Assembly: GCA_910589125.1 (NCBI GenBank)
Contig: CAJURX010000009.1
Span: 22,240-86,239, forward strand
DNA from: an uncultured Eggerthellaceae bacterium
GTDB lineage: Bacteria; Actinomycetota; Coriobacteriia; Coriobacteriales; Eggerthellaceae
Direction of reading: 5' to 3'
DNA: 64,000 bases
Positions 1 through 64,000 of the stretch are shown piece by piece (the first letter of the stretch is position 1; every line of letters begins with the position of its first letter). The translations under genes were made by a program, and so were the position numbers. The notes beneath the pieces are model-generated. The model worked only from the letters and a program-made list of their open reading frames with translations, had not been told where the DNA came from and ran no database searches.

Positions 1-1
1 A

Positions 2-328
2 TACGTCCACACCGGACGCGCTCAGGGCAAGCTCGCCTCCATCCTCGATGAGCGCGTCAGATGTGCCAACGAGGAAGAAGCGTGGAAGGAGCAGGCCATG
101 GGCTTCATGACGCTTGAGATGGAGATGCTCGTCAGGGAGGACGCAGCCCGAGAAGAGGGCTTCGCGAAGGGCGAGGCTGAGGGCCTCGCGGAAGGTGAGG
201 CCCATGCTCGCGAGCGCTTCCAAGCGCTCATCGCCAAGCTGTCGGACGAAGGCCGCCTCGCAGAGCTCGAGAGCACAGCATCCGATCCGGGATCCATGGA
301 TCGGCTTATGGCGGAGCTTGGGGTCTGA
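2..328 (+). CDS. 3' fragment of a gene entering from the left edge; tail resembles Rpn/YhgA-like PD-(D/E)XK putative transposase family
   Basis: Frame 2 is open from base 2 to the stop at 326-328. The tail EMLVREDAAREEGFAKGEAEGLAEGEAHARERFQALIAKLSDEG has tandem (E/K)G-x repeats followed by a short helical segment, typical of C-termini of that family. Only a fragment is present; no catalytic region is visible. Confidence 0.3.
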   Translation, partial: YVHTGRAQGKLASILDERVRCANEEEAWKEQAMGFMTLEMEMLVREDAAREEGFAKGEAEGLAEGEAHARERFQALIAKLSDEGRLAELESTASDPGSMDRLMAELGV

Positions 329-355
329 GCGGGAGCGCTCACCTGAGGACGAAAG

Positions 356-382
356 CGCTCCGCACGGCATCCGCGCGGAGCG
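356..382. terminator. GC-rich hairpin between convergent genes (candidate bidirectional terminator)
   Basis: CGCTCCGC (356-363) pairs with GCGGAGCG (375-382) across an 11-nt loop. It lies between the stop at 328 (+) and the stop at 413 (-). There is no clear U-tract. Confidence 0.3.
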
Positions 383-412
383 AAGGATCGGATCAAGGGA
401 TGGATGCGCAGG

Positions 413-1774
413 CTATGAGCGCTTCCAGGGGAGCTTCCTCTTCTTCTTGGGCACGCGATCCAGGGAAGGCGAGGTAGCATCGAAGAACGGATCGACCTTC
501 TCGTCGGGGGCCGGCGTTCCCTTGAAGAACACGCCATCGCGCGACACCACGCGCCGCTGCGTCTGCTTCTCGAAGTAGTACACGAAGCACGCCTTCAGCA
601 CGGCGACCAGCGGTATGGCGAACAGCATCCCCGCCAGAGACCCGAGCAAGCCATTCATGGCACCGCCGATGGCACTGCCGCACATCATGGCGACCAACGT
701 GAGCGCTGGATGGATGTCGACGGAATTGGACATGATCTTCGGGCTGATGAAGGTGTAGACCACCTGCTGGATGAGGATAGTGCCTATGAGCGCGATGAGA
801 GCCGTCAGCGGGCTGACGAAGATGGCGCTCACCGCAGCTGCAGCACCGCCGAGCCACGGACCCACGATGGGGATGATGTTCAAGGTGCCCGTGATGACGC
901 CCAGAGCGGGCGCATTCGGCACTCCCACAGCAGCGAACAAGATGCCGCACGCCGCCCCGATGATGAGGCACTGGATGAGCGTGCCCTTGATGTATCCACC
1001 CATGATGCGCGTGAACGCGACATGCAGGAACCGCGCATCCTCATAGTGCTTCGGGCTGATGACGCGCTTCGCCTCGCGACCGATGGACGGCAGCTCCATC
1101 AAGATCCAGAATGCCACGACCAGGGCGAAGCCGATGGCCATGGCTCCATTCGCGATGATGCCGCCGATGCCCATGACCGTGTTCGCCGCATTCGATGCGA
1201 ACGAGGAGGCAGCACCGGTGACCGAGCTGGTCGCCTCCTGCACGAGATGTTGCACGGTATCATTCCCGAGCAGGTCGGAATACCTGCCATAGACATCATT
1301 CGCCCACTTGGATGCTTGGTCGAGATACCCTGGCATGCTCTCTATGATGTTCATGAACTGCGCGTTCAAGCCGAACATCGGAGAGAACATCAAGAGCCCG
1401 ATCCCACCGAGCACGGCGAACATGATCGCATAGGCGATAGCGGTGCCAAGGCCCCGATTCACACCCTTCTCTTGCAGCTTGTTCACAATGCCGCGCAAGC
1501 AGAACACGAAGATGAGCGTCCAGATGAGCATCGAGACCGGAGCGGACAGGATGTTCAGCAGATAGATCAGCACGCCCGTGAGCACGCAGATGCCGATGAT
1601 GCACCAGACGTACACCGCTGCGCTCTTCACCTTCTGGCGGCGGGCCTCCACGCGCTCGGCATCTGAGGTCGCGAGCTCACCTGAGCCCACGACCTCACCT
1701 GCGACCTCAGGCACCTGGTCTGCAACGTCCGCGACGGACACCGCCCGCATCGTCTCTTCGCTGCTCACAGGCAC
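413..1774 (-). CDS. AI-2E family transporter (PerM/UPF0118-type permease)
   Basis: 453-aa multi-TM ORF with the family-typical C-terminal block GGAMNGLLGSLAGMLFAIPLVAVLKA. The GTG start directly abuts the stop of the upstream DUF948 gene, giving an operon. ATG at 1750 is an alternative start. Confidence 0.85.
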   Translation of the reverse strand: MPVSSEETMRAVSVADVADQVPEVAGEVVGSGELATSDAERVEARRQKVKSAAVYVWCIIGICVLTGVLIYLLNILSAPVSMLIWTLIFVFCLRGIVNKLQEKGVNRGLGTAIAYAIMFAVLGGIGLLMFSPMFGLNAQFMNIIESMPGYLDQASKWANDVYGRYSDLLGNDTVQHLVQEATSSVTGAASSFASNAANTVMGIGGIIANGAMAIGFALVVAFWILMELPSIGREAKRVISPKHYEDARFLHVAFTRIMGGYIKGTLIQCLIIGAACGILFAAVGVPNAPALGVITGTLNIIPIVGPWLGGAAAAVSAIFVSPLTALIALIGTILIQQVVYTFISPKIMSNSVDIHPALTLVAMMCGSAIGGAMNGLLGSLAGMLFAIPLVAVLKACFVYYFEKQTQRRVVSRDGVFFKGTPAPDEKVDPFFDATSPSLDRVPKKKRKLPWKRS

Positions 1775-2428
1775 CTACCGTGCATCGTTGGCAGCATCGG
1801 TCTCCACGGAGTCCACGATGCTCTGCCTGGTCTCGTTGAGCTGATCGTTGACCGCAGCGGCGGCCGCACGGCTCTCCTCGCGCTCAGCCTTGGCATGGGC
1901 GCGCTTGTCGGCCTCCTCGCGGAACGAATCCGCTGCAGCCGTCGTGGTCGCGTCGACGAAGTCGGTGATGGGATTCTGCGGATGCGACGTGCGTCCCTCC
2001 GAGCCGAGGTCCACGGACTCATCGCTCGCATAGCGCGGCTTGAACTTGGAGCGCACCTTCTTGGTCATGTTCGTCACGATGTCGAGCGGAGCGCTCGTGA
2101 CGGAATCAACCGCGTCCACGGTCTTGGACACGCCACCAGTGATCTTGTTCACGTTCTCCAAGATCCCGTCGACCCGCATGAGCTCGAGATTCACCGAATC
2201 CACCGTGAGCGTGACCCTATCGACCAAGGGATCCACCTTGCCGATCGTGGGCTGCAGCTCCGTCACCATCTTATCCACGTTCTCAAGGGTGGGGTCCAGC
2301 TGCGCTTTCATCTCAGTCACGGTCGTGCGCATCTTGCGCATGGTGAGCGCGAGCTCCACCACGAACCAGACGAGCGCCACGCCGACCACGATGTACACGA
2401 TCGTGAGGATGATCGAGAATACGTCCAT
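1775..2428 (-). CDS. DUF948-type membrane-anchored helical-repeat protein (general-stress-like)
   Basis: N-terminal TM helix MDVFSIILTIVYIVVGVALVWFVVELAL, then repeated helical segments (TVTEMKAQLDPTLENVDKMV, LVDRVTLTVDSVNLEL, ILENVNKITGGVSKTVDAV). An AAGGAG SD precedes ATG 2428; the longer ORF start at 2461 has no SD. Confidence 0.7.
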   Translation of the reverse strand: MDVFSIILTIVYIVVGVALVWFVVELALTMRKMRTTVTEMKAQLDPTLENVDKMVTELQPTIGKVDPLVDRVTLTVDSVNLELMRVDGILENVNKITGGVSKTVDAVDSVTSAPLDIVTNMTKKVRSKFKPRYASDESVDLGSEGRTSHPQNPITDFVDATTTAAADSFREEADKRAHAKAEREESRAAAAAVNDQLNETRQSIVDSVETDAANDAR

Positions 2429-2465
2429 AGGGCTCTCCTTCCCTTCGCGTTTGCATCGCAAGCGA

Positions 2466-2471
2466 CTATAT
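2466..2471 (-). promoter_or_regulatory. candidate -10 box TATAGT for the DUF948/AI-2E operon
   Basis: The minus strand reads gTGaTATAGTcgc about 35 nt upstream of ATG 2428. Seen by eye only. Confidence 0.3.
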
Positions 2472-2541
2472 CACTCATCCGCTCATCGAATGGATGTCGA
2501 AACGCGCCAGTAAGCTGGCCGTCACCAGACGGTTTGCTTGC

Positions 2542-3090
2542 TCAGGAAGCAGCGAGCAGAGCTCCCAGCGTCCGGAAATCCGCTTCCAGCGCCTCCTGCT
2601 TGCTGGGGTCATAGAGAGCCGCAGCGGGATGATAGACAGGGAGCACCTTGAAGCGGCCCACCTGGTGCACCTGGCCGCGCAGGCGCGTGATGCCCATATC
2701 GGTCTTCATGATGTGGCGCGCAGCGAAGTTGCCCAGCGTCACGATGACCTCTGGCTCGATGAGCTTCGCCTGGTCATGGAGGAAGTGGGCGCACGCCTGG
2801 ATCTCCTCGACGCGCGGATCGCGATTCCCAGGTGGGCGGCACTTGAGGACGTTCGCGATATACACCTCATCGCGCGCAAGGCCCGCGATCCCCAAGAGCG
2901 AATCCAGGTTCTTCCCGGCAGCTCCCACGAAGGGACGCCCCTCCAGGTCCTCGTTCTTGCCCGGAGCCTCGCCCACGATCATGACGCGCGCATCCTCGGG
3001 ACCTACGCCGAACACAACGTTCGTCCGGCTCTCCCACAAAGGGCACGCCTGGCACGAACCCGCCTCGCATGCCAATCCTGCAAGATCCAC
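2542..3090 (-). CDS. uracil-DNA glycosylase, family 4
   Basis: Family 4 signatures: C-x2-C (SCQACPL), VMIVGEAPGKNEDLEGRPFVGAAGKNL, and NVLKCRPPGNRDP. I prefer GTG 3090, which has an AGGAG SD 6 nt upstream and no overlap with alr. The track start at 3153 would overlap alr by 55 nt. Confidence 0.85.
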   Translation of the reverse strand: MDLAGLACEAGSCQACPLWESRTNVVFGVGPEDARVMIVGEAPGKNEDLEGRPFVGAAGKNLDSLLGIAGLARDEVYIANVLKCRPPGNRDPRVEEIQACAHFLHDQAKLIEPEVIVTLGNFAARHIMKTDMGITRLRGQVHQVGRFKVLPVYHPAAALYDPSKQEALEADFRTLGALLAAS

Positions 3091-3098
3091 AAGGGCTC

Positions 3099-4589
3099 CT
3101 ATCTCGAAGAGGTGAAGATGCGCGCCAGCCGCGAGCGGCCGAACCCAAGGCATATCTCATAGGGCACCGTGTCCAGCAGATCGGCCATCTCGTCGATGGT
3201 GACGACGGCATTGCCGGCCGCACCCACGACCAAGACCTCATCGCCGATCTGCGGGTCCAGCTTGCCGGTGCTGCGACGCGTGCGCAGGTCGACCTCGAAC
3301 ATGGCCTGATCCATGCAGATAGTGCCCACCTGCGGATGCTTGCTGCCATCCATGATCACATCGATCCTGTCAGAGAGTCCGCGCTGATACCCATCCGCAT
3401 ACCCCAGGGGTATGGTGCAGATCTTGGAGAAGCCACCTGAGCGATGCAACAGCCCATAGCTCACGCCCTCCCCCACCGGGACCGTCTTGACCTGCGTGAT
3501 GCGCGCATGCACGCTCATGGCGGGGATCAGGTCGATCACGCCATAGGTCTCAGGGCAGGTATAGTAGCCATACATGGAGATGCCCAGGCGCACCATGTCG
3601 AAATGCACCTCAGGGTAGCGGATGATGGCAGAGGAATTCGCCGCATGCACGATGCCCGGGTCTATCCCGTATGCGCGCATCTCGGCGATGGTCTCCACGA
3701 AGTGCGTGGCCTGGATGTTGAACTCCATCGTATCGGGCGCATCCGCTGTGGCGAAATGGGTGAACGTGCCCACCAGCTCCAACGCACGATGGAACGAGAC
3801 GCGCCGCATGAATTCGATGACCTCATCGAAGCGCACCCCGATGCGATTCATGCCCGTGTTCACCTTGAGGTGATACGGAGCGCGCAAGCCGATGGAATCA
3901 GCTGCCTCGGCGTACTGCACGGCGAACTCAGCCGTATAGACGCTCGGCATGATGCGATAGGCCAGAAGGAGCGGTATGGTGGCCGATGGCGGCTCTGCCA
4001 ACACCAGGATGGGCGCTCCGATGCCCGCATCGCGCAGCTCGATCGCCTCATCCACCGTAGCCACGCCAAGCTGGTCCGCGCCCGCGCTCAAAGCGCTCCG
4101 AGCGCAGCGCACAGCACCGTGCCCATACGCGTCCGCCTTGACGACGGCCATGAGCTTCACGCCTGGCTCCAAGAGCTGCTTCACCGCCAAGGTGTTGTGG
4201 TGGATGGCACCCAGGTCGACCTCGATCCATGCCCAGCGCTTGTCCACCTCAGGGATGTCCGCGAGCGCCTCGTAGTCGAACTGGGGGCCGGATTCGCCGC
4301 CCTCGGGCACGCGCAGGTACTTGCGCATGTCAGCAGGGAAGAAGTCATTGGACTTGCCCCAGAGGCTCTTCTCGGGTCCTGGACCCTGCTCCGGCTTCAC
4401 GACATTCGGCACCTGCCAGCCGCTCCTGGCTGCTTGCAGCTCCGTATTGCGAAAGCCCCGCGATCCCGTATCAACATGCAGGGCATCGCGCTCTGCGCGA
4501 GAGCGGCGCAGTGCGTCACCCGCAGACACGAATCCCGGGCGCCTCTGTGAGAAGCCCGTGAAGCCGTTGGGCAGATCCTCGCTCGTCAT
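3099..4589 (-). CDS. alr: alanine racemase with about 115-aa N-terminal extension
   Basis: Core begins RWAWIEVDLGAIHHN and contains the PLP-lysine motif VVKADAYGHGAV. The C-terminal half (MSVHARITQVKTVPVGEGVSYG, PLGYADGY) is typical. The full ORF starts 4 nt after the mog stop. Confidence 0.9.
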   Translation of the reverse strand: MTSEDLPNGFTGFSQRRPGFVSAGDALRRSRAERDALHVDTGSRGFRNTELQAARSGWQVPNVVKPEQGPGPEKSLWGKSNDFFPADMRKYLRVPEGGESGPQFDYEALADIPEVDKRWAWIEVDLGAIHHNTLAVKQLLEPGVKLMAVVKADAYGHGAVRCARSALSAGADQLGVATVDEAIELRDAGIGAPILVLAEPPSATIPLLLAYRIMPSVYTAEFAVQYAEAADSIGLRAPYHLKVNTGMNRIGVRFDEVIEFMRRVSFHRALELVGTFTHFATADAPDTMEFNIQATHFVETIAEMRAYGIDPGIVHAANSSAIIRYPEVHFDMVRLGISMYGYYTCPETYGVIDLIPAMSVHARITQVKTVPVGEGVSYGLLHRSGGFSKICTIPLGYADGYQRGLSDRIDVIMDGSKHPQVGTICMDQAMFEVDLRTRRSTGKLDPQIGDEVLVVGAAGNAVVTIDEMADLLDTVPYEICLGFGRSRLARIFTSSR

Positions 4590-4593
4590 GACC

Positions 4594-5085
4594 TCAGTGT
4601 CCCTCTCTGGCCATCATGGAGACGGCATGGGGCAGCACGCCTTCGATGGCCTCCCAATTCTCCGTAGCCGCCTTGGTGGAGCCAGGCAGGTTCACGACGA
4701 TGCACGTGCCGCGCTGCATGCACACCGCTCGCGAGAGCATGGCATAGGGCGTGATGGTCATGGAATGCGCGCGCATCCCCTCGGCGATGCCCGGCACCTC
4801 TCGCTCGCAGACCGCACGCGTCGCCTCAGGCGTGACATCCCGCGGAGAGAGCCCGCTCCCCCCGCACGTGAGCACCACGTCCACGCCCTGACCATCAGCA
4901 GCCGCCACGATGGCATCCGATATCTGCGCCACATCATCGGTCACGATGACATGGCTTGCCACGTCCCAGCCCTTGGCCCGGATGAGGGCTTCGAGCGCAT
5001 ATCCCGCATCATCTTCGGTCAGCGTGCGCGTATCAGAGCACGTGACGATGCCGAAGCGCACCATCTTGTCAGACCCCTTGCTCAT
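4594..5085 (-). CDS. mog: MogA/MoaB family molybdenum cofactor biosynthesis protein
   Basis: FGIVTCSDTRT...LTCGGSGLSPRDVTPEAT matches the MoaB/MogA fold signature. An AAGGAG SD lies 7 nt before ATG 5085. The ORF extension to 5136 overlaps moeA. Confidence 0.8.
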   Translation of the reverse strand: MSKGSDKMVRFGIVTCSDTRTLTEDDAGYALEALIRAKGWDVASHVIVTDDVAQISDAIVAAADGQGVDVVLTCGGSGLSPRDVTPEATRAVCEREVPGIAEGMRAHSMTITPYAMLSRAVCMQRGTCIVVNLPGSTKAATENWEAIEGVLPHAVSMMAREGH

Positions 5086-5096
5086 GATCAGTCTCC

Positions 5097-6383
5097 TTAG
5101 AGCACCGTCTCTTCGGGAACGTCCATGAGGATGCATTCCACCTCATCCCCTGCTTGCGCAGGTACGAGCCCTTCGGGCATCACCACCATGCAGTTCGATC
5201 GCTGGATGACGCCGAAGAGCCCTGAGCTCTGATTCTTCGCCGGAGTGACCTCATAGGTCCCATCGGCCGCCTTCGCATAGACGGATCTCAAGAGGATGCA
5301 GCGCGGATCCTTCTTCTTGACGTCTTGCGTGAGACGCGCGCGGATCCGTGGGAGGTCGAGCGCACGATAGCCCTGCATCTTGCGAAGCGCCGGGCGGATG
5401 AGCATCTGGAACCCGCAATAGGCGGCTGCGGGATTGCCCGGCAATCCGAACACGGGAACGCCCTCCACGCTGCCGAACGTCTGCGCCTTGCCCGGTCGCA
5501 TGTTGACCTGCGTCATGTAGACCTCGCCCGCATCGGACACGACCTGCTTGATGAAGTCGAAATCCCCATTCGCAGCACCTCCGGTGGTGATGACGAAGTC
5601 ATGGTCGCGCACCGCCCCTGCGACCGCATGCTGGAGGTCCTCATACGTATCAGGCACGATGGGCAGCACATGGGGTATGCCGCCAGCCTCTGCCACGCAG
5701 GCCGCCATGGCCTGCGAGTTCGATTCGCGGATATGCCCCGGACCTGGCACCTGCTCAGGTGGCACGAGCTCAGAGCCGGTCGCCATGATGGCCACCCGCG
5801 GGCGACGGAACACATCGACCTCCGTCACACCGCAGCTGGCAAGGCAACCCATGCCCGCAGCCCCGAGCACATCCCCTGCTTGGAGGATGACATCTCCCGC
5901 ATGCGCCTCTTCTCCTGCAGGCCGGACGTTGGAGCCTACCTTGCACGGCTCTGTGAAGGACACGACCGACCCGGGCTTCCCATCCCCAGAGACGACGCCT
6001 ACGATCTCATACTTCACGACGGAGTCAGCCGCCTTCGGCAGCTCCGCACCCGTCATGATGCGCACGCATTCATCCTGGCCGATGGGTCCCTCATAGATGC
6101 TGCCCGCACCGATCTCCGCTATCACGCGCAGATGCACCGGCGCATCCTCAGATGCCGCTTCGATCTGCTCGGCGCAGAGCGCGAACCCGTCCATCGCCGA
6201 ATGCGCGAACGGCGCCACATCCATATCGCTCGCTGCCGGAGCGGCAGCCACGCGCCCGAGCGCCTCTAGGAGGGAGACGCGCTCAGATGGCAGCGCCTCC
6301 ACATGCGCGAGCACCACATGCCGCGCCTCGTTGATGGATATCATCGCATCCCTTGCATTGCTCTCAGCCATGCTCTGCGCCAT
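5097..6383 (-). CDS. moeA: molybdopterin molybdenumtransferase MoeA
   Basis: 428-aa ORF with MoeA signatures (SAMDGFAL, IMATGSELV, ITTGGAANGDFDF, GLPGNPAAA). It starts 3 nt after the eno stop. Confidence 0.85.
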   Translation of the reverse strand: MAQSMAESNARDAMISINEARHVVLAHVEALPSERVSLLEALGRVAAAPAASDMDVAPFAHSAMDGFALCAEQIEAASEDAPVHLRVIAEIGAGSIYEGPIGQDECVRIMTGAELPKAADSVVKYEIVGVVSGDGKPGSVVSFTEPCKVGSNVRPAGEEAHAGDVILQAGDVLGAAGMGCLASCGVTEVDVFRRPRVAIMATGSELVPPEQVPGPGHIRESNSQAMAACVAEAGGIPHVLPIVPDTYEDLQHAVAGAVRDHDFVITTGGAANGDFDFIKQVVSDAGEVYMTQVNMRPGKAQTFGSVEGVPVFGLPGNPAAAYCGFQMLIRPALRKMQGYRALDLPRIRARLTQDVKKKDPRCILLRSVYAKAADGTYEVTPAKNQSSGLFGVIQRSNCMVVMPEGLVPAQAGDEVECILMDVPEETVL

Positions 6384-6386
6384 CCT

Positions 6387-8692
<2,306 letters not shown>

Positions 8693-8725
8693 CGTCTGCA
8701 TCTCCTTATTCACCAGCTGCGTTGC

Positions 8726-11700
8726 CTATTGGCCCTGCGAATCGCTCTTGAGCGTGATGGACGGAAGGTCGGCCTTGGCAGGCACATCGATGAACATGGT
8801 GTCTGCCACCAAGCGCTGACCCTCATTGGTGAACGCATCATTCACGCGATACAGCTCAGCGCGCACCTTTGCCGGAAGATCGGCATCGGGGGCGATCCAG
8901 TACACCCAGCGGCCATCTGCCGTGTCGCCGATGAGCGAGCCCTCGGGCACGTCGGCCAGCAGGACCTGCTCAGCGTTCAGGATCTCCTCGCCATCGACGA
9001 TGGTGGAGCCGCCCACGATGGTGCCGTCAGCGTCATAGAGCACGACCACGTTGTACGCCGGGTTGCCCTTGACCGCACCCGTGAAGATGATGCTGCCAGC
9101 AGGGATCTTCTGGTTCGGGTCATCTGCATCCAGCTGGAAGTCAGCGGACAAGGTGCCGATCGCCTTGATGTCCTCCTGGCCCTGCACTGACGTGAAGTCG
9201 ATGTTGTCACCAGAGGGCCCGAAGATGTCGATCGCCTTGATGCTGACCTCTGCACCTGCCTTGCCAGGAGCGGTGATGCGCACGTAGCGAGCGGTCTCAG
9301 AGCAGATCCAGTTGTTCGGGCTGCCCTGCTCGTTCTTGCCCGTGAAGAACACATCCGCATATCCCTCAGAGCCGATGTCGAACGTGCCCTCCGCCACGGT
9401 CGTGAAGTTGATGCCATTCACGCTCGTCTCGATGACGTAGTCGCTCAGCGCTGCGCCGTCCCCCGGCGTGTACCTGACGGACACCACCGGATTGGTCTTC
9501 CTCATGTCGATGAGCACATACGGGTCAGCCGCAGGCGTGCTCCCGCTTGCCACGGTATAGCCCAGGTAGTCCTTCTCGCCAGCGAGCACGGATTCGATGG
9601 GCTTCGGCGCGTTGCCCTCCATCTCAGAGGGGCACTCCGGCTCAGCGACCTCGGCCTCCTTGCTGACCTGCTCCTGCGTGCCCTCTGCCACCACCATATT
9701 GGTGTCCACGCTCCACTCTGTCGGAGCGAAGCGGCCGTTGCCGTCCAGCTTCTTCTGCTCCGTGACCGCAGCAGCTGAGTAGTTCAGGAACTTGTCGACA
9801 GCCTTCACCTCATAGTGCACGGCACGGTTGCCCAAATGCGCTGCATCATCCACGAAGGTGCCGCCGCCGTTCTCATCAGCGCGAACGAAGCCTACGACCT
9901 CCTTCTGGGGCTTGCCGGACGCATAGTAGACGCGCGTCAGCTCATACCCGATGAGCGAGGCGTTGTACGCAGCATCCTTGGTGCTCATATCCAGCGTGAC
10001 CTTGCTGTTGCTCTGGCTCAAGGAGACCGCCGTCATATCAACGCCCTTCACCTGAGCAGCGCTCGGGTTCGCGCGGATCCACTTGACCGCATCGTCGTTC
10101 ACGTACTGGAGAGCGCGCTCTTCCTTCGGGAACTGAGAGACGTACCTCTCCGTATCCGCGTTGGGCACGAGGCCCCAGCTGATGAAGAAGTCGCTCAGGT
10201 CCTTCTCGGCCGCAGCGCTGGCCAAGCGGATGATGTTCTGGCTCTCGCCTGCGTTGCAGACGAGCTCCACCTTGCCCGGCGCCGGAGCCGATCCGGGGTT
10301 GCGCGCATATCCATCGACGCGCGCGAAGAAGCGATTCGCCTTGAGCTGGTCATAGGATGAGTAGAGCGTGTAGACCTCATTGGCATCGTGTGCCAGCATG
10401 AGCTGCCAGTACATGGCCAGCTGCGTGGCAACGCCACCGGTCCTGCCCACGGCCCCTGAGGTGACGCGCTCATAGACCGAATCGTAGGAGAAGCGCGTCG
10501 TGCCCTCGTTGACCATCTTGCAGATCTGGGCGAAGTAGTTGTTCGTGACCTCGGCAAGGGCATAGCGGCCGTTGTTGATGTTGTGGCCGATCTCGTGCGC
10601 TGAGCCCCATCCGAAGTAGAAGCCGTCTCCGCTCTGCTTCGTGCCACCCGGTGCGGTAGCCGCATCCGAGATGGGTCGCAGGATGGCGAAGTTGCCAGAC
10701 TCCGGGAAGTCCACGCCGATGTGGTTGCCCGCTGCGTACATGAAGGCGCCCGCGAACATCTGCATGAGGCGGATGTTCAGGTGCTGCGAGGAGAGCTCGT
10801 TGGTCTTCGCCACGCCCTCACCCGGCTCCATCAGGCCCTTGTGCTGATAGAAGAGCTTGAGCATCTGCTCCGAGCCATCCATGTGCGTGATGAGCGATTC
10901 TGCGCGCTCCCTCAGCGTGGAGCCCGTGCAGGACCTGGCCGCTTGCGTGGCAGGGACGGAATAGAGCATGGTGTCCGTCATCAGCTCGGTCGCGTTATGG
11001 ATGCAGTGGCGCTCGTTGTAGTCGCAATCAACGCTCGGGTTGATGGTGTCCTGCTCCACCTTGTCCACCACCAGCTTGCTCTCTGCAAGGTGCGCCGCCC
11101 TGTGCGCATCCTCGCTGCCCTTGGATGCATTCAGCAGGCTCAGGGACTCGTCCAGCTCGGTGATGTACTGCTCGGCCTTCTGGACGCGCGTCTCATGGTC
11201 CGTCACGTTGTGCAGGTCGAGCGTGGCGATGTCATGGCCGCCCATCACGCGGATGTACCACTCCTCATTCGGGTCATTGCCCACGTACTGCGCATAGAGC
11301 GGGCCGCCATGCTCCTTGCCCTTGACCTGGATCTTCTCAGGGACAGAGTAGACGATGCGCTTGTTGGCCTGGAACGTCCCGCCATAGCTGGGAGCATCGC
11401 TTGACTCCGGATACTGCTGGCCGATGTAGATCTGCACGCTGGAGTTGGTCCTGGAGTTGCGCTTGGAGGCGTACAGCACGAGCTGATCGCCCGCAGCAGC
11501 CACCTTGCCGAGCGGCTGCCAAGAGTTCAGGCCTCCCATGCCCAGATTCTTGCCGCTATCCGCCGCACTGGAGATATCCGTATGCACCCGGATCAGCTCA
11601 GAGAGGCCGGCCTTCTCGTCAGCCAGGAGCTGCCTGGCGAAGTCGATGTCCATCTGCACGACCGTCTTGAACGGATAGTAGTTGCCATCCGCATCCGCCG

Positions 11701-14386
11701 TGTTCAGGCGCGTCTCAAGGGCGCTGATGCGTGCCTCGTCCACGCCGTCAGCAAGCTTGATGTGCATCTCGTCAGCGTAGAGCGCGTTCACATCGTCTTC
11801 GATGCTGTCATAGCCATGGAAGCGCATCTCGGCGATGTCGATCAAGCGGACATGGCGCTCCATGCCGATGAGGACCTTGTCGGCACGCAGGCCGCCGTCG
11901 ATCTTGACGAGCGTGTAGGTCCTGCCGTTCGCGCACTTCTGCTGCGTGAACGAGACTCCTGAGACGGGCTGCCATGCAGAGCCACCCGTGGATGCATGCA
12001 CCCGCACGCCGCTGTAGTCGATGTTCTGGGACGATGCCGCATAGGAGATGAATCCGATCTCCTTCACGCCGTCGAAGGTGACCTCGACGCCGTGCTTGCC
12101 GGCATTGTAGGCTGAGCCGAAGTCCCAGTCCTCCTTCTTGGCATAGGAGGTGTAATCGTCATCGAACAGGCCGAGCGCCGTGCCTGCATTGCCGTCGATC
12201 GCGCTGTCCACCATGGATGCGCTGATGACGCGCGCGGTCGTAATGCCCGTGAGGTAGCGCCCGTTGGCATCCTTCTTGTTCACCAGCTTGTAGTTCGGCA
12301 GCTCCGCAGGGGCGATGGTGGTGGTCTCTGCGCTCACGATCTGGGACGGATCGCTCTTGCCGATCTCATTCACACCTGAGACGAACACCTCATAGGTGGT
12401 CCTGTCCTCAAGCCCGCTGATCTGGCAGCTGCTCGAGGTGATGCCGGACTTCTCGGTCCAGGTCGCGTCACCCTCCTTGCGATACGAGACGATGTAGGTG
12501 TCCGTATCGGTCATGGCCTTCCAGCCGACGTTGATCATCTTGTAGCCACCTGAGACCTTCACGCTCTCGGGCCTATCCGGGCGCTTGGTGGCCTTGGGCG
12601 TGACGGTGACGGCATTGCTCCAGCCGCTGCGCCATTCGCCATTGGTGGACTGCACCTTCACCGTGTAGGTGTGGTTGTTCTCCACCTTGCCCTTGTTGCC
12701 ATGCTTGAAGGACGTCACCTGCATGGTGGTGTTCTTGGTGGACATGATCTGCTCTTTGCCGTTCTCCGACACAGAGACCTCATATCCCGTTACATTGGGC
12801 TCGGCGTTCCAGCTGACCGTGAACTCCTTGCTGCCCGGCGTTGCCGTGACGTTCGTCGGGATGTTGAGCTCGGGAGGTGCGATGAGGTCCTCCGTGCCAT
12901 TCAGGAACTCGACCGAGGAGATCTCAGCCAGGTTGAGCTTGCCATCAGAGGCATTGGTCTTGGTCACCTTGATGGTGACCTTCTTGATGGCGATCTTGCT
13001 GCCGAAGTCGATGATGATGTTGCCAGAGCCGTCGATGGTGGCCTTGGCAGATGCCGCATAGGCCTTCTCGGGTGCGAGCCCCAGGAATGCCGCCATCTGC
13101 ACGAGCGCGCTCGCGATGCCCGTAGGGGCGAACTCAGCATCGAGGGTCTGCTCATTGCCCGCCTCATCAAGGTAGGTGACCTCGACGGTGCCCTCCGTGA
13201 CCGCGTGGGGATGGAGCTGGGAGATGCCATCATCGGTCCTGCTCAGAGGCGGCTTGATGGTGATGCAGCCGACCTGCTCGCCATTGAGCTGATCATGGAG
13301 GTTGTCCAGCACGATGGTGGCAGGGTTGTCAACGCTGATGGGCTGATCGTTGGTAGTGACCATCTTGAGGGAGGCGTTCTCATCAGGATTGCCCACCACT
13401 TCGCTGACATCCACGATCTGGCTGTCAGCAGGGATGGTGATGTTGTCGCTGACGGTGACGCCCGTGACGCGCGGCTTCGGTGTCACGTTGGAAGAGACCT
13501 GATCGCGGCCGTAACCCTCTGCCAGGACCTGGAGGTCAGCGAGCGTGATGCCGTCCGCGCCCGTCAGGTCGCAGCGCGGGTTCGCTGCAGCATCTGCGCC
13601 AGATTCCAGCGCACCGATGAGCGCATCCACGTCATCATCGTTGATGGCGCTATCCCCCGTCACATCACCGTAGTAGATGATGCCCGTCTGGGTGCTGCTC
13701 TCAGCGCGATCGAAGGTGTTGAGCTTCACCGTGTAGGCGCGGGGGACATCCGCATCCACATGGATGGCCTGCGCATAGGTGGCATAGCCGTCCGCTTCGA
13801 TGGCGAGCTCGTAGTCACCAGGCTCGACGTTCACATAGGTATAGGACCCGCGATAGCCAGCGCCGGCCGCCGCGGGCTTGATGTACTGGAAGCCACGCCC
13901 TGACAGGGAGATGTCGAATTGGGGAGGCTCGCCCGTATCGAAGGGCTTGGCATCCGTGATATCCACATGGATGATGCTCTTGGCAACAGCGCCCTCACCC
14001 CCCCCATCGGATTCGGAGGGCAGCTTCGTGGAACCGGAGCCGTCGCCCTCGGTGCTGCCATCAGCATCGTCTGCCGGAGCCGACCCGTCATCGCTGGCCT
14101 GCTCCTCAGACGACGTGCCCTCTTGGGTGCCCTCATCATTCGTGGCGCCCTCCTCAGATGGCGCATCCCCTGCGCCGTCGGCGGAAGGAGCATCCTCACC
14201 AGGCACGGGTTGAGCACCATCCTGCGCCTGCTCCTCCTGGACGGGGTCGCCCGCGTCCAGCTCATCTGCGAATGCGGGGATGCCGAACATGGAGACCGAA
14301 AGCGCCAAAGCCGTGAAGGCTGAGACCGCTTTGCGGGCACATGAGGTCATCATCGCATTCCGCTCTTTCATCGTGGTCCGTTTCAT
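8726..14386 (-). CDS. secreted multidomain M60-like (enhancin-type) zinc metallopeptidase with dockerin, two FN3 and F5/8-type-C-like modules
   Basis: Signal peptide ...ALALSVSMFGIPAFA. The zinc site is GWGSAHEIGHNINNGRYALAE (HEXXH + downstream E, 10550-10597). The dockerin-like duplicated loops are GDVTGDSAINDDDVDAL and CDLTGADGITLADLQVL (13511-13681). Two FN3-like repeats span aa ~505-690, discoidin-like segments lie either side of the catalytic region, and there is a PEGA/CarboxypepD_reg-like module (EPGDYELAIEADGYATY). Confidence 0.85.
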   Translation of the reverse strand: MKRTTMKERNAMMTSCARKAVSAFTALALSVSMFGIPAFADELDAGDPVQEEQAQDGAQPVPGEDAPSADGAGDAPSEEGATNDEGTQEGTSSEEQASDDGSAPADDADGSTEGDGSGSTKLPSESDGGGEGAVAKSIIHVDITDAKPFDTGEPPQFDISLSGRGFQYIKPAAAGAGYRGSYTYVNVEPGDYELAIEADGYATYAQAIHVDADVPRAYTVKLNTFDRAESSTQTGIIYYGDVTGDSAINDDDVDALIGALESGADAAANPRCDLTGADGITLADLQVLAEGYGRDQVSSNVTPKPRVTGVTVSDNITIPADSQIVDVSEVVGNPDENASLKMVTTNDQPISVDNPATIVLDNLHDQLNGEQVGCITIKPPLSRTDDGISQLHPHAVTEGTVEVTYLDEAGNEQTLDAEFAPTGIASALVQMAAFLGLAPEKAYAASAKATIDGSGNIIIDFGSKIAIKKVTIKVTKTNASDGKLNLAEISSVEFLNGTEDLIAPPELNIPTNVTATPGSKEFTVSWNAEPNVTGYEVSVSENGKEQIMSTKNTTMQVTSFKHGNKGKVENNHTYTVKVQSTNGEWRSGWSNAVTVTPKATKRPDRPESVKVSGGYKMINVGWKAMTDTDTYIVSYRKEGDATWTEKSGITSSSCQISGLEDRTTYEVFVSGVNEIGKSDPSQIVSAETTTIAPAELPNYKLVNKKDANGRYLTGITTARVISASMVDSAIDGNAGTALGLFDDDYTSYAKKEDWDFGSAYNAGKHGVEVTFDGVKEIGFISYAASSQNIDYSGVRVHASTGGSAWQPVSGVSFTQQKCANGRTYTLVKIDGGLRADKVLIGMERHVRLIDIAEMRFHGYDSIEDDVNALYADEMHIKLADGVDEARISALETRLNTADADGNYYPFKTVVQMDIDFARQLLADEKAGLSELIRVHTDISSAADSGKNLGMGGLNSWQPLGKVAAAGDQLVLYASKRNSRTNSSVQIYIGQQYPESSDAPSYGGTFQANKRIVYSVPEKIQVKGKEHGGPLYAQYVGNDPNEEWYIRVMGGHDIATLDLHNVTDHETRVQKAEQYITELDESLSLLNASKGSEDAHRAAHLAESKLVVDKVEQDTINPSVDCDYNERHCIHNATELMTDTMLYSVPATQAARSCTGSTLRERAESLITHMDGSEQMLKLFYQHKGLMEPGEGVAKTNELSSQHLNIRLMQMFAGAFMYAAGNHIGVDFPESGNFAILRPISDAATAPGGTKQSGDGFYFGWGSAHEIGHNINNGRYALAEVTNNYFAQICKMVNEGTTRFSYDSVYERVTSGAVGRTGGVATQLAMYWQLMLAHDANEVYTLYSSYDQLKANRFFARVDGYARNPGSAPAPGKVELVCNAGESQNIIRLASAAAEKDLSDFFISWGLVPNADTERYVSQFPKEERALQYVNDDAVKWIRANPSAAQVKGVDMTAVSLSQSNSKVTLDMSTKDAAYNASLIGYELTRVYYASGKPQKEVVGFVRADENGGGTFVDDAAHLGNRAVHYEVKAVDKFLNYSAAAVTEQKKLDGNGRFAPTEWSVDTNMVVAEGTQEQVSKEAEVAEPECPSEMEGNAPKPIESVLAGEKDYLGYTVASGSTPAADPYVLIDMRKTNPVVSVRYTPGDGAALSDYVIETSVNGINFTTVAEGTFDIGSEGYADVFFTGKNEQGSPNNWICSETARYVRITAPGKAGAEVSIKAIDIFGPSGDNIDFTSVQGQEDIKAIGTLSADFQLDADDPNQKIPAGSIIFTGAVKGNPAYNVVVLYDADGTIVGGSTIVDGEEILNAEQVLLADVPEGSLIGDTADGRWVYWIAPDADLPAKVRAELYRVNDAFTNEGQRLVADTMFIDVPAKADLPSITLKSDSQGQ

Positions 14387-14425
14387 CGCTTGCCCCTTGT
14401 GAACGAAAGTACACAGAACAGACGG

Positions 14426-14455
14426 ATTATATACGGATCGGTAACGGTTTTTGAA
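14426..14455 (-). promoter_or_regulatory. sigma-70-type promoter for the M60 gene (-35 TTCAAA, 18-nt spacer, -10 TATAAT)
   Basis: The minus strand reads TTCAAAaaccgttaccgatccgtaTATAAT. The -10 is at 14426-14431, about 40 nt upstream of ATG 14386, which has an AAGGGG SD. Confidence 0.5.
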
Positions 14456-14577
14456 CCCCTAGAGATGCCCAACGACGTCCGAATATGAGACGACGGATAT
14501 CGGGCGCGGGGCGGGAACCCGCATCCTCGACCACGCACGGATGCGAAGGTAGAGGACACTAGTGCGCGCCTGCGAAA

Positions 14578-14596
14578 GCATCCCCGTGCGGGGTGC
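14578..14596 (-). terminator. candidate intrinsic terminator after the activase-fusion gene
   Basis: The minus-strand RNA is GCACCCCGCACGGGGAUGC followed by UUUCG. This forms a 7-bp stem with a 1-nt bulge, about 70 nt past the stop at 14665. Confidence 0.35.
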
Positions 14597-14664
14597 CACA
14601 GACGGCAGCGCACCCCCTTCAACCAAACGCAGATCCGCGAGATGACGCGACCGTCAGAGCGCCC

Positions 14665-17600
14665 CTAGTGGGAGGAGCGCTCCTCGGCCAGATTCGCCTT
14701 CGCCACGGCGATCATGAGCTTGATGCGATTCAGCTGATTGACCTCGGAGGCACCGGGGTCGTAGTCAACGGCCACGATGTTGCTCTGAGGGTAGCGACGG
14801 CGCAGCTCCTTGATGACAGACTTGCCCACCACGTGGTTCGGCAGGCACGCGAAGGGCTGCGTGCAGACCACGTTCGGGCATCCGCTGCGGATGAGCTCCA
14901 CCATCTCTGCGGTGAGCAGCCAACCCTCGCCCATGGAGTTGCAGAGCGAGAGTATCTCGGAGGCGTAGTCAGCGAGCTCATAGATATCAGCGGGCGGATG
15001 GAAGCGCTGGCTGCGCTTGAGCGCGGCCATCACGGGACGGCGCAGCTCCTTCACCGCGCGCAATCCCGCACGAGCGCCGAGCGCACCCTTCGCCGACTTG
15101 CCGATCTGCCGTTGGAAGATGCCGCCCGCGATCCCGAACAGGAAGAACTCGATGAGGCCAGGGACCACCGCTTCGCACCCTTCGGCCTCGATCTGCTCGA
15201 CGATCTGATTGTTCGCCGTGGGGTGGAACTTCACCAATATCTCGCCCACCACGCCCACGCGCGGCTTGGTGCCCTCCCCTTGCAGGGGCAGCGTGTCGAA
15301 ATCGTCCACGATCTGGTTCACGGTCCGCTTGAACTCGCTCATCTTGCATCCGCGCGCCAGCTGCTCTCGCACCACGCCCATCCAGTGGTCGAAGAGCCTG
15401 TTCGCGCTCCCCGGCTCCACCTCATAGGGTCGCGTGCGATACAGGCACATCATGAGGAGGTCGCCGTATTGCAGAGCGAACACGGCTTGATACAGCATGG
15501 CAGGCGTGATCTTGAAGCCCGGGTTCACCTCTCCCAAGTCCTTGAACGAGAGCGCGATCACAGGAATGTGCGCAAGACCCGCCGCTTTGAGCGCCTTGCG
15601 GATCAGCGAGATGTAGTTCGTCGCGCGGCAACCGCCGCCTGTCTGGGTGATGAGCACCGCCAGCTTGTCCGTATCGTATTCGCCGCTGGTGACCGCTTCC
15701 ATGATCTGCCCGGTGACGAGGATGGACGGGTAGCAGATATCGTTGTTCACGTACTTGAGGCCCGCATCCACCGCGCCCGTATCCACGCTGGGGAGCAGCT
15801 TCACGTTCAGGCCCTCGCGCTCGAAGATGGGGAGCAGGAGCTCGAAATGGATCGGTGCCATCTGCGGAGCGAGGATGGTGTAGCCCTCCTCGCGCATCTG
15901 CTCGGTGAACTGCACGCGCGCAAATTCGGTGGAGGTCGCCTCGCGCTGCTTGAGCGCATCCTCCACGATCACGCCATCGGCCTTCTGCGTGAAGCTCTCC
16001 GGGACGAGGGCGTCAACATCCTCAGAGGTGATGCACGCAGCCGGGCAGCCGCGCGCGGCCAGCGCCTCTTCCCGCTCAGCGTCAGCCTCTTCGTCGGCTT
16101 GGTCCTTGAGGGCAGCGAGCAGGCTGCGCACGCGGATGCGCGCCGCGCCCAAGTTGGACACCTCGTCTATCTTGAGGACGGTGTACACCTTGCCCGCGGC
16201 CTCCAAGACCTCTTGGACCTGATCGGTGGTCAGCGCATCAAGCCCGCACCCGAAGGAGTTCAGCTGGATCATATCCAGATCCTTGCGCTGCGTGACCACC
16301 TTGGCAGCAGCATAGAGGCGCGTATGGTACATCCACTGGTCCACCACGCGGATAGGACGCTCCAGCTGGCCCAGGTGAGCGATGGAATCCTCCGTCAGCA
16401 CCGCGAGACCGAATGAGGTCAGAAGCTCTGGGATGGCATGGTTGATCTCAGGGTCCTGATGATAGGGGCGTCCCGCCAAGACGATGCCGCGCGTGCCCGT
16501 CTCCTCCATCCATGCGAGCGTCTCGGTGCCCTTGCGGCGGACGTCCCGCTTGAACGCCTCATCCTCAGCCCATGCCGCGTCCACCGCATCATCTATCTCG
16601 GTCTGGGTCAGATGCGAACCCATCTTCATGGTGGCATCCTTGAAGGTCCGAGAGAGCTCCTTGTACAGGCGCTCCTTGAGCTTCTCCTTGTTGTCATAGG
16701 GCAGCCACGGAGCCACGAAGGCAGTAGAGCTCTCGCGCAGCTCGTCGATGTTCAGGCGCAGCGCCTCTGGATAGCTGGCCACGATGGGGCAGTTGAAGTG
16801 GTTGCCCGCTGTCTCATCCTCTTGGCGCTCCCACTTGCTGCAGGGCATCCAGATGAAGTCCGGCTCCTTGGCGAGCAGGTCCATGATGTGCCCATGCGAG
16901 AGCTTCGCAGGGTAGCAGACGGATTCGGACGGCATGGATTCGATGCCCGCCTCATACGTCTTCTTGTTGGAGGGGTCGGACAAGATGACGCGATACCCCA
17001 GTTCCGTGAAGAAGGTGAACCAGAACGGATAGTTCTCATACATGTTGAGCGCGCGAGGGATGCCGACCGTCCCACGCGTGGCCTCATCAGATGCGAGCGG
17101 CACATAGTGGTCGAACAATCGCTTCGACTTCCATTCGAAGAGGTTGGGCACATCGGATGCACCCCCGCCCGTGCCGAGAGATTCGCCCTTCTCGCAGCGG
17201 TTGCCCGTGATGAAGCGGCGATGCTTGCCTGTCTCCTCATCCTTGCCGAAGTCGTTCACCGTGAGCAAGCAGGCATTCGCGCACCCCTTGCATCGTACGG
17301 TCCTATGGGTGGGCGCGAGCGCCTTGATCTCCTCTAAGGTCAGCAGGCTTGACCTGCGAGAGCCAGACCCAGCACGCGCCCCTTCAGAGTCCCGATGCCT
17401 ATCGCGCGCAAGGAGCGCCGCGCCGAATGCGCCCATGTTGCCCGCGATGTCAGGGCGGACCGCATCGACCTGGGCAAGCTGCTCGAAGGAACGTAGCACC
17501 GCATCGTTCAGGAACGTGCCGCCCTGCACGATGACCTGCGTGCCCACATCATGGGGGTCGCGTATCTTGATGACCTTGAACAGCGCGTTCTTGATGACGG

Positions 17601-19353
17601 AGATGGCAAGGCCGGCAGCGATGTCCCCCACCGATGCGCCTTCCTTCTGCGCCTGCTTCACGCGGCTGTTCATGAACACCGTGCAGCGGCTGCCGAGGTC
17701 CACGGGCGCCTTCGCCTTGATGGCCGTAGCAGCGAAATCCTTGACGTCCAGCCCGAGGCCGACAGCGAAGCTCTCGATGAAGCTGCCGCACCCCGACGAG
17801 CACGCCTCGTTCAGCATGATGTGGTCGATCACGCCATCCTTCACGCGCAGGCACTTCATGTCCTGACCGCCGATGTCCAAGATGAACTCGACGCCAGGGA
17901 GCATCTCCTGCGCGCCGCGCAGGTGCGCGACCGTCTCTATCTCGCCGGAATCCACCTGGAGCGCCTCCAAGAGGAGCCCTTCCCCATATCCCGTGACCGT
18001 GGAATGGGCGATCCACGCCAGCTGCTCGCCCGTCTCCGCATCCTTCGGGAGCGCATCATAGAGCTCTGCGATGGCCGCCTTGGCGCACCCCAGAACGTCG
18101 CCCTTGTTCGATGCGTACGTGGACCAGAGCAGCTCGCCCCCTTCTCCGATGAGAGCAGCCTTGAACGTGGTGGAGCCAGCATCGATGCCCAGATAGGCTG
18201 CGCCCCGGTAGTCTGCCAGGGATGCGCGACGCACCTGCTCGCGTGCATGGCGTGCGACGAAGGCCTCATGCTCAGCCTCGTCAGCGAAGAGCGGATCCAA
18301 GCGCACGACCTCGGAGCCCTGCATGTCGCCGAGGCCCTCCAACCGGCCGATGACATCCGTGAGCGTCTCCACGCGCGCACCATCGCGCGCACCGGCGATG
18401 GCAGCGCCGCACGCCACGAACAGATGCGCGTTGCCAGGGACGATGATGGCATCATCGTCGAGCTCGAGCGTCTCGTAGAAGCGGCGGCGTAGCTCGGGGA
18501 GGTATTGGAGCGGACCTCCCAGGAAGGCGACGTTGCCCCGGATGGGGCGACCGCAAGCCAGACCCGAGATGGTCTGCGTGACCACGGATTGGAAGATGGA
18601 CGCAGCGATGTCCTCGCGCTTCGCCCCCTCGTTCAGGAGCGGCTGCACATCGGTCTTGGCGAACACGCCGCAGCGGCTGGCGATGGGATAGATGGTGGTG
18701 TGGCTTGCGGCGAGCTCGTTCAAGCCACCCGCATCCGTATCCAGAAGCGAGGCCATCTGATCGATGAAGGCGCCCGTGCCGCCTGCGCAGGTGCCATTCA
18801 TGCGCTGCTCTATGCCACCATCGAAGTAGATGATCTTCGCATCCTCGCCACCCAGCTCGATGGCGACATCCGTCTGTGGGATGAACGTCTCCACGGCCGT
18901 CTTGGAGGCGATGACCTCCTGGACGAACTTCACATCCAGCCACTGGGAGAGCAGAAGGCCACCCGACCCCGTGATGGCGATGGTCATGGGATCGGTGGGG
19001 AACTCGGCAGCGCATACGCGCAGCACATCGATGATGGTGGCGCGCACATCCGCATGATGGCGCTGATACACCGACCACAGGCATTCATCATGGGAGTTCA
19101 GGACAGCCAGCTTCACGGTGGTGGACCCCACATCTATGCCGATGTGCAAAGACGCGCTCGCCTGTGCGCTCGCAGCGACATGCGGGGAGGTGCTGCCTTC
19201 TGGGCAGGCATCTGGGCCCGCGCTCGCACAGGTGCCTGCGCAGGCGCATGCGGCATCATCAGGCCCAGACGCAGCCGTCCTCACGACCGCATGACCTTCC
19301 GCGTCGTCAGTACCACCCTCTTCGATCTTCACATATCTAGGATGCTTGCTCAT
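14665..19353 (-). CDS. fusion of two BcrAD/BadFG-type activase ATPases with 2-hydroxyacyl-CoA-dehydratase-like (DUF2229/HGD-D-like) domains
   Basis: Two ASKHA ATPase starts (IGIDVGSTTVKLAVL, LGIDAGSTTFKAALI) with cluster-helix motifs (MNGTCAGGTGAFIDQMA, NEACSSGCGSFIESFA). About 900 further aa are dehydratase-component-like. An AAGGAG SD precedes ATG 19353. Confidence 0.85.
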   Translation of the reverse strand: MSKHPRYVKIEEGGTDDAEGHAVVRTAASGPDDAACACAGTCASAGPDACPEGSTSPHVAASAQASASLHIGIDVGSTTVKLAVLNSHDECLWSVYQRHHADVRATIIDVLRVCAAEFPTDPMTIAITGSGGLLLSQWLDVKFVQEVIASKTAVETFIPQTDVAIELGGEDAKIIYFDGGIEQRMNGTCAGGTGAFIDQMASLLDTDAGGLNELAASHTTIYPIASRCGVFAKTDVQPLLNEGAKREDIAASIFQSVVTQTISGLACGRPIRGNVAFLGGPLQYLPELRRRFYETLELDDDAIIVPGNAHLFVACGAAIAGARDGARVETLTDVIGRLEGLGDMQGSEVVRLDPLFADEAEHEAFVARHAREQVRRASLADYRGAAYLGIDAGSTTFKAALIGEGGELLWSTYASNKGDVLGCAKAAIAELYDALPKDAETGEQLAWIAHSTVTGYGEGLLLEALQVDSGEIETVAHLRGAQEMLPGVEFILDIGGQDMKCLRVKDGVIDHIMLNEACSSGCGSFIESFAVGLGLDVKDFAATAIKAKAPVDLGSRCTVFMNSRVKQAQKEGASVGDIAAGLAISVIKNALFKVIKIRDPHDVGTQVIVQGGTFLNDAVLRSFEQLAQVDAVRPDIAGNMGAFGAALLARDRHRDSEGARAGSGSRRSSLLTLEEIKALAPTHRTVRCKGCANACLLTVNDFGKDEETGKHRRFITGNRCEKGESLGTGGGASDVPNLFEWKSKRLFDHYVPLASDEATRGTVGIPRALNMYENYPFWFTFFTELGYRVILSDPSNKKTYEAGIESMPSESVCYPAKLSHGHIMDLLAKEPDFIWMPCSKWERQEDETAGNHFNCPIVASYPEALRLNIDELRESSTAFVAPWLPYDNKEKLKERLYKELSRTFKDATMKMGSHLTQTEIDDAVDAAWAEDEAFKRDVRRKGTETLAWMEETGTRGIVLAGRPYHQDPEINHAIPELLTSFGLAVLTEDSIAHLGQLERPIRVVDQWMYHTRLYAAAKVVTQRKDLDMIQLNSFGCGLDALTTDQVQEVLEAAGKVYTVLKIDEVSNLGAARIRVRSLLAALKDQADEEADAEREEALAARGCPAACITSEDVDALVPESFTQKADGVIVEDALKQREATSTEFARVQFTEQMREEGYTILAPQMAPIHFELLLPIFEREGLNVKLLPSVDTGAVDAGLKYVNNDICYPSILVTGQIMEAVTSGEYDTDKLAVLITQTGGGCRATNYISLIRKALKAAGLAHIPVIALSFKDLGEVNPGFKITPAMLYQAVFALQYGDLLMMCLYRTRPYEVEPGSANRLFDHWMGVVREQLARGCKMSEFKRTVNQIVDDFDTLPLQGEGTKPRVGVVGEILVKFHPTANNQIVEQIEAEGCEAVVPGLIEFFLFGIAGGIFQRQIGKSAKGALGARAGLRAVKELRRPVMAALKRSQRFHPPADIYELADYASEILSLCNSMGEGWLLTAEMVELIRSGCPNVVCTQPFACLPNHVVGKSVIKELRRRYPQSNIVAVDYDPGASEVNQLNRIKLMIAVAKANLAEERSSH

Positions 19354-19386
19354 TCAGCGCTCCTTCGCGCGTTCTCTTTTCAACGC

Positions 19387-19392
19387 ATTCTA
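19387..19392 (-). promoter_or_regulatory. candidate -10 box TAGAAT for the activase-fusion gene
   Basis: The minus strand reads gaatTAGAATgcg, 34 nt upstream of ATG 19353. The same hexamer recurs at four other intergenic sites in the window. Confidence 0.4.
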
Positions 19393-19408
19393 ATTCAGCG
19401 AACGACGT

Positions 19409-20770
19409 TTATCCATCGTCCTCATGAAAACCATAGAACATCTGTTCTAGGAGGATGATGTTCTCGATATGATCCGTGTGCGGGAACATATCGACGGGCT
19501 GCACGACCGCCACGCGATAGCCGCCTTCCACCAAGCGGGCGACATCGCGCGCCTGCGTTCGGGGGTCGCACGAGATGTAGACGATGCGGTCGGGGCGCAG
19601 CGCGCATGCCGCATCCAAGAACTCAGGCGAGGCCCCTGCGCGCGGGGGATCCATCATCAAGACCAGCTTGCCCGACCGGACCGCGAGCCGATCATCGCGC
19701 GCCATATCCTGCATGAAGCCCGTCGCATCCGCGCAGACGAATTCCGCAGCCTCCACGCCATTATGGCGCGCATTCTGCCGGGCATCCGCAACGGCGCTCT
19801 CCACCGCCTCCACGCCGATGACGCGACCCGCTCCGCGCTTGGCCGCCACCAGCCCGATCGTGCCAGTGCCGCAATACGCGTCCACCACCACATCCTCAGG
19901 ACCTGCCCCCGCCAATGCGATGGCCGCCTCATAGAGCACCTCGGCCTGCACGGCGTTCACCTGATAGAACGACCCCGAAGAGATGCGGAATCGCAACCCG
20001 CAGAGCTCGTCCAAGATGAAGCCGGGACCGTAGAGGGTGCGCTCGCGCTCACCCAAGATGACGTTCGTCTGGCGCTCATTCACGCTCTGCACCACCGTGA
20101 CCACCGATGGCACGCGTCGCACCAGCTCGCGGCAGAAGGACTTGGAGGACGGGAATGCGTCGCCATTCGTGACGATGGTCACGAGCACCTCGCCCGTGCG
20201 CCCTGCCCGCGCGACGACATGGCGGATGAAGCCTGTGTGTGCGTCTTCGTCATAGGGCGGGATGGACCACTTCTCCATGAGGTCGCGCACGGCGAGCGTC
20301 GCTGCCTTGGCCTCCACGTTCTCCAGCACGCACCCCTCTGTCGGGATCACCTCATGCGTGCCCTTCGCATACATCCCCGTGAGGACCGTACCGCGTCGGC
20401 TCCCGCCACCCTTCTGGCCCTTGCACGGCACCTGCTCCCGGCGCCGCGCTGCGCCGCGGGCGCACCTCCGATCGCGCTCACGCACCTCCGCGCCCCTGCT
20501 TGCCTGCACGCCCCTGCGCGCAGGGGCAGCCACGTACGGCGCGACCACCTTGTTGCGGTAATGCGCGGGGTCCTCCATCCCCAGGATGGGGCGGATGGCA
20601 TCTGCGCGCGCAGCATCCGGGAAGAGGTCCCCTATCGCACGCTGCTTGGCGATGAGCTGCTGCTCATAGGGGACATCGAGCGTCTGGCATGCCCCACAAG
20701 CGCCGAAGGCAGGGCATGCAGGGTGGCGCCCATGCGCACGTGCGCTCTCGTGTTCGACGTTCCTTCTCAT
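19409..20770 (-). CDS. RlmD/RumA-type 23S rRNA (uracil-C5)-methyltransferase with Fe-S cysteines
   Basis: N-terminal CPAFGACGACQ cluster motif, SAM fold VVDAYCGTGTIGL, and C-terminal YISCDPRTQARD...VQPVDMFPHTDHIE. An Arg-rich insert spans aa ~83-127. Confidence 0.85.
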   Translation of the reverse strand: MRRNVEHESARAHGRHPACPAFGACGACQTLDVPYEQQLIAKQRAIGDLFPDAARADAIRPILGMEDPAHYRNKVVAPYVAAPARRGVQASRGAEVRERDRRCARGAARRREQVPCKGQKGGGSRRGTVLTGMYAKGTHEVIPTEGCVLENVEAKAATLAVRDLMEKWSIPPYDEDAHTGFIRHVVARAGRTGEVLVTIVTNGDAFPSSKSFCRELVRRVPSVVTVVQSVNERQTNVILGERERTLYGPGFILDELCGLRFRISSGSFYQVNAVQAEVLYEAAIALAGAGPEDVVVDAYCGTGTIGLVAAKRGAGRVIGVEAVESAVADARQNARHNGVEAAEFVCADATGFMQDMARDDRLAVRSGKLVLMMDPPRAGASPEFLDAACALRPDRIVYISCDPRTQARDVARLVEGGYRVAVVQPVDMFPHTDHIENIILLEQMFYGFHEDDG

Positions 20771-20776
20771 AGCGCC

Positions 20777-20782
20777 ATTCTA
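20777..20782 (-). promoter_or_regulatory. -10 box TAGAAT placed 6 nt from the rlmD-like ATG (leaderless architecture)
   Basis: The minus strand reads cgtcTAGAATggcgctATG, with no SD-like sequence between the -10 and the ATG. Confidence 0.45.
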
Positions 20783-20825
20783 GACGAGATGGGCGAACGG
20801 GATGGGAGCAGCTTGTCCGACCCGG

Positions 20826-20853
20826 TTGAAAGCGCAGACCATTCCGCTACACT
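20826..20853 (+). promoter_or_regulatory. promoter for the MATE gene (-35 TTGAAA, 16-nt spacer, -10 TACACT)
   Basis: TTGAAAgcgcagaccattccgcTACACT, about 50 nt upstream of ATG 20902. Confidence 0.4.
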
Positions 20854-20901
20854 GGCCTGCTGGATATATGCGATGGCAACGGATCTGGCTTGGAGGCTCG
20901 C

Positions 20902-22257
20902 ATGACGCAGGACATGTCACGGCACTTCTCATGGGGCGCGCTCCTGCGCTTCACGGCACCGTCCATCGCCATGATGATCTTCACATCCATCTACGGGATC
21001 GTGGATGGGCTGTTCGTGTCCAACTTCGCGGGCAAGACGGCATTCGCTGCCGTGAACTTCGTGCTGCCCATCATCATGATCCCCTCAGCGGTGGGCTTCA
21101 TGATCGGAACGGGCGGATCGGCCATCGTGGCGAAGACCCGTGGCGAAGGAGATGACGCATCCGCGAACCGCTACTTCACGATGCTGGTGTATTCCGGTGC
21201 CGTCATGGGCATCATCCTGGCCGTTGCGGGCGTGCTCACCGCAGAGCCCATCTGCGCGCTCTTGGGCGCGGAAGGGCAGATGCTCGCCGACTGCGGCGTC
21301 TACGGGCGGATCATCTACCTGACGCTGCCGTTCTTCGTCCTGCAATACATCTTCCAGAGCTTCTTCGTCGCAGCGGGCAAGCCGCAGGTGGGGTTCTACG
21401 TGGTGCTGCTCGCGGGATGCGCGAACATCGTGCTGGATGCCCTCTTGGTGGGCATGCTCGGCTTGGGCCTCGTGGGAGCCGCCGTTGCCACCAACGTGAG
21501 CGAGATCTTGGGCGGAGGCATCCCGCTCATCTACTTCGCGCGCAAGAACACGAGCTTCCTGCGCTTCGTGAAGGCGCCCTTCCAAGGAAGGATCTTGGGC
21601 CGCGCGTGCTTCAACGGCATGTCGGAGATGGTCACGAACATCGCCATGTCATTCGTGAGCGTGCTCTACAACCTCCAGCTCATGCGCTACATCGGAGAGG
21701 ATGGCGTAGCGGCCTATGGCGTCATCATGTACGTGGTCATGGTGTTCGCAGCCATCTTCCTCGGGTACTCCATGGGATCGAGCCCGCTCATGAGCTTCCA
21801 GTACGGAGCGAAGAACCCCCGCGAGATGCAGAACCTCTTCCGGAAGAGCATCGCGTTCGTCGTCGTGGGCGGCATCCTCATGTTCGCGCTATCAGAGGTG
21901 TCCGCTGAGCTGATCGCTGATGTGTTCGTGAGCTACGATGCGGGGCTGCGTGCGATCACGGTGGAGAGCTTCCGGATCTACGCCATCGCATTCCTGTTCA
22001 TCGGCTTCTCCGTATACGGCTCTGCCCTGTTCACATCGCTGGGCAACGGCACGGTCTCCGCCATCATCGCGCTTCTGCGCTCGCTCATCTTCGAGGCGGG
22101 CAGCGTCTTGCTGCTGCCCCTCGCATTGGGGATACAGGGCATCTGGATATCCATCAGCGTGGCTGAGCTGGCATCGCTCGTCGTGACGTTGGCATTCATC
22201 TTGGCGCTGGGCCGCCGCTACGGCTTCTTGAGGACGCGCGAGACGACGCCCCTCTGA
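20902..22257 (+). CDS. MATE family efflux transporter
   Basis: 12-TM profile. The N-terminus LLRFTAPSIAMMIFTSIYGIVDGLFVSNFAGKTAFAAVN is the MATE signature. The GGAGG SD favours ATG 20902 over the TTG at 20890. Confidence 0.85.
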   Translation: MTQDMSRHFSWGALLRFTAPSIAMMIFTSIYGIVDGLFVSNFAGKTAFAAVNFVLPIIMIPSAVGFMIGTGGSAIVAKTRGEGDDASANRYFTMLVYSGAVMGIILAVAGVLTAEPICALLGAEGQMLADCGVYGRIIYLTLPFFVLQYIFQSFFVAAGKPQVGFYVVLLAGCANIVLDALLVGMLGLGLVGAAVATNVSEILGGGIPLIYFARKNTSFLRFVKAPFQGRILGRACFNGMSEMVTNIAMSFVSVLYNLQLMRYIGEDGVAAYGVIMYVVMVFAAIFLGYSMGSSPLMSFQYGAKNPREMQNLFRKSIAFVVVGGILMFALSEVSAELIADVFVSYDAGLRAITVESFRIYAIAFLFIGFSVYGSALFTSLGNGTVSAIIALLRSLIFEAGSVLLLPLALGIQGIWISISVAELASLVVTLAFILALGRRYGFLRTRETTPL

Positions 22258-22320
22258 GCGCGGAAGCGCAAGACCGGGGGGCAATGCTGAGGATGCGCGA
22301 GCGAGAGAGATGCGAGCAGC

Positions 22321-23685
22321 CTAGTTCTTGAGGGAGTTCAGCGGAGCAGGCATGCGGCCACCCCTGTGCGCGAACACCGTGCCGGCATAGGGGTTCACCT
22401 CCATGACGGGCGCTTGCCCCAGAAGGCCGCCGAAGTCCAGCATGTCGCCCACCTTCTTCCCGATGGCCGGGATGATGCGCACCGCCGTGGTCTTGGAGTT
22501 GATCATGCCGATGGCGCATTCATCGGCGATGATGCCGAAGATGGATTCGGGCGTGGTGTCACCTGGGATGGCGATCATGTCCAGCCCGACCGAGCATACG
22601 CAGGTCATGGCTTCCAGCTTGGAGAGGGTGAGCGCGCCCATCTCAGCTGCTCGGATCATGCCCGCGTCCTCGGAGACGGGGATGAAGGCACCGGAGAGGC
22701 CTCCGACCGAAGAGCTAGCCATGGTGCCACCCTTCTTCACGGCATCGTTCAGCATGGCGAGCGCCGCTGTGGTCCCCGGACCGCCGCACACGCCCACGCC
22801 GATGGCCTCGAGGATCTCGGCGACAGAATCATGCTCCGCAGGCGTTGGTGCCAGCGACAGGTCCAAGATGCCCTTCTGATATCCCAGGCGCGCTGCCGCC
22901 TCCCGCGCCATCAGCTCGCCTGCGCGCGTGATCTTGAATGCGGTGGACTTGATGGCCTCCGCGATGCTGGTGATGTCCGCATCATCGGGCATGTCAGCGA
23001 GCACCGCACGCACCACGCCCGGCCCCGAGACGCCCACGTTGATGACCTCGTCCGCCTCGCCGCTCCCGTGGAACGCGCCAGCCATGAAGGGGTTGTCCTC
23101 GACCGCATTGCAGAACACGACCAGCTTGCCCGCTCCGATGCAGTCGCGATCAGCGGTGGCCTTCGCCGTGTCCAGGATGATGTTCGCCATATCCCACACC
23201 GCGTCCATGTTGATCCCGGCACGCGTGGATCCCACATTGACCGAGGAGCAGACGCACGCCGTCTGAGCGAGCGCACCAGGGATGGAGCGGATGAGCTTCA
23301 TGTCGCCCCGCGAGGCGCCCTTCTGCACGAGCGCCGTGAAGCCGCCGACGAAATCAACGCCCACCTCAGCTGCAGCCTTGTCCATGGCCAGCGCCACCGG
23401 CGTCAGGTCCTCCGCCGTCACCGCCGCGCAGATCTCAGCGATGGGCGTGACGGAGATGCGCTTGTTCACGATGGGGATGCCGAACTCGCGCTCCAGCTGA
23501 TCGGCCACCGGCACCAGGTCCTCTGCGGCCTTCGCCATGCGGTCATAGACCTTGCTCGCTACCCGATCGATATCCGTATCCACGCATCCGCGCAGATTGA
23601 GCCCCAGCGTGATGGTGCGGATATCCAGGTGCTGCTGGGACACCATCGCAAGCGTCTCAGCGATCTCAGCAGGCGTCAGCTGCAT
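22321..23685 (-). CDS. UPF0210/DUF711 family protein
   Basis: [31 protein letters not shown]... and the overall ~450-aa conservation are typical of UPF0210. AAGGAG SD lies before ATG 23685. The upstream 38 codons of the track ORF were rejected. Confidence 0.8.
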
Positions 23686-23740
23686 GGCATGCTCCTTGTG
23701 GGTTCGGCTCGTTATCGAAGATGCAGGCAAGCATAGCAAA

Positions 23741-23746
23741 TATAAT
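23741..23746 (+). promoter_or_regulatory. candidate -10 box TATAAT for the MBL-fold gene
   Basis: gcaaaTATAATgag, 38 nt upstream of ATG 23785, which has a GGGAGGG SD. Confidence 0.35.
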
Positions 23747-23784
23747 GAGTACGACCATTCAGAACTCTGTGGCGGGAGGGACGC

Positions 23785-24597
23785 ATGCTGGAACTGCACG
23801 TGCTCGCAAGCGGATCCAAGGGCAACGCTGCGATCGTGAAGGATGCCGAGAGCGGTGCGGGCTTCCTGATCGATTGCGGGATCTGCAAGCGCGACCTCCT
23901 GCGCGGATCAGAATCGGTGGGATTCGACCTTGCGAAGCTGACGGACATCCTCATCACGCATGACCACTTCGACCACACGAGGGGCCTTGGCGTATGCGCA
24001 CGGGCGCTCGCGAAGATGGGGTGCCAGGTGCGGATCCGCACCAGCCATGCAGTGCGCCGGGCCAGTGCGCCGCTCGAAGAGGCACTGGCGTCGGAGGGCA
24101 TCACATTCGAGCCGTTCAAGGGAGGGGATGCGCTCTCCATCTGCGGGATGCAAGTGCACGTCTTCCCCACTTCCCATGATGCAGCGGAGTCGTTCGGGTT
24201 CCGCATCGAAGGCACCGAGGATTCGATCGGGTACATGACGGATACCGGGCACGTGACCGGAGAGGCGCATGAGGCGCTGCAATACGTGCGCCTCTTGGCG
24301 CTCGAGGCGAACCATGACCTGCGCATGCTGCGGGAGGGACCCTATCCCTATCCGATCAAGCACCGCATCGCCTCGGATGCGGGACACCTCTCCAACGCGC
24401 AATCCGCCGCTGAGCTGGAAGCGCTCCTCTCAGGCTTGGGCGCGGGGATGCTGGAGAGCGTAGTGGCCATGCACGTATCGCAAGAGAACAACCTCTACTC
24501 GAAGGCGCAGACGTCCTTCGAGGACATGCTCGCCCGCTACGAGCACCCCGCCACCGCCCTGGTGGCAAAGCAGAGCACGCCCCTCAGCGTCACGTGA
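23785..24597 (+). CDS. MBL-fold metallo-hydrolase, YycJ/VicX-like
   Basis: N-terminus [15 protein letters not shown], metal motif [11 protein letters not shown], and C-terminal HLSN. Confidence 0.8.
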
Positions 24598-24618
24598 CGA
24601 AGGAGCGCGAAAGCGCGA

Positions 24619-26058
24619 TCAGTCGATCGGCAGGTCCTCCACCTCCGCTTCGAGCGGGAGGGGTGGGTCTCCCGGGCCTTCGGACTTCGGGGCGGCTTCG
24701 CCCCAGGAGCTCTCATAGCCGGGGAGGATGATGTTCAGCACGATGCCCGCGATCGAGCCGATGGCAAGCCCCGAGAGCGAGACGTCCACGCCGCCCACGG
24801 GGATGACGATGGCGCCAGCTGCGCTGTACGCGATGCCGAGCGAGAGCACCAAGATCAGCGCCGTTATCAGGATGTTGCGGCTCGCCATGAAGTCAACGTG
24901 GTTCTCCACGAGGTTCCGGATGCCCACGCTCGAGATCATGCCGTAGAGCACGAGCGACACCCCGCCGATGACGCATGCCGGCATGACGGCGATGACCGCC
25001 GCGAACTTCGGGCAGAACGAGAACACGATGGCGAAGAGGGCCGCGATGCGCACCACCCGCGGATCCAGCACGCGCGTGAGCGCAAGGACGCCCGTGTTCT
25101 CGCCATACGTGGTGTTGGCGGGAGCTCCGAACAGGGACGCCAGCATGGTGGCGAAGCCATCTCCGAGGAGCGTGCGATGCAATCCCGGATCAGCAAGGTA
25201 GTTGCGGTTGCACGTAGAGCTGATAGCGGACATGTCGCCGATGTGCTCGATCATGGTGGCGAACGCGAGCGGCATGATGGTGATGATGGCCGTGATGGCA
25301 AGGCCCGCATCGAATCCAGGGCCCGCGAGCGCGAACACCGTGTTCGGCCAGAGGACGGGAAGGCCGATCCATGCCGCTTCTGCCACCGGCGCGAAATCCA
25401 CGATGCCCACAGCCGCAGCGACCGCGTATGACCCGATGACGCCGAGCAGGATGGGGATGATGCGGATCATGCCACGACCCCAGATGTTCGCCACGATGAT
25501 GATGGCGATGGCGACGATGGCGATGGGCCAATTCGTCTCGCAGTTGGCGATCGCCGAGCTTGCCAGGATGAGGCCGATGCAGATGACGATGGGGCCTGTC
25601 ACCACGGGCGGGAAGAAGCGCATGACGCGCTCCGTTCCGAAGATGCGGAACAGCGCCGAGAGCACAAGGTACAGCAGCCCCGAGCACGCAACGCCCAAGC
25701 ACGCATAGGGCAGAAGCTCTGGCTCCCCTGCCGGCGCGATGGCGACGTAGCCCGCGATGAACGCGAACGAGGAGCCAAGGAATGCGGGCACCTTGCCCTT
25801 CGTGATGAGGTGGAACAGGAGCGTGCCCACCCCCGCGAACAGCAATGTAGCTGATACCGACAGCCCCGTGAGCGTGGGCACCAGGATGGTCGCGCCGAAC
25901 ATGGCGAACATGTGCTGCAATCCGAACAGGGCCATCTTCGGTGCACCGAGCGTGCGAGCGTCGTATATCGCACCCTTCGCATCCTGCGCGCCCATGGTCG
26001 GGGTGCTCGTGGACGGATCGGACGTGCGTGCGTTGTGCTCATCGGGTGCTGACGCCAT
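24619..26058 (-). CDS. NCS2 family uracil/xanthine permease
   Basis: LFGLQHMFAMFGATILVPTLTG and later NCS2 blocks (TTYGENTGVLALTRV). The GAGGAG SD favours ATG 26058 over 26070. Confidence 0.85.
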   Translation of the reverse strand: MASAPDEHNARTSDPSTSTPTMGAQDAKGAIYDARTLGAPKMALFGLQHMFAMFGATILVPTLTGLSVSATLLFAGVGTLLFHLITKGKVPAFLGSSFAFIAGYVAIAPAGEPELLPYACLGVACSGLLYLVLSALFRIFGTERVMRFFPPVVTGPIVICIGLILASSAIANCETNWPIAIVAIAIIIVANIWGRGMIRIIPILLGVIGSYAVAAAVGIVDFAPVAEAAWIGLPVLWPNTVFALAGPGFDAGLAITAIITIMPLAFATMIEHIGDMSAISSTCNRNYLADPGLHRTLLGDGFATMLASLFGAPANTTYGENTGVLALTRVLDPRVVRIAALFAIVFSFCPKFAAVIAVMPACVIGGVSLVLYGMISSVGIRNLVENHVDFMASRNILITALILVLSLGIAYSAAGAIVIPVGGVDVSLSGLAIGSIAGIVLNIILPGYESSWGEAAPKSEGPGDPPLPLEAEVEDLPID

Positions 26059-26112
26059 GATGCTCCTCATGTCAGTGTGGTCTGGATGGCCGTACGGCAG
26101 CGCGGCGCAACG

Positions 26113-26121
26113 ATACTACCA
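26113..26121 (-). promoter_or_regulatory. candidate extended -10 (TGGTAGTAT) for the uracil permease gene
   Basis: The minus strand reads caTGgTAGTATcg, about 55 nt upstream of ATG 26058. Confidence 0.35.
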
Positions 26122-26165
26122 TGATGCGCGACGGGGAAGGCTCCCGTGTCGCACGCGTGCACAGC

Positions 26166-27347
26166 TCAGCGGTTGCGGATGACGCGCAGGTCGTCACGCG
26201 CCCGGTCGAAGGCGGGATCGGGGGCAGAGGCATGCTGCACCGAGAGGATGAGCCCCACGATCAGAAGCGACGAGATGACCGATGTGCCCCCCGAGGAGAT
26301 GAACGGCAGCGGCTTGCCCGTGGTGGGGAACACGCCGATGGCGCACCCGATGTTCAGGAACGCCTGGAACACGAGCATGATGGCGCACCCACCTGCGATC
26401 ATGGCACCCAGGTTGTCGAGCGCACCTTGCGATATGCGCAAGGAGGCGAACAGGAACAGGAGGAAGAGCCCTATGACGAAGAGCGCTCCCACGAGCCCCA
26501 TCTCCTCCCCGAGCACCGCGAAGATGAAGTCGCTGTCAGACGCGAAGAGGTACTGGTACTTCTCGTGCGAGTTCCCGATGCCGACGCCGAACAGGCCACC
26601 TTCGGCAAGCGCGAAGTACGACCGGATGATGTTGTAGCCCGAGCCCAGACCACCTTCGCCATCATTCCACGGGTCGAGGTACACGAAGCGATTGGAGCGA
26701 TAGCCCGATCCCAGCGTGCCGCCGATGACCGCCAGCAAGCCGACCGCCACGATCGCCACGAGCGACCATGCGGGGAATCCGCCGATCCAGAGCACGGCGA
26801 AGATGCCCACGGCGCAGATGAGCGTGGTGCCCATGTCGGACTGCGTCACGTACATGAATGCGAGCGGCACCGCGATCAGGAACAAGAGCTCGATGAACGC
26901 CATGCGGAAGTCGATCTCGCCGATCCGGAAGCGGTGCGCGATGCGGATGGTCATGAGGATGAGCGCGACCTTGATGAACTCGGAGGGCTGCATGCCCACC
27001 GGTCCGATGTAGAGCCAGCGCTTCGCGCCGTTGACCTCGGTGCCCACGAAGAAGGTGAGCACGAGTAGCACCATGCAGAATCCCCAGAACATCCATGTCA
27101 GCTGGCCGGCCCATGCATGATACGGGATCAGCTGCCAGATCACGATGGCTGCCACCGTGCCGATGGCGACATAGACCGCCTGGCCGAGCACATCGCGGTA
27201 CGGGTTCTTGGCCGCTGCGGAGAGGTCCGCTGATGTGGCTGAGAACACCATGACCAGCCCGATCACCACGAGCGCGAACACCGCAGCGATGAGGAGGATG
27301 GAGGCCACCTTGCTCTCGGTGATGGGTTTGGGCTGGCGCCGTGCCAT
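26166..27347 (-). CDS. ftsW: SEDS-family peptidoglycan polymerase FtsW
   Basis: 10-TM SEDS profile with VMVFSATSA, LYIGPVGMQPSEF and GKPLPFISSGGTS. It sits directly after murD. Confidence 0.9.
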   Translation of the reverse strand: MARRQPKPITESKVASILLIAAVFALVVIGLVMVFSATSADLSAAAKNPYRDVLGQAVYVAIGTVAAIVIWQLIPYHAWAGQLTWMFWGFCMVLLVLTFFVGTEVNGAKRWLYIGPVGMQPSEFIKVALILMTIRIAHRFRIGEIDFRMAFIELLFLIAVPLAFMYVTQSDMGTTLICAVGIFAVLWIGGFPAWSLVAIVAVGLLAVIGGTLGSGYRSNRFVYLDPWNDGEGGLGSGYNIIRSYFALAEGGLFGVGIGNSHEKYQYLFASDSDFIFAVLGEEMGLVGALFVIGLFLLFLFASLRISQGALDNLGAMIAGGCAIMLVFQAFLNIGCAIGVFPTTGKPLPFISSGGTSVISSLLIVGLILSVQHASAPDPAFDRARDDLRVIRNR

Positions 27348-27359
27348 GGGAAGCGCGCC

Positions 27360-28862
27360 CTACCCTTCCCTGCGAGCGAGGCGTGCCACCAGGTCCTTGA
27401 AGCGCTGGCCACGCTCCTCGAAGCAGGAGAACTCGTCGAAGGACGCGCATGCGGGCGAGAGCAGCACCACGCCTGCGGGCTCAGCTGCATGAGCAGCCGC
27501 CTCGAACGCCTCGTCGAACGTGCCACGACGGATCACCTCAGGCGAAGCGGCATCACCGAACGCCTCAGCGAAGCGATCTGCCGCCTCGCCGTACACGACG
27601 ACAGTCTGGGCATGCTCGCGACATGCCGCCACGAGCGCGTCAAGAGGTCCCATCTTGTCGCGACCGCCCAACATGACCACGAGCGATCGTCCGGGAAACG
27701 ATGCGAGCGCCACCAGCGTGGCATCCACGTTCGTAGCCTTGGAATCGTTGTAGAACTCAACGCCGCCCACGCTGCCCACCGGCTCTATCCGGTGCTCGAG
27801 CGGCTGGAAGCTGGCAAGGGCACGCGTCACGTCGCCCCCGTCTGCTCCGAGCGCGATGGCGGCAGATGCAGCAGCGAGCGCATTCACCACATTGTGAGCG
27901 CCCTTGATCTTGAGCGCATCAGCCGGGATCAGGACGTATTCACCCTCCAGATAGGCGACGTGCAGATGCCCTGCCCCATCCAGGAAGGCAGCATTGCGCG
28001 AACCGCACGCCTCGCGCATGTCCACGCCGATGCCCGCCTTGGCTCCGATGGGGATATAGGTGACCGCTTCTGACGTGGGCAGCGCACGCAAGCGCCGCAC
28101 CTCTTGGCGCGTGACATCGTTGGTCGCATCCAGCACCGCCACGCCGCCAGCGCGCTCGATGTTCGCGAGCATCTTGCGCTTGGCATCCGCATACGCCTCA
28201 AAGCTCCCATGCCATGCAAGGTGATCGGGCGTTATCCCCAAGAGCACCCCTACATCAGGCGTGAGGTCGCGCATGGATGCCAGTTGATAGGACGAGACCT
28301 CTGCCACGTATGCGCGCGCACGCCCGCACCGGCACTCCTCCTCGGTGCCGAAGAGGTCATCCGAGACCACATGGATGCACGCCTCCCCGATGTTCCCGCA
28401 CGCCTTCGCTGCGAAGCCCGATGCATCCAAGAGGTGCGCCAGGAGCGCTGTGGTGGTGGTCTTGCCGTTCGTGCCCGTGATGCACACCCATCGCGCATCC
28501 ACGCTGCTCTCGCGCCACGCCAGCTCCACTTCGCTGATCAGCTCCGCGCTCGCAGCACGCGCCTCTTGGTAGAAGGCGGATGTCTCAGGGATGCCCGGGC
28601 TCGCGACGCAGAGGTCGAAGCTGCCCGTCACATGCTCTCCGAACACGACATGCGCACCTGCCTCCGTGAGCGCCTGCGCATCAGGAGAGCTCTCGTCAGC
28701 TCGTCCGGCGAACACCGACAGGGAAGCTACGCGCCCCGCTGGCTGCTTGAGGAGATAGTCGGCAACGGCTCGGCCCGATACGCCCAAGCCCAGCACGCAG
28801 ACATCCCCCAGACGCTCCGGCGCATGCCGCCTGCCCTCTATCAGGGCCGCATCTGCCATCAT
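27360..28862 (-). CDS. murD: UDP-N-acetylmuramoyl-L-alanine--D-glutamate ligase MurD
   Basis: VCVLGLGVSGRAVADYL and ITGTNGKTTTTALLAHLL are present. The ATG at 28862 overlaps the mraY stop (ATGA). The 717-aa track ORF runs on into mraY in another frame. Confidence 0.9.
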   Translation of the reverse strand: MMADAALIEGRRHAPERLGDVCVLGLGVSGRAVADYLLKQPAGRVASLSVFAGRADESSPDAQALTEAGAHVVFGEHVTGSFDLCVASPGIPETSAFYQEARAASAELISEVELAWRESSVDARWVCITGTNGKTTTTALLAHLLDASGFAAKACGNIGEACIHVVSDDLFGTEEECRCGRARAYVAEVSSYQLASMRDLTPDVGVLLGITPDHLAWHGSFEAYADAKRKMLANIERAGGVAVLDATNDVTRQEVRRLRALPTSEAVTYIPIGAKAGIGVDMREACGSRNAAFLDGAGHLHVAYLEGEYVLIPADALKIKGAHNVVNALAAASAAIALGADGGDVTRALASFQPLEHRIEPVGSVGGVEFYNDSKATNVDATLVALASFPGRSLVVMLGGRDKMGPLDALVAACREHAQTVVVYGEAADRFAEAFGDAASPEVIRRGTFDEAFEAAAHAAEPAGVVLLSPACASFDEFSCFEERGQRFKDLVARLARREG

Positions 28863-29908
28863 GCGACCACCAGCGAGGAGGAGAAGTACACGACGAACCC
28901 GAGCGCAGCGAGCAGGCCCGAGATGATCCAGAAGCGCACGACGACCTTCGTCTCGCTCCAGCCCTTCTTCTCGAAGTGATGATGGAGCGGCGCCATCAGG
29001 AACACGCGCTTGCCCGTCCGTTGGAAATGCGCCACCTGGATCATGACAGAGAGCGCTTCGGCGACGAAGAGGCCGCCGATGATGATCACGATGAACTCCG
29101 TCTTGGTGACCACCGCAAGGCAGCCGAGCGCTTGCCCGAGCGCCAGCGATCCCGTATCGCCCATGAAGATCTCTGCGGGGTGAGAGTTGAACCAGAGGAA
29201 GCCGACGCACGCACCCGCGATGGCCGCCGAGAAGATGGCGGGCTCCAGCAGGTTCTCGCGGAATGCGATGGCCGCCATGACGATCATGACCATCATGACC
29301 GTACCCGATGCCAGCCCATCCAGCCCGTCGGTCAGGTTGACCGCATTCGACAGCCCCATGAGCAGGATGAGGTCGAAGAGCACGTAGAGCCACGGGATGG
29401 AGAGCGTCGCGCCATCCCCCAGCGGGATGACCGTGGTGAAGATGCCCAGGTCGAGCTTGCAGATGAACGGGATGTCTATGACCGGGCTCACATTCAGGAT
29501 GTTCACAGCGCATAGGATGAACGCGAGCGATATCAGGAACTGGCAGACGAGCTTCGCTGGCGGCGTGAGCCCGAGGGAGCGCGCATGGGCGATGGAGGAG
29601 ATATCATCCACGAGCCCTACCACGCCCGTGAGCAGGACCGCGCCCAACAGGACATAGGTCTCAGGGTCGGGAACGCCAACGGCGAAGGACGCGACGGCGA
29701 CGGCGAGCAGCATGACGATGCCGCCCATCGTGGGCGTGCCACTCTTCGCCAGATGGGTCTGCGGACCATCATCGCGTATCTGCTGGCCCAGATGCTCTGC
29801 CCGGAGTATCCGGATGAGCACCGGCGTCAGCAGGATGGTCACGACGACGCCGATGAGCACCGCCATGAAGACGAGGAACGTGGGATAGTGTTCGAAGTAG
29901 GAGAACAT
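28859..29908 (-). CDS. mraY: phospho-N-acetylmuramoyl-pentapeptide transferase MraY
   Basis: QQIRDDGPQTHLAKSGTPTMGG, NAVNLTDGLDGLA and the MraY TM pattern are present. The start overlaps the murF stop (TGATG). Confidence 0.95.
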   Translation of the reverse strand: MFSYFEHYPTFLVFMAVLIGVVVTILLTPVLIRILRAEHLGQQIRDDGPQTHLAKSGTPTMGGIVMLLAVAVASFAVGVPDPETYVLLGAVLLTGVVGLVDDISSIAHARSLGLTPPAKLVCQFLISLAFILCAVNILNVSPVIDIPFICKLDLGIFTTVIPLGDGATLSIPWLYVLFDLILLMGLSNAVNLTDGLDGLASGTVMMVMIVMAAIAFRENLLEPAIFSAAIAGACVGFLWFNSHPAEIFMGDTGSLALGQALGCLAVVTKTEFIVIIIGGLFVAEALSVMIQVAHFQRTGKRVFLMAPLHHHFEKKGWSETKVVVRFWIISGLLAALGFVVYFSSSLVVA

Positions 29909-31479
29909 CAGCTTGCGAGCCCTTCTGCCAGACGCGTGAGGCCCATGAAGTTGGATGCCTTGACGAGCACCGCATCATCGGGTGCGAGCGTGCCTTCCAA
30001 CTGCTCGAGCGCCTCACCGATCGTATCCACGCACGTGATATGGGCATCATCCATCCCCGATGCGCGCGCACCTTGGGCGATCAGCCGGCTGGACTGCCCG
30101 ATGCAGAGCAAGCGGTCGATCCCGTGCGCAGCCACCGCCTCGCCCACGCCGATGTGGCACGCATCAGAATGCTCGCCCAACTCGCCCATATCCCCGAGCA
30201 CCGCATATCTCCGGCCGCTCACGTCCATGGACGCCAGCACCGCAAGGGACGCGCGCATGGAATCGGGGCTCGCGTTGTAGGCATCGTTGATGATGAGGCA
30301 TCCATCTTGGCCGTGCAGCAGCTCTTGGCGCCCAGCCTCGGCAACGGATGCGCCAAGTGCCTCGGCGATCGCCTGCGGGCTGATGCCGAGCGCGCGACCC
30401 ACCGCCGCCGCAGCGAGCGCATTGGACACGTTGTGCACACCGCGCAGGGCGAGCTTCACGCGCACGCGCTCGATATCGGGCTCCATGTCGAAGAGCGTCG
30501 GAGATGCGTCCGCATCGTCGCGGAACCCGCGGAAGCAGATGTCGAACTCAGGGCAGCCCTGCGCATCCACCGAGACATGCTCTGCCCACGTGGATGTGGC
30601 TGCGTCGGGCATGGCGGGGACGCTCTTGGCGGCAGCGATCGCACTGCTTCCCGCCTCGGTCGCATCTGCCTCAGCCGCATCCATGTCCGCAGCGCCTTCG
30701 GCGGACGCATCATACAGGCCGAGCGCGACATTGCGCGCGCCCAAGCGGGACACCTCGGCCAGGAACGACGTGAAGGCATCCCCTCCGTTCAGGAACGCCT
30801 TGCCCGTGCCGTCAGGCAGCTCTTCCAGCAGCTCCGCCTTCGCACGCGCGATGTTCTCCTGGCTGCCGAGCATCTCCATGTGGGATTCGCCCACGTTCGT
30901 GACCACGCCCCAATCAGGACGCGCCATGCGGCAGAGGAACCGTATCTGACCGGAGCCGTCCATGCCCATCTCCATGACCACCACCTCGTCGGTGGGGTCG
31001 GCGGAGAGCAGCGTGAGCGGACCGCCCAGCTCATTGTTCTGGTTGCCGCGCGTAGCGCACGCCTTGAACGTGGATGACACGACATCGCGGATGAGGTTCT
31101 TGGTGGTGGTCTTGCCAACGGAGCCCGTGACCGCGATCACCTTAGCGCTCAGGTGCCCGCGCCATTCCCGTGCTATGTCCGCCACCGCATGCTCTGTGTT
31201 CGGGACCTGGATGATGGCAGCCCCCAGCTCGCGCGCTAGCAGCTTGCACTTGTCATCAACGGGCTCGCTCACCAGAGCGCCGCGCGCACCTTGGGTGATG
31301 GCCGCCTCCACATACGCATGCCCATCCGTGCGCTCGCCCTGGATAGCCACGTACAGATCGCCCGGAGCCACCTCGCGCGAATCGAGCGTGATGCCCGTGA
31401 GCACCTCAGCGGCATCGATCGGCTCGACGAGGAGCTGACCGCCCGTCGCATGCAGCACCTGCTTGGCATTGAGTCTCAT
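29908..31479 (-). CDS. murF: UDP-N-acetylmuramoyl-tripeptide--D-alanyl-D-alanine ligase MurF
   Basis: VIAVTGSVGKTTTKN, HNVSNALAAAAVG and DAYNASPDSM are present. An Ala/Asp-rich low-complexity insert sits in the central region. The start overlaps the murE stop (ATGA). Confidence 0.9.
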   Translation of the reverse strand: MRLNAKQVLHATGGQLLVEPIDAAEVLTGITLDSREVAPGDLYVAIQGERTDGHAYVEAAITQGARGALVSEPVDDKCKLLARELGAAIIQVPNTEHAVADIAREWRGHLSAKVIAVTGSVGKTTTKNLIRDVVSSTFKACATRGNQNNELGGPLTLLSADPTDEVVVMEMGMDGSGQIRFLCRMARPDWGVVTNVGESHMEMLGSQENIARAKAELLEELPDGTGKAFLNGGDAFTSFLAEVSRLGARNVALGLYDASAEGAADMDAAEADATEAGSSAIAAAKSVPAMPDAATSTWAEHVSVDAQGCPEFDICFRGFRDDADASPTLFDMEPDIERVRVKLALRGVHNVSNALAAAAVGRALGISPQAIAEALGASVAEAGRQELLHGQDGCLIINDAYNASPDSMRASLAVLASMDVSGRRYAVLGDMGELGEHSDACHIGVGEAVAAHGIDRLLCIGQSSRLIAQGARASGMDDAHITCVDTIGEALEQLEGTLAPDDAVLVKASNFMGLTRLAEGLAS

Positions 31480-33041
31480 CGCACTTCGCTCCGCTCCTCG
31501 GCCGCCCGCATCAGCAGCGCATAGCGGGCCTCTTCGACATCATCGAACACGACGGTATCCCCGCCGAACATCATCTTATCCTCATGCCCTCGACCACAGA
31601 TGAGCACGATGTCCCCCTCGCGCGCCTCGTCGACCGCGCCTCTGATGGCTTGCTTCCTATCGGGGATGAGGCGCACCTTCGAGCTTGCTCCCGCACGCAT
31701 ATCCTCGGGGAAGGCCGCCACGACCTCGTCCAAGACATCCATCACGCGCTCGCCATGAGCGTTGTCGTTCGTGAGGAACACGAGGTCGGACTCGAGCGAC
31801 GCCGCCGCCATCTCAGGCCGCTTCATGCGGTCGCGATCCCCTTCGCAGCCGAACACCAAGAGCAGACGCCCATCGGTGGCCTTGCGCGCTGACGAGATGA
31901 CCTTCTCGAGGGCGTCGGGGGTGTGCGCGTAGTCGACGAACGTCATGAAGCCCATCTTGGATGCGACCTCCACGCGCTGCATGCGCCCGGGAGGCGGAGC
32001 CGCCGTTGCGAAAGAAGCTGCCACGCGCTCAGGAGGCGCGCCCACCGCGCACGCGCAGCCCAGCGCTACGAGCACGTTCTCCGTATTGAAGTCCCCCAGG
32101 AGCCCATGGGTGAGCGTGACCTCATCCGGCACGTCTGCGCACCCCGGCACATCCAAGGCGCGAAGCCGCTCGAGCGACACCGTCATGGTGGTCTGCGCAC
32201 CTGCGCGCCGCACATCCACGAGGCGGATGGCATCAGCCTCGTCCTGCCCCACGGTGATGACCGCATCCCCCGCCTTGCGACAGAGCGCCGCGAGCTCCTG
32301 CCCGGCGCGCCCGAACGTGGATATCACGCGTACGGCAGGGTAGCCATCTGAGAACAGCAGCTTCTTGGCAGCGAAGTACTCGTCGAAGGTCTTGTGGTAA
32401 TCCAGATGGTCATGGGTGATGTTCGTGAACGCCGTGACCGCGAAGCGCGTGGCCCAAGCGCGTCCCAAGGCCAGCGCATGGGATGACACCTCCATGGCAA
32501 CGGCCTGGCAGCGCTCGTCGCGCATGATGCCCAAGATGCGCTGCAGGTCGGCCGATTCAGGCGTGGTATGCAGGCTCTGCACGGGACGACCCGCCGCGCG
32601 CGACCCGCACGTGCCGATCACGCCGCACGGATGGCCGCATGCGGTGAGCGCATGCTCCACCAGGTACGTGACCGTGGTCTTGCCGTTGGTGCCCGTCACC
32701 CCGATCACGTCCATATCAGCAGAAGGCTGACCGTAGAACAGGGCAGCAGCCTCAGCCAAGGCGCGCCGCGCATCGGATACGATGACCTCCGTCGCACCCT
32801 TGAGGTCGACAGAGAACAGCTGCCGCTCGCAGACGATGGCCGCAGCCCCCGCATCGATGGCATCCTGGGCGAAATCGTGCCCGTCCACCACGTTGCCGAC
32901 GATGCAGAAGAAGGCATCGCCCGGCCGCACGTCGCGGCTGCTATAGGCGATGCCCGATACCTCTGAGGCGGCATCCCCGATGAATGCGTGTGGGATATCA
33001 GCGAATATCTCGGCGCAGGTCCTGGGCATCAGATCGATCAC
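31476..33041 (-). CDS. murE: UDP-N-acetylmuramoyl-L-alanyl-D-glutamate--diamino-acid ligase MurE (non-DNPR variant)
   Basis: VIGVTGTNGKTTVTYL and GCEGDRDRMKRP are present. The position of the DAP-selective DNPR motif reads DNAH (31755-31766). Confidence 0.9.
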   Translation of the reverse strand: MIDLMPRTCAEIFADIPHAFIGDAASEVSGIAYSSRDVRPGDAFFCIVGNVVDGHDFAQDAIDAGAAAIVCERQLFSVDLKGATEVIVSDARRALAEAAALFYGQPSADMDVIGVTGTNGKTTVTYLVEHALTACGHPCGVIGTCGSRAAGRPVQSLHTTPESADLQRILGIMRDERCQAVAMEVSSHALALGRAWATRFAVTAFTNITHDHLDYHKTFDEYFAAKKLLFSDGYPAVRVISTFGRAGQELAALCRKAGDAVITVGQDEADAIRLVDVRRAGAQTTMTVSLERLRALDVPGCADVPDEVTLTHGLLGDFNTENVLVALGCACAVGAPPERVAASFATAAPPPGRMQRVEVASKMGFMTFVDYAHTPDALEKVISSARKATDGRLLLVFGCEGDRDRMKRPEMAAASLESDLVFLTNDNAHGERVMDVLDEVVAAFPEDMRAGASSKVRLIPDRKQAIRGAVDEAREGDIVLICGRGHEDKMMFGGDTVVFDDVEEARYALLMRAAEERSEVR

Positions 33042-33043
33042 CC

Positions 33044-34804
33044 CTACTTGACTGGGACGATGTTGTATAGCTCTATCGCTTCCAGCATTATATCGTGAAA
33101 GACGGAAGCCATCTTGCCCTCGTAGTTGATCTCATTCGCCGACACGAACAATGCCAGGTTGGAATTCGAGTTGTCTATGAACCCTGCGAAGCAGAGGTTG
33201 TAGCGGCTCTTCGCATACCCGCCGTCCTCGGCGATCTCAGCGGTGGAGGTCTTCCCTGCCACGTCATAGCCGGGGATCTCCGCCTCCGTGCCCGTTCCCT
33301 CCGCGACCACGCCTTGGAGCATGCCCTTCAGCTTGTCGAACGCCACGGGATCGTCGAGCACCTGCTCGCTCTCATACTCCAGCCACTCCCCGCTCTGCGG
33401 CTTCGCCATGAGGAAGTGAGGTTGGCAGAGCAGGCCATCAGCGGCCACCATGCCATAGAAGCGCGCCATGTTCAGGGGTGTCGTGGCAAGGCCCTGGCCG
33501 AACGAGATGTTGCACCCGGTGACATAGGCCCACTCGTTGAAGTCAGGCATCACGCTCTGCGCCTCGCCCGGATAGTCCACGCCGGACTTCTCCGTGATCT
33601 TGAGCCGCTTGATCATGGCGTTGAGCTTGTCGAAGCCAGCCTCTTGCGTCGCGAGCGATATCCCGACGTTGGACGATTCGTTCAGGATGGTGGCGAAGGT
33701 CATCTCCACGTCGGGGCGCTCGTGCGCGTCAGTGATCACGTACTGGTCGGCTTCCAGCTCTGATGGGCAGAAGAGGATATCCTCCGGCTCTAGCGCGCGC
33801 TCGTTGAGCACGGTGAGGGCCGAGAGGGACTTGAAGATGGATCCGGGCTCGAACGCCTGCGTGACGGCCGTGAGGTTATCAGAGCCGATCATGGAGTTCT
33901 CTCGATCGGTCGGATCGAGGTAGGGATAGGAGCAGATGGCGTAGATCTCACCGGTGTCGCCATCTATCATCGCCGATGACCCATGCTCGCCCTCATAGGA
34001 GAGGATGCCCTGCTCGAGCGCCTCTTCCATCTTGATCTGCATGCGGATGTCCAGCGATATCATGATGTCCTCGCCGTCCACCGCGGGGGTATCCTCATGC
34101 ACGCCGCCCGGGATGGGCGCGCCCTTCTCGCCGCGCTCCGCCGAGTACTTGCCCGGTGTGCCCTTCAGTATCTCGTCGTATTGCAGCTCGAGGCCGGTGA
34201 TGCCATTGCCATCCACGTCGCACACGCCGATGACCTGGCCGCCCACGCCCCCATTGGGGTACTCCCTCCGCGAATCTGCGATGAAGTACACGCCGGGGAG
34301 CTTCATCTCCTTCAAGCGCTGCGCCTTCTCCACATCCGCCTGTCGTTCGATGTAGACGAACGTGCTGGGCTCGCGCGAGAGGAGCCCTTCGTAGTATTCA
34401 GGGTCCTCCTCCAGCACCGTCGATATCATGGATGCCTCATGGCGCGCATCGGTGACCTCGGATGGATTGCAATAGATGGTGGTGCAGTCCACGCTGACGG
34501 CCAGGATCTGCCCGTTGCGGTCATAGATCGTGCCGCGCTTGGGCGTCACGGGGAAGTTGACCGTGCGGCTCTCCTCGGCCATGGCCGTGTAGGTAGGTGC
34601 CACCAGCACCTGCAGATACACGAGGCGGCACAGGAAGATGGCCGCCAGCACGAGGAACAGGATGCGCACGTACTTGTCAGGGCGGCTGACCGAGCTCGCC
34701 TTCTCGCTCGATTCGCTCGCGATCAGGTCTGAGAGCGTCGTCGCGATGCTCGACAGGGAATTCGACCGGGGTCCCTTGCCGCCTGGGCGGGGTCCTTGCG
34801 CCAC
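33044..34804 (-). CDS. ftsI: class B penicillin-binding protein (FtsI-type transpeptidase)
   Basis: N-terminal TM anchor, SxxK (GSIFK), SxN (SSN) and KTS/KTG-like (GKTSTA) motifs. Position is between ftsL and murE. Confidence 0.88.
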   Translation of the reverse strand: MAQGPRPGGKGPRSNSLSSIATTLSDLIASESSEKASSVSRPDKYVRILFLVLAAIFLCRLVYLQVLVAPTYTAMAEESRTVNFPVTPKRGTIYDRNGQILAVSVDCTTIYCNPSEVTDARHEASMISTVLEEDPEYYEGLLSREPSTFVYIERQADVEKAQRLKEMKLPGVYFIADSRREYPNGGVGGQVIGVCDVDGNGITGLELQYDEILKGTPGKYSAERGEKGAPIPGGVHEDTPAVDGEDIMISLDIRMQIKMEEALEQGILSYEGEHGSSAMIDGDTGEIYAICSYPYLDPTDRENSMIGSDNLTAVTQAFEPGSIFKSLSALTVLNERALEPEDILFCPSELEADQYVITDAHERPDVEMTFATILNESSNVGISLATQEAGFDKLNAMIKRLKITEKSGVDYPGEAQSVMPDFNEWAYVTGCNISFGQGLATTPLNMARFYGMVAADGLLCQPHFLMAKPQSGEWLEYESEQVLDDPVAFDKLKGMLQGVVAEGTGTEAEIPGYDVAGKTSTAEIAEDGGYAKSRYNLCFAGFIDNSNSNLALFVSANEINYEGKMASVFHDIMLEAIELYNIVPVK

Positions 34805-34807
34805 GGG

Positions 34808-35317
34808 CTACTCCGCCGCTTCCGCGTCGCCGTCCTGAGCCGCAGCTGCAGCTGCGGCCGCGGCCGCTGCATCCACGCTGCCCGAGAGCGACAGGCGCCC
34901 CGCATCATCCTTCACGACGATATCCCCGGAGATGTCGATGAACGAGGCCGATGCAGGGGCATGCATGCCGTTCGCTATGGCATCGCGCTTGACGCGCGTG
35001 GGATTCGCAAGGGATGACTGCGTGACCTCCAGCTGGCTGCCCGTGTCGCGAGCATCGCTGATCTGATCCTCTATCGCATTCGCCTCCATGGCAGCCGCGA
35101 CCGTGGCAGATGAGAGCGAGATGCGCACGCATCCGATCAGCGCGAATGCCACGATGAGGATGACCAGCACGCGTGCGAACAGGATGGCACCGCTCGATGC
35201 CGTGCGCTCTTCGCGCGCGCCACCTGGCACCACGTCGATGCGGTTGCTGCGTACCGGCTGCTCGCGCTCGAGCTTGCGAGCGGAGGAGCCGAAGTTGTAT
35301 GCCGCGCGATAGGCCAA
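34808..35317 (-). CDS. ftsL: FtsL-like cell division protein with poly-Ala tail
   Basis: Small bitopic protein with TM helix ILFARVLVILIVAFALIGCV followed by a coiled segment. Position is between rsmH and ftsI. TTG start with a GAGGA SD. The C-terminus has an 11-12 residue Ala run (34838-34873). Confidence 0.6.
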   Translation of the reverse strand: MAYRAAYNFGSSARKLEREQPVRSNRIDVVPGGAREERTASSGAILFARVLVILIVAFALIGCVRISLSSATVAAAMEANAIEDQISDARDTGSQLEVTQSSLANPTRVKRDAIANGMHAPASASFIDISGDIVVKDDAGRLSLSGSVDAAAAAAAAAAAQDGDAEAAE

Positions 35318-35375
35318 TGGAATCCTCAGTGGTCGTATCTAGGTTCGTGCTATCTCTTCATGTCGCACAAGGCCG

Positions 35376-36332
35376 TCACAGCCTGCAAGCGATACGCAGC
35401 TTCGCGCTGCGTGCTCGGGGATTGCGCTCCACCTCATCTGCGCTCGGCAGGATGGGCTTGCGCGTCTTCACCTTGAGCATCGGACATCTCCCGCACGCGC
35501 AGACCGGAAGGTCTGGCGGACATGTGCATCGATCCGCGAATCGCGCGAACGTCTCCTTGACGATGCGGTCCTCGATGGAGTGGTAGCTGATCGCGCAGAT
35601 GCGCCCCTCGGGCAAGAGCCAGCGAATAGCAGCATCAAGGCCGTCTCTCAGGACCTTCTGCTCTTGGTTCACCTCCATGCGCAGCGCTTGGAACGTGCGC
35701 TTGGCAGGGTGCCCTCCCGCACGCCTCGCGGAGGCCGGAATGGCCGCCTTGATGATGTCGACCAGCTGTTGGCTGGTCTCGATCGGGGCGGCCTTCCTGG
35801 CTTTCACCACGAACGAAGCTATGCGGCTCGCCCACCTCTCATCCGAGTTAGCGCGTATGATCCGAGTGAGATCTGCTTCATTGAGAGTGTTGATGATCTC
35901 TGCTGCGGTTATGGTCTGTTGGCCCGGATCCATACGCATGTCGAGGGGGGCATCCTCCTTGAAGGAGAAGCCGCGTAGGGGGTTGTCGATCTGCGGCGAC
36001 GATACTCCAAGATCGAAGAGCACCGCGTCGATGCCCGGCAGCTCAGCCTGCATGAGCAATGCATCGAACTGGCCGAAGTTGCCCTTGAGGAGGAGCGTCT
36101 CAGGACGCTTCTCCTTCGGGATGCCCTCCAAACGCGCTCTGGCGCGCTCGAGCGCCATGTCGTCCTGGTCGATCCCGATGAGCAAGCCTTCGCGCCCGAT
36201 GCGCTCAGCTGCCGCTACCGAGTGCCCCGCCAGCCCGAGCGTCGCATCCACGAACACATCCCCCGCTTTCAGGGATAGTCCGTCCATGCACTCGTCCAGC
36301 AGGACTGGGATATGCCGATATTCGCTTGTCAT
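35376..36332 (-). CDS. rsmH: 16S rRNA (cytosine1402-N4)-methyltransferase RsmH
   Basis: HIPVLLDECMDGL, DATLGLAGHS, FDLGVSSPQID and SYHSIEDRIVK are present. Confidence 0.95.
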   Translation of the reverse strand: MTSEYRHIPVLLDECMDGLSLKAGDVFVDATLGLAGHSVAAAERIGREGLLIGIDQDDMALERARARLEGIPKEKRPETLLLKGNFGQFDALLMQAELPGIDAVLFDLGVSSPQIDNPLRGFSFKEDAPLDMRMDPGQQTITAAEIINTLNEADLTRIIRANSDERWASRIASFVVKARKAAPIETSQQLVDIIKAAIPASARRAGGHPAKRTFQALRMEVNQEQKVLRDGLDAAIRWLLPEGRICAISYHSIEDRIVKETFARFADRCTCPPDLPVCACGRCPMLKVKTRKPILPSADEVERNPRARSAKLRIACRL

Positions 36333-36367
36333 TGTGCCGGGATGTGCCGTGTCCGCACTGAGGGCCG

Positions 36368-36856
36368 CTATTCGCCGGCGGGTCCGTCGTAGAAGAACCC
36401 GAGGTCGATGTCGCCGAACTCCTCGTCGAACGCATCCGCATCCCAGATCTCGAAATAGCCCGTGTTGCCCACGAGCACCACATCCTTGCTGATGCCGACG
36501 GCCTCTCTGGCCTCACGGTTCAGCATGATGCGCCCAGAGGAGTCCACCTCGGTCCCACGCGCGCGCGACTTCAGCAAGCTGCGCATGCGCACCTGGCGCC
36601 GATCGGATGACGAATACCCCCCGAATCGGTCATTGAACAGACCCTCGATCCAGTCGTTGAATGCTTCTGGCTCGAATACGTAGAGGCACTTGTCCTCGAT
36701 CTCCCTGGATACCACGAGATCCTCGGAAAGGACTTTGCGGAATTCCGCGGGGACAGCGACCCTGCCCTTGGTGTCCACCTTGAAACGGAACTCGCCATAC
36801 AGGTCCGCGCGTTGCGCGCTGTCCTGCTGCTCGACCGTTTCGATGTCCTTGGGCAC
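36368..36856 (-). CDS. mraZ: transcriptional regulator MraZ
   Basis: Two SpoVT/AbrB-like halves (FRFKVDTKGRVAVPAEFRK and EVDSSGRIMLNREAREAVGI). First gene of the dcw cluster. GTG start with a GGGGAAG SD. Confidence 0.9.
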   Translation of the reverse strand: MPKDIETVEQQDSAQRADLYGEFRFKVDTKGRVAVPAEFRKVLSEDLVVSREIEDKCLYVFEPEAFNDWIEGLFNDRFGGYSSSDRRQVRMRSLLKSRARGTEVDSSGRIMLNREAREAVGISKDVVLVGNTGYFEIWDADAFDEEFGDIDLGFFYDGPAGE

Positions 36857-36946
36857 CTGCTGCTTCCCCGATCTGCGTTATGTGGGTGTTCAAGTGCGTC
36901 TTTCGTGTTGCGTTTCAGAACCCACAAAGCTCTATCCGTGCGGTGC

Positions 36947-36952
36947 ATATTA
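36947..36952 (-). promoter_or_regulatory. candidate -10 box TAATAT of the mraZ (dcw) promoter
   Basis: The minus strand reads ggcaTAATATgcacc, immediately downstream of the three MraZ-type boxes and about 90 nt upstream of the mraZ start. Confidence 0.4.
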
Positions 36953-36954
36953 TG

Positions 36955-36981
36955 CCACTTTGACCCACTTTGCAACACTTC
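36955..36981 (-). promoter_or_regulatory. three 10-bp-phased MraZ-type direct repeats
   Basis: The minus strand reads GAAGTGT-tgc-AAAGTGG-gtc-AAAGTGG. These are 7-mers separated by 3-nt spacers and contain the GTGG core of described MraZ boxes. Confidence 0.55.
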
Positions 36982-37136
36982 GATGGTCGCACGAAACACC
37001 TTCTGACCTGGGAATAGAACGTCTGTTCCCTGGTTTTGGCGCACAAGAGACAGACAGGGAACAAGATGTTGTAGGCGTGTCAACAACAGGCACGACATCT
37101 GCCATCAAGAGAGTTTTTCAGCTTGTGCGGTGAATG

Positions 37137-37163
37137 GTGGGGCGATGTGCACAGATGCCCCAC
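37137..37163 (-). terminator. hairpin downstream of rsmA (possible terminator or structured element)
   Basis: GTGGGGC (37137-37143) pairs with GCCCCAC (37157-37163). The loop contains the palindrome TGTGCACA. No U-tract. Confidence 0.25.
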
Positions 37164-37293
37164 AAGGAAGCGGAGGATGCGAACGGAGCGGGCTCGGGCG
37201 AGCACCTCTTGCATGTCTGGTCGCCCCCCTAGGAGCGAGCGGATGCAGGCGAGCTGCGACCCTACAGCAACTACAGCCGCCCTTGATGCGCTA

Positions 37294-38193
37294 TCAGCTG
37301 CGGGCCTCTACCACGCTGAGGAAGGCCCGTCCGAGGTCCAAGTAGGTCTCCCACGGAAGGACCTCGCCGCGCACCTCTGGATCGACGCCTGCGGCTTCGC
37401 AGATGGCGGACAAGAGCGGGATGGTCTCCGCACCCGTCTTCCCACGGCTGGCGAAGTATGCCTTGCATGAGTTCAGCATCTTCTTGCGACGCGAGCAGAA
37501 CGCAGCATCGGCCATGAGGCACGCCGCTTGGATGACCGCGTCATCTGCCCAAGCAGGAAGGTCGCACCTGCGATCGAGGCGGATCACCGTGCTCTCCACA
37601 TGGGGTGGCGGCAAGAACGATCCCGGGCTCACGGAGAAGGAGCCCGAGACCTCCGCCCTGAGCGAGAGCTTCACCGTATAGGCACCGTAGTCCTTGCGGC
37701 CTGGCTTCGCGGCCATGCGCTCCGCCACCTCGCGTTGCACCATGACCGTGGCGCTCTCTAGGAAGGAGAAGCGCACGAGGTAGTCCAGCACGATGGTAGC
37801 CGCCACCGCATAGGGCAGGTTCGCCACGAGCTTATCCGGCCGCGCTCCCTTCAGATCGGCCTCCTGCAGGTCAAGCGCATCCTTGTGCACCAAGCAGAAG
37901 CGCTGCTCGAGCTCAGAGAGCGTATATCTCAGCACCTCCGTGAGGTCCGCATCGCGCTCCACCGATATGACCCGCCCAGCACGCTGGAGGAGCGCATGGG
38001 TGAGCGTGCCGATGCCCGGGCCCACTTCGAGCACCGTGTCAGAAGGCTCCACCGCCGCAAGATCGAGGATACGCCCCACCACCGCATCGTTCACGAGGAA
38101 GTTCTGCCCGAAGGCCTTCTTCGGAGCAAGGCCGAAGCGCGCGAGCACGTCGCGCGTAGCCGATGGCGTCGCCAGCGAGGAGAACCTGGTCAT
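37294..38193 (-). CDS. rsmA: 16S rRNA (adenine1518/1519-N6)-dimethyltransferase RsmA/KsgA
   Basis: FGQNFLVNDAVVGRILD, LEVGPGIGTLT and NLPYAVAATIV are present. Confidence 0.93.
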   Translation of the reverse strand: MTRFSSLATPSATRDVLARFGLAPKKAFGQNFLVNDAVVGRILDLAAVEPSDTVLEVGPGIGTLTHALLQRAGRVISVERDADLTEVLRYTLSELEQRFCLVHKDALDLQEADLKGARPDKLVANLPYAVAATIVLDYLVRFSFLESATVMVQREVAERMAAKPGRKDYGAYTVKLSLRAEVSGSFSVSPGSFLPPPHVESTVIRLDRRCDLPAWADDAVIQAACLMADAAFCSRRKKMLNSCKAYFASRGKTGAETIPLLSAICEAAGVDPEVRGEVLPWETYLDLGRAFLSVVEARS

Positions 38194-38262
38194 CGGCGCA
38201 CCCTCTTCCCGTTCGGGCGCACAGCCTCACGCTCTGCGCCATGCACGCGTCGCTCGCCCGCG

Positions 38263-38919
38263 CTACGCATCGGAGGTCGCCTCATCCTCGGTCATGTCGT
38301 ATTCGTCAGCATCCCCCAAGATCTCGCCCGTCTCCGATATCCGATCGGTCCAGTCGAATACGCGTTCCAACTTGAAGCCGCACACGCCCAGCGCTGAGCG
38401 CAGCGTGCCGACGAGCGGGTCGAACCCATACGGGTTGCCACCCTCCCCCACCACATGCACATCGAACGTGCGGCGCTTCCTCGTCCGGCTCCGGATGTTC
38501 GACCAGAAGTACGGCTGCAGCCGATCGAGCACGGCCTTCAGCTGAGCCGGAGGAGCCGCGAAGTAGAGGGGGGATATCACGGTCAGATGATTCGCAGCAT
38601 CCAGATGGAGGCGCACGTCATCCATGTCATCATGCATGAAGCACTGATGGGCAGAGGCATTGCTCTTGTAGGCGATGGGCGCCTGCCGCAGCGGGTCGTC
38701 CACCTCGGGGATGCGGCCCCGCTCGGGCGAATCCTCGGGCAGCTCGACCTTGCAGCGATCGCACCCGACGCAAGGCGCCACCTCGAGCGAGGCGATGGAC
38801 ACGATGGAAGCGCCATCATCAGGGCAGTCCTCTATGCACGCATTGAAGATCGCATCTGCCAGGTGAGCGCATCTGCCGTTCGCGCGGGGCGAGCCCACGA
38901 GCAAGGTCCTGTGCATCAT
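38263..38919 (-). CDS. flavodoxin-like fold NAD(P)H-dependent FMN reductase / iron-sulfur flavoprotein-like protein
   Basis: LLVGSPRANGRCAHLA (FMN P-loop-like), CVGCDRC and LTVISPLYFAAPPAQLKAVLDRL are present. ATG 38919 overlaps the tatD stop (ATGA). The C-terminal tail is acidic. Confidence 0.65.
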   Translation of the reverse strand: MMHRTLLVGSPRANGRCAHLADAIFNACIEDCPDDGASIVSIASLEVAPCVGCDRCKVELPEDSPERGRIPEVDDPLRQAPIAYKSNASAHQCFMHDDMDDVRLHLDAANHLTVISPLYFAAPPAQLKAVLDRLQPYFWSNIRSRTRKRRTFDVHVVGEGGNPYGFDPLVGTLRSALGVCGFKLERVFDWTDRISETGEILGDADEYDMTEDEATSDA

Positions 38920-39893
38920 TCGCCTTCCCTCTGCCACGCCGTGGGTGGCCGATCGAGCAACCCCAGCGCATTCCGATACGTATCCGCAAGGAGCCGCACG
39001 CGCATCTCCTGATCAGCCTCGTCCCCGAGCACCTCCGCACATGCGTGCTCAGCGGTGAACACCACCTGAGCTGGCTCGCACGCCTGCCCGCGCAAGGGAA
39101 CCGGTGCCATGTAGGGAGCATCGGTCTCCAGCAAGAGGCGCGCAGGCGGGACAGCGCGGATGGCCTCGCGGATGGCATCAGAGCTCGCGAAGGTGAGCGC
39201 GCCGCCAAATGCGACGAAGCACCCTGCATCCACCCAACGTGCGACCTCATGCACATCAGATGTGTAGCAGTGCAAGAGCACGCCCGCTTGATCCCAACCC
39301 ACCTCCTGCATGATGGCATAGGCATCCTCGAACGCCTCGCGCACATGCAAGATGACGGGGAGGCCAGCTTCGCGTGCGAGCTCCAGCTGGCGCGCGAACA
39401 CGCGCTGCTGCGCCTCCCGTGGAGAGAGGTCGTAGTGATAGTCGAGCCCTATCTCCCCCAGCGCGCTCACGCGTAGGTCATGCAGCCGCCAGGTGAGCTC
39501 GCGCTCCACCTCATCCGTCCAGTCCTTCGCATTGTGGGGATGCACCCCACAGGCGATGCGCACCTGCGGGACGTCATACGGTGCTTGTCCGCAACAGAGC
39601 GATCCCATCTGGCGAACGAGGAGCTGTGCGCGCTTCGTCCAACCAGCAAGGTCGTCGAAGGTGACAGACCCATCCTCGACGACATCGACGATGGTCTCTA
39701 TGAAGGCGATCTGATGAGCACCGGCGCGCGCAAGAGCGAGCGCCGGGTCAGCCAAGAGCTGAAGATGCGCATGGGAATCCGCGATGGGCGCGAGGAGATG
39801 CGGCGCGTTCACGATCTGCGCGCTGCCATCCTTCTTGACCTTGCGGAAGTGCTCATCATGCAACGCAGCGGCCTCGAGGTCAGAGCGCGTCAT
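38916..39893 (-). CDS. tatD: TatD family metal-dependent hydrolase
   Basis: DSHAHLQ, GEIGLDYHYD and LETDAPYMAP are present. I prefer ATG 39893, downstream of the metG stop; the longer track ORF overlaps metG. Confidence 0.85.
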   Translation of the reverse strand: MTRSDLEAAALHDEHFRKVKKDGSAQIVNAPHLLAPIADSHAHLQLLADPALALARAGAHQIAFIETIVDVVEDGSVTFDDLAGWTKRAQLLVRQMGSLCCGQAPYDVPQVRIACGVHPHNAKDWTDEVERELTWRLHDLRVSALGEIGLDYHYDLSPREAQQRVFARQLELAREAGLPVILHVREAFEDAYAIMQEVGWDQAGVLLHCYTSDVHEVARWVDAGCFVAFGGALTFASSDAIREAIRAVPPARLLLETDAPYMAPVPLRGQACEPAQVVFTAEHACAEVLGDEADQEMRVRLLADTYRNALGLLDRPPTAWQREGE

Positions 39894-39924
39894 GCTCGCT
39901 CGCTCCCCTGCACCCGGCACATGC

Positions 39925-41505
39925 TCACTCGAACTCCGGCAGGTCATCCACATCGAGGCGCGGGAAGAGCGGATCTCCCACCTGGATGAGGTTGCCTGCA
40001 GGCAGCTGGCCCCAGGCGCTAGCCGCCTTGATGTCCTCAACGTCGCGGATGGCGCCCAGCCCGAGCCTCCGGTAGACCTCCTCAGAGGTGTTCGGCGCGA
40101 AAGGTGCCATGTACAGGGCGATCACGCGGATGGCTTCGAGCAGGTTGTACATCACGCACGCCAGCTCATCCTGCTTCTCTGGGTCCTTCGCCAGCTTGAA
40201 GGGCTCCGTCTCCTCGATGTAGCGATTGGCGCGCGAGGCCAGCTCCTGTACCGCAGCCGCCGCGGCTGAGAAGTCGACATCCGCCATGGCGCGGTCGTAC
40301 GTCTCGTACAGCTCATCCACGATGGGCTCAAGCGGGTTGTCGCATGACGCTGCGCAGCTGTTAGGCACGCACCCATCGAAGTACTTCTTCGTCATGTTCA
40401 TGACGCGGCTCACCAGGTTCCCCCACGTGTTCGCCAGCTCATTGTTGTAGACCTGCACCATGCGCTCGATGGAGATAGCGCCGTCAGAACCGAACTGGAC
40501 ATCGCTCATGAAGTAGTAGCGGTATGCGTCCACGCCGAAGATGGCCACCAGATCCGCAGGCTTCAAGGCATTGCCCTTGCTCTTCGACATCTTCTCGCCC
40601 TTGGTGAGCAGGAAGCCATGGCCGAACACCGTATAGGGCACATCCATGCCGGCAGCCAAGAGCATCGCTGGCCAGATCACGCAGTGGAAGCGGATGATGT
40701 CCTTGCCCACGAAGTGGTACTGCATGGGCCAGCGGCGCTCGAATTCGCCTGCGCGCTCATCCGAGGCATATCCGATGCCCGTGAGGTAGGCGATCAGCGC
40801 ATCTGCCCACACGTAGGCCACATGGCCCTCATCGAAGGGCAGCGGCACGCCCCAGTCGAAGGTGGAGCGCGAGATGGAGAGGTCCTTGAGGCTGCGGCTC
40901 ACGAACGAGACGATCTCGTTCTTGCGCGTCTCGGGACGGATGAAGTCGGGATGCGACGCATAGAACTCCAAGAGCGGCTGCTGGAACTCGGAGAGCTTGA
41001 AGAACCAGTTCTCCTCGCCGGAGGCCATGAGCTGCACGGGGCGCTTGCAGTCCGGGCAGACATACTGGCCCTCATCGTCCTTCTCGAGGTCGGACTCGGC
41101 GTAGTACGTCTCCTCGTGCACGCAGTACCAGCCCTCGTACGCTCCCTTGTACAGATAGCCCTTGTCATAGAGCTTCTGCCAGAACTGCTTGACCGACACC
41201 AGATGGCGCGGCTCGGTGGTGCGCACGAAATCCGTGTATTCGATATCCAGGGCATCCCACGCATCGCGGAACGCCGGCTCCATGGAATCGCACCACTCCT
41301 GCGGCTCCATGCCATGGGCCGCAGCCGTATCGGCCACCTTCTGACCGTGCTCATCCATGCCCGTGACCAGCGACACATCCTTGCCGTTCATCCGCTGATA
41401 GCGGCACACCGTATCCGCCGCGATGGTGGTGTACGCGGTGCCCAGGTGCGGGGCGGCGTTCACATAGTAGATGGGCGTTGTCACAGAATACGTCTCGTTA
41501 GGCAT
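39925..41505 (-). CDS. metG: methionine--tRNA ligase
   Basis: Class I motifs are PHLGTAYTT (HIGH-type) and KMSKSKGN. GAGGAG SD before ATG 41505. Confidence 0.95.
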   Translation of the reverse strand: MPNETYSVTTPIYYVNAAPHLGTAYTTIAADTVCRYQRMNGKDVSLVTGMDEHGQKVADTAAAHGMEPQEWCDSMEPAFRDAWDALDIEYTDFVRTTEPRHLVSVKQFWQKLYDKGYLYKGAYEGWYCVHEETYYAESDLEKDDEGQYVCPDCKRPVQLMASGEENWFFKLSEFQQPLLEFYASHPDFIRPETRKNEIVSFVSRSLKDLSISRSTFDWGVPLPFDEGHVAYVWADALIAYLTGIGYASDERAGEFERRWPMQYHFVGKDIIRFHCVIWPAMLLAAGMDVPYTVFGHGFLLTKGEKMSKSKGNALKPADLVAIFGVDAYRYYFMSDVQFGSDGAISIERMVQVYNNELANTWGNLVSRVMNMTKKYFDGCVPNSCAASCDNPLEPIVDELYETYDRAMADVDFSAAAAAVQELASRANRYIEETEPFKLAKDPEKQDELACVMYNLLEAIRVIALYMAPFAPNTSEEVYRRLGLGAIRDVEDIKAASAWGQLPAGNLIQVGDPLFPRLDVDDLPEFE

Positions 41506-41550
41506 GGGTGCTCCTCATGATGTTCCTCTGGGTGTAGCGCATATGGCGAG

Positions 41551-41559
41551 ATTCTATCA
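41551..41559 (-). promoter_or_regulatory. candidate extended -10 (TGATAGAAT) for metG
   Basis: The minus strand reads gcaTGATAGAATctcg, about 45 nt upstream of ATG 41505. Confidence 0.45.
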
Positions 41560-41628
41560 TGCGGGCAGGGCCGCACATGAGGGATGCGCACTCCGTGAGC
41601 GCAGGACCCTTGAGCGCACCTCCCTGGA

Positions 41629-41656
41629 GCTCCTCGCGCATGCCCGCGCGAGGAGC
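41629..41656 (-). terminator. hairpin after ppk1 (candidate terminator)
   Basis: Perfect 11-bp stem GCTCCTCGCGC / GCGCGAGGAGC with a 6-nt loop, about 50 nt after the ppk1 stop. No U-tract, which is not unusual in GC-rich genomes. Confidence 0.45.
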
Positions 41657-41702
41657 GGCACCTCCACCCCTCACACGGGCCCAAGCAAGGGCGCCTGAGC
41701 GC

Positions 41703-44621
41703 CTAGCCGAAGAGGCGCTGCCAGAAGGTCTGCTTCTTCGGCAAGACGATGGGCTGCTGCTCGTGCTCCTCCACCAGATAGGACCCCGTCGGCTCCGGGA
41801 GCGGCTCGTAGTGGAGCACCTCCTCATCAGGTGCCACCTGCGTCCCCTCCAAGGTAGATTGCTCCGCGCCGCTCGGCATGACCTGCATCCCATCAGGAGC
41901 CGGGTAGGCCGCATCGTAGGTGGGCTGCATCGCAGGGGGCACGCATCCAGTCCCCTCGGGCGCGAAGGGCATCATGTCAGGTGCGGGTGCGCCTGCGCTC
42001 ACAGGGTCGAGGCGCATCGTGGGCATGGCATCCAGGGGCATGTCGAACGCTCCGCCGTCTGGCACCTCGCTCGGTACCGCATCAGCGGCCGCTGCCGCCT
42101 CAGTCGCTTCAGCTTCCGCCATCGCATCCGCTTCGGGCGCACGTCCCTCGGGCCCATCCTGCACCTGATGCGCGGCGCCTGCATCCGCCGCGTTGGCGAT
42201 CGCGTCCTCGCTCACAGCAGCGCCCTCCGCCATGGCAGCCATGGCACCCTCAGCCACAGCCTCGAACTCGGATGCCTCTTCACCGAATGCCGATTCCATC
42301 TGCTCCTGATGGAAGGTGCTGACCGCGCTTGCCGCATCGAAGCGCGCGGGCATCGTCCCCCACGCCTCGCCCGTCGCCCGTTCAGCCTCGGCCATGAGGT
42401 ATGCCTGCGAATCGAACAGGGTCACGCATCCGCGCTCATCCGCCTTCGCGAATGATCCGATGTCGGTGTACTCCTTGTTCGGCAAGAGGTCGCGCAGCTT
42501 CGCCGTATCCGCCATGCACGTGCCGATGTAGCCGATGACCTCCTTGCGCAGGTCGTCCGAGAGGACGGGCCATGCCACCTCGATGCGCTTGTCCATGTTG
42601 CGCGTCATGAGGTCTGCGCTGGACAGGTACACCTCCACGTTGCCATCGAGCGGACCGAACGCGTAGATGCGGCTATGCTCCAACAGGCGCCCCACGATGG
42701 ACACCACGCAGACGTTGTCCGTATAGCCCTTCACCCCAGGCACGATGCAGGAGATCCCGCGGACGAGCAGCGTGCACTGCACGCCCGCGCGCGATGCCTC
42801 CACGATCTTCTCGATGAAGTCCTTGTCCGTGATGGAGTTGGTCTTGAAGAAGAGGCTCGCCTGACCACCTGCGCGCTTGATGGCGATCTGCTCGTCGATC
42901 TTGCGCAGGATGTTCTGCTTGACCTGGAGCGGCGCCACCCAGAGCGTCTTGTACTCATCCGATGTGTTCTCCAGCGCCATGTTGCGGAAGAAGCGCATGG
43001 CATCCTTGCCGATGTGGGGGTCGGTGGTGAGGAACGAGAAGTCCGTATAGAGCTTCGCCGTCTTCTCATTGTAGTTGCCGGTGCCCAGCTGCGTGATGTG
43101 CTGCAGGCCGCTCTCCGTCTGGCGCGTGATGCAGCAGATCTTGGAATGCACCTTGTAGTTGCGGAAGCCGTAGATCACATGGCACCCGGCCTGCTCGAAG
43201 CGCTGCGACCATGCGATGTTGTTCGATTCGTCGAAGCGAGCACGCAGCTCGAAGAGAGCTGTGACCTCCTTGCCCATCTCAGCCGCCGCGATGAGCGCTT
43301 CTGCCAGATGCGACTGGCTCGCCAAGCGGTACAGCGTGATCTTGATGGACACCACGCTCGGATCATACGCCGCCTCGCGCAAGAGCTGCACGAACGCATC
43401 CATGGACTCGTACGGATAGCTCATGAGCACCTCGCGCTGGCTCACCTGCTGTATCAGCGATGTGCCGCGCGTGAGCGATGCGGGCCACTGGGGAGCGAAG
43501 GGCGCATAGGTGAGGCGGCGGCGCACATCAGCGGGCACGCGTGCGGGAAGGGAGAACACGTAGCTCATATCCAACGGCACGGATGACACGAACGTCTGAT
43601 GCTCCTTGAGGTCGAGCCGGCCCAGAAGCTCCCGCTTCACCGTTTGGGAGAGCTCCTTCTCGCTCTCGAGGCGCACAGGGGCCAGGCGGCTGCGCTTCTT
43701 CAGGATGCGCTTCATGTGCTCGCGGTAGTCCTCGCCCTGCTCCTCGGAACCCTCCGTGGCATCCAGGTCGGCATTGCGCGTGACGCAGATGATGTTGGTG
43801 TGCTTCACCTTGTACATGGAGAAGATCTTCGCCGCGAACATCTCCATCACGTGCTCCAGCAGCACGAACTGCAAGCCACGCCCAGGTAGCTGCACGATGC
43901 GCTCGCACTGCCGCGGGAGCGGGATGATGCCAAGCGTCACACCCGTGGCACCCAGGTTCTTCGCGGCCTTCTCTCCCTTGGCATCCTTGGCCGCCCGCTC
44001 CTCCTTGGCCTTCTTCTTCTGCTTGGGACCTGCCTGCTCGTCGAGCCGGACGACCACATAGAGCGCCCCATTCTCCAGGTGCGGGAACGGATGGCGCGCG
44101 TTGATGATCTGCGGTGCCAGGAACGGCATGATGTTCGCCTCGAAGTAGTCCTCGACGAAGCGGAGCTGATCGGGGGTGAGCTGCTTGGGCTTGAGGTTGA
44201 CGATGCCCTCCTGGGCCAGCTCTCCGCGCAGTGCCTTGAAGCAGCTCTCGTAGTACGGATACATCTCATGGCAGCGCGCATACACCGCATCGAGCTGCTC
44301 GGTGGGCGTCATGCCGGACTTGGAATCGATGATGGCCTTCTTGATGAGCGCCATGTCGGTCAGGCTGCCCACGCGGACCATGAAGAACTCTTGCAGGTTC
44401 GACCAGAAGATGGATATGAAGCTCAAGCGCTCGAAGAGGGGAACCGACGGGTCTGAGCCCTGATCCAAGACGCGCTTGTTGAATTCGAGCCATGAGAGCT
44501 CGCGATTCTGCAGGTACGGAGCCTGCTTGCCATGCTCGGGCGCGGGAGCCTGCTTCGTGCGACCGTCGCGCTTGCCGTCCTTGCCATCCTGCGCTCGGGC
44601 CATCTTCGATGCATCAACCAT
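41703..44621 (-). CDS. ppk1: polyphosphate kinase 1 with about 225-aa acidic low-complexity C-terminal tail
   Basis: YLQNRELSWLEFNKRVLDQG, the two PLD-like HKD regions (KVHSKICCI; EHSRIYAF) and SSADLMTRNMDKRIEV are present. The GAGGAGAGG SD favours ATG 44621 over 44636. Confidence 0.9.
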   Translation of the reverse strand: MVDASKMARAQDGKDGKRDGRTKQAPAPEHGKQAPYLQNRELSWLEFNKRVLDQGSDPSVPLFERLSFISIFWSNLQEFFMVRVGSLTDMALIKKAIIDSKSGMTPTEQLDAVYARCHEMYPYYESCFKALRGELAQEGIVNLKPKQLTPDQLRFVEDYFEANIMPFLAPQIINARHPFPHLENGALYVVVRLDEQAGPKQKKKAKEERAAKDAKGEKAAKNLGATGVTLGIIPLPRQCERIVQLPGRGLQFVLLEHVMEMFAAKIFSMYKVKHTNIICVTRNADLDATEGSEEQGEDYREHMKRILKKRSRLAPVRLESEKELSQTVKRELLGRLDLKEHQTFVSSVPLDMSYVFSLPARVPADVRRRLTYAPFAPQWPASLTRGTSLIQQVSQREVLMSYPYESMDAFVQLLREAAYDPSVVSIKITLYRLASQSHLAEALIAAAEMGKEVTALFELRARFDESNNIAWSQRFEQAGCHVIYGFRNYKVHSKICCITRQTESGLQHITQLGTGNYNEKTAKLYTDFSFLTTDPHIGKDAMRFFRNMALENTSDEYKTLWVAPLQVKQNILRKIDEQIAIKRAGGQASLFFKTNSITDKDFIEKIVEASRAGVQCTLLVRGISCIVPGVKGYTDNVCVVSIVGRLLEHSRIYAFGPLDGNVEVYLSSADLMTRNMDKRIEVAWPVLSDDLRKEVIGYIGTCMADTAKLRDLLPNKEYTDIGSFAKADERGCVTLFDSQAYLMAEAERATGEAWGTMPARFDAASAVSTFHQEQMESAFGEEASEFEAVAEGAMAAMAEGAAVSEDAIANAADAGAAHQVQDGPEGRAPEADAMAEAEATEAAAAADAVPSEVPDGGAFDMPLDAMPTMRLDPVSAGAPAPDMMPFAPEGTGCVPPAMQPTYDAAYPAPDGMQVMPSGAEQSTLEGTQVAPDEEVLHYEPLPEPTGSYLVEEHEQQPIVLPKKQTFWQRLFG

Positions 44622-44642
44622 GTAACCTCTCCTCATCGCACA

Positions 44643-44683
44643 GGGGCATGCAGTATCCTGTCAGTATACCGCGCGCATGCCCC
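44643..44683. promoter_or_regulatory. 9-bp perfect inverted repeat bracketing the divergent ppk1/ppk2 promoter core
   Basis: GGGGCATGC (44643-44651) and GCATGCCCC (44675-44683) flank CAGTATcctgtCAGTATA. The minus strand there reads TATACT (44663-44668), a candidate ppk1 -10. The plus strand has TATCCT (44654-44659). Confidence 0.35.
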
Positions 44684-44750
44684 GCCCTCACAGCGTCGAG
44701 CGCAGGTCAGGGCCCGGGCTCACAAAGGCCACAGAAAGAGAGGCGCATCC

Positions 44751-46325
44751 ATGCTCGATCGAGTGGATTTCTCAGCCGAACCCCTCAAGAAGGAAGCCTA
44801 CAAGCCTGCATACGATGCGCTCATCGAGCGGCTGGTCGTGCTCCAGCAGCAAGCCATCACCCAAGGCGTGGGGCTGGTCGTGCTCTTCGAGGGATGGAAC
44901 GGCGCTGGCAAGGGCAGCCGCATCTCGGATCTGATGTACCACTTGGATGCGCGCGCGACGAGCGTGCACGTCTCCCCCGATGCCGATGTCGCCTCCGCGC
45001 GCGAGCTCGGGCGCTTGGGCTCGGGCGTCACGGGATACCATCCGCTCATGCAGGAATACTGGCAAGCGCTCGGAGAGCGCGGGCACATCACGTTCTATGA
45101 CCGCGGCTGGTACACCAAGGCCACTCAGCTCATGCTGGCACAGCACCCCGCTGACCTGGTCCTGCCCAAGAGGGGCGCTCGGCACTACCTGGAATCCATC
45201 GAGGACTTCGAGCGGCAGCTCACCCGCGACGGATACGTCGTGGTCAAGCTCTTCATGCACATCCGGAAGAAGACGCAGCGCAAGCGCTTGGATAGGCTGT
45301 ATGACGACAAGGCCACGCGTTGGCGCGTACCGGAGAAGAAGCTCGTATCCACCAAAGACTATGACGAGGCGTACGAACTCTACGACAAGCTCCTGGACGG
45401 CTCCGACTTCTCCTTCGCTCCCTGGGTGCTCATCAACGGGGAGGACAAGCGCGCGGCGAACCTGGCCATCGCAGCCACGTTGGTATCCGCCATCGAAGGC
45501 GCGCTGGAGGCACGCGCTCGCGATGCCTCGAAGGAGGTCACCCCGCTGAGGACGGCTGCCGCCCAGCACGCCTGCGCCCCCGCACGGTCCCGCTTCGAAA
45601 CGGTGGACGATCCGCTGCGCGTGGAGACCATGGACCACAGCCTGAGCATCCCGCCTGATGAGTACAAGCGCGAGCTCAAGGACCTACAGAAGCGCCTGTT
45701 CCGCCTTGAGAACATCATGTACCAAGAGCGCGTCCCGCTGATGCTGGTCTATGAGGGATGGGACGCCGCCGGCAAGGGCGGCAACATCAAGCGCGTCGCG
45801 CAAGCGCTGGATGCCCGTGCATACACCATCTTCCCCTCCCCGGCGCCCACCAAGCCCGAGCTGGCCCATCCGCACCTATGGCGCTATTGGACGCGGCTGC
45901 CGAAAGCCGGGCATGTGGGCATGTACGACCGGAGCTGGTATGGACGCGTGCTCGTGGAGCGCGTAGAGGACATCACGCCGCCCGAGAGGTGGGCAGAGGG
46001 CTACGACGAGATCAACGAATTCGAGCATGACCTCATCGATTGGGGTGCCATCCTCTTGAAGTTCTGGGTGGACGTGTCACCCGAAGAGCAGCTCGCACGC
46101 TTCACGGCACGAGCGGAGGATCCGGCCAAGCAATGGAAGATCACGCCGGATGACTGGCGCAATCGAGAGAAGCTCGAGCAGTACGCCAGCGCGGTCGACG
46201 ACATGTTCCGCCTGACATCCACCACCTATGCGCCGTGGATCGTGCTCGAGAGCGACGACAAGCGCTATGCGCGGATCAAGGCGCTGCGCATCATCGTGGC
46301 TGCCCTGGAAGAGCGCCTGGGCTGA
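44751..46325 (+). CDS. ppk2: two-domain polyphosphate kinase 2 family protein (polyphosphate:AMP/NMP phosphotransferase-like)
   Basis: Tandem PPK2 domains, each with a Walker A (FEGWNGAGKG, YEGWDAAGKG) and a PPK2 lid/Walker B region (YDRGWY, YDRSWY). ATG 44751 has a purine-rich SD. The upstream 73 codons of the track ORF overlap ppk1. Confidence 0.88.
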   Translation: MLDRVDFSAEPLKKEAYKPAYDALIERLVVLQQQAITQGVGLVVLFEGWNGAGKGSRISDLMYHLDARATSVHVSPDADVASARELGRLGSGVTGYHPLMQEYWQALGERGHITFYDRGWYTKATQLMLAQHPADLVLPKRGARHYLESIEDFERQLTRDGYVVVKLFMHIRKKTQRKRLDRLYDDKATRWRVPEKKLVSTKDYDEAYELYDKLLDGSDFSFAPWVLINGEDKRAANLAIAATLVSAIEGALEARARDASKEVTPLRTAAAQHACAPARSRFETVDDPLRVETMDHSLSIPPDEYKRELKDLQKRLFRLENIMYQERVPLMLVYEGWDAAGKGGNIKRVAQALDARAYTIFPSPAPTKPELAHPHLWRYWTRLPKAGHVGMYDRSWYGRVLVERVEDITPPERWAEGYDEINEFEHDLIDWGAILLKFWVDVSPEEQLARFTARAEDPAKQWKITPDDWRNREKLEQYASAVDDMFRLTSTTYAPWIVLESDDKRYARIKALRIIVAALEERLG

Positions 46326-46456
46326 GCGATGACCCTCGCTCCGGCGGCAGGACAGCCTCGCAGAGCCGGCAGGCATGCCAGCTCCCACGGACAGCGAAAG
46401 GGTTGAGCGGCAGAACGGCGAAGCCGCCCGAGTGGGCCAGGATGCGCCCCTAAGCG

Positions 46457-47395
46457 CTACATCCCCACGTAGACGAGGATGGTGCGGATGGTATCCACCA
46501 GGTTCCCGGTGGCGTTCGCCATGGAATAGTCATACGTCAGCGTGGACGACCACGGCACCTCTGCCCCATTGGCCGTGCCCGTGCCCGAGAACGTGAAGCT
46601 CTCCTTGGTGAGCGTGGTGCCGTCGCTCGCATAGGTGGAGTACTGCATCTTATCCTCCGGCAGCTTCGCGCTGCCCTCAGGCACCGCAAGCCCCGCCTCG
46701 TCGAGCGTCTTCTCCACGATGGACTCGTTCGTCACCGCATCAGAGAAGCTGAGGGACCCGTATCCCAGAGAGGACGTGCTGGATGTGTAGCCCGCCCTGA
46801 TGATGGCACCGCCCTCGTTCAGGCTCAGCAGCACCGTGGGCGTCCCGCCACGCGAATCCGCTGGCTCTTCCGTGAGCGCGACGCGCACCTCCATGCGGAT
46901 GGGATTGCCCTCTTCGTTGACCTCGACGGCAGAGGAGACGCGCGCGCCGTGGCTGAGCGCCTGGATGGCCTCATCCTGCGACTTGCCCAGAAGCCCCACC
47001 AGGTCGGGCACGGTGGTCTTCTTGGACGTGGTGGCGGAGGTGTCCTTCATGGCCTGATCGGCATTGGTGGTGGCCTCTATCTCAGCTATCTGGGTCTGCT
47101 GGACGGCGGTGTTGCGCGCAGTCTGATATAGCTGCCAGCCCAAGACGCCCGCGCCTACCAAGAGCAGCACCAACAAGATGATGATGGCGATGAGGATCTT
47201 GCGCATGCGCGCCGACTTCTGGATGTAGGCTGCCTGGCCCTGGCGGGCGTGGCTTCCCTTGGCGCGCTTGCCACTCGCATCCTCTGCGTCTTCCGCTGTC
47301 AGCGTGACGACCTGAGGGGCCTCCTCGGGATGGGCACCCATGACCTGATGATCGGTGCTGGCTGCCTCGTCTTCGCGGCGCTTGCCTTTCCTCAT
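46457..47395 (-). CDS. bitopic membrane protein with PASTA-like extracellular segment, function unknown
   Basis: Basic cytoplasmic N-terminus, TM helix ILIAIIILLVLLLVGAGVLGW, then TVPDLVGLLGKSQDEAIQALSHGARV (a PASTA-like pattern). ATG 47395 has an AAGGA SD. The track start at 47425 is a TTG without an SD. Confidence 0.55.
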   Translation of the reverse strand: MRKGKRREDEAASTDHQVMGAHPEEAPQVVTLTAEDAEDASGKRAKGSHARQGQAAYIQKSARMRKILIAIIILLVLLLVGAGVLGWQLYQTARNTAVQQTQIAEIEATTNADQAMKDTSATTSKKTTVPDLVGLLGKSQDEAIQALSHGARVSSAVEVNEEGNPIRMEVRVALTEEPADSRGGTPTVLLSLNEGGAIIRAGYTSSTSSLGYGSLSFSDAVTNESIVEKTLDEAGLAVPEGSAKLPEDKMQYSTYASDGTTLTKESFTFSGTGTANGAEVPWSSTLTYDYSMANATGNLVDTIRTILVYVGM

Positions 47396-47434
47396 AGCTT
47401 GTCCTTGTCGTCCGTTGTCCGTCAAAGCTTCATT

Positions 47435-47794
47435 TCACGAGAAGAACGCGTACCACACGATGAACGCGATGATAGCGCATACCGCGATCACGATGATGGC
47501 CACCTGGGTCTTCGGCATCTTGGAGCCCTTGATGTCCTGGAGCGTGGTGGCGTGGTATCCGTCTTGAGGCTGCTGAGCCTGCGACGGGCGCTGCGGTCGC
47601 ACGTGCGATGCGTCGGCCTGCTCCGCAGCCTGTGACTCAGCAGACGCTTCCTCTTGCGCGGAGGGCGCCTCGCTCACCGTGGGCTGCCTCTGCGCTCCGG
47701 CATGGATGACGACCTCCTGCTCTTCGGCAGGTGTCACCTTGATATGCCTGTACCCGCGCTCTGCTGCCACGCTCTTCGCTCCCTGATACGCCAA
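47435..47794 (-). CDS. small tail-anchored membrane protein, function unknown
   Basis: Gln/Ala/Glu-rich N-terminal region and a single C-terminal TM helix VAIIVIAVCAIIAFIVWYAFF. There is no in-frame ATG near the 5' end, so the start is TTG 47794 or GTG 47770 (AGGGAG SD). Confidence 0.45.
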   Translation of the reverse strand: MAYQGAKSVAAERGYRHIKVTPAEEQEVVIHAGAQRQPTVSEAPSAQEEASAESQAAEQADASHVRPQRPSQAQQPQDGYHATTLQDIKGSKMPKTQVAIIVIAVCAIIAFIVWYAFFS

Positions 47795-47805
47795 AAGGTG
47801 CCTAG

Positions 47806-47811
47806 ATTATA
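47806..47811 (-). promoter_or_regulatory. candidate -10 box TATAAT between the M16 gene and the small membrane-protein genes
   Basis: The minus strand reads TGAacTATAATctaggcaccttTTG. The hexamer sits in the 19-nt gap after the M16 stop. Confidence 0.3.
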
Positions 47812-47813
47812 GT

Positions 47814-50800
47814 TCATGTCAGGTCCCGCAGCGAGAACCCCTCCCCGCATGCCCGTATCAGCTCCGCATCCCCCACGCAGCACACATGCCTGCCTGCCAC
47901 CATCTCCTCGATCGGATCGGCCAGCGCGCGCACGTCATCCAACGTGGCGCTGATGAGCTCATCGCGCGTGCGAGCGCGGTCGGCAGGCGTGCACCCCGTG
48001 AAGTGCATGGTATCCTGCCTGCGCATGACATCCCGCGGCTTCTGCGGCGCATCCAGGGAGGCCACGGTGCTCACCACGTACCCCTCGAACTCCTCTTGCG
48101 AGACAGATGCCGTCCGCAGCCATGCCGGCGAGCCCTCGAACGCTTGGATGGTGGGATCGATCTTCGGGTCGCGGAAGGAATGGAAGTAGGTATGGCCTCC
48201 ACGGCGGCTGGCGAACCCGACGCCATAGGCGCCTCCCACCACGCGCACCTCGTTCCAGAGATACCCCAGCGTGAGCATCTTGGAGGCAAGGAGCCACGCA
48301 CCCGAGAAGGGCACGCCGCACGCCTTTCGATTCGCCGCCATGGCCGTGAAGGTGACGTCACTCGATACGCCGAAGCCCTCATGCAGGTCCACCGGATCGG
48401 GCACCGCGAATGCGACCCCGTCATCCGAGACACCGACGCCCAGCCCCTCATGGGCCGCTAGATAGGCTTGGAGGCAGTCATCCGACCCCGCGAAGGAGAG
48501 CAGGCAGTTCCCATCATCGAAGATGCGCCCAGCAAGGTCGCAGAGCGCATCCACCAAGCCCTCCGCGCGCGCATCGAAGCCATCGATCAGCTCGCGCAGG
48601 AACAGGTAGAAGTCGATCCCTGCGATCTGCTCCTTCGCCTTGGCCGTATGGGATACATAGGAGAGCGCCCTGTTCGCCGCTGCGCTGTGCCCCGCCATGG
48701 CGAATGCGCGCTCGAGCGCCACCTTCGCCTGGATCAGCATGTCACGTATCTTCGACAGGTCATGGAGGTCGGTGGAGCCGAGCACCTCATCGGTCAGCTG
48801 GGCCGCGAACGCCGTGTTCTCCGGCAGCGCCGAGGCAGATACCGCGAAGGTGGCGCGCACGGATGCGCCATCCAGCGGCTCATAGACGTCAGGGGCGAAG
48901 CTGAGGTTGCCGAGCCGGCCTTGGATGAGGGTGTCCACCTCAGATGCCGAGTGCGCAGCCGTATCCAAGCGCCCGAGCACCATCCCCAAGATCGCAACGT
49001 AGGGAAGCTCCTCGAAGGCCACGCCATCGAGACCGTAGTAGCGCGTGATGTAGGAGATGCCATGCGTCTCCACATCGTGCCGGATGATCCGGCGCCCCTC
49101 TGCGCTCATGATGCGGAACCCGGGTTCGACGGGCGCATCCCCGATATCCGCGACGCTCAAGTGCGGCAGGCGCGCCAGCGCCTCAGGCGGATCGGGTGCC
49201 AGCTGCGCCTCCACGAGCGCTGCGGCATCCTCCTCTATGCGCACGAGCTCTTCGGGCGTGAGCGCACGCTCGAGCGCGGCAAGCTGCTCATCTGCCGCCG
49301 TGTCCGCCGCAACGCATGCGGGCACCACCTGCGCCTGCGCATGATGTTCGCTCTCCAGGAACAGCTCGCGCAAGAGGGACTCGAACCAACCCGTCTCCAC
49401 CTTCGCCTTCAAGCCCGCGAAGAGGTCCTCGTAGCGGATGTAGGCGAGCGCCTGCGCGTCGTCATAGAGCCAGCCATTCATGGCTGCCATGGAATAGACC
49501 ACGCCATCCGACATCCCGAAGTTATGCTCGCGCATGACGAACTCCGCATGGCTGATGGCCGCCCTCACGAGCTCTGGGTCCAACGCGCCCGACGCCAAGC
49601 GCTCGATCTCAGCGATGACGATGCCCTCGAATGCGTCTGCGGCTGCAGGCTTGGCACCTTTGAGCTGCATGACCACGAAGGGCTGGAGCACGGAATCCGC
49701 CAGATACGCATTGAAGTCATCACCGATCTGCGCGTCGATGACAGCCCGCTTGAGCGGTGCCTCATTGGACCCCGCGATGGCATCCATGAGGATGTCAGCT
49801 GCAACAGCGCGCTCCACATCCTGCGCGGTGCCCACCACATACCCGAGCGCCATGCACGCGTTGTCGGGAGCGGTGTCCATGGTGCGCACCGCATCCATGC
49901 ACACCACAGGCACCTGGAGGTCGAGCGGGTTCGCTTGGGCGGCACGCCCGTCCCTTGGCATGTGCGAGAGGTATTCCGCTTCCAAGAACGTCAGCATGCG
50001 CGCGATATCCATATCCCCGTACAGGATGATGTAGGCGTTGTCCGCCCGATAGTGGCGCGCGTGGCTATCCAGGAACGCATCGTAGGTGAGCTGCGGGATG
50101 GCGGCAGGCGTGCCCCCTGACTCGAAGCGGTACGTGGTATCAGGGAACAGCGCCGCAGAGAGCGTGTCATAGAGCACGGAATCCGGCTCGGAGAGGGCGC
50201 CCTTCATCTCGTTGTAGACCACGCCGTTGTACCCCAAGCGCACACGAGATGGATCCGTTGGCAAGGGCTCGCCTGCCTCAAGGGCAGCCACCGCATCCAT
50301 CTCGCCCTCGGGAGCCGCGCCCGCTTCATCGGTGCGCAGCGCCTCGAGATGCCAGCCTTCCTGCTTGAAGATGTTCTCGTTGCGATAGATGTTCGGATGG
50401 AACACGGCATCCATGTAGACATCCGTCAGGATCATGAGGTCTGCCATGTTCGTGGACGCGACGGGATACATCGTCTTGTCGGGGAAGGTCATGGCGTTCA
50501 GGAACGTCTGCATGCTCCCCTTCAACAGGTTCACGAACGGCTCCTTCACAGGGAACCGCTCTGAGCCGCAGAGCACGGAGTGCTCCAAGATATGGAAGAC
50601 CCCCGTATCATCCGCCGCAGGAGTCTTGAAGGTGATCGAGAAGGACTTGTCCGCATCCGCATTCTGCAGGAACAAGAGCTTCGCGCCGCTCACCTCGTGG
50701 CGCATCAGATACGCGCTTCCCTCGATCTCCGTGACCGCCTCCACGCGTTCGACCACGAACCCCGCTTGCTGAGCAGCAGCGTTGATATCCGTATCCACTA

Positions 50801-50819
50801 TCCCTCCATCCCGAAGCAT
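47814..50819 (-). CDS. M16-family (insulinase/PreP-like, M16C) zinc metallopeptidase
   Basis: Inverted zinc motif HILEHSVLCGS (HxxEH) with a ~1000-aa four-domain length typical of M16C. GTG 50798 (GGAGGG SD) is a likely alternative to ATG 50819, which lacks an SD. Confidence 0.88.
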   Translation of the reverse strand: MLRDGGIVDTDINAAAQQAGFVVERVEAVTEIEGSAYLMRHEVSGAKLLFLQNADADKSFSITFKTPAADDTGVFHILEHSVLCGSERFPVKEPFVNLLKGSMQTFLNAMTFPDKTMYPVASTNMADLMILTDVYMDAVFHPNIYRNENIFKQEGWHLEALRTDEAGAAPEGEMDAVAALEAGEPLPTDPSRVRLGYNGVVYNEMKGALSEPDSVLYDTLSAALFPDTTYRFESGGTPAAIPQLTYDAFLDSHARHYRADNAYIILYGDMDIARMLTFLEAEYLSHMPRDGRAAQANPLDLQVPVVCMDAVRTMDTAPDNACMALGYVVGTAQDVERAVAADILMDAIAGSNEAPLKRAVIDAQIGDDFNAYLADSVLQPFVVMQLKGAKPAAADAFEGIVIAEIERLASGALDPELVRAAISHAEFVMREHNFGMSDGVVYSMAAMNGWLYDDAQALAYIRYEDLFAGLKAKVETGWFESLLRELFLESEHHAQAQVVPACVAADTAADEQLAALERALTPEELVRIEEDAAALVEAQLAPDPPEALARLPHLSVADIGDAPVEPGFRIMSAEGRRIIRHDVETHGISYITRYYGLDGVAFEELPYVAILGMVLGRLDTAAHSASEVDTLIQGRLGNLSFAPDVYEPLDGASVRATFAVSASALPENTAFAAQLTDEVLGSTDLHDLSKIRDMLIQAKVALERAFAMAGHSAAANRALSYVSHTAKAKEQIAGIDFYLFLRELIDGFDARAEGLVDALCDLAGRIFDDGNCLLSFAGSDDCLQAYLAAHEGLGVGVSDDGVAFAVPDPVDLHEGFGVSSDVTFTAMAANRKACGVPFSGAWLLASKMLTLGYLWNEVRVVGGAYGVGFASRRGGHTYFHSFRDPKIDPTIQAFEGSPAWLRTASVSQEEFEGYVVSTVASLDAPQKPRDVMRRQDTMHFTGCTPADRARTRDELISATLDDVRALADPIEEMVAGRHVCCVGDAELIRACGEGFSLRDLT

Positions 50820-50823
50820 GCCA

Positions 50824-50850
50824 AGCGCCCGCGGCTCATGCGCGGGCGCT
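50824..50850 (-). terminator. strong GC hairpin between the substrate-binding-protein gene and the M16 gene
   Basis: Perfect 10-bp stem AGCGCCCGCG / CGCGGGCGCT with a 7-nt loop. It lies 20 nt after the stop at 50870 and only 4 nt before ATG 50819. Confidence 0.45.
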
Positions 50851-50869
50851 CTTCTGTGAATGAGCCGTA

Positions 50870-51826
50870 CTAGTTGGACGTCGCAGCGCTGGACGAGGAT
50901 GAGCTCCCGCCAGATGCGCCGGCAGCGCCCTCTCCCTCTGCCTCTGCATCAGCGTCGCCCTCGGTGCCCTTTGAGGCGTTCGCATCGGCAGCCGGGGCCT
51001 TCGCCTCGACCTTCTCGATGCCCTCGAGCGTGATAGGGCCGCCCAGCCACTTATCCTCGATGACGCCGACCACGCCATTGCCGATGATGGTCTGGAGCGC
51101 CCCTTGGATGGCCTCCTGCAGCTCGGTATCGCCGGACTTCGCACCCACGCAGTATCCGCTCGCCGTATCCATGAGGCAGGTTATCTCGACGGGAACATCC
51201 TGCAGGTTCGCCGCATACATCCCGATCACCGCGTCTGACGCGACGAAGTCCACATTGCCCTTGGAGAGGTCAGCGAATGCGGAAGCGAGGTCATTGGTGG
51301 ACACGAGCGCATCCTCGCCGAAGGCGTTGGTCACAGCCCACGCGCTCTTGGATGAGATCTGCGCCGCGATCTTCGGCGTGACGGCCCCCGTGGGCACCGC
51401 AGCGTTGGAGCCCTCCTTCGCGAACAGCACCACGCCGGTGGGGAGGTACTGCTCGGAGTGCCAGATGCTGCCGTCCTCCTCGACGGTCTCCTGGCCCATC
51501 ACGATATCCACCTTGCCCTCTTCGAGCGCCTTGTCGGCATCCGTGCCGATATCCTCGATCTGCACCTTGAGGCCCAGCTCATCAGCCAAGGCTGACGCGA
51601 TATCCACATCGATGCCGATGACCTTCTCAGAGCCACGTCCCGCAAGCGGGGACTTCTCGGTGTTGACCCCCACGCGCAGCACGCCTTCCTGCCCGATGGC
51701 GGGGGGAGCGATCTGAGGGTCTCCCAAAGACGGCGTGTACTCCTCCTGCGACGCACACCCGCTCAGGGCGAACAGCAGTGCGCCTGACAGCGCCATCGCG
51801 ACGATCCTGGCACTTCTCTTCAGCAT
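50870..51826 (-). CDS. family 3 solute-binding lipoprotein (amino-acid ABC transporter substrate-binding type)
   Basis: Lipobox LFALSGC. The SBP_bac_3 pattern is present (LRVGVNTEKSPLAG, GIDVDIASALADELGLKV, DFVASDAVIG). The C-terminal tail is Ala/Gly/Ser/Glu-rich. GAGGAGG SD. Confidence 0.8.
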   Translation of the reverse strand: MLKRSARIVAMALSGALLFALSGCASQEEYTPSLGDPQIAPPAIGQEGVLRVGVNTEKSPLAGRGSEKVIGIDVDIASALADELGLKVQIEDIGTDADKALEEGKVDIVMGQETVEEDGSIWHSEQYLPTGVVLFAKEGSNAAVPTGAVTPKIAAQISSKSAWAVTNAFGEDALVSTNDLASAFADLSKGNVDFVASDAVIGMYAANLQDVPVEITCLMDTASGYCVGAKSGDTELQEAIQGALQTIIGNGVVGVIEDKWLGGPITLEGIEKVEAKAPAADANASKGTEGDADAEAEGEGAAGASGGSSSSSSAATSN

Positions 51827-52012
51827 CCGGCCTCCTCAGGCTCTTCATCCCAGGCCACTTGCGCGGCCTGCGCTCATTGCCATCAGCTCCACTCGGCTGA
51901 CCTAGTCTTTGCCCCCACACTCGCGCACTGGAGGTCCGCGCTCGCGCGCTCGCGCTCTCTCGCCCGCCCAGACACCATGTCCGGAGATCAAACGGGCGGT
52001 GCGGCTTACTTC

Positions 52013-52018
52013 TAGAAT
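52013..52018 (+). promoter_or_regulatory. -10 box TAGAAT inside the palindrome TTCTAGAA
   Basis: cttacTTCTAGAAtacgccATG. The opposite strand reads TATTCT, a possible -10 for the SBP gene. Confidence 0.35.
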
Positions 52019-52023
52019 ACGCC

Positions 52024-52125
52024 ATGCTCACGGACGCGACCTGCGCGCCCGCTTACGTGGACCCTTTCGACCGCATCTGCCATGGGCTAGGCGGCCTGCG
52101 CCACCGCAACTACAGACCCGAATGA
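52024..52125 (+). CDS. candidate leaderless 33-codon sORF
   Basis: The ATG sits 5 nt after the TAGAAT box, the same geometry as the rlmD-like gene. It encodes MLTDATCAPAYVDPFDRICHGLGGLRHRNYRPE. About 27 of 32 third positions are G/C, which is coding-like bias, but background GC is also high. Confidence 0.2.
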   Translation: MLTDATCAPAYVDPFDRICHGLGGLRHRNYRPE

Positions 52126-52282
52126 AGCTGGTCTCAAGTGTACCATGCAACCAGGCACCCGCCACAGCCAGCGCACGGGCGAGCGCAGGCTATCCGCATC
52201 TTGGGGTGCGAGGCTCATGCATGCAGATCCGTGGCGAAGCGATGCAGGATCGGTGAAGGGCGCATCGCTATGATCCGATGGC

Positions 52283-53047
52283 ATGACCAACGCTTCGACC
52301 ACACCACGTTCGCACCCCCGCACGCGCCTCCTCAGCGCCGCCCGCTTCGCGCGCGAAGCGCTCCTCGAGACGCTCTGGCCCACCCGCTGCTGCGTGTGCG
52401 ATGCACCGGGGCACCTCATCTGCCCTCCATGCGCACAACACCTGCGATACGTGGATGCGAACCGCGCCTGCCGCGTGTGCGGCAGCCCCTTCGGCCAGCA
52501 CCAATGCACGGAATGCAACGAGGTGATGCTCGCAGCAGCTGACCGAGAGCGCTTCCCCCTCGATGGCATGGCCACACCGCTCTTGGCCGATGATGCGGCA
52601 CGGCGCATCGTGACCATCTACAAGGATGCGAACGAGCGCAGGCTCTCGCGCGAGATGGCGCAGATGATGGCGCGCTGCATCCCACCCGAGTGGCGCAGCG
52701 CCCATGTGACGTTCATCCCCGCGACCGCACATGCATGCCGCACGCGCGGGTTCGACCATGCCGAGCTGTTGGCACGGGAGGTCAGCAGCGCAGCTGGGAT
52801 GGAGATGCGCGCGCTGCTCGAACGGCCGCGAAGCCGCGACCAGCGCTCATTCGGGAAGCGGTGGCGGATGCAGAACATGCAGGGATGCTTCCTGCCCAAA
52901 GTTGGCACCACGATGCCCGATGAGGTCGTGCTGGTGGATGACATCTGCACGACGGGCGCTACCCTGCATGCGGCAGCCGACTGCCTGCGATCCGCTGGCA
53001 TCGCGCACATATTCGGGCTCGCATTCGCGAAGGTGCTCGCGTCGTGA
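52283..53047 (+). CDS. comFC: ComF family protein (phosphoribosyltransferase-like, ComFC-type)
   Basis: N-terminal double zinc-ribbon cysteines (CCVCDAPGHLICPPC, CRVCGSPFGQHQCTEC) and the PRTase motif VVLVDDICTTGATL. TATGAT lies 8 nt upstream of the ATG and there is no SD. Confidence 0.85.
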   Translation: MTNASTTPRSHPRTRLLSAARFAREALLETLWPTRCCVCDAPGHLICPPCAQHLRYVDANRACRVCGSPFGQHQCTECNEVMLAAADRERFPLDGMATPLLADDAARRIVTIYKDANERRLSREMAQMMARCIPPEWRSAHVTFIPATAHACRTRGFDHAELLAREVSSAAGMEMRALLERPRSRDQRSFGKRWRMQNMQGCFLPKVGTTMPDEVVLVDDICTTGATLHAAADCLRSAGIAHIFGLAFAKVLAS

Positions 53048-53049
53048 GG

Positions 53050-53077
53050 GAGGGATGCGACCGCGCATGCATCCCTC
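53050..53077. terminator. hairpin between convergent comF and GT2 genes
   Basis: Perfect 9-bp stem GAGGGATGC / GCATCCCTC with a 10-nt loop, starting 3 nt after the comF stop. Confidence 0.45.
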
Positions 53078-53106
53078 TGAGGATCGTCTCGATCGACGGA
53101 AGGGCG

Positions 53107-54435
53107 CTAGGCTGCTGGGCGACCCATCTGCTTGGCATCCGCATACTCGGACACATCCACGGAGATGGTGTGCTTGATGGGCTTCCACGTGGTCTTCTTG
53201 ACCAGCGCATACAGCGCGATGGGGATGTAGGTCAACATGAAGAAGGGGAACGTGACCATGGAGAGCAGCTTGCGACGACGGCTCGCACGGATGCTATCCC
53301 ACTCCATGAACGTGGTCAGCACGCCGAACACGAACATGAACATGACGTAATTGAACAGGCAGAAGAAGATGGATGAGAGGGAGCTGGCGATGGCCACGCC
53401 CACGCTCATCACGCCCGTGAAGGAGAGCACCACGATGGCTGCATTGAAGATGATGGAGATGATCGACAGCAGCATGCCCGGCGCGATGGTCATGAGCATG
53501 TCATAGCACGCGAAGCGATGTCCCCGCTCATTGGTGAAGATGCCCTTCACGAGACCAGCTGCATAATGCGCGAACACCTGGTAGAAGCCCTTCGCCCAGC
53601 GAGCGCGCTGATTCCACGAATCGCGGAAGGTGGTGGGCTGCTCATCGTAGAGCACCGCCGTCGGGCAATACGCGATGCGAACGCCGTCGATGATGGAGGA
53701 TGCAGAGAACTCGATATCCTCGGTCAGCAGATGCCACTTCCAGCCACCCGCCCGGCGCAGCACCTCATCAGCGATGAAGAAGCCCGTTCCAGAAACGGCG
53801 CACGAGGTGTTGAGCGTGAGGCGCGCCTGATTCAGGAACTTCGCCTCGCGCAGGAACCACACGCCGTATCCAGCAGAGATCCAGTTGGAATCGAAGTTCT
53901 TGGAGTTGCGATAGCTGGTGGACGCCTGCGCACCGCCGTCGAACACCTTGTTCATCTCAGCGAAGTAATGCGCATCCAGCACATTGTCCGCATCGAACAC
54001 GAAGTACGCCTCATAGCCCGCATCCGGATACGTGCTCCAGATGGCCTTGAGCCCGAAGTCGAGCGCATAGCCCTTGCCCACCTTCTCCTGATTGGAGCGA
54101 GAGAACACCGTAGCGCCCGCCTTGCGCGCAACGGCGGCAGTATCATCGGTGCAATTGTCAGCGATCACGTACACGTCGATCAGCTCTTGCGGGTAGTCCT
54201 GCGCCTTGATGGAGCTGATGAGGTCGCTGATGACGGCGCTCTCATTGCGCGCGGCCACCAGCACGGCGAACTTGTGATCCGTCTTCGCCACCTGTGCCGG
54301 CGCCTTGCGCGTGAGCACGACGAACACGTAGTAGAGCTGATAGGTGTAGCAGACGGTGAAGGTGAAGAACACGCAGAAATTGAAGATGTCAATGAAAGAA
54401 AGCGCTGCCATCGACTGCGAGAGCTCTTGGAACAC
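53107..54435 (-). CDS. membrane-embedded family 2 glycosyltransferase (processive synthase type)
   Basis: N-terminal TM, then VLVAARNESAVI, DADN, the TED motif (LLTEDIEF) and QRARWAKG (QxxRW), followed by C-terminal TM helices. AAGGAG SD before GTG 54435. The track start is ATG 54453. Confidence 0.82.
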   Translation of the reverse strand: MFQELSQSMAALSFIDIFNFCVFFTFTVCYTYQLYYVFVVLTRKAPAQVAKTDHKFAVLVAARNESAVISDLISSIKAQDYPQELIDVYVIADNCTDDTAAVARKAGATVFSRSNQEKVGKGYALDFGLKAIWSTYPDAGYEAYFVFDADNVLDAHYFAEMNKVFDGGAQASTSYRNSKNFDSNWISAGYGVWFLREAKFLNQARLTLNTSCAVSGTGFFIADEVLRRAGGWKWHLLTEDIEFSASSIIDGVRIAYCPTAVLYDEQPTTFRDSWNQRARWAKGFYQVFAHYAAGLVKGIFTNERGHRFACYDMLMTIAPGMLLSIISIIFNAAIVVLSFTGVMSVGVAIASSLSSIFFCLFNYVMFMFVFGVLTTFMEWDSIRASRRRKLLSMVTFPFFMLTYIPIALYALVKKTTWKPIKHTISVDVSEYADAKQMGRPAA

Positions 54436-54583
54436 GTTTCTCCTTCTTTGCATGGTCAGATGTCCGAGCGAACTCGGAAGCCGTCAGATTATAGTCCTTG
54501 GCCGCACGCAAAGAAAGCGGAAAAGGGCGAATGCCCCAGTTGATGTATCCTTTGTGGACGCTGTATGAAGACGAGGAGATACC

Positions 54584-55849
54584 GTGACTGACACCTATGA
54601 CATCAAGGACATCAACCTAGCTGATGAGGGATATGCGCGCATCATGTGGGCAGACGCCGACATGCCCGTGCTCTCCCAGATCCGCGAGCGCTTCGAGCGC
54701 GAGAAGCCGCTTCAGGGCGTGCGCATCGGCTGCTGCTTGCACGTGACCACCGAGACGGCGAACCTCATGAGGACGCTCGCTGCGGGTGGTGCCGAGGTGA
54801 CGCTCTGCGCCTCGAACCCCCTGTCCACCCAGGATGACACCGCCGCATCGCTCGTGCGCGACTTCGGCATCTCGGTCTACGCCATCTGCGGCGAGGACAC
54901 GGAGACCTACTACGAGCACGTTGACGCGGTGATCGACAGCAAGCCGCAGATCACCATGGATGACGGCGCTGATGTGGTCGGACGCATCCACGAGACGAAG
55001 CGCGAGGCGCTCGAGCACATCATCGGCGGCACGGAGGAGACCACCACGGGCGTCATCCGCTTGGCGGCCATGGCAGCCGACGGCGAGCTGCGCTACCCCA
55101 TCATCGCGGTCAACAACGCCAAGACCAAGCACTTCTTCGACAACCGCTACGGCACGGGCCAGTCCACGCTGGACGGCATCATCCGCCTGACGAACCGCCT
55201 GCTCGCAGGGCGCACGTTCGTGGTGAGCGGATATGGCTGGTGCGGCAAGGGCCTGGCGATGCGCGCCCGCGGCATGGGCTGCCAGGTGGTCGTATGCGAA
55301 GTCGATCCCACGGCTGCCCTCGAGGCGCACATGGATGGCTTCGCCGTGATGCCCCGCGCCGAGGCTGCGAAGGTGGCGGATATCTGGTGCACCGTGACCG
55401 GCAACCTGAACGTGGTGGACGAGCCCTGCTTCGTGAACATGAAGGACGGAGCCATCATCTGCAACTCAGGGCACTTCAACTCCGAGATCAACATCCCCTG
55501 GCTCGAGGAGCACTGCACCGAGAAGCGCACCGTCAAGCCCATGGTGGATGAGTACACGATGCCGGATGGGCGCCGGATCATGCTGCTCGCCGAAGGCCGG
55601 TTGGTGAACCTGTCTGGCGCGGAAGGGCATCCGGCGAACGTCATGGACATGTCGTTCGCGAACCAGGCGCTCTGCGCGGAATACATGCTGGCGCACGCGA
55701 AGGAGATGGCACCTGACGTCTACGACGTGCCGGAGGACATCGACGAGCACGTGGCGAAGCTCAAGCTGGAGACGCTCGGCATCCAGATAGACGAGCTCAC
55801 CCCCGAACAGGTGCAGTACATGAATTCCTGGAACATGGGCACGGTGTAG
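54584..55849 (+). CDS. ahcY: adenosylhomocysteinase
   Basis: [22 protein letters not shown], the NAD-binding [11 protein letters not shown] and [10 protein letters not shown] are present. GTG start with a GAGGAG SD. Confidence 0.95.
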
Positions 55850-55865
55850 GACGAGGATAGCGAAC

Positions 55866-55886
55866 GGGCGCACGTGACGTGCGCCC
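55866..55886. terminator. bidirectional terminator hairpin between ahcY and ribH
   Basis: Perfect 9-bp stem GGGCGCACG / CGTGCGCCC with a 3-nt loop in the 49-nt convergent gap. Confidence 0.5.
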
Positions 55887-55898
55887 CCGCAAGCGCGA

Positions 55899-56363
55899 TC
55901 AGATCTGGCGGAGCAGGTTCACCATCTCGATGGCGCTCTCAGCGCATTCGCTGCCCTTGTTGCCCGCCTTGCTGCCTGCGCGCTCGATGGCCTGCTCGAT
56001 GTTGTCCGTGGTCAGCACGCCGAAGATGACCGGGATGCCGCTTGCCAGCGACACCTGCGCGATCCCCTTGCTGACCTCAGAGCACACGTAGTCATAATGC
56101 GAGGTGGCCCCGCGGATCACCGCACCCAAGCAGACGACGGCATCGTATTCGCCCGACTCCGCCATCTTGGATGCCACCAGCGGGATCTCGAATGCACCAG
56201 GCACCCAGGCGATGTCGATATCCTGCACATCCACGCCATGGCGCTGGAACGCATCCATCGCACCGCTCAAGAGCTTCCCGGTGATGAACTCGTTGAAGCG
56301 GGAGACGATCACTCCCACCTTGATGCCGCCCTCAGCGACCACCTTGCCCTCATATACCGTCAT
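55899..56363 (-). CDS. ribH: 6,7-dimethyl-8-ribityllumazine synthase
   Basis: [36 protein letters not shown] and KGSECA are present. AAGGGAGG SD. Confidence 0.93.
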
Positions 56364-56394
56364 GCATGCCTCCCTTGGCTCGCCGTCCGATCGA

Positions 56395-56772
56395 TCAATG
56401 AGCGTGGCACGCGTTCTCTGCCCCCATCTCGGGCACGTCGCCCGCGATGACCTTGCTCACCACATCTCCCACGTTCGGGGTGGTGTTGTCGAAGAGCACC
56501 GTGATGCCCGCATCCGCGAATCCCATCATCGGGCGCATGCCCATGCCCGCCGCCACGATGGCATCCGCACCGGCCTCCTTGAGCAGAGCCACCGGGGCCA
56601 GGCACCCACCGTGCTCATGCGGCGGATTCGCCAACCCCTCCACGCTCACCACCGCACCGTCCTGGATGTCGATGAGCGTGAAGCAATCGCAGTGTCCGAA
56701 GTGACCGCTGCGCTCCGATCCCAGACCAGCCTCCCCCATCGTGGGGACAGCCAGCTTCATCCCGTTCGCCAT
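56395..56772 (-). CDS. NifB/NifX-family (dinitrogenase Fe-Mo cofactor biosynthesis-like) small protein
   Basis: [13 protein letters not shown]..., [12 protein letters not shown]... and GITVL are typical of the NifX/NifB C-terminal-like domain. AAGGAGAGG SD. Confidence 0.75.
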
Positions 56773-56810
56773 ATGCCTCTCCTTGCCTCGTTGCTCGTCT
56801 CTTTTCGCTC

Positions 56811-56816
56811 ATTCTA
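56811..56816 (-). promoter_or_regulatory. candidate -10 box TAGAAT for the NifX-like/ribH pair
   Basis: The minus strand reads ggatTAGAATgagcg, 39 nt upstream of ATG 56772. Confidence 0.4.
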
Positions 56817-56862
56817 ATCCATCGCCACGAGAAGCGACAAAGGAGGAGCGCACAGGCGCTGC

Positions 56863-57597
56863 TCAAGCGACAGGCACGAGGCTCACGATGACGAACCAGA
56901 TCGGCGGCACCACGAGCGCCGGCAGGAAGTTCATGACCGATATCTTCTTGATCTCCAGGATGGAGAGGCCCGATGCCAGGATCAGGAATCCGCCGACGAT
57001 GGATATCTCTCCCATGAGCTCTGGGGTGAGCCAGGGCGATATCCACTGCGCGAACAGCCAGATGGAGCCTTGCCACGCGAACAGCACAGCCGCCGCGAAC
57101 GCGATGCCCACGCCGTAGGTGGATGCCAGCACGAGCGATGTCACCAGATCGAGCGTCGCATTCGTCAGAAGATAGGTCTCATCGCCGAAGAGCGCGCTGT
57201 TGATGGGCCCGAGTATGGAGAGCGTGCCGAAGCAGAAGAGCACGATGGCCGTGGACAGGCCCTCTGAGAGGCGCGTGCTCGGGGCATCGGCCACCTCCGC
57301 GCCCTCCTCACGCGCATCCCCGCCCTTCGAGAAGCGGTCGACCAGGCGGTCGAAGCGCCCCTCTATGTCGATGGCCGTGCCCAAGAGGCCGCCGAGCGCA
57401 AGGCTCGCGATGAAGAGGACCGGATAGAGGCTCTCCGCCATGTTCGACACGACGGCATTGATGCCCAATCCCGTAGCCGCTAGGCCCATGGCCACATAGA
57501 GCGCCTTCTGATACTTCTCCTTGAGGCCGTGCTTCACCAAGCCGCCTGCAAGGCTGCCGATGACGATGGCTGCTGTGTTCGCGATGGTCCCGATCAT
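56863..57597 (-). CDS. DUF554 family membrane protein (YdfK/YqgA-like)
   Basis: MIGTIANTAAIVIGSLAGGLVK... with a multi-TM profile of about 240 aa, typical of DUF554. Confidence 0.75.
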   Translation of the reverse strand: MIGTIANTAAIVIGSLAGGLVKHGLKEKYQKALYVAMGLAATGLGINAVVSNMAESLYPVLFIASLALGGLLGTAIDIEGRFDRLVDRFSKGGDAREEGAEVADAPSTRLSEGLSTAIVLFCFGTLSILGPINSALFGDETYLLTNATLDLVTSLVLASTYGVGIAFAAAVLFAWQGSIWLFAQWISPWLTPELMGEISIVGGFLILASGLSILEIKKISVMNFLPALVVPPIWFVIVSLVPVA

Positions 57598-57841
57598 GAT
57601 GGGTCACAGGATACGCCATCAACGCACCTCGTGCGCACCCTATCGGCAAAGCGGGAGCAGGGCTATCGCTTCGCACCAGTGCTGCGCATCCGCACCTGAC
57701 GGCCACGCCCGCGACAGCGCCTGACCGCACAAGCTGACGCGAGGATGACGAATGGATTCGGATACGGCAAACGTTCGATGACCGGATGAGCCGACACCGC
57801 GCACAGGGATACATTCGTCCCAGCAACGTGAGGAGATGACC

Positions 57842-59143
57842 ATGAAGAAGATCCTGACCGCATCATTCACCGTCCTGTTCGCCCTCTCCGTCTGCATGCC
57901 CCTCGCTGCCCTAGCAGAAGGCGACGCGCAAGCAGATGATCCCAGCACTGCGACGGATGCGACCGCGACCGCATCCGATGAGGCTGACGGCGCTGCCGCA
58001 GACGAGGCCCCGGCACCTGAGATCATCACGCCGGAGGACATCCAGCCGATCGAGCCCGTGCCGCTGCCCGATGAGGATGCGACGCCCCAGCCGCTCGCGA
58101 ACATGAACGCGCCCACCGATCAGGCTCCTGCCGATGATGCGCCCGCCGCAGACGAGCAGGCGGATTGCCATCTCACCATAGACTATTACGAGATCGTCTA
58201 CTACGACGAGGAAGAGCCCAACCGCCTGAGGCTCATGGGGCAGCACGTGGTGGATGGCTTGAAGCCGGGAGACGTGGTGAACGTCTGGGACTACGTCTAC
58301 AACATCCCCGGATACTTCTTCTTCGATGGCACGGCTCCCTCGATCACCATCTCCGCTGACAACTCCAAGAACATGATCGAGCTCATGTACGGAAAGCTCA
58401 TGAACAACGAGTTCACGGTGAACTACTACCTGATGACCGGCGCTGATCTGGGAGCAGATGACTGGGCTGGCGCGCTGGAGACGCACCCCTCGTTCTACAA
58501 GCTGGGCGAGCAGAAGTTCGTGAACCAGATCTTCGACGAGGAGGTCAAGGGCGAGTACTTCGAGTTCGACCTGGACGGCCTCTATGCCGTTGATACCTAT
58601 CCGGAATCCATCCGTGTGGGAACGAACCCGGAAGACAACGTGCTGAACGTGCTCTACGTTCCCGAAGATGCGGTCCCACCGGCTGATGTCGTCGATCCTT
58701 CTGTGCCAGATGCTCCAGGCAACGGCTCAGGCGGCGGATCGGTCCCCACTCCTGGCCTACCTAATGAGGTGGTCGTGCCCACGCCCACCGACCCATTCCA
58801 GCCCACGCCTCCCACCAATGACCTCCCCACCGGCATCGACCAGATGGAGGGCGTCATCCTCTCAGACGGGCAGGTCAACGCCACAGCCCCCGATGAGCCG
58901 CTCGAGTTCACCGAAGAGCTGACGAGCAACACCGTCCCGAAGGAGGTCGCCGAGCGCTATGCGCGAGCCTACGAGCTGGGCCTACCGCTCCTCACACCCC
59001 TCCCCGTCGTGACGAACGCGCTGAACATCCAGATCGGATTCGCGCTCATGCTGTTCCTGATCGCCTTCCTCGCACTCTGCGTCTATGCGTTCGAGCGCGG
59101 GAAGCGCAGCGAGCGCCAAGGTCAGAGCACCGATCAACGCTAG
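57842..59143 (+). CDS. secreted, C-terminally membrane-anchored adhesin-like protein with two MucBP-like repeats
   Basis: Signal peptide MKKILTASFTVLFALSVCMPLAALA and an acidic Pro/Ala linker. Two ~80-aa beta-rich repeats (CHLTIDYYEIVYYDEE...IELMYGKL; EFTVNYYLMTG...LNVLYVPE), then a Pro-rich stalk and a C-terminal TM + basic tail. GAGGAG SD before ATG 57842. Confidence 0.6.
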   Translation: MKKILTASFTVLFALSVCMPLAALAEGDAQADDPSTATDATATASDEADGAAADEAPAPEIITPEDIQPIEPVPLPDEDATPQPLANMNAPTDQAPADDAPAADEQADCHLTIDYYEIVYYDEEEPNRLRLMGQHVVDGLKPGDVVNVWDYVYNIPGYFFFDGTAPSITISADNSKNMIELMYGKLMNNEFTVNYYLMTGADLGADDWAGALETHPSFYKLGEQKFVNQIFDEEVKGEYFEFDLDGLYAVDTYPESIRVGTNPEDNVLNVLYVPEDAVPPADVVDPSVPDAPGNGSGGGSVPTPGLPNEVVVPTPTDPFQPTPPTNDLPTGIDQMEGVILSDGQVNATAPDEPLEFTEELTSNTVPKEVAERYARAYELGLPLLTPLPVVTNALNIQIGFALMLFLIAFLALCVYAFERGKRSERQGQSTDQR

Positions 59144-59264
59144 GCGCGATCGCTACCGACCAGCCGCACGCCCCAACCAGGCCGCATGCGCCTACCAGGA
59201 TCGCATGCAGCCCCTCGTGCGCCACGGGTGTGCAACGAGAGCGCTTCTGTGCAAGAATGCACGC

Positions 59265-59930
59265 ATGGCGCACATCTATGTGATAGAGGACGACAAGGCG
59301 CTCCAGGATGAGCTGGAGCGCCTGCTCGACCTGCAAGGCTTCACCACGGCCCACTGCAACGACTTCGCACGCGCAGCGCACGAAGCGCTCGCCGCTGACG
59401 CTGACTGCGTCGTGATGGACCTCAAGCTCCCCGGCACCGACGGGCACCAGATCTGCCGGGACATCCGCGCCACCTCATCGGTGCCCATCATCATCCTCAC
59501 CTCGTCCGAGAGCGAATTCGACGAGGTCATGGCCTTGGGGCTCGGCGCAGATGACTACGTGACGAAGCCCTACCGCCCCGCCACGCTGATCGCGCGCATC
59601 CAGGGGCTGTTGCGCCGAAGCGCTGCGATGGCGCCTCCCATCCTGCAGCATGCGGGGCTCGCGCTCGACGAGGCCGCAGCCACCGTCTCCTTCCAAGGGC
59701 GCACGCAAGAGCTCACGCGCAACGAGCTCAAGATCTTGCAGCTGCTCATGCGCAATGCTGGTCGTGCGGTCAGCCGCCAGCAGCTCATGGTGCATCTGTG
59801 GGAATCGGACTCGTTCATCGACGACAACACCCTCACCGTCAACATGAACCGCCTGCGCAAGAAGCTCGCAGAGCTGGGCGCGGATGAGGACCTCATCAAG
59901 ACCAAGCGCGGGATCGGCTACATCATATGA
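59265..59930 (+). CDS. OmpR-family response regulator, BceR-like
   Basis: Receiver domain (IYVIEDD, VVMDLKLPGTDG, DDYVTKP) and winged-helix output (LTRNELKILQLL, DDNTLTVNMNRLRKKL). AAGAAT lies 6 nt upstream of ATG 59265 and there is no SD. Confidence 0.88.
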   Translation: MAHIYVIEDDKALQDELERLLDLQGFTTAHCNDFARAAHEALAADADCVVMDLKLPGTDGHQICRDIRATSSVPIIILTSSESEFDEVMALGLGADDYVTKPYRPATLIARIQGLLRRSAAMAPPILQHAGLALDEAAATVSFQGRTQELTRNELKILQLLMRNAGRAVSRQQLMVHLWESDSFIDDNTLTVNMNRLRKKLAELGADEDLIKTKRGIGYII

Positions 59931-60994
59931 TGGCCCACCCTGAGCTTGATGCCACAGCTGATGCGCCCCGCGCATTCACGCTCGGTGCCTACCTGCGCGA
60001 CAATGCGGTCATCATCGCCCTGGGCACCCTCTGCGTCTTGGGCGTGTTCAGCATGTGCTCCCTCTTGGGAGTGGGGCGGGATGGGAGCATCACCGTCGCC
60101 GCCTTCGTGCTCATCTGCCTTGCGCTGATGCTCGCCTTCGACTTCGCGCGGAGCGTTCGATTCTGGCAGGCTCTCGAGGATGCGGCCGCGAGTGCGCGCG
60201 ATGCCCACGAGATGGCAACGCTCCTGCCCCCTGCCGCCTCCCTCGAGGCGCACGCGACCGCAGGCGCGATCGACCGCATCTCCTCATTGGCGAACGCTGA
60301 ACTCACCCAGGCGCAAGCAGACGCGGAGCGGTATCGCGAATACGTAGAGCTCTGGATACATGAGACCAAGACACCCATCGCCGCAGCTCGGCTGATCCTC
60401 GACCGCATGAACGGCCCCGATGCTGACGCGCTCGCACGCGAGCTCGAGCGCATGGACAACCAGGTGGACCAAGCGCTGTACTATGCACGCTCCACCGCAG
60501 TGCAGAAGGACTACGCCATCCGCCGCCTCTCCCTCGCGAAGGCCGCACGCGAAGCATGCAAGCGCCAGGTGCGCTACCTGATCGAGAAGCAAGCGATCCC
60601 CTCAGTGGATATCCCCGAGGACATGGAGGTGCTCGCGGATGAGCCGTGGCTCGTGTTCATGCTGGGGCAGGTGATCGCGAACGCGGCGCAATACGGAGCG
60701 AGCTCGATCCGCTTCACCGCACGCGAAGAGGCCCCGGACGCACCCCATGGGCGCACGGTGCTCGAAGTGCGCGATGACGGCTGCGGGATCAGCGAAGCGG
60801 ACATGCCGCGCATCTTCGACAGGGGCTTCACGGGCAGCAATGGCCGCACGAGCGGAACAGCCACCGGCATGGGCTTGTACCTCATCTCCCTCATGTGCGA
60901 GCGCCTGGGGCTCGGCATCGCGGTCGCCAGCGAAGAGGGAACCGGCACGCGCGTCATCTTCACGTTCCCCCACGACCGCGACCGCCTCATCTGA
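59927..60994 (+). CDS. intramembrane-sensing histidine kinase, BceS-like
   Basis: Two N-terminal TM helices are joined by a loop of under 10 aa. H-box is ELWIHETKTPIAA; the ATP-binding G-boxes are RDDGCGI and GTATGMGLYL. The start overlaps the regulator stop (ATGA). Confidence 0.85.
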   Translation: MMAHPELDATADAPRAFTLGAYLRDNAVIIALGTLCVLGVFSMCSLLGVGRDGSITVAAFVLICLALMLAFDFARSVRFWQALEDAAASARDAHEMATLLPPAASLEAHATAGAIDRISSLANAELTQAQADAERYREYVELWIHETKTPIAAARLILDRMNGPDADALARELERMDNQVDQALYYARSTAVQKDYAIRRLSLAKAAREACKRQVRYLIEKQAIPSVDIPEDMEVLADEPWLVFMLGQVIANAAQYGASSIRFTAREEAPDAPHGRTVLEVRDDGCGISEADMPRIFDRGFTGSNGRTSGTATGMGLYLISLMCERLGLGIAVASEEGTGTRVIFTFPHDRDRLI

Positions 60995-61055
60995 TGCGAC
61001 CAGCCACCCAAGCGATGCGCACCCCCTGGACGCGCCTGTCACTCGGACGCGAACA

Positions 61056-61081
61056 TGACAGGGATGTAAGGTTGATGTAAG
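61056..61081 (+). promoter_or_regulatory. BceR-type regulator box: TGACA-GGGA-TGTAA plus an 11-bp-phased second GATGTAAG
   Basis: aacaTGACAgggaTGTAAggttgaTGTAAg. GATGTAAG occurs at 61063-61070 and 61074-61081. It lies about 95 nt upstream of the sORF/ABC genes. Confidence 0.5.
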
Positions 61082-61173
61082 CGCATTCGATGGCACCGCG
61101 CACACCTCAAGGAGCATCATCTTCCTGCACGATACGACCAAGAGGGGCCGATGCGGCCCGGCAGGAGGAGACC

Positions 61174-61269
61174 ATGGGCATGACAGCGAAGATCGCCATC
61201 TCATTCGCAGTAGTGATAGCCATCGGAGCTTTGGTGGCATACGAAGCTCCCCGTCTCGTGAAAGCGTGA
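61174..61269 (+). CDS. 31-codon single-TM micropeptide sORF in the leader of the Bce-type ABC operon
   Basis: GGAGGAG SD 5 nt before the ATG. It encodes MGMTAKIAISFAVVIAIGALVAYEAPRLVKA. The stop is 5 nt before the ATPase ATG (61275). It is below the size cut-off of the ORF track. Confidence 0.45.
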   Translation: MGMTAKIAISFAVVIAIGALVAYEAPRLVKA

Positions 61270-61274
61270 GGACC

Positions 61275-62099
61275 ATGACCGAGATCTACGCAACCCCCCA
61301 GAATGCCGTGCACGTGGGAACATCCAACGCGCCGGCCACCGCGCTCTCCGTGCGCCAAGCGAAGAAGGCATACGGCACGCGCGACTCCATCACCCATGCG
61401 CTGGATGGCGTGTCATTCGACATCGCCAAGGGAGAGTTCGTGGGCATCATGGGACCATCCGGCTCCGGCAAGACGACGCTCCTGAACTGCGTGTCCACCA
61501 TCGACAAGGTCACGAGCGGCCAGATCGTCGTGGATGGCAAGGATATCACCACGCTCTCCAAGCGCGCGCTGGCGAAGTTCCGCCGCGACGAGCTGGGGTT
61601 CATCTTCCAGGACTTCAATCTGCTGGACACCTTGAACGGCATGGAGAACATCGCGCTCGCGCTGACGATCAAGCATGTTGCGCCTGCTGAGATCGCAACG
61701 CGCGTGCAGAACATCGCCGCAGCCCTTGGCGTGGCAGACGTGCTCAAGCGCTATCCGAACCAGATGTCAGGCGGTCAGAAGCAGCGCGTGGCTGCTGCAC
61801 GCGCCATCGTGGGAGACCCGAAGCTGATCTTGGCAGATGAACCCACGGGTGCTTTGGATTCGCGCTCCGCCGCCGTGCTGTTGGAGACGCTGGAGATGAT
61901 GAACCAGAAGATGGGCGCCACCATCATGATGGTGACCCATGACTCCTATGCAGCCTCGTTCACGAACCGCGTGCTGTTCATCAAGGATGGTCGCCTGTTC
62001 AACGAGATACGCCGCGGGACCATGCCGCGCGAGGAGTTCTTCGCGCGCATCATGGAGGTCGTCTCATTCCTCGGGGGCGAGGTCGGCCATGTTGCTTAA
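61275..62099 (+). CDS. ABC transporter ATP-binding protein, BceA/MacB-type
   Basis: Walker A GPSGSGKTT, signature MSGGQKQRVAAARA, Walker B LILADEPTGALD, and C-terminal VLFIKDGRLFNEI typical of BceA-like ATPases. Confidence 0.9.
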   Translation: MTEIYATPQNAVHVGTSNAPATALSVRQAKKAYGTRDSITHALDGVSFDIAKGEFVGIMGPSGSGKTTLLNCVSTIDKVTSGQIVVDGKDITTLSKRALAKFRRDELGFIFQDFNLLDTLNGMENIALALTIKHVAPAEIATRVQNIAAALGVADVLKRYPNQMSGGQKQRVAAARAIVGDPKLILADEPTGALDSRSAAVLLETLEMMNQKMGATIMMVTHDSYAASFTNRVLFIKDGRLFNEIRRGTMPREEFFARIMEVVSFLGGEVGHVA

Positions 62100-64000
62100 G
62101 CTCGCATGGCGCAACATCCGCCACTCGGTGCGCGACTACGCCATCTACTTCCTCACGCTCTTGTTCGGCGTGGCGGTGTTCTACGCCTTCAACTCCATCG
62201 GGAGCCAGGAGGTCATGTTCGACCTGGAAGCTGCAGCAGATGCTCGGCAATTCGAGACCACGCAGCAATTCATGCAGATGTTCTCAGGGCTGATCGCATG
62301 CGTGCTGGGCTTCCTCATCCTGTACTCCAACGGCTTCCTCATCCGACGCCGCAAGCGCGAGTTCGGCACATACATGCTCTTGGGCATGCCAGCGAGCCGC
62401 GTCTCTGCCATCATGCTGATCGAGACGCTCCTGATCGGCCTCGCCTCGCTCGTGCTCGGGCTTGCTGCAGGCATCCTGCTCTCACATCTGATGTCGTTCC
62501 TCACGGCATCGCTCTTCGGCACGACCATCATGAACTACCAATTCGTCTTCTCAGCCGAAGCGCTCACCCTCACCATCACCTGCTTCGCCGTGATCTTCGT
62601 GATCGTGGCGCTGTTCAACACGCTCATGGTGAATCGACAGAAGCTGATCGACCTCCTGCATGCGAACGCGAAGAACCAGAAGGTGGCCGTGCGCAACCCG
62701 TGGGTCTGCCTCGTGGCGTTCGTGGCATCCATCGCCATCCTGGCATACTCCTACGAGCAGCTCATCGAGAGCGGCATGGTCATGATGGATGACCCGCGCT
62801 TCCATCGTGCGACCATAGGGATGCTCGTGGGCACGTTCATCCTGTTCTGGTCGCTTGCGGGCTTCGTCATCGCGCTCATCACACGCGCCCGCGGCATCTA
62901 CCTGCGCGGCCTCGTCCCCTTCGCCGTGCGCCAGATCGCAAGCCGCGTGAACACGGCATTCGTCTCCCTCTGGGCCATCTGCGTGATGCTCTTCTTCTCC
63001 ATCACCACCTTCTCCGTGGGCATGGGGCTGGTGAGCGTGTTCACCGACGGCATCGAGGAGGCGAACCCCTACAGCGCATCCCTCATCTCATGGATGTACA
63101 TGGATGAGCCTGAGGATGCAGGCGTCGATGACCCCTCCGCCCTGGATGCCGGCGCACGCGCGATGCAGGTCGAGCACCCTGAGGCATACGCGAACGGCAT
63201 GAGCCACGAGTGGGATATGTCCTCCGCCCTGCGCGAGGCCGCACCTGACCTTTGGGAGCAGACCATCAGCGCGAGCACGCAGCTCAGCTTCTATGAGATT
63301 CCCTCCCTCACCTATGGCGGCGTGATAGAGCAGGCCGGGAGCGAAGCGGCGGAGCGCATGAAGGAGTTCTCCTCCTTCCTCACTGCCTCTCCCCTGACGC
63401 TCCTGTCCCTCGAGGACCTGAATGCCACACGGACCATGATCGGCCTGGAGCCCATCCAGCTCGAGAGCGGGCGATGCGCCATCGTGAACAACATGGAGAT
63501 GGCCGATGGCATCGCCAAGGATATGGCGAACCCGAGCATCACCCTGGATATCATGGGCACGCCCCTTGCCTTCTCCGATGAGATCATCGACATGCAGCTG
63601 GAAGATAGCTCCTTGAAGACGACGGCGCTCGTCGTCATCGTTCCAGAGAGCGCCATCGGCGAGGTGCGCGCAGCAGGAGCCATCCCCGAGCGATGCGTGC
63701 TCGATGTGATGTATGCGGACAATGGCAAGACCGAAGCGCAGAACGATCAGACGCTCAAGACCATCTTGGAGGCCGCGCAGCCGATCGATGCAGATGCGCG
63801 CCAGCAAGATGCGCCTGCGGACGCTCCTCAATACGCGTTCCTCATGTGGCCCGTCTCACAGGCCATCACCGCCTACGAGATGGTCGCGCAAGCCAGCGGG
63901 CTCAAGATGCTCATCACCTATCTTGCGCTCTACATCGGCTTCGTGTTCCTGATATCCACAGCTGCCGTGCTGGCAGTGCAGCAGCTCTCGAACACAGCCG
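62089..64000 (+). CDS. FtsX-domain ABC permease, BceB-like (3' end beyond window)
   Basis: I translated frame 1 by eye from ATG 62089 and it stays open to the window end. The N-terminus is MLLKLAWRNIRHSVRDYAIYFLTLLFGVAVFYAF. A first 4-TM FtsX unit is followed by further TMs and a large soluble loop (~63060-63850). The start overlaps the ATPase stop by 11 nt. Confidence 0.85.
   Translation, partial: MLLKLAWRNIRHSVRDYAIYFLTLLFGVAVFYAFNSIGSQEVMFDLEAAADARQFETTQQFMQMFSGLIACVLGFLILYSNGFLIRRRKREFGTYMLLGMPASRVSAIMLIETLLIGLASLVLGLAAGILLSHLMSFLTASLFGTTIMNYQFVFSAEALTLTITCFAVIFVIVALFNTLMVNRQKLIDLLHANAKNQKVAVRNPWVCLVAFVASIAILAYSYEQLIESGMVMMDDPRFHRATIGMLVGTFILFWSLAGFVIALITRARGIYLRGLVPFAVRQIASRVNTAFVSLWAICVMLFFSITTFSVGMGLVSVFTDGIEEANPYSASLISWMYMDEPEDAGVDDPSALDAGARAMQVEHPEAYANGMSHEWDMSSALREAAPDLWEQTISASTQLSFYEIPSLTYGGVIEQAGSEAAERMKEFSSFLTASPLTLLSLEDLNATRTMIGLEPIQLESGRCAIVNNMEMADGIAKDMANPSITLDIMGTPLAFSDEIIDMQLEDSSLKTTALVVIVPESAIGEVRAAGAIPERCVLDVMYADNGKTEAQNDQTLKTILEAAQPIDADARQQDAPADAPQYAFLMWPVSQAITAYEMVAQASGLKMLITYLALYIGFVFLISTAAVLAVQQLSNTA

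Follow-up and report, generated by a model that had tools for sequence, protein, structure and literature searches.

The window analyzed here, a 64,000-nucleotide stretch of a contig from an uncultured Eggerthellaceae bacterium, carries toward its right end a two-component system and an ABC transporter, both encoded on the forward strand. An OmpR-family response regulator resembling BceR (59085 to 59930; Pfam Response_reg and Trans_reg_C) is followed by an intramembrane-sensing histidine kinase of the BceS/SapS type (59927 to 60994). In the longest ORF of the regulator gene, residue 64 is where the receiver domain begins, and the true start of this gene is probably near position 59265. The kinase (355 amino acids) matched the NCBIfam model SapS from end to end (7e-52), and BceS was its sole match among solved structures at an E value of 1e-10 or lower (4e-30). 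Downstream lie a BceA-type ATPase (61275 to 62099; Pfam ABC_tran), which is 57 to 65% identical to BceA-like ATPases of Firmicutes, and a BceB-type permease (Pfam FtsX), which starts at position 62089, overlapping the end of the ATPase gene by 11 nt, and is cut by the end of the window at position 64000. On the full contig (locus L119, 4329 to 6536), the permease has 735 amino acids. Its only matches among solved structures were BceB (1.5e-27) and PsdB, with the similarity to the BceB structure confined to the N-terminal residues 4 to 306. The ATPase also has an N-terminal extension of ~23 residues (MTEIYATP...; 61275 to 61343) that is conserved in Eggerthellaceae and missing in BceA homologues of Firmicutes, where the matches begin at residues 16 to 24 in 78 of 80 loci.

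Judged by sequence, the flanking genes are a bona fide Bce-type module: the permease belongs to the FtsX type, a BceS-type kinase and an OmpR-type regulator are encoded beside the transporter, and the region between the kinase and the transporter holds a box that fits the consensus of BceR-like regulators. Bce-type modules are the main Gram-positive defense against peptide antibiotics (bacitracin, lantibiotics, and host defensins) and a model for "flux-sensing" via a transporter-kinase complex.

Between the kinase and ATPase genes lies a micro-ORF (61174 to 61269, forward strand) of 31 codons plus a TGA stop, whose product is predicted to be a single-pass membrane helix with a basic tail. A preliminary description of this DNA had proposed a hydrophobic 31-residue product, a good Shine-Dalgarno site, a 5-nt distance to the ATPase start, and a G/C bias at third codon positions (about 18 of 30) weaker than that of the neighboring genes, and all four were reproduced here. 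Translation from ATG to TGA gives exactly MGMTAKIAISFAVVIAIGALVAYEAPRLVKA. The Shine-Dalgarno sequence GGAGGAG occupies positions 61164 to 61170 and ends 3 nt 5' of the ATG. The TGA (61267 to 61269) is separated by 5 nt from the ATPase ATG at position 61275, and the stop region (TGAGG) forms part of the ATPase Shine-Dalgarno sequence (GAGG, 61268 to 61271), an overlap that is kept in relatives. Throughout ~25 distinct loci, the micro-ORF stop lies 3 to 11 nt before the ATPase start or overlaps it, and in relatives the ATPase N terminus M[TA]E[IV]Y follows directly after the micro-ORF. The GC content at third codon positions (GC3) was 0.61 (19/31) in the micro-ORF and 0.82 to 0.86 in four neighboring genes. 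Several rare codons, those ending in A (ATA, GTA, and TCA) and TTG, occur in positions 61174 to 61266; the low GC3 may stem from relaxed selection on codons, the gene being very short, or may act as a deliberate signal for slow translation.

Other readings of these starts were rejected. A 59-codon frame beginning at ATG 61090 is not conserved (in L005 and L007, no more than 31 codons of it are open), and this ATG sits within a conserved block of the putative promoter. Nor did GTG 61266 hold as a start for the ATPase: relatives differ in the distance from stop to start, and the ATG and the M[TA]E[IV]Y terminus are constant. The ORF list supplied with the sequence had a floor of 60 amino acids; such a floor hides real genes, and the micro-ORF is another example.

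The first ORF to follow a putative BceR-type box is the micro-ORF. The box (61056 to 61081, forward strand) lies between the kinase stop codon and the micro-ORF and consists of TGACA-GGGA-TGTAA (61056 to 61069) and a second TGTAAG (61076 to 61081), which follows the first (61065 to 61070) by one helical turn. Its first part fits TNACA-N4-TGTAA, the consensus for BceR-like regulators quoted in PMC9020739. The extended pattern T[GT]ACA-N4-TGTAAG-N5-(T)GTAAG was conserved at 10 orthologous loci. A larger inverted repeat (CCTGTCA...TGACAGG, 61035 to 61063) overlaps the left half of the box; the aligned relatives do not share this repeat.

Downstream of the box we placed a putative promoter (61086 to 61120, forward strand) made up of a conserved TTCGATGGCA block, which contains the -35-like hexamer ATGGCA (61090 to 61095), and the -10-like hexamer CATCAT (61115 to 61120). 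Both the TTCGATGGCA block and the CATCAT/CATAGT hexamer are kept across orthologues with a spacer of 18 to 19 nt. The scan for consensus promoters and terminators listed no site, its promoter search being too strict for this element, and the promoter was therefore assigned from conservation alone. The transcript is predicted to start near position 61127.

The leader that would follow (61120 to 61170, forward strand) is predicted to fold into an inner hairpin and an outer helix. The inner hairpin pairs GGGCCG (61145 to 61150) with CGGCCC (61154 to 61159). The 6-bp hairpin of the preliminary description is thus present as stated, but taken alone it does not go beyond chance: its z score against shuffled sequences was -0.42, and 59 of 200 shuffles folded equally well. 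The predicted outer helix (61120 to 61128 with 61161 to 61169) extends into the GGAGGAG of the micro-ORF. For the whole leader of the window, the z score was -2.08, and values of -2 to -3.2 were obtained in five of nine orthologues tested. Stem-loops that end at the Shine-Dalgarno sequence recur, with differing sequences, at loci L115, L125, L128, L129, and L139. When the 5' and 3' arms were left with their own partners, the pairing energy was -16.9 kcal/mol, compared with -13.4 kcal/mol for swapped arms, and no permutation was as low, the sequences being kin and so not independent. A riboswitch-like role of the outer helix was considered; its 5' arm falls on the -10-like hexamer, and this arm may be untranscribed. 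A pyrimidine stretch at and after this hexamer is complementary to the Shine-Dalgarno and start region of the micro-ORF. Candidate readings of the pairing between 61120 and 61170 are a 5'-terminal stabilizer, a helix masking the Shine-Dalgarno sequence, and partly untranscribed promoter DNA. A search of Rfam with positions 60900 to 61400 gave zero matches.

We next consider whether the micro-ORF encodes a protein. The preliminary description had suggested looking for a conserved ORF in relatives and comparing its synonymous and nonsynonymous changes; for this we used a set of 10 distinct orthologous sequences. These had 31 to 32 codons each, with zero indels over the 31 shared codons. The pooled proportion of synonymous differences was 0.70 (synonymous sites are near saturation), compared with 0.28 for nonsynonymous differences, and divergence at codon positions 1, 2, and 3 was 0.33, 0.24, and 0.62, respectively. 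Pairwise omega ranged from 0.13 to 0.47 in pairs with estimable dS. In the two shifted sense frames of the same orthologues, pN/pS was ~1.09 and stop codons were present, and none of the antisense frames was open across all 10. Every copy has a Shine-Dalgarno-like sequence 5 to 8 nt 5' of its start, and the only conserved methionine is the first. At the DNA level, a search of 40 related genomes recovered an ORF of the same length directly 5' of the ATPase gene in congeners and more diverged versions in further species. Because the frame, length, and start are kept in the 10 orthologues along with a coding pattern of substitution, the micro-ORF is very probably a coding gene. The central proposal of the preliminary description, an unlisted coding ORF of 31 codons that specifies a transmembrane protein and leads the Bce operon, is supported by this conserved frame, length, and Shine-Dalgarno sequence, by the purifying selection, and by the position behind the box.

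The micro-protein has at least 17 consecutive hydrophobic residues, and AlphaFold2 with the family alignment predicted a single uninterrupted helix spanning residues 3 to 30 (pLDDT 93). Conservation was counted over 36 aligned family members. Pro26 is present in 36/36, Gly18 in 35/36, and Lys6 in 34/36; toward the C terminus, position 24 is Glu or Gln in 34/36, position 27 is Arg or Lys in 33/36, and position 30 is Lys or Arg in all 36. The tail of all 36 follows the pattern [YHN]-[EQ]-x-P-[RK]-x-x-[KR], in which E/Q24 and R/K27 are nearly invariant. Within the helix, positions 12, 16, and 19 (A12, A16, and A19 in the window) hold mostly small residues and, together with G18 and position 22, form small-xxx-small patterns, which are typical of helix-helix packing in membranes. 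Both flanks of the helix are positively charged, the N-terminal one slightly more so when the C-terminal carboxylate is counted. The hydrophobic core is not closed by a small-x-small signal-peptidase site, and the only alanine in that end region precedes a proline. For six family members, neither Pfam nor NCBIfam gave a significant match (DUF5972 reached an E value of 0.14).

To describe the distribution of the family, we searched both protein collections and genomes. The exact sequences of 9 of the 10 members queried were present, unnamed, in a collection of 15 billion proteins. Among 1.84 billion cluster representatives, the family profile had only 30 matches at an E value of 0.001 or lower, 1 of which lies within a 736-amino-acid protein, and all of the small-protein cluster members retrieved share the motif of the micro-protein. 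A six-frame profile search of whole genomes found the family in 24 of 201 Eggerthellaceae genomes, representing 10 of 64 genera. In a sample of 401 Coriobacteriia genomes, true matches came from Eggerthellaceae only (9 of 45 genomes); the sole match in another Coriobacteriia lineage was a chance match within a polytopic membrane protein. We also rejected a Rosetta-stone fusion, as the profile matched long ORFs by chance, at transmembrane segments of a membrane cytochrome and of a protein resembling O-antigen ligase. A degenerate pattern of the C-terminal nonapeptide retrieved eight public contigs, seven of them from Eggerthellaceae, including Adlercreutzia sp. ZJ304. In a word-indexed protein search, the 41-amino-acid extension of the ORF matched only itself. 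The family is thus small, unnamed, and outside Pfam and NCBIfam, although gene callers predict it in large collections.

The micro-ORF was found in none of 80 Firmicutes loci with BceA homologues (57 to 65% identical), which made up all of the loci returned by the ATPase-anchored search. In a maximum likelihood tree of the ATPase, all modules bearing the micro-ORF fell into one Eggerthellaceae-dominated clade, and the outgroup modules lacked it. Inside this clade are also modules without the ORF (L008, L012, L013/L015, and L016). A diverged copy is present at L152, which the tree marks as a module without the ORF. The simplest history suggested by these sequences would be one gain followed by several losses. 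Since sister modules in the clade do without it, the micro-ORF is dispensable for the basic pump.

Two loci from species of a sister genus, L128 (G113:C14, about 1500 to 1611) and L129 (G180:C27), have lost the ATPase gene almost wholly by an in-frame deletion. At both loci, the last few ATPase codons now close the micro-ORF, and its overlap with the permease start is 11 nt, the same as that between ATPase and permease in the window. Neither locus has an adjacent kinase gene. Between L128 and L129, the proportion of synonymous differences was 0.52; the nonsynonymous proportion was 0.11 for the micro-ORF and 0.15 for the permease, which was free of stops over 497 codons. From these comparisons, L128 and L129 are ATPase-less Bce operons in which the micro-ORF and the permease are under purifying selection. 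Since the micro-ORF outlasted the ATPase gene and stayed with the permease, it is more than a ramp for ATPase translation.

Stand-alone relatives were found in other Eggerthellaceae genera and in metagenome contigs (L140, L141, L143, L153, and L154). They encode 30 to 38 residues with the same layout and a tail of [HTR]Q-x-PK-[LV]-E-[KR]; their homology is less certain, as they score only 21 to 30 bits against the profile. None of these genes is adjacent to ABC genes; they lie far from any such gene, or at 6.7 kb and 78 kb from one. Upstream of the stand-alone genes are three repeats phased at 11 bp (GTAAG-N6-GCAAG-N6-GCAAG, as GTAAG/GCAAG units), reminiscent of the transporter promoters with their GTAAG-N6-GTAAG repeats. 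The genomes that carry stand-alone copies have BceB homologues elsewhere, in operons that begin directly with the ATPase gene and lack the micro-ORF. One BceB-like permease gene (G092:C55:114322-116448), ~6.7 kb from a stand-alone relative, contains one in-frame TAA and is possibly a pseudogene. The arrangement of the stand-alone genes would fit an in-trans supply of the micro-protein under a similar regulator and would be equally compatible with a role independent of the transporter.

What the micro-protein does is a matter of proposal. We consider it somewhat probable that it is a small membrane accessory subunit of the Bce module. The kinase-activated regulator would drive one mRNA with the micro-ORF as its first cistron. 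Ribosomes would load at the strong Shine-Dalgarno sequence, make the 31-residue protein, and terminate inside the ATPase Shine-Dalgarno sequence (TGAGG); reinitiation or a hand-over 5 nt downstream, at the ATPase start, would then couple translation of the two genes. Given a regulator-dependent promoter and such coupling, the micro-protein would be made together with the pump upon the kinase signal. It would insert in the membrane as one helix and associate with helices of the BceB-type permease, the BceS-type kinase, or both. The small residues A12, A16, G18, and A19 would form the binding face, and Pro26 and the basic tail would lie at the membrane interface. Once bound, the micro-protein may tune transport or the signal from the pump to the kinase. 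A more specific version, which we put forward tentatively and regard as possible rather than probable, has the micro-protein docking in the interface between the transmembrane helices of permease and kinase, where it would set the gain of flux-sensing; Eggerthellaceae would supply it in cis, by the leading cistron of the transporter operon, or in trans, by stand-alone genes under repeat boxes of the same regulator. If this were true, the micro-protein would add a fifth component, specific to the lineage, to a system regarded as one of four proteins.

Single-helix proteins of about 30 to 50 residues that are coexpressed with, or induced along with, the membrane machine they bind are familiar from KdpF, AcrZ, CydX, MgtS, and MgrB. 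They are comparable to the micro-protein in having a single helix, and they are unrelated to it in sequence, host, and partner; to our knowledge, none has been tied to Bce-type modules. Within Bce-type systems, the preliminary description had pointed to VraH as a precedent for a small protein that modulates the transporter, and reviews support this: VraH, a small membrane protein, is encoded in one operon with a BceAB-type transporter (VraDE) and is thought to join and modulate the transporter complex (PMC5786555, PMC10846014). PMC5786555 describes VraH as having a conserved, positively charged C-terminal tail with the motif YYKRREEKGK. On these accounts, both are small membrane proteins of Bce-type operons with a conserved basic tail. 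The two differ in that the VraH gene lies downstream of vraDE, whereas the micro-ORF lies upstream of the ATPase and permease genes and encodes 31 residues, and in that a two-component system adjoins the module studied here but not VraDE. The VraH tail motif as given there was not found among the 36 aligned members of the micro-protein family, where the tail reads E/Q-x-P-R/K-x-x-K/R. The hosts also differ, VraH being from a Firmicute and the micro-protein from an actinobacterium (Eggerthellaceae). VraH is the closest functional analogue. We treat it as an analogue only and do not place the micro-protein in the VraH family.

The preliminary description had further held that an upstream-encoded partner of a Bce-type transporter was undescribed. 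This does not hold, as YsaD, though secreted, is already known: it is an accessory protein encoded by the first gene of ysaDCB in Lactococcus lactis (a TCS-G module) and is reported to alter the signal relay between transporter and kinase (PMC7438565). Like the micro-ORF, ysaD is an accessory gene in a Bce-type operon and precedes the ATPase and permease genes. The proteins themselves are dissimilar: YsaD and YxeA (Bacillus subtilis yxdLM-yxeA) have a signal sequence and a soluble secreted domain, in contrast to the one helix and 8-residue tail of the micro-protein. A separate observation comes from Erysipelotrichaceae ([Eubacterium] hominis and Longicatena sp.; loci L034, L053, and L099), where an ORF of ~60 residues with two predicted helices, for example MKRLWIYRFELCIAASG..., ends 3 to 9 nt before the match to a BceA-like ATPase. 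This two-helix ORF may represent another family of small membrane partners of Bce-type pumps. Small membrane proteins encoded upstream of BceA may be a recurrent, underannotated theme, with the micro-protein family as the Eggerthellaceae solution.

Other explanations have to be weighed against the accessory subunit, and the one nearest to it, which we regard as unlikely, changes only the partner bound and otherwise overlaps with it. Here the micro-protein would be a feedback connector, induced by the two-component system, that docks on the BceS-type kinase at its transmembrane helices and damps or boosts its signaling; the model for such a connector is MgrB acting on PhoQ. A place at the head of a regulator-dependent operon would suit this role, and the stand-alone copies behind similar phased repeats would fit a regulon member for which stoichiometry with the pump is not needed. 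An analogy may be seen in YsaD, which reportedly alters signal relay rather than resistance (PMC7438565). At L128 and L129, however, the ORF is kept beside the permease without an adjacent kinase gene. The stand-alone relatives, distant from any ABC gene or at 6.7 kb and 78 kb from one, would also fit an independent envelope-stress peptide that is controlled by the same regulator and acts on the bilayer or on intermediates of the lipid II cycle without binding the transporter. Sister modules work without the micro-ORF, and the conserved basic tail could occupy a membrane surface. We nevertheless consider such a peptide quite unlikely: the coupling to the ATPase start is tight and conserved in most copies, ORF and permease stayed together when the ATPase gene was lost, and the homology of the stand-alone matches, at merely 21 to 30 bits, is less certain.

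If the conserved tail were the active part, the hydrophobic segment could serve for export, with the C-terminal 6 to 9 residues being released as a signal. A short basic N-terminal end, a hydrophobic core, and a conserved C-terminal tail make up a layout like that of the Phr, PapR, and SHP prepeptides, and the net-charge count slightly favors a topology with the N terminus inside and the C terminus outside. This reading strikes us as improbable, since the core does not end in a small-x-small site for signal peptidase (the only alanine there is followed by proline), the tail is near identical across species whose ATPases differ by 10 to 25%, unlike diversifying pheromones, and no gene for an RRNPP-type receptor was seen among the four flanking genes. 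Finally, the peptide itself could be functionless and only the act of its translation matter, opening the leader and feeding ribosomes to the ATPase start. The stop embedded in the ATPase Shine-Dalgarno sequence, 5 nt from the ATPase ATG, is what such an ORF would look like; the predicted leader structure reaches the Shine-Dalgarno sequence of the micro-ORF, and GC3 is low. Against this stand strong purifying selection at the amino acid level (omega of about 0.13 to 0.47), an invariant P26 and nearly invariant G18 in 36 sequences, and the persistence of the ORF after ATPase deletion and as stand-alone genes. Neither a terminator nor an antiterminator lies in the 5-nt gap, and Rfam had no match. 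The preliminary description had allowed for a regulatory leader peptide as an alternative, and we find this very improbable because selection acts on the protein, the gap is too short for an attenuator, and the ORF survives without the ATPase. Two further candidates, a type I toxin and a leaderless bacteriocin, were set aside on general grounds: the micro-protein would be cotranscribed with the pump genes and coupled to them, and it is far more hydrophobic than the amphipathic bacteriocins.

The micro-ORF is solid as a gene discovery, and its function is a proposal that is conceptually not unexpected. Its role should be testable through natural experiments already present in the family, namely, the losses in sister modules, the operons without an ATPase, and the stand-alone copies. 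The known accessories of Bce-type systems, such as VraH and YsaD, change specificity or signaling, and they are few and poorly understood. To these, the micro-protein adds a conserved and very small candidate accessory from an unexpected lineage, the gut Coriobacteriia (Adlercreutzia and relatives).
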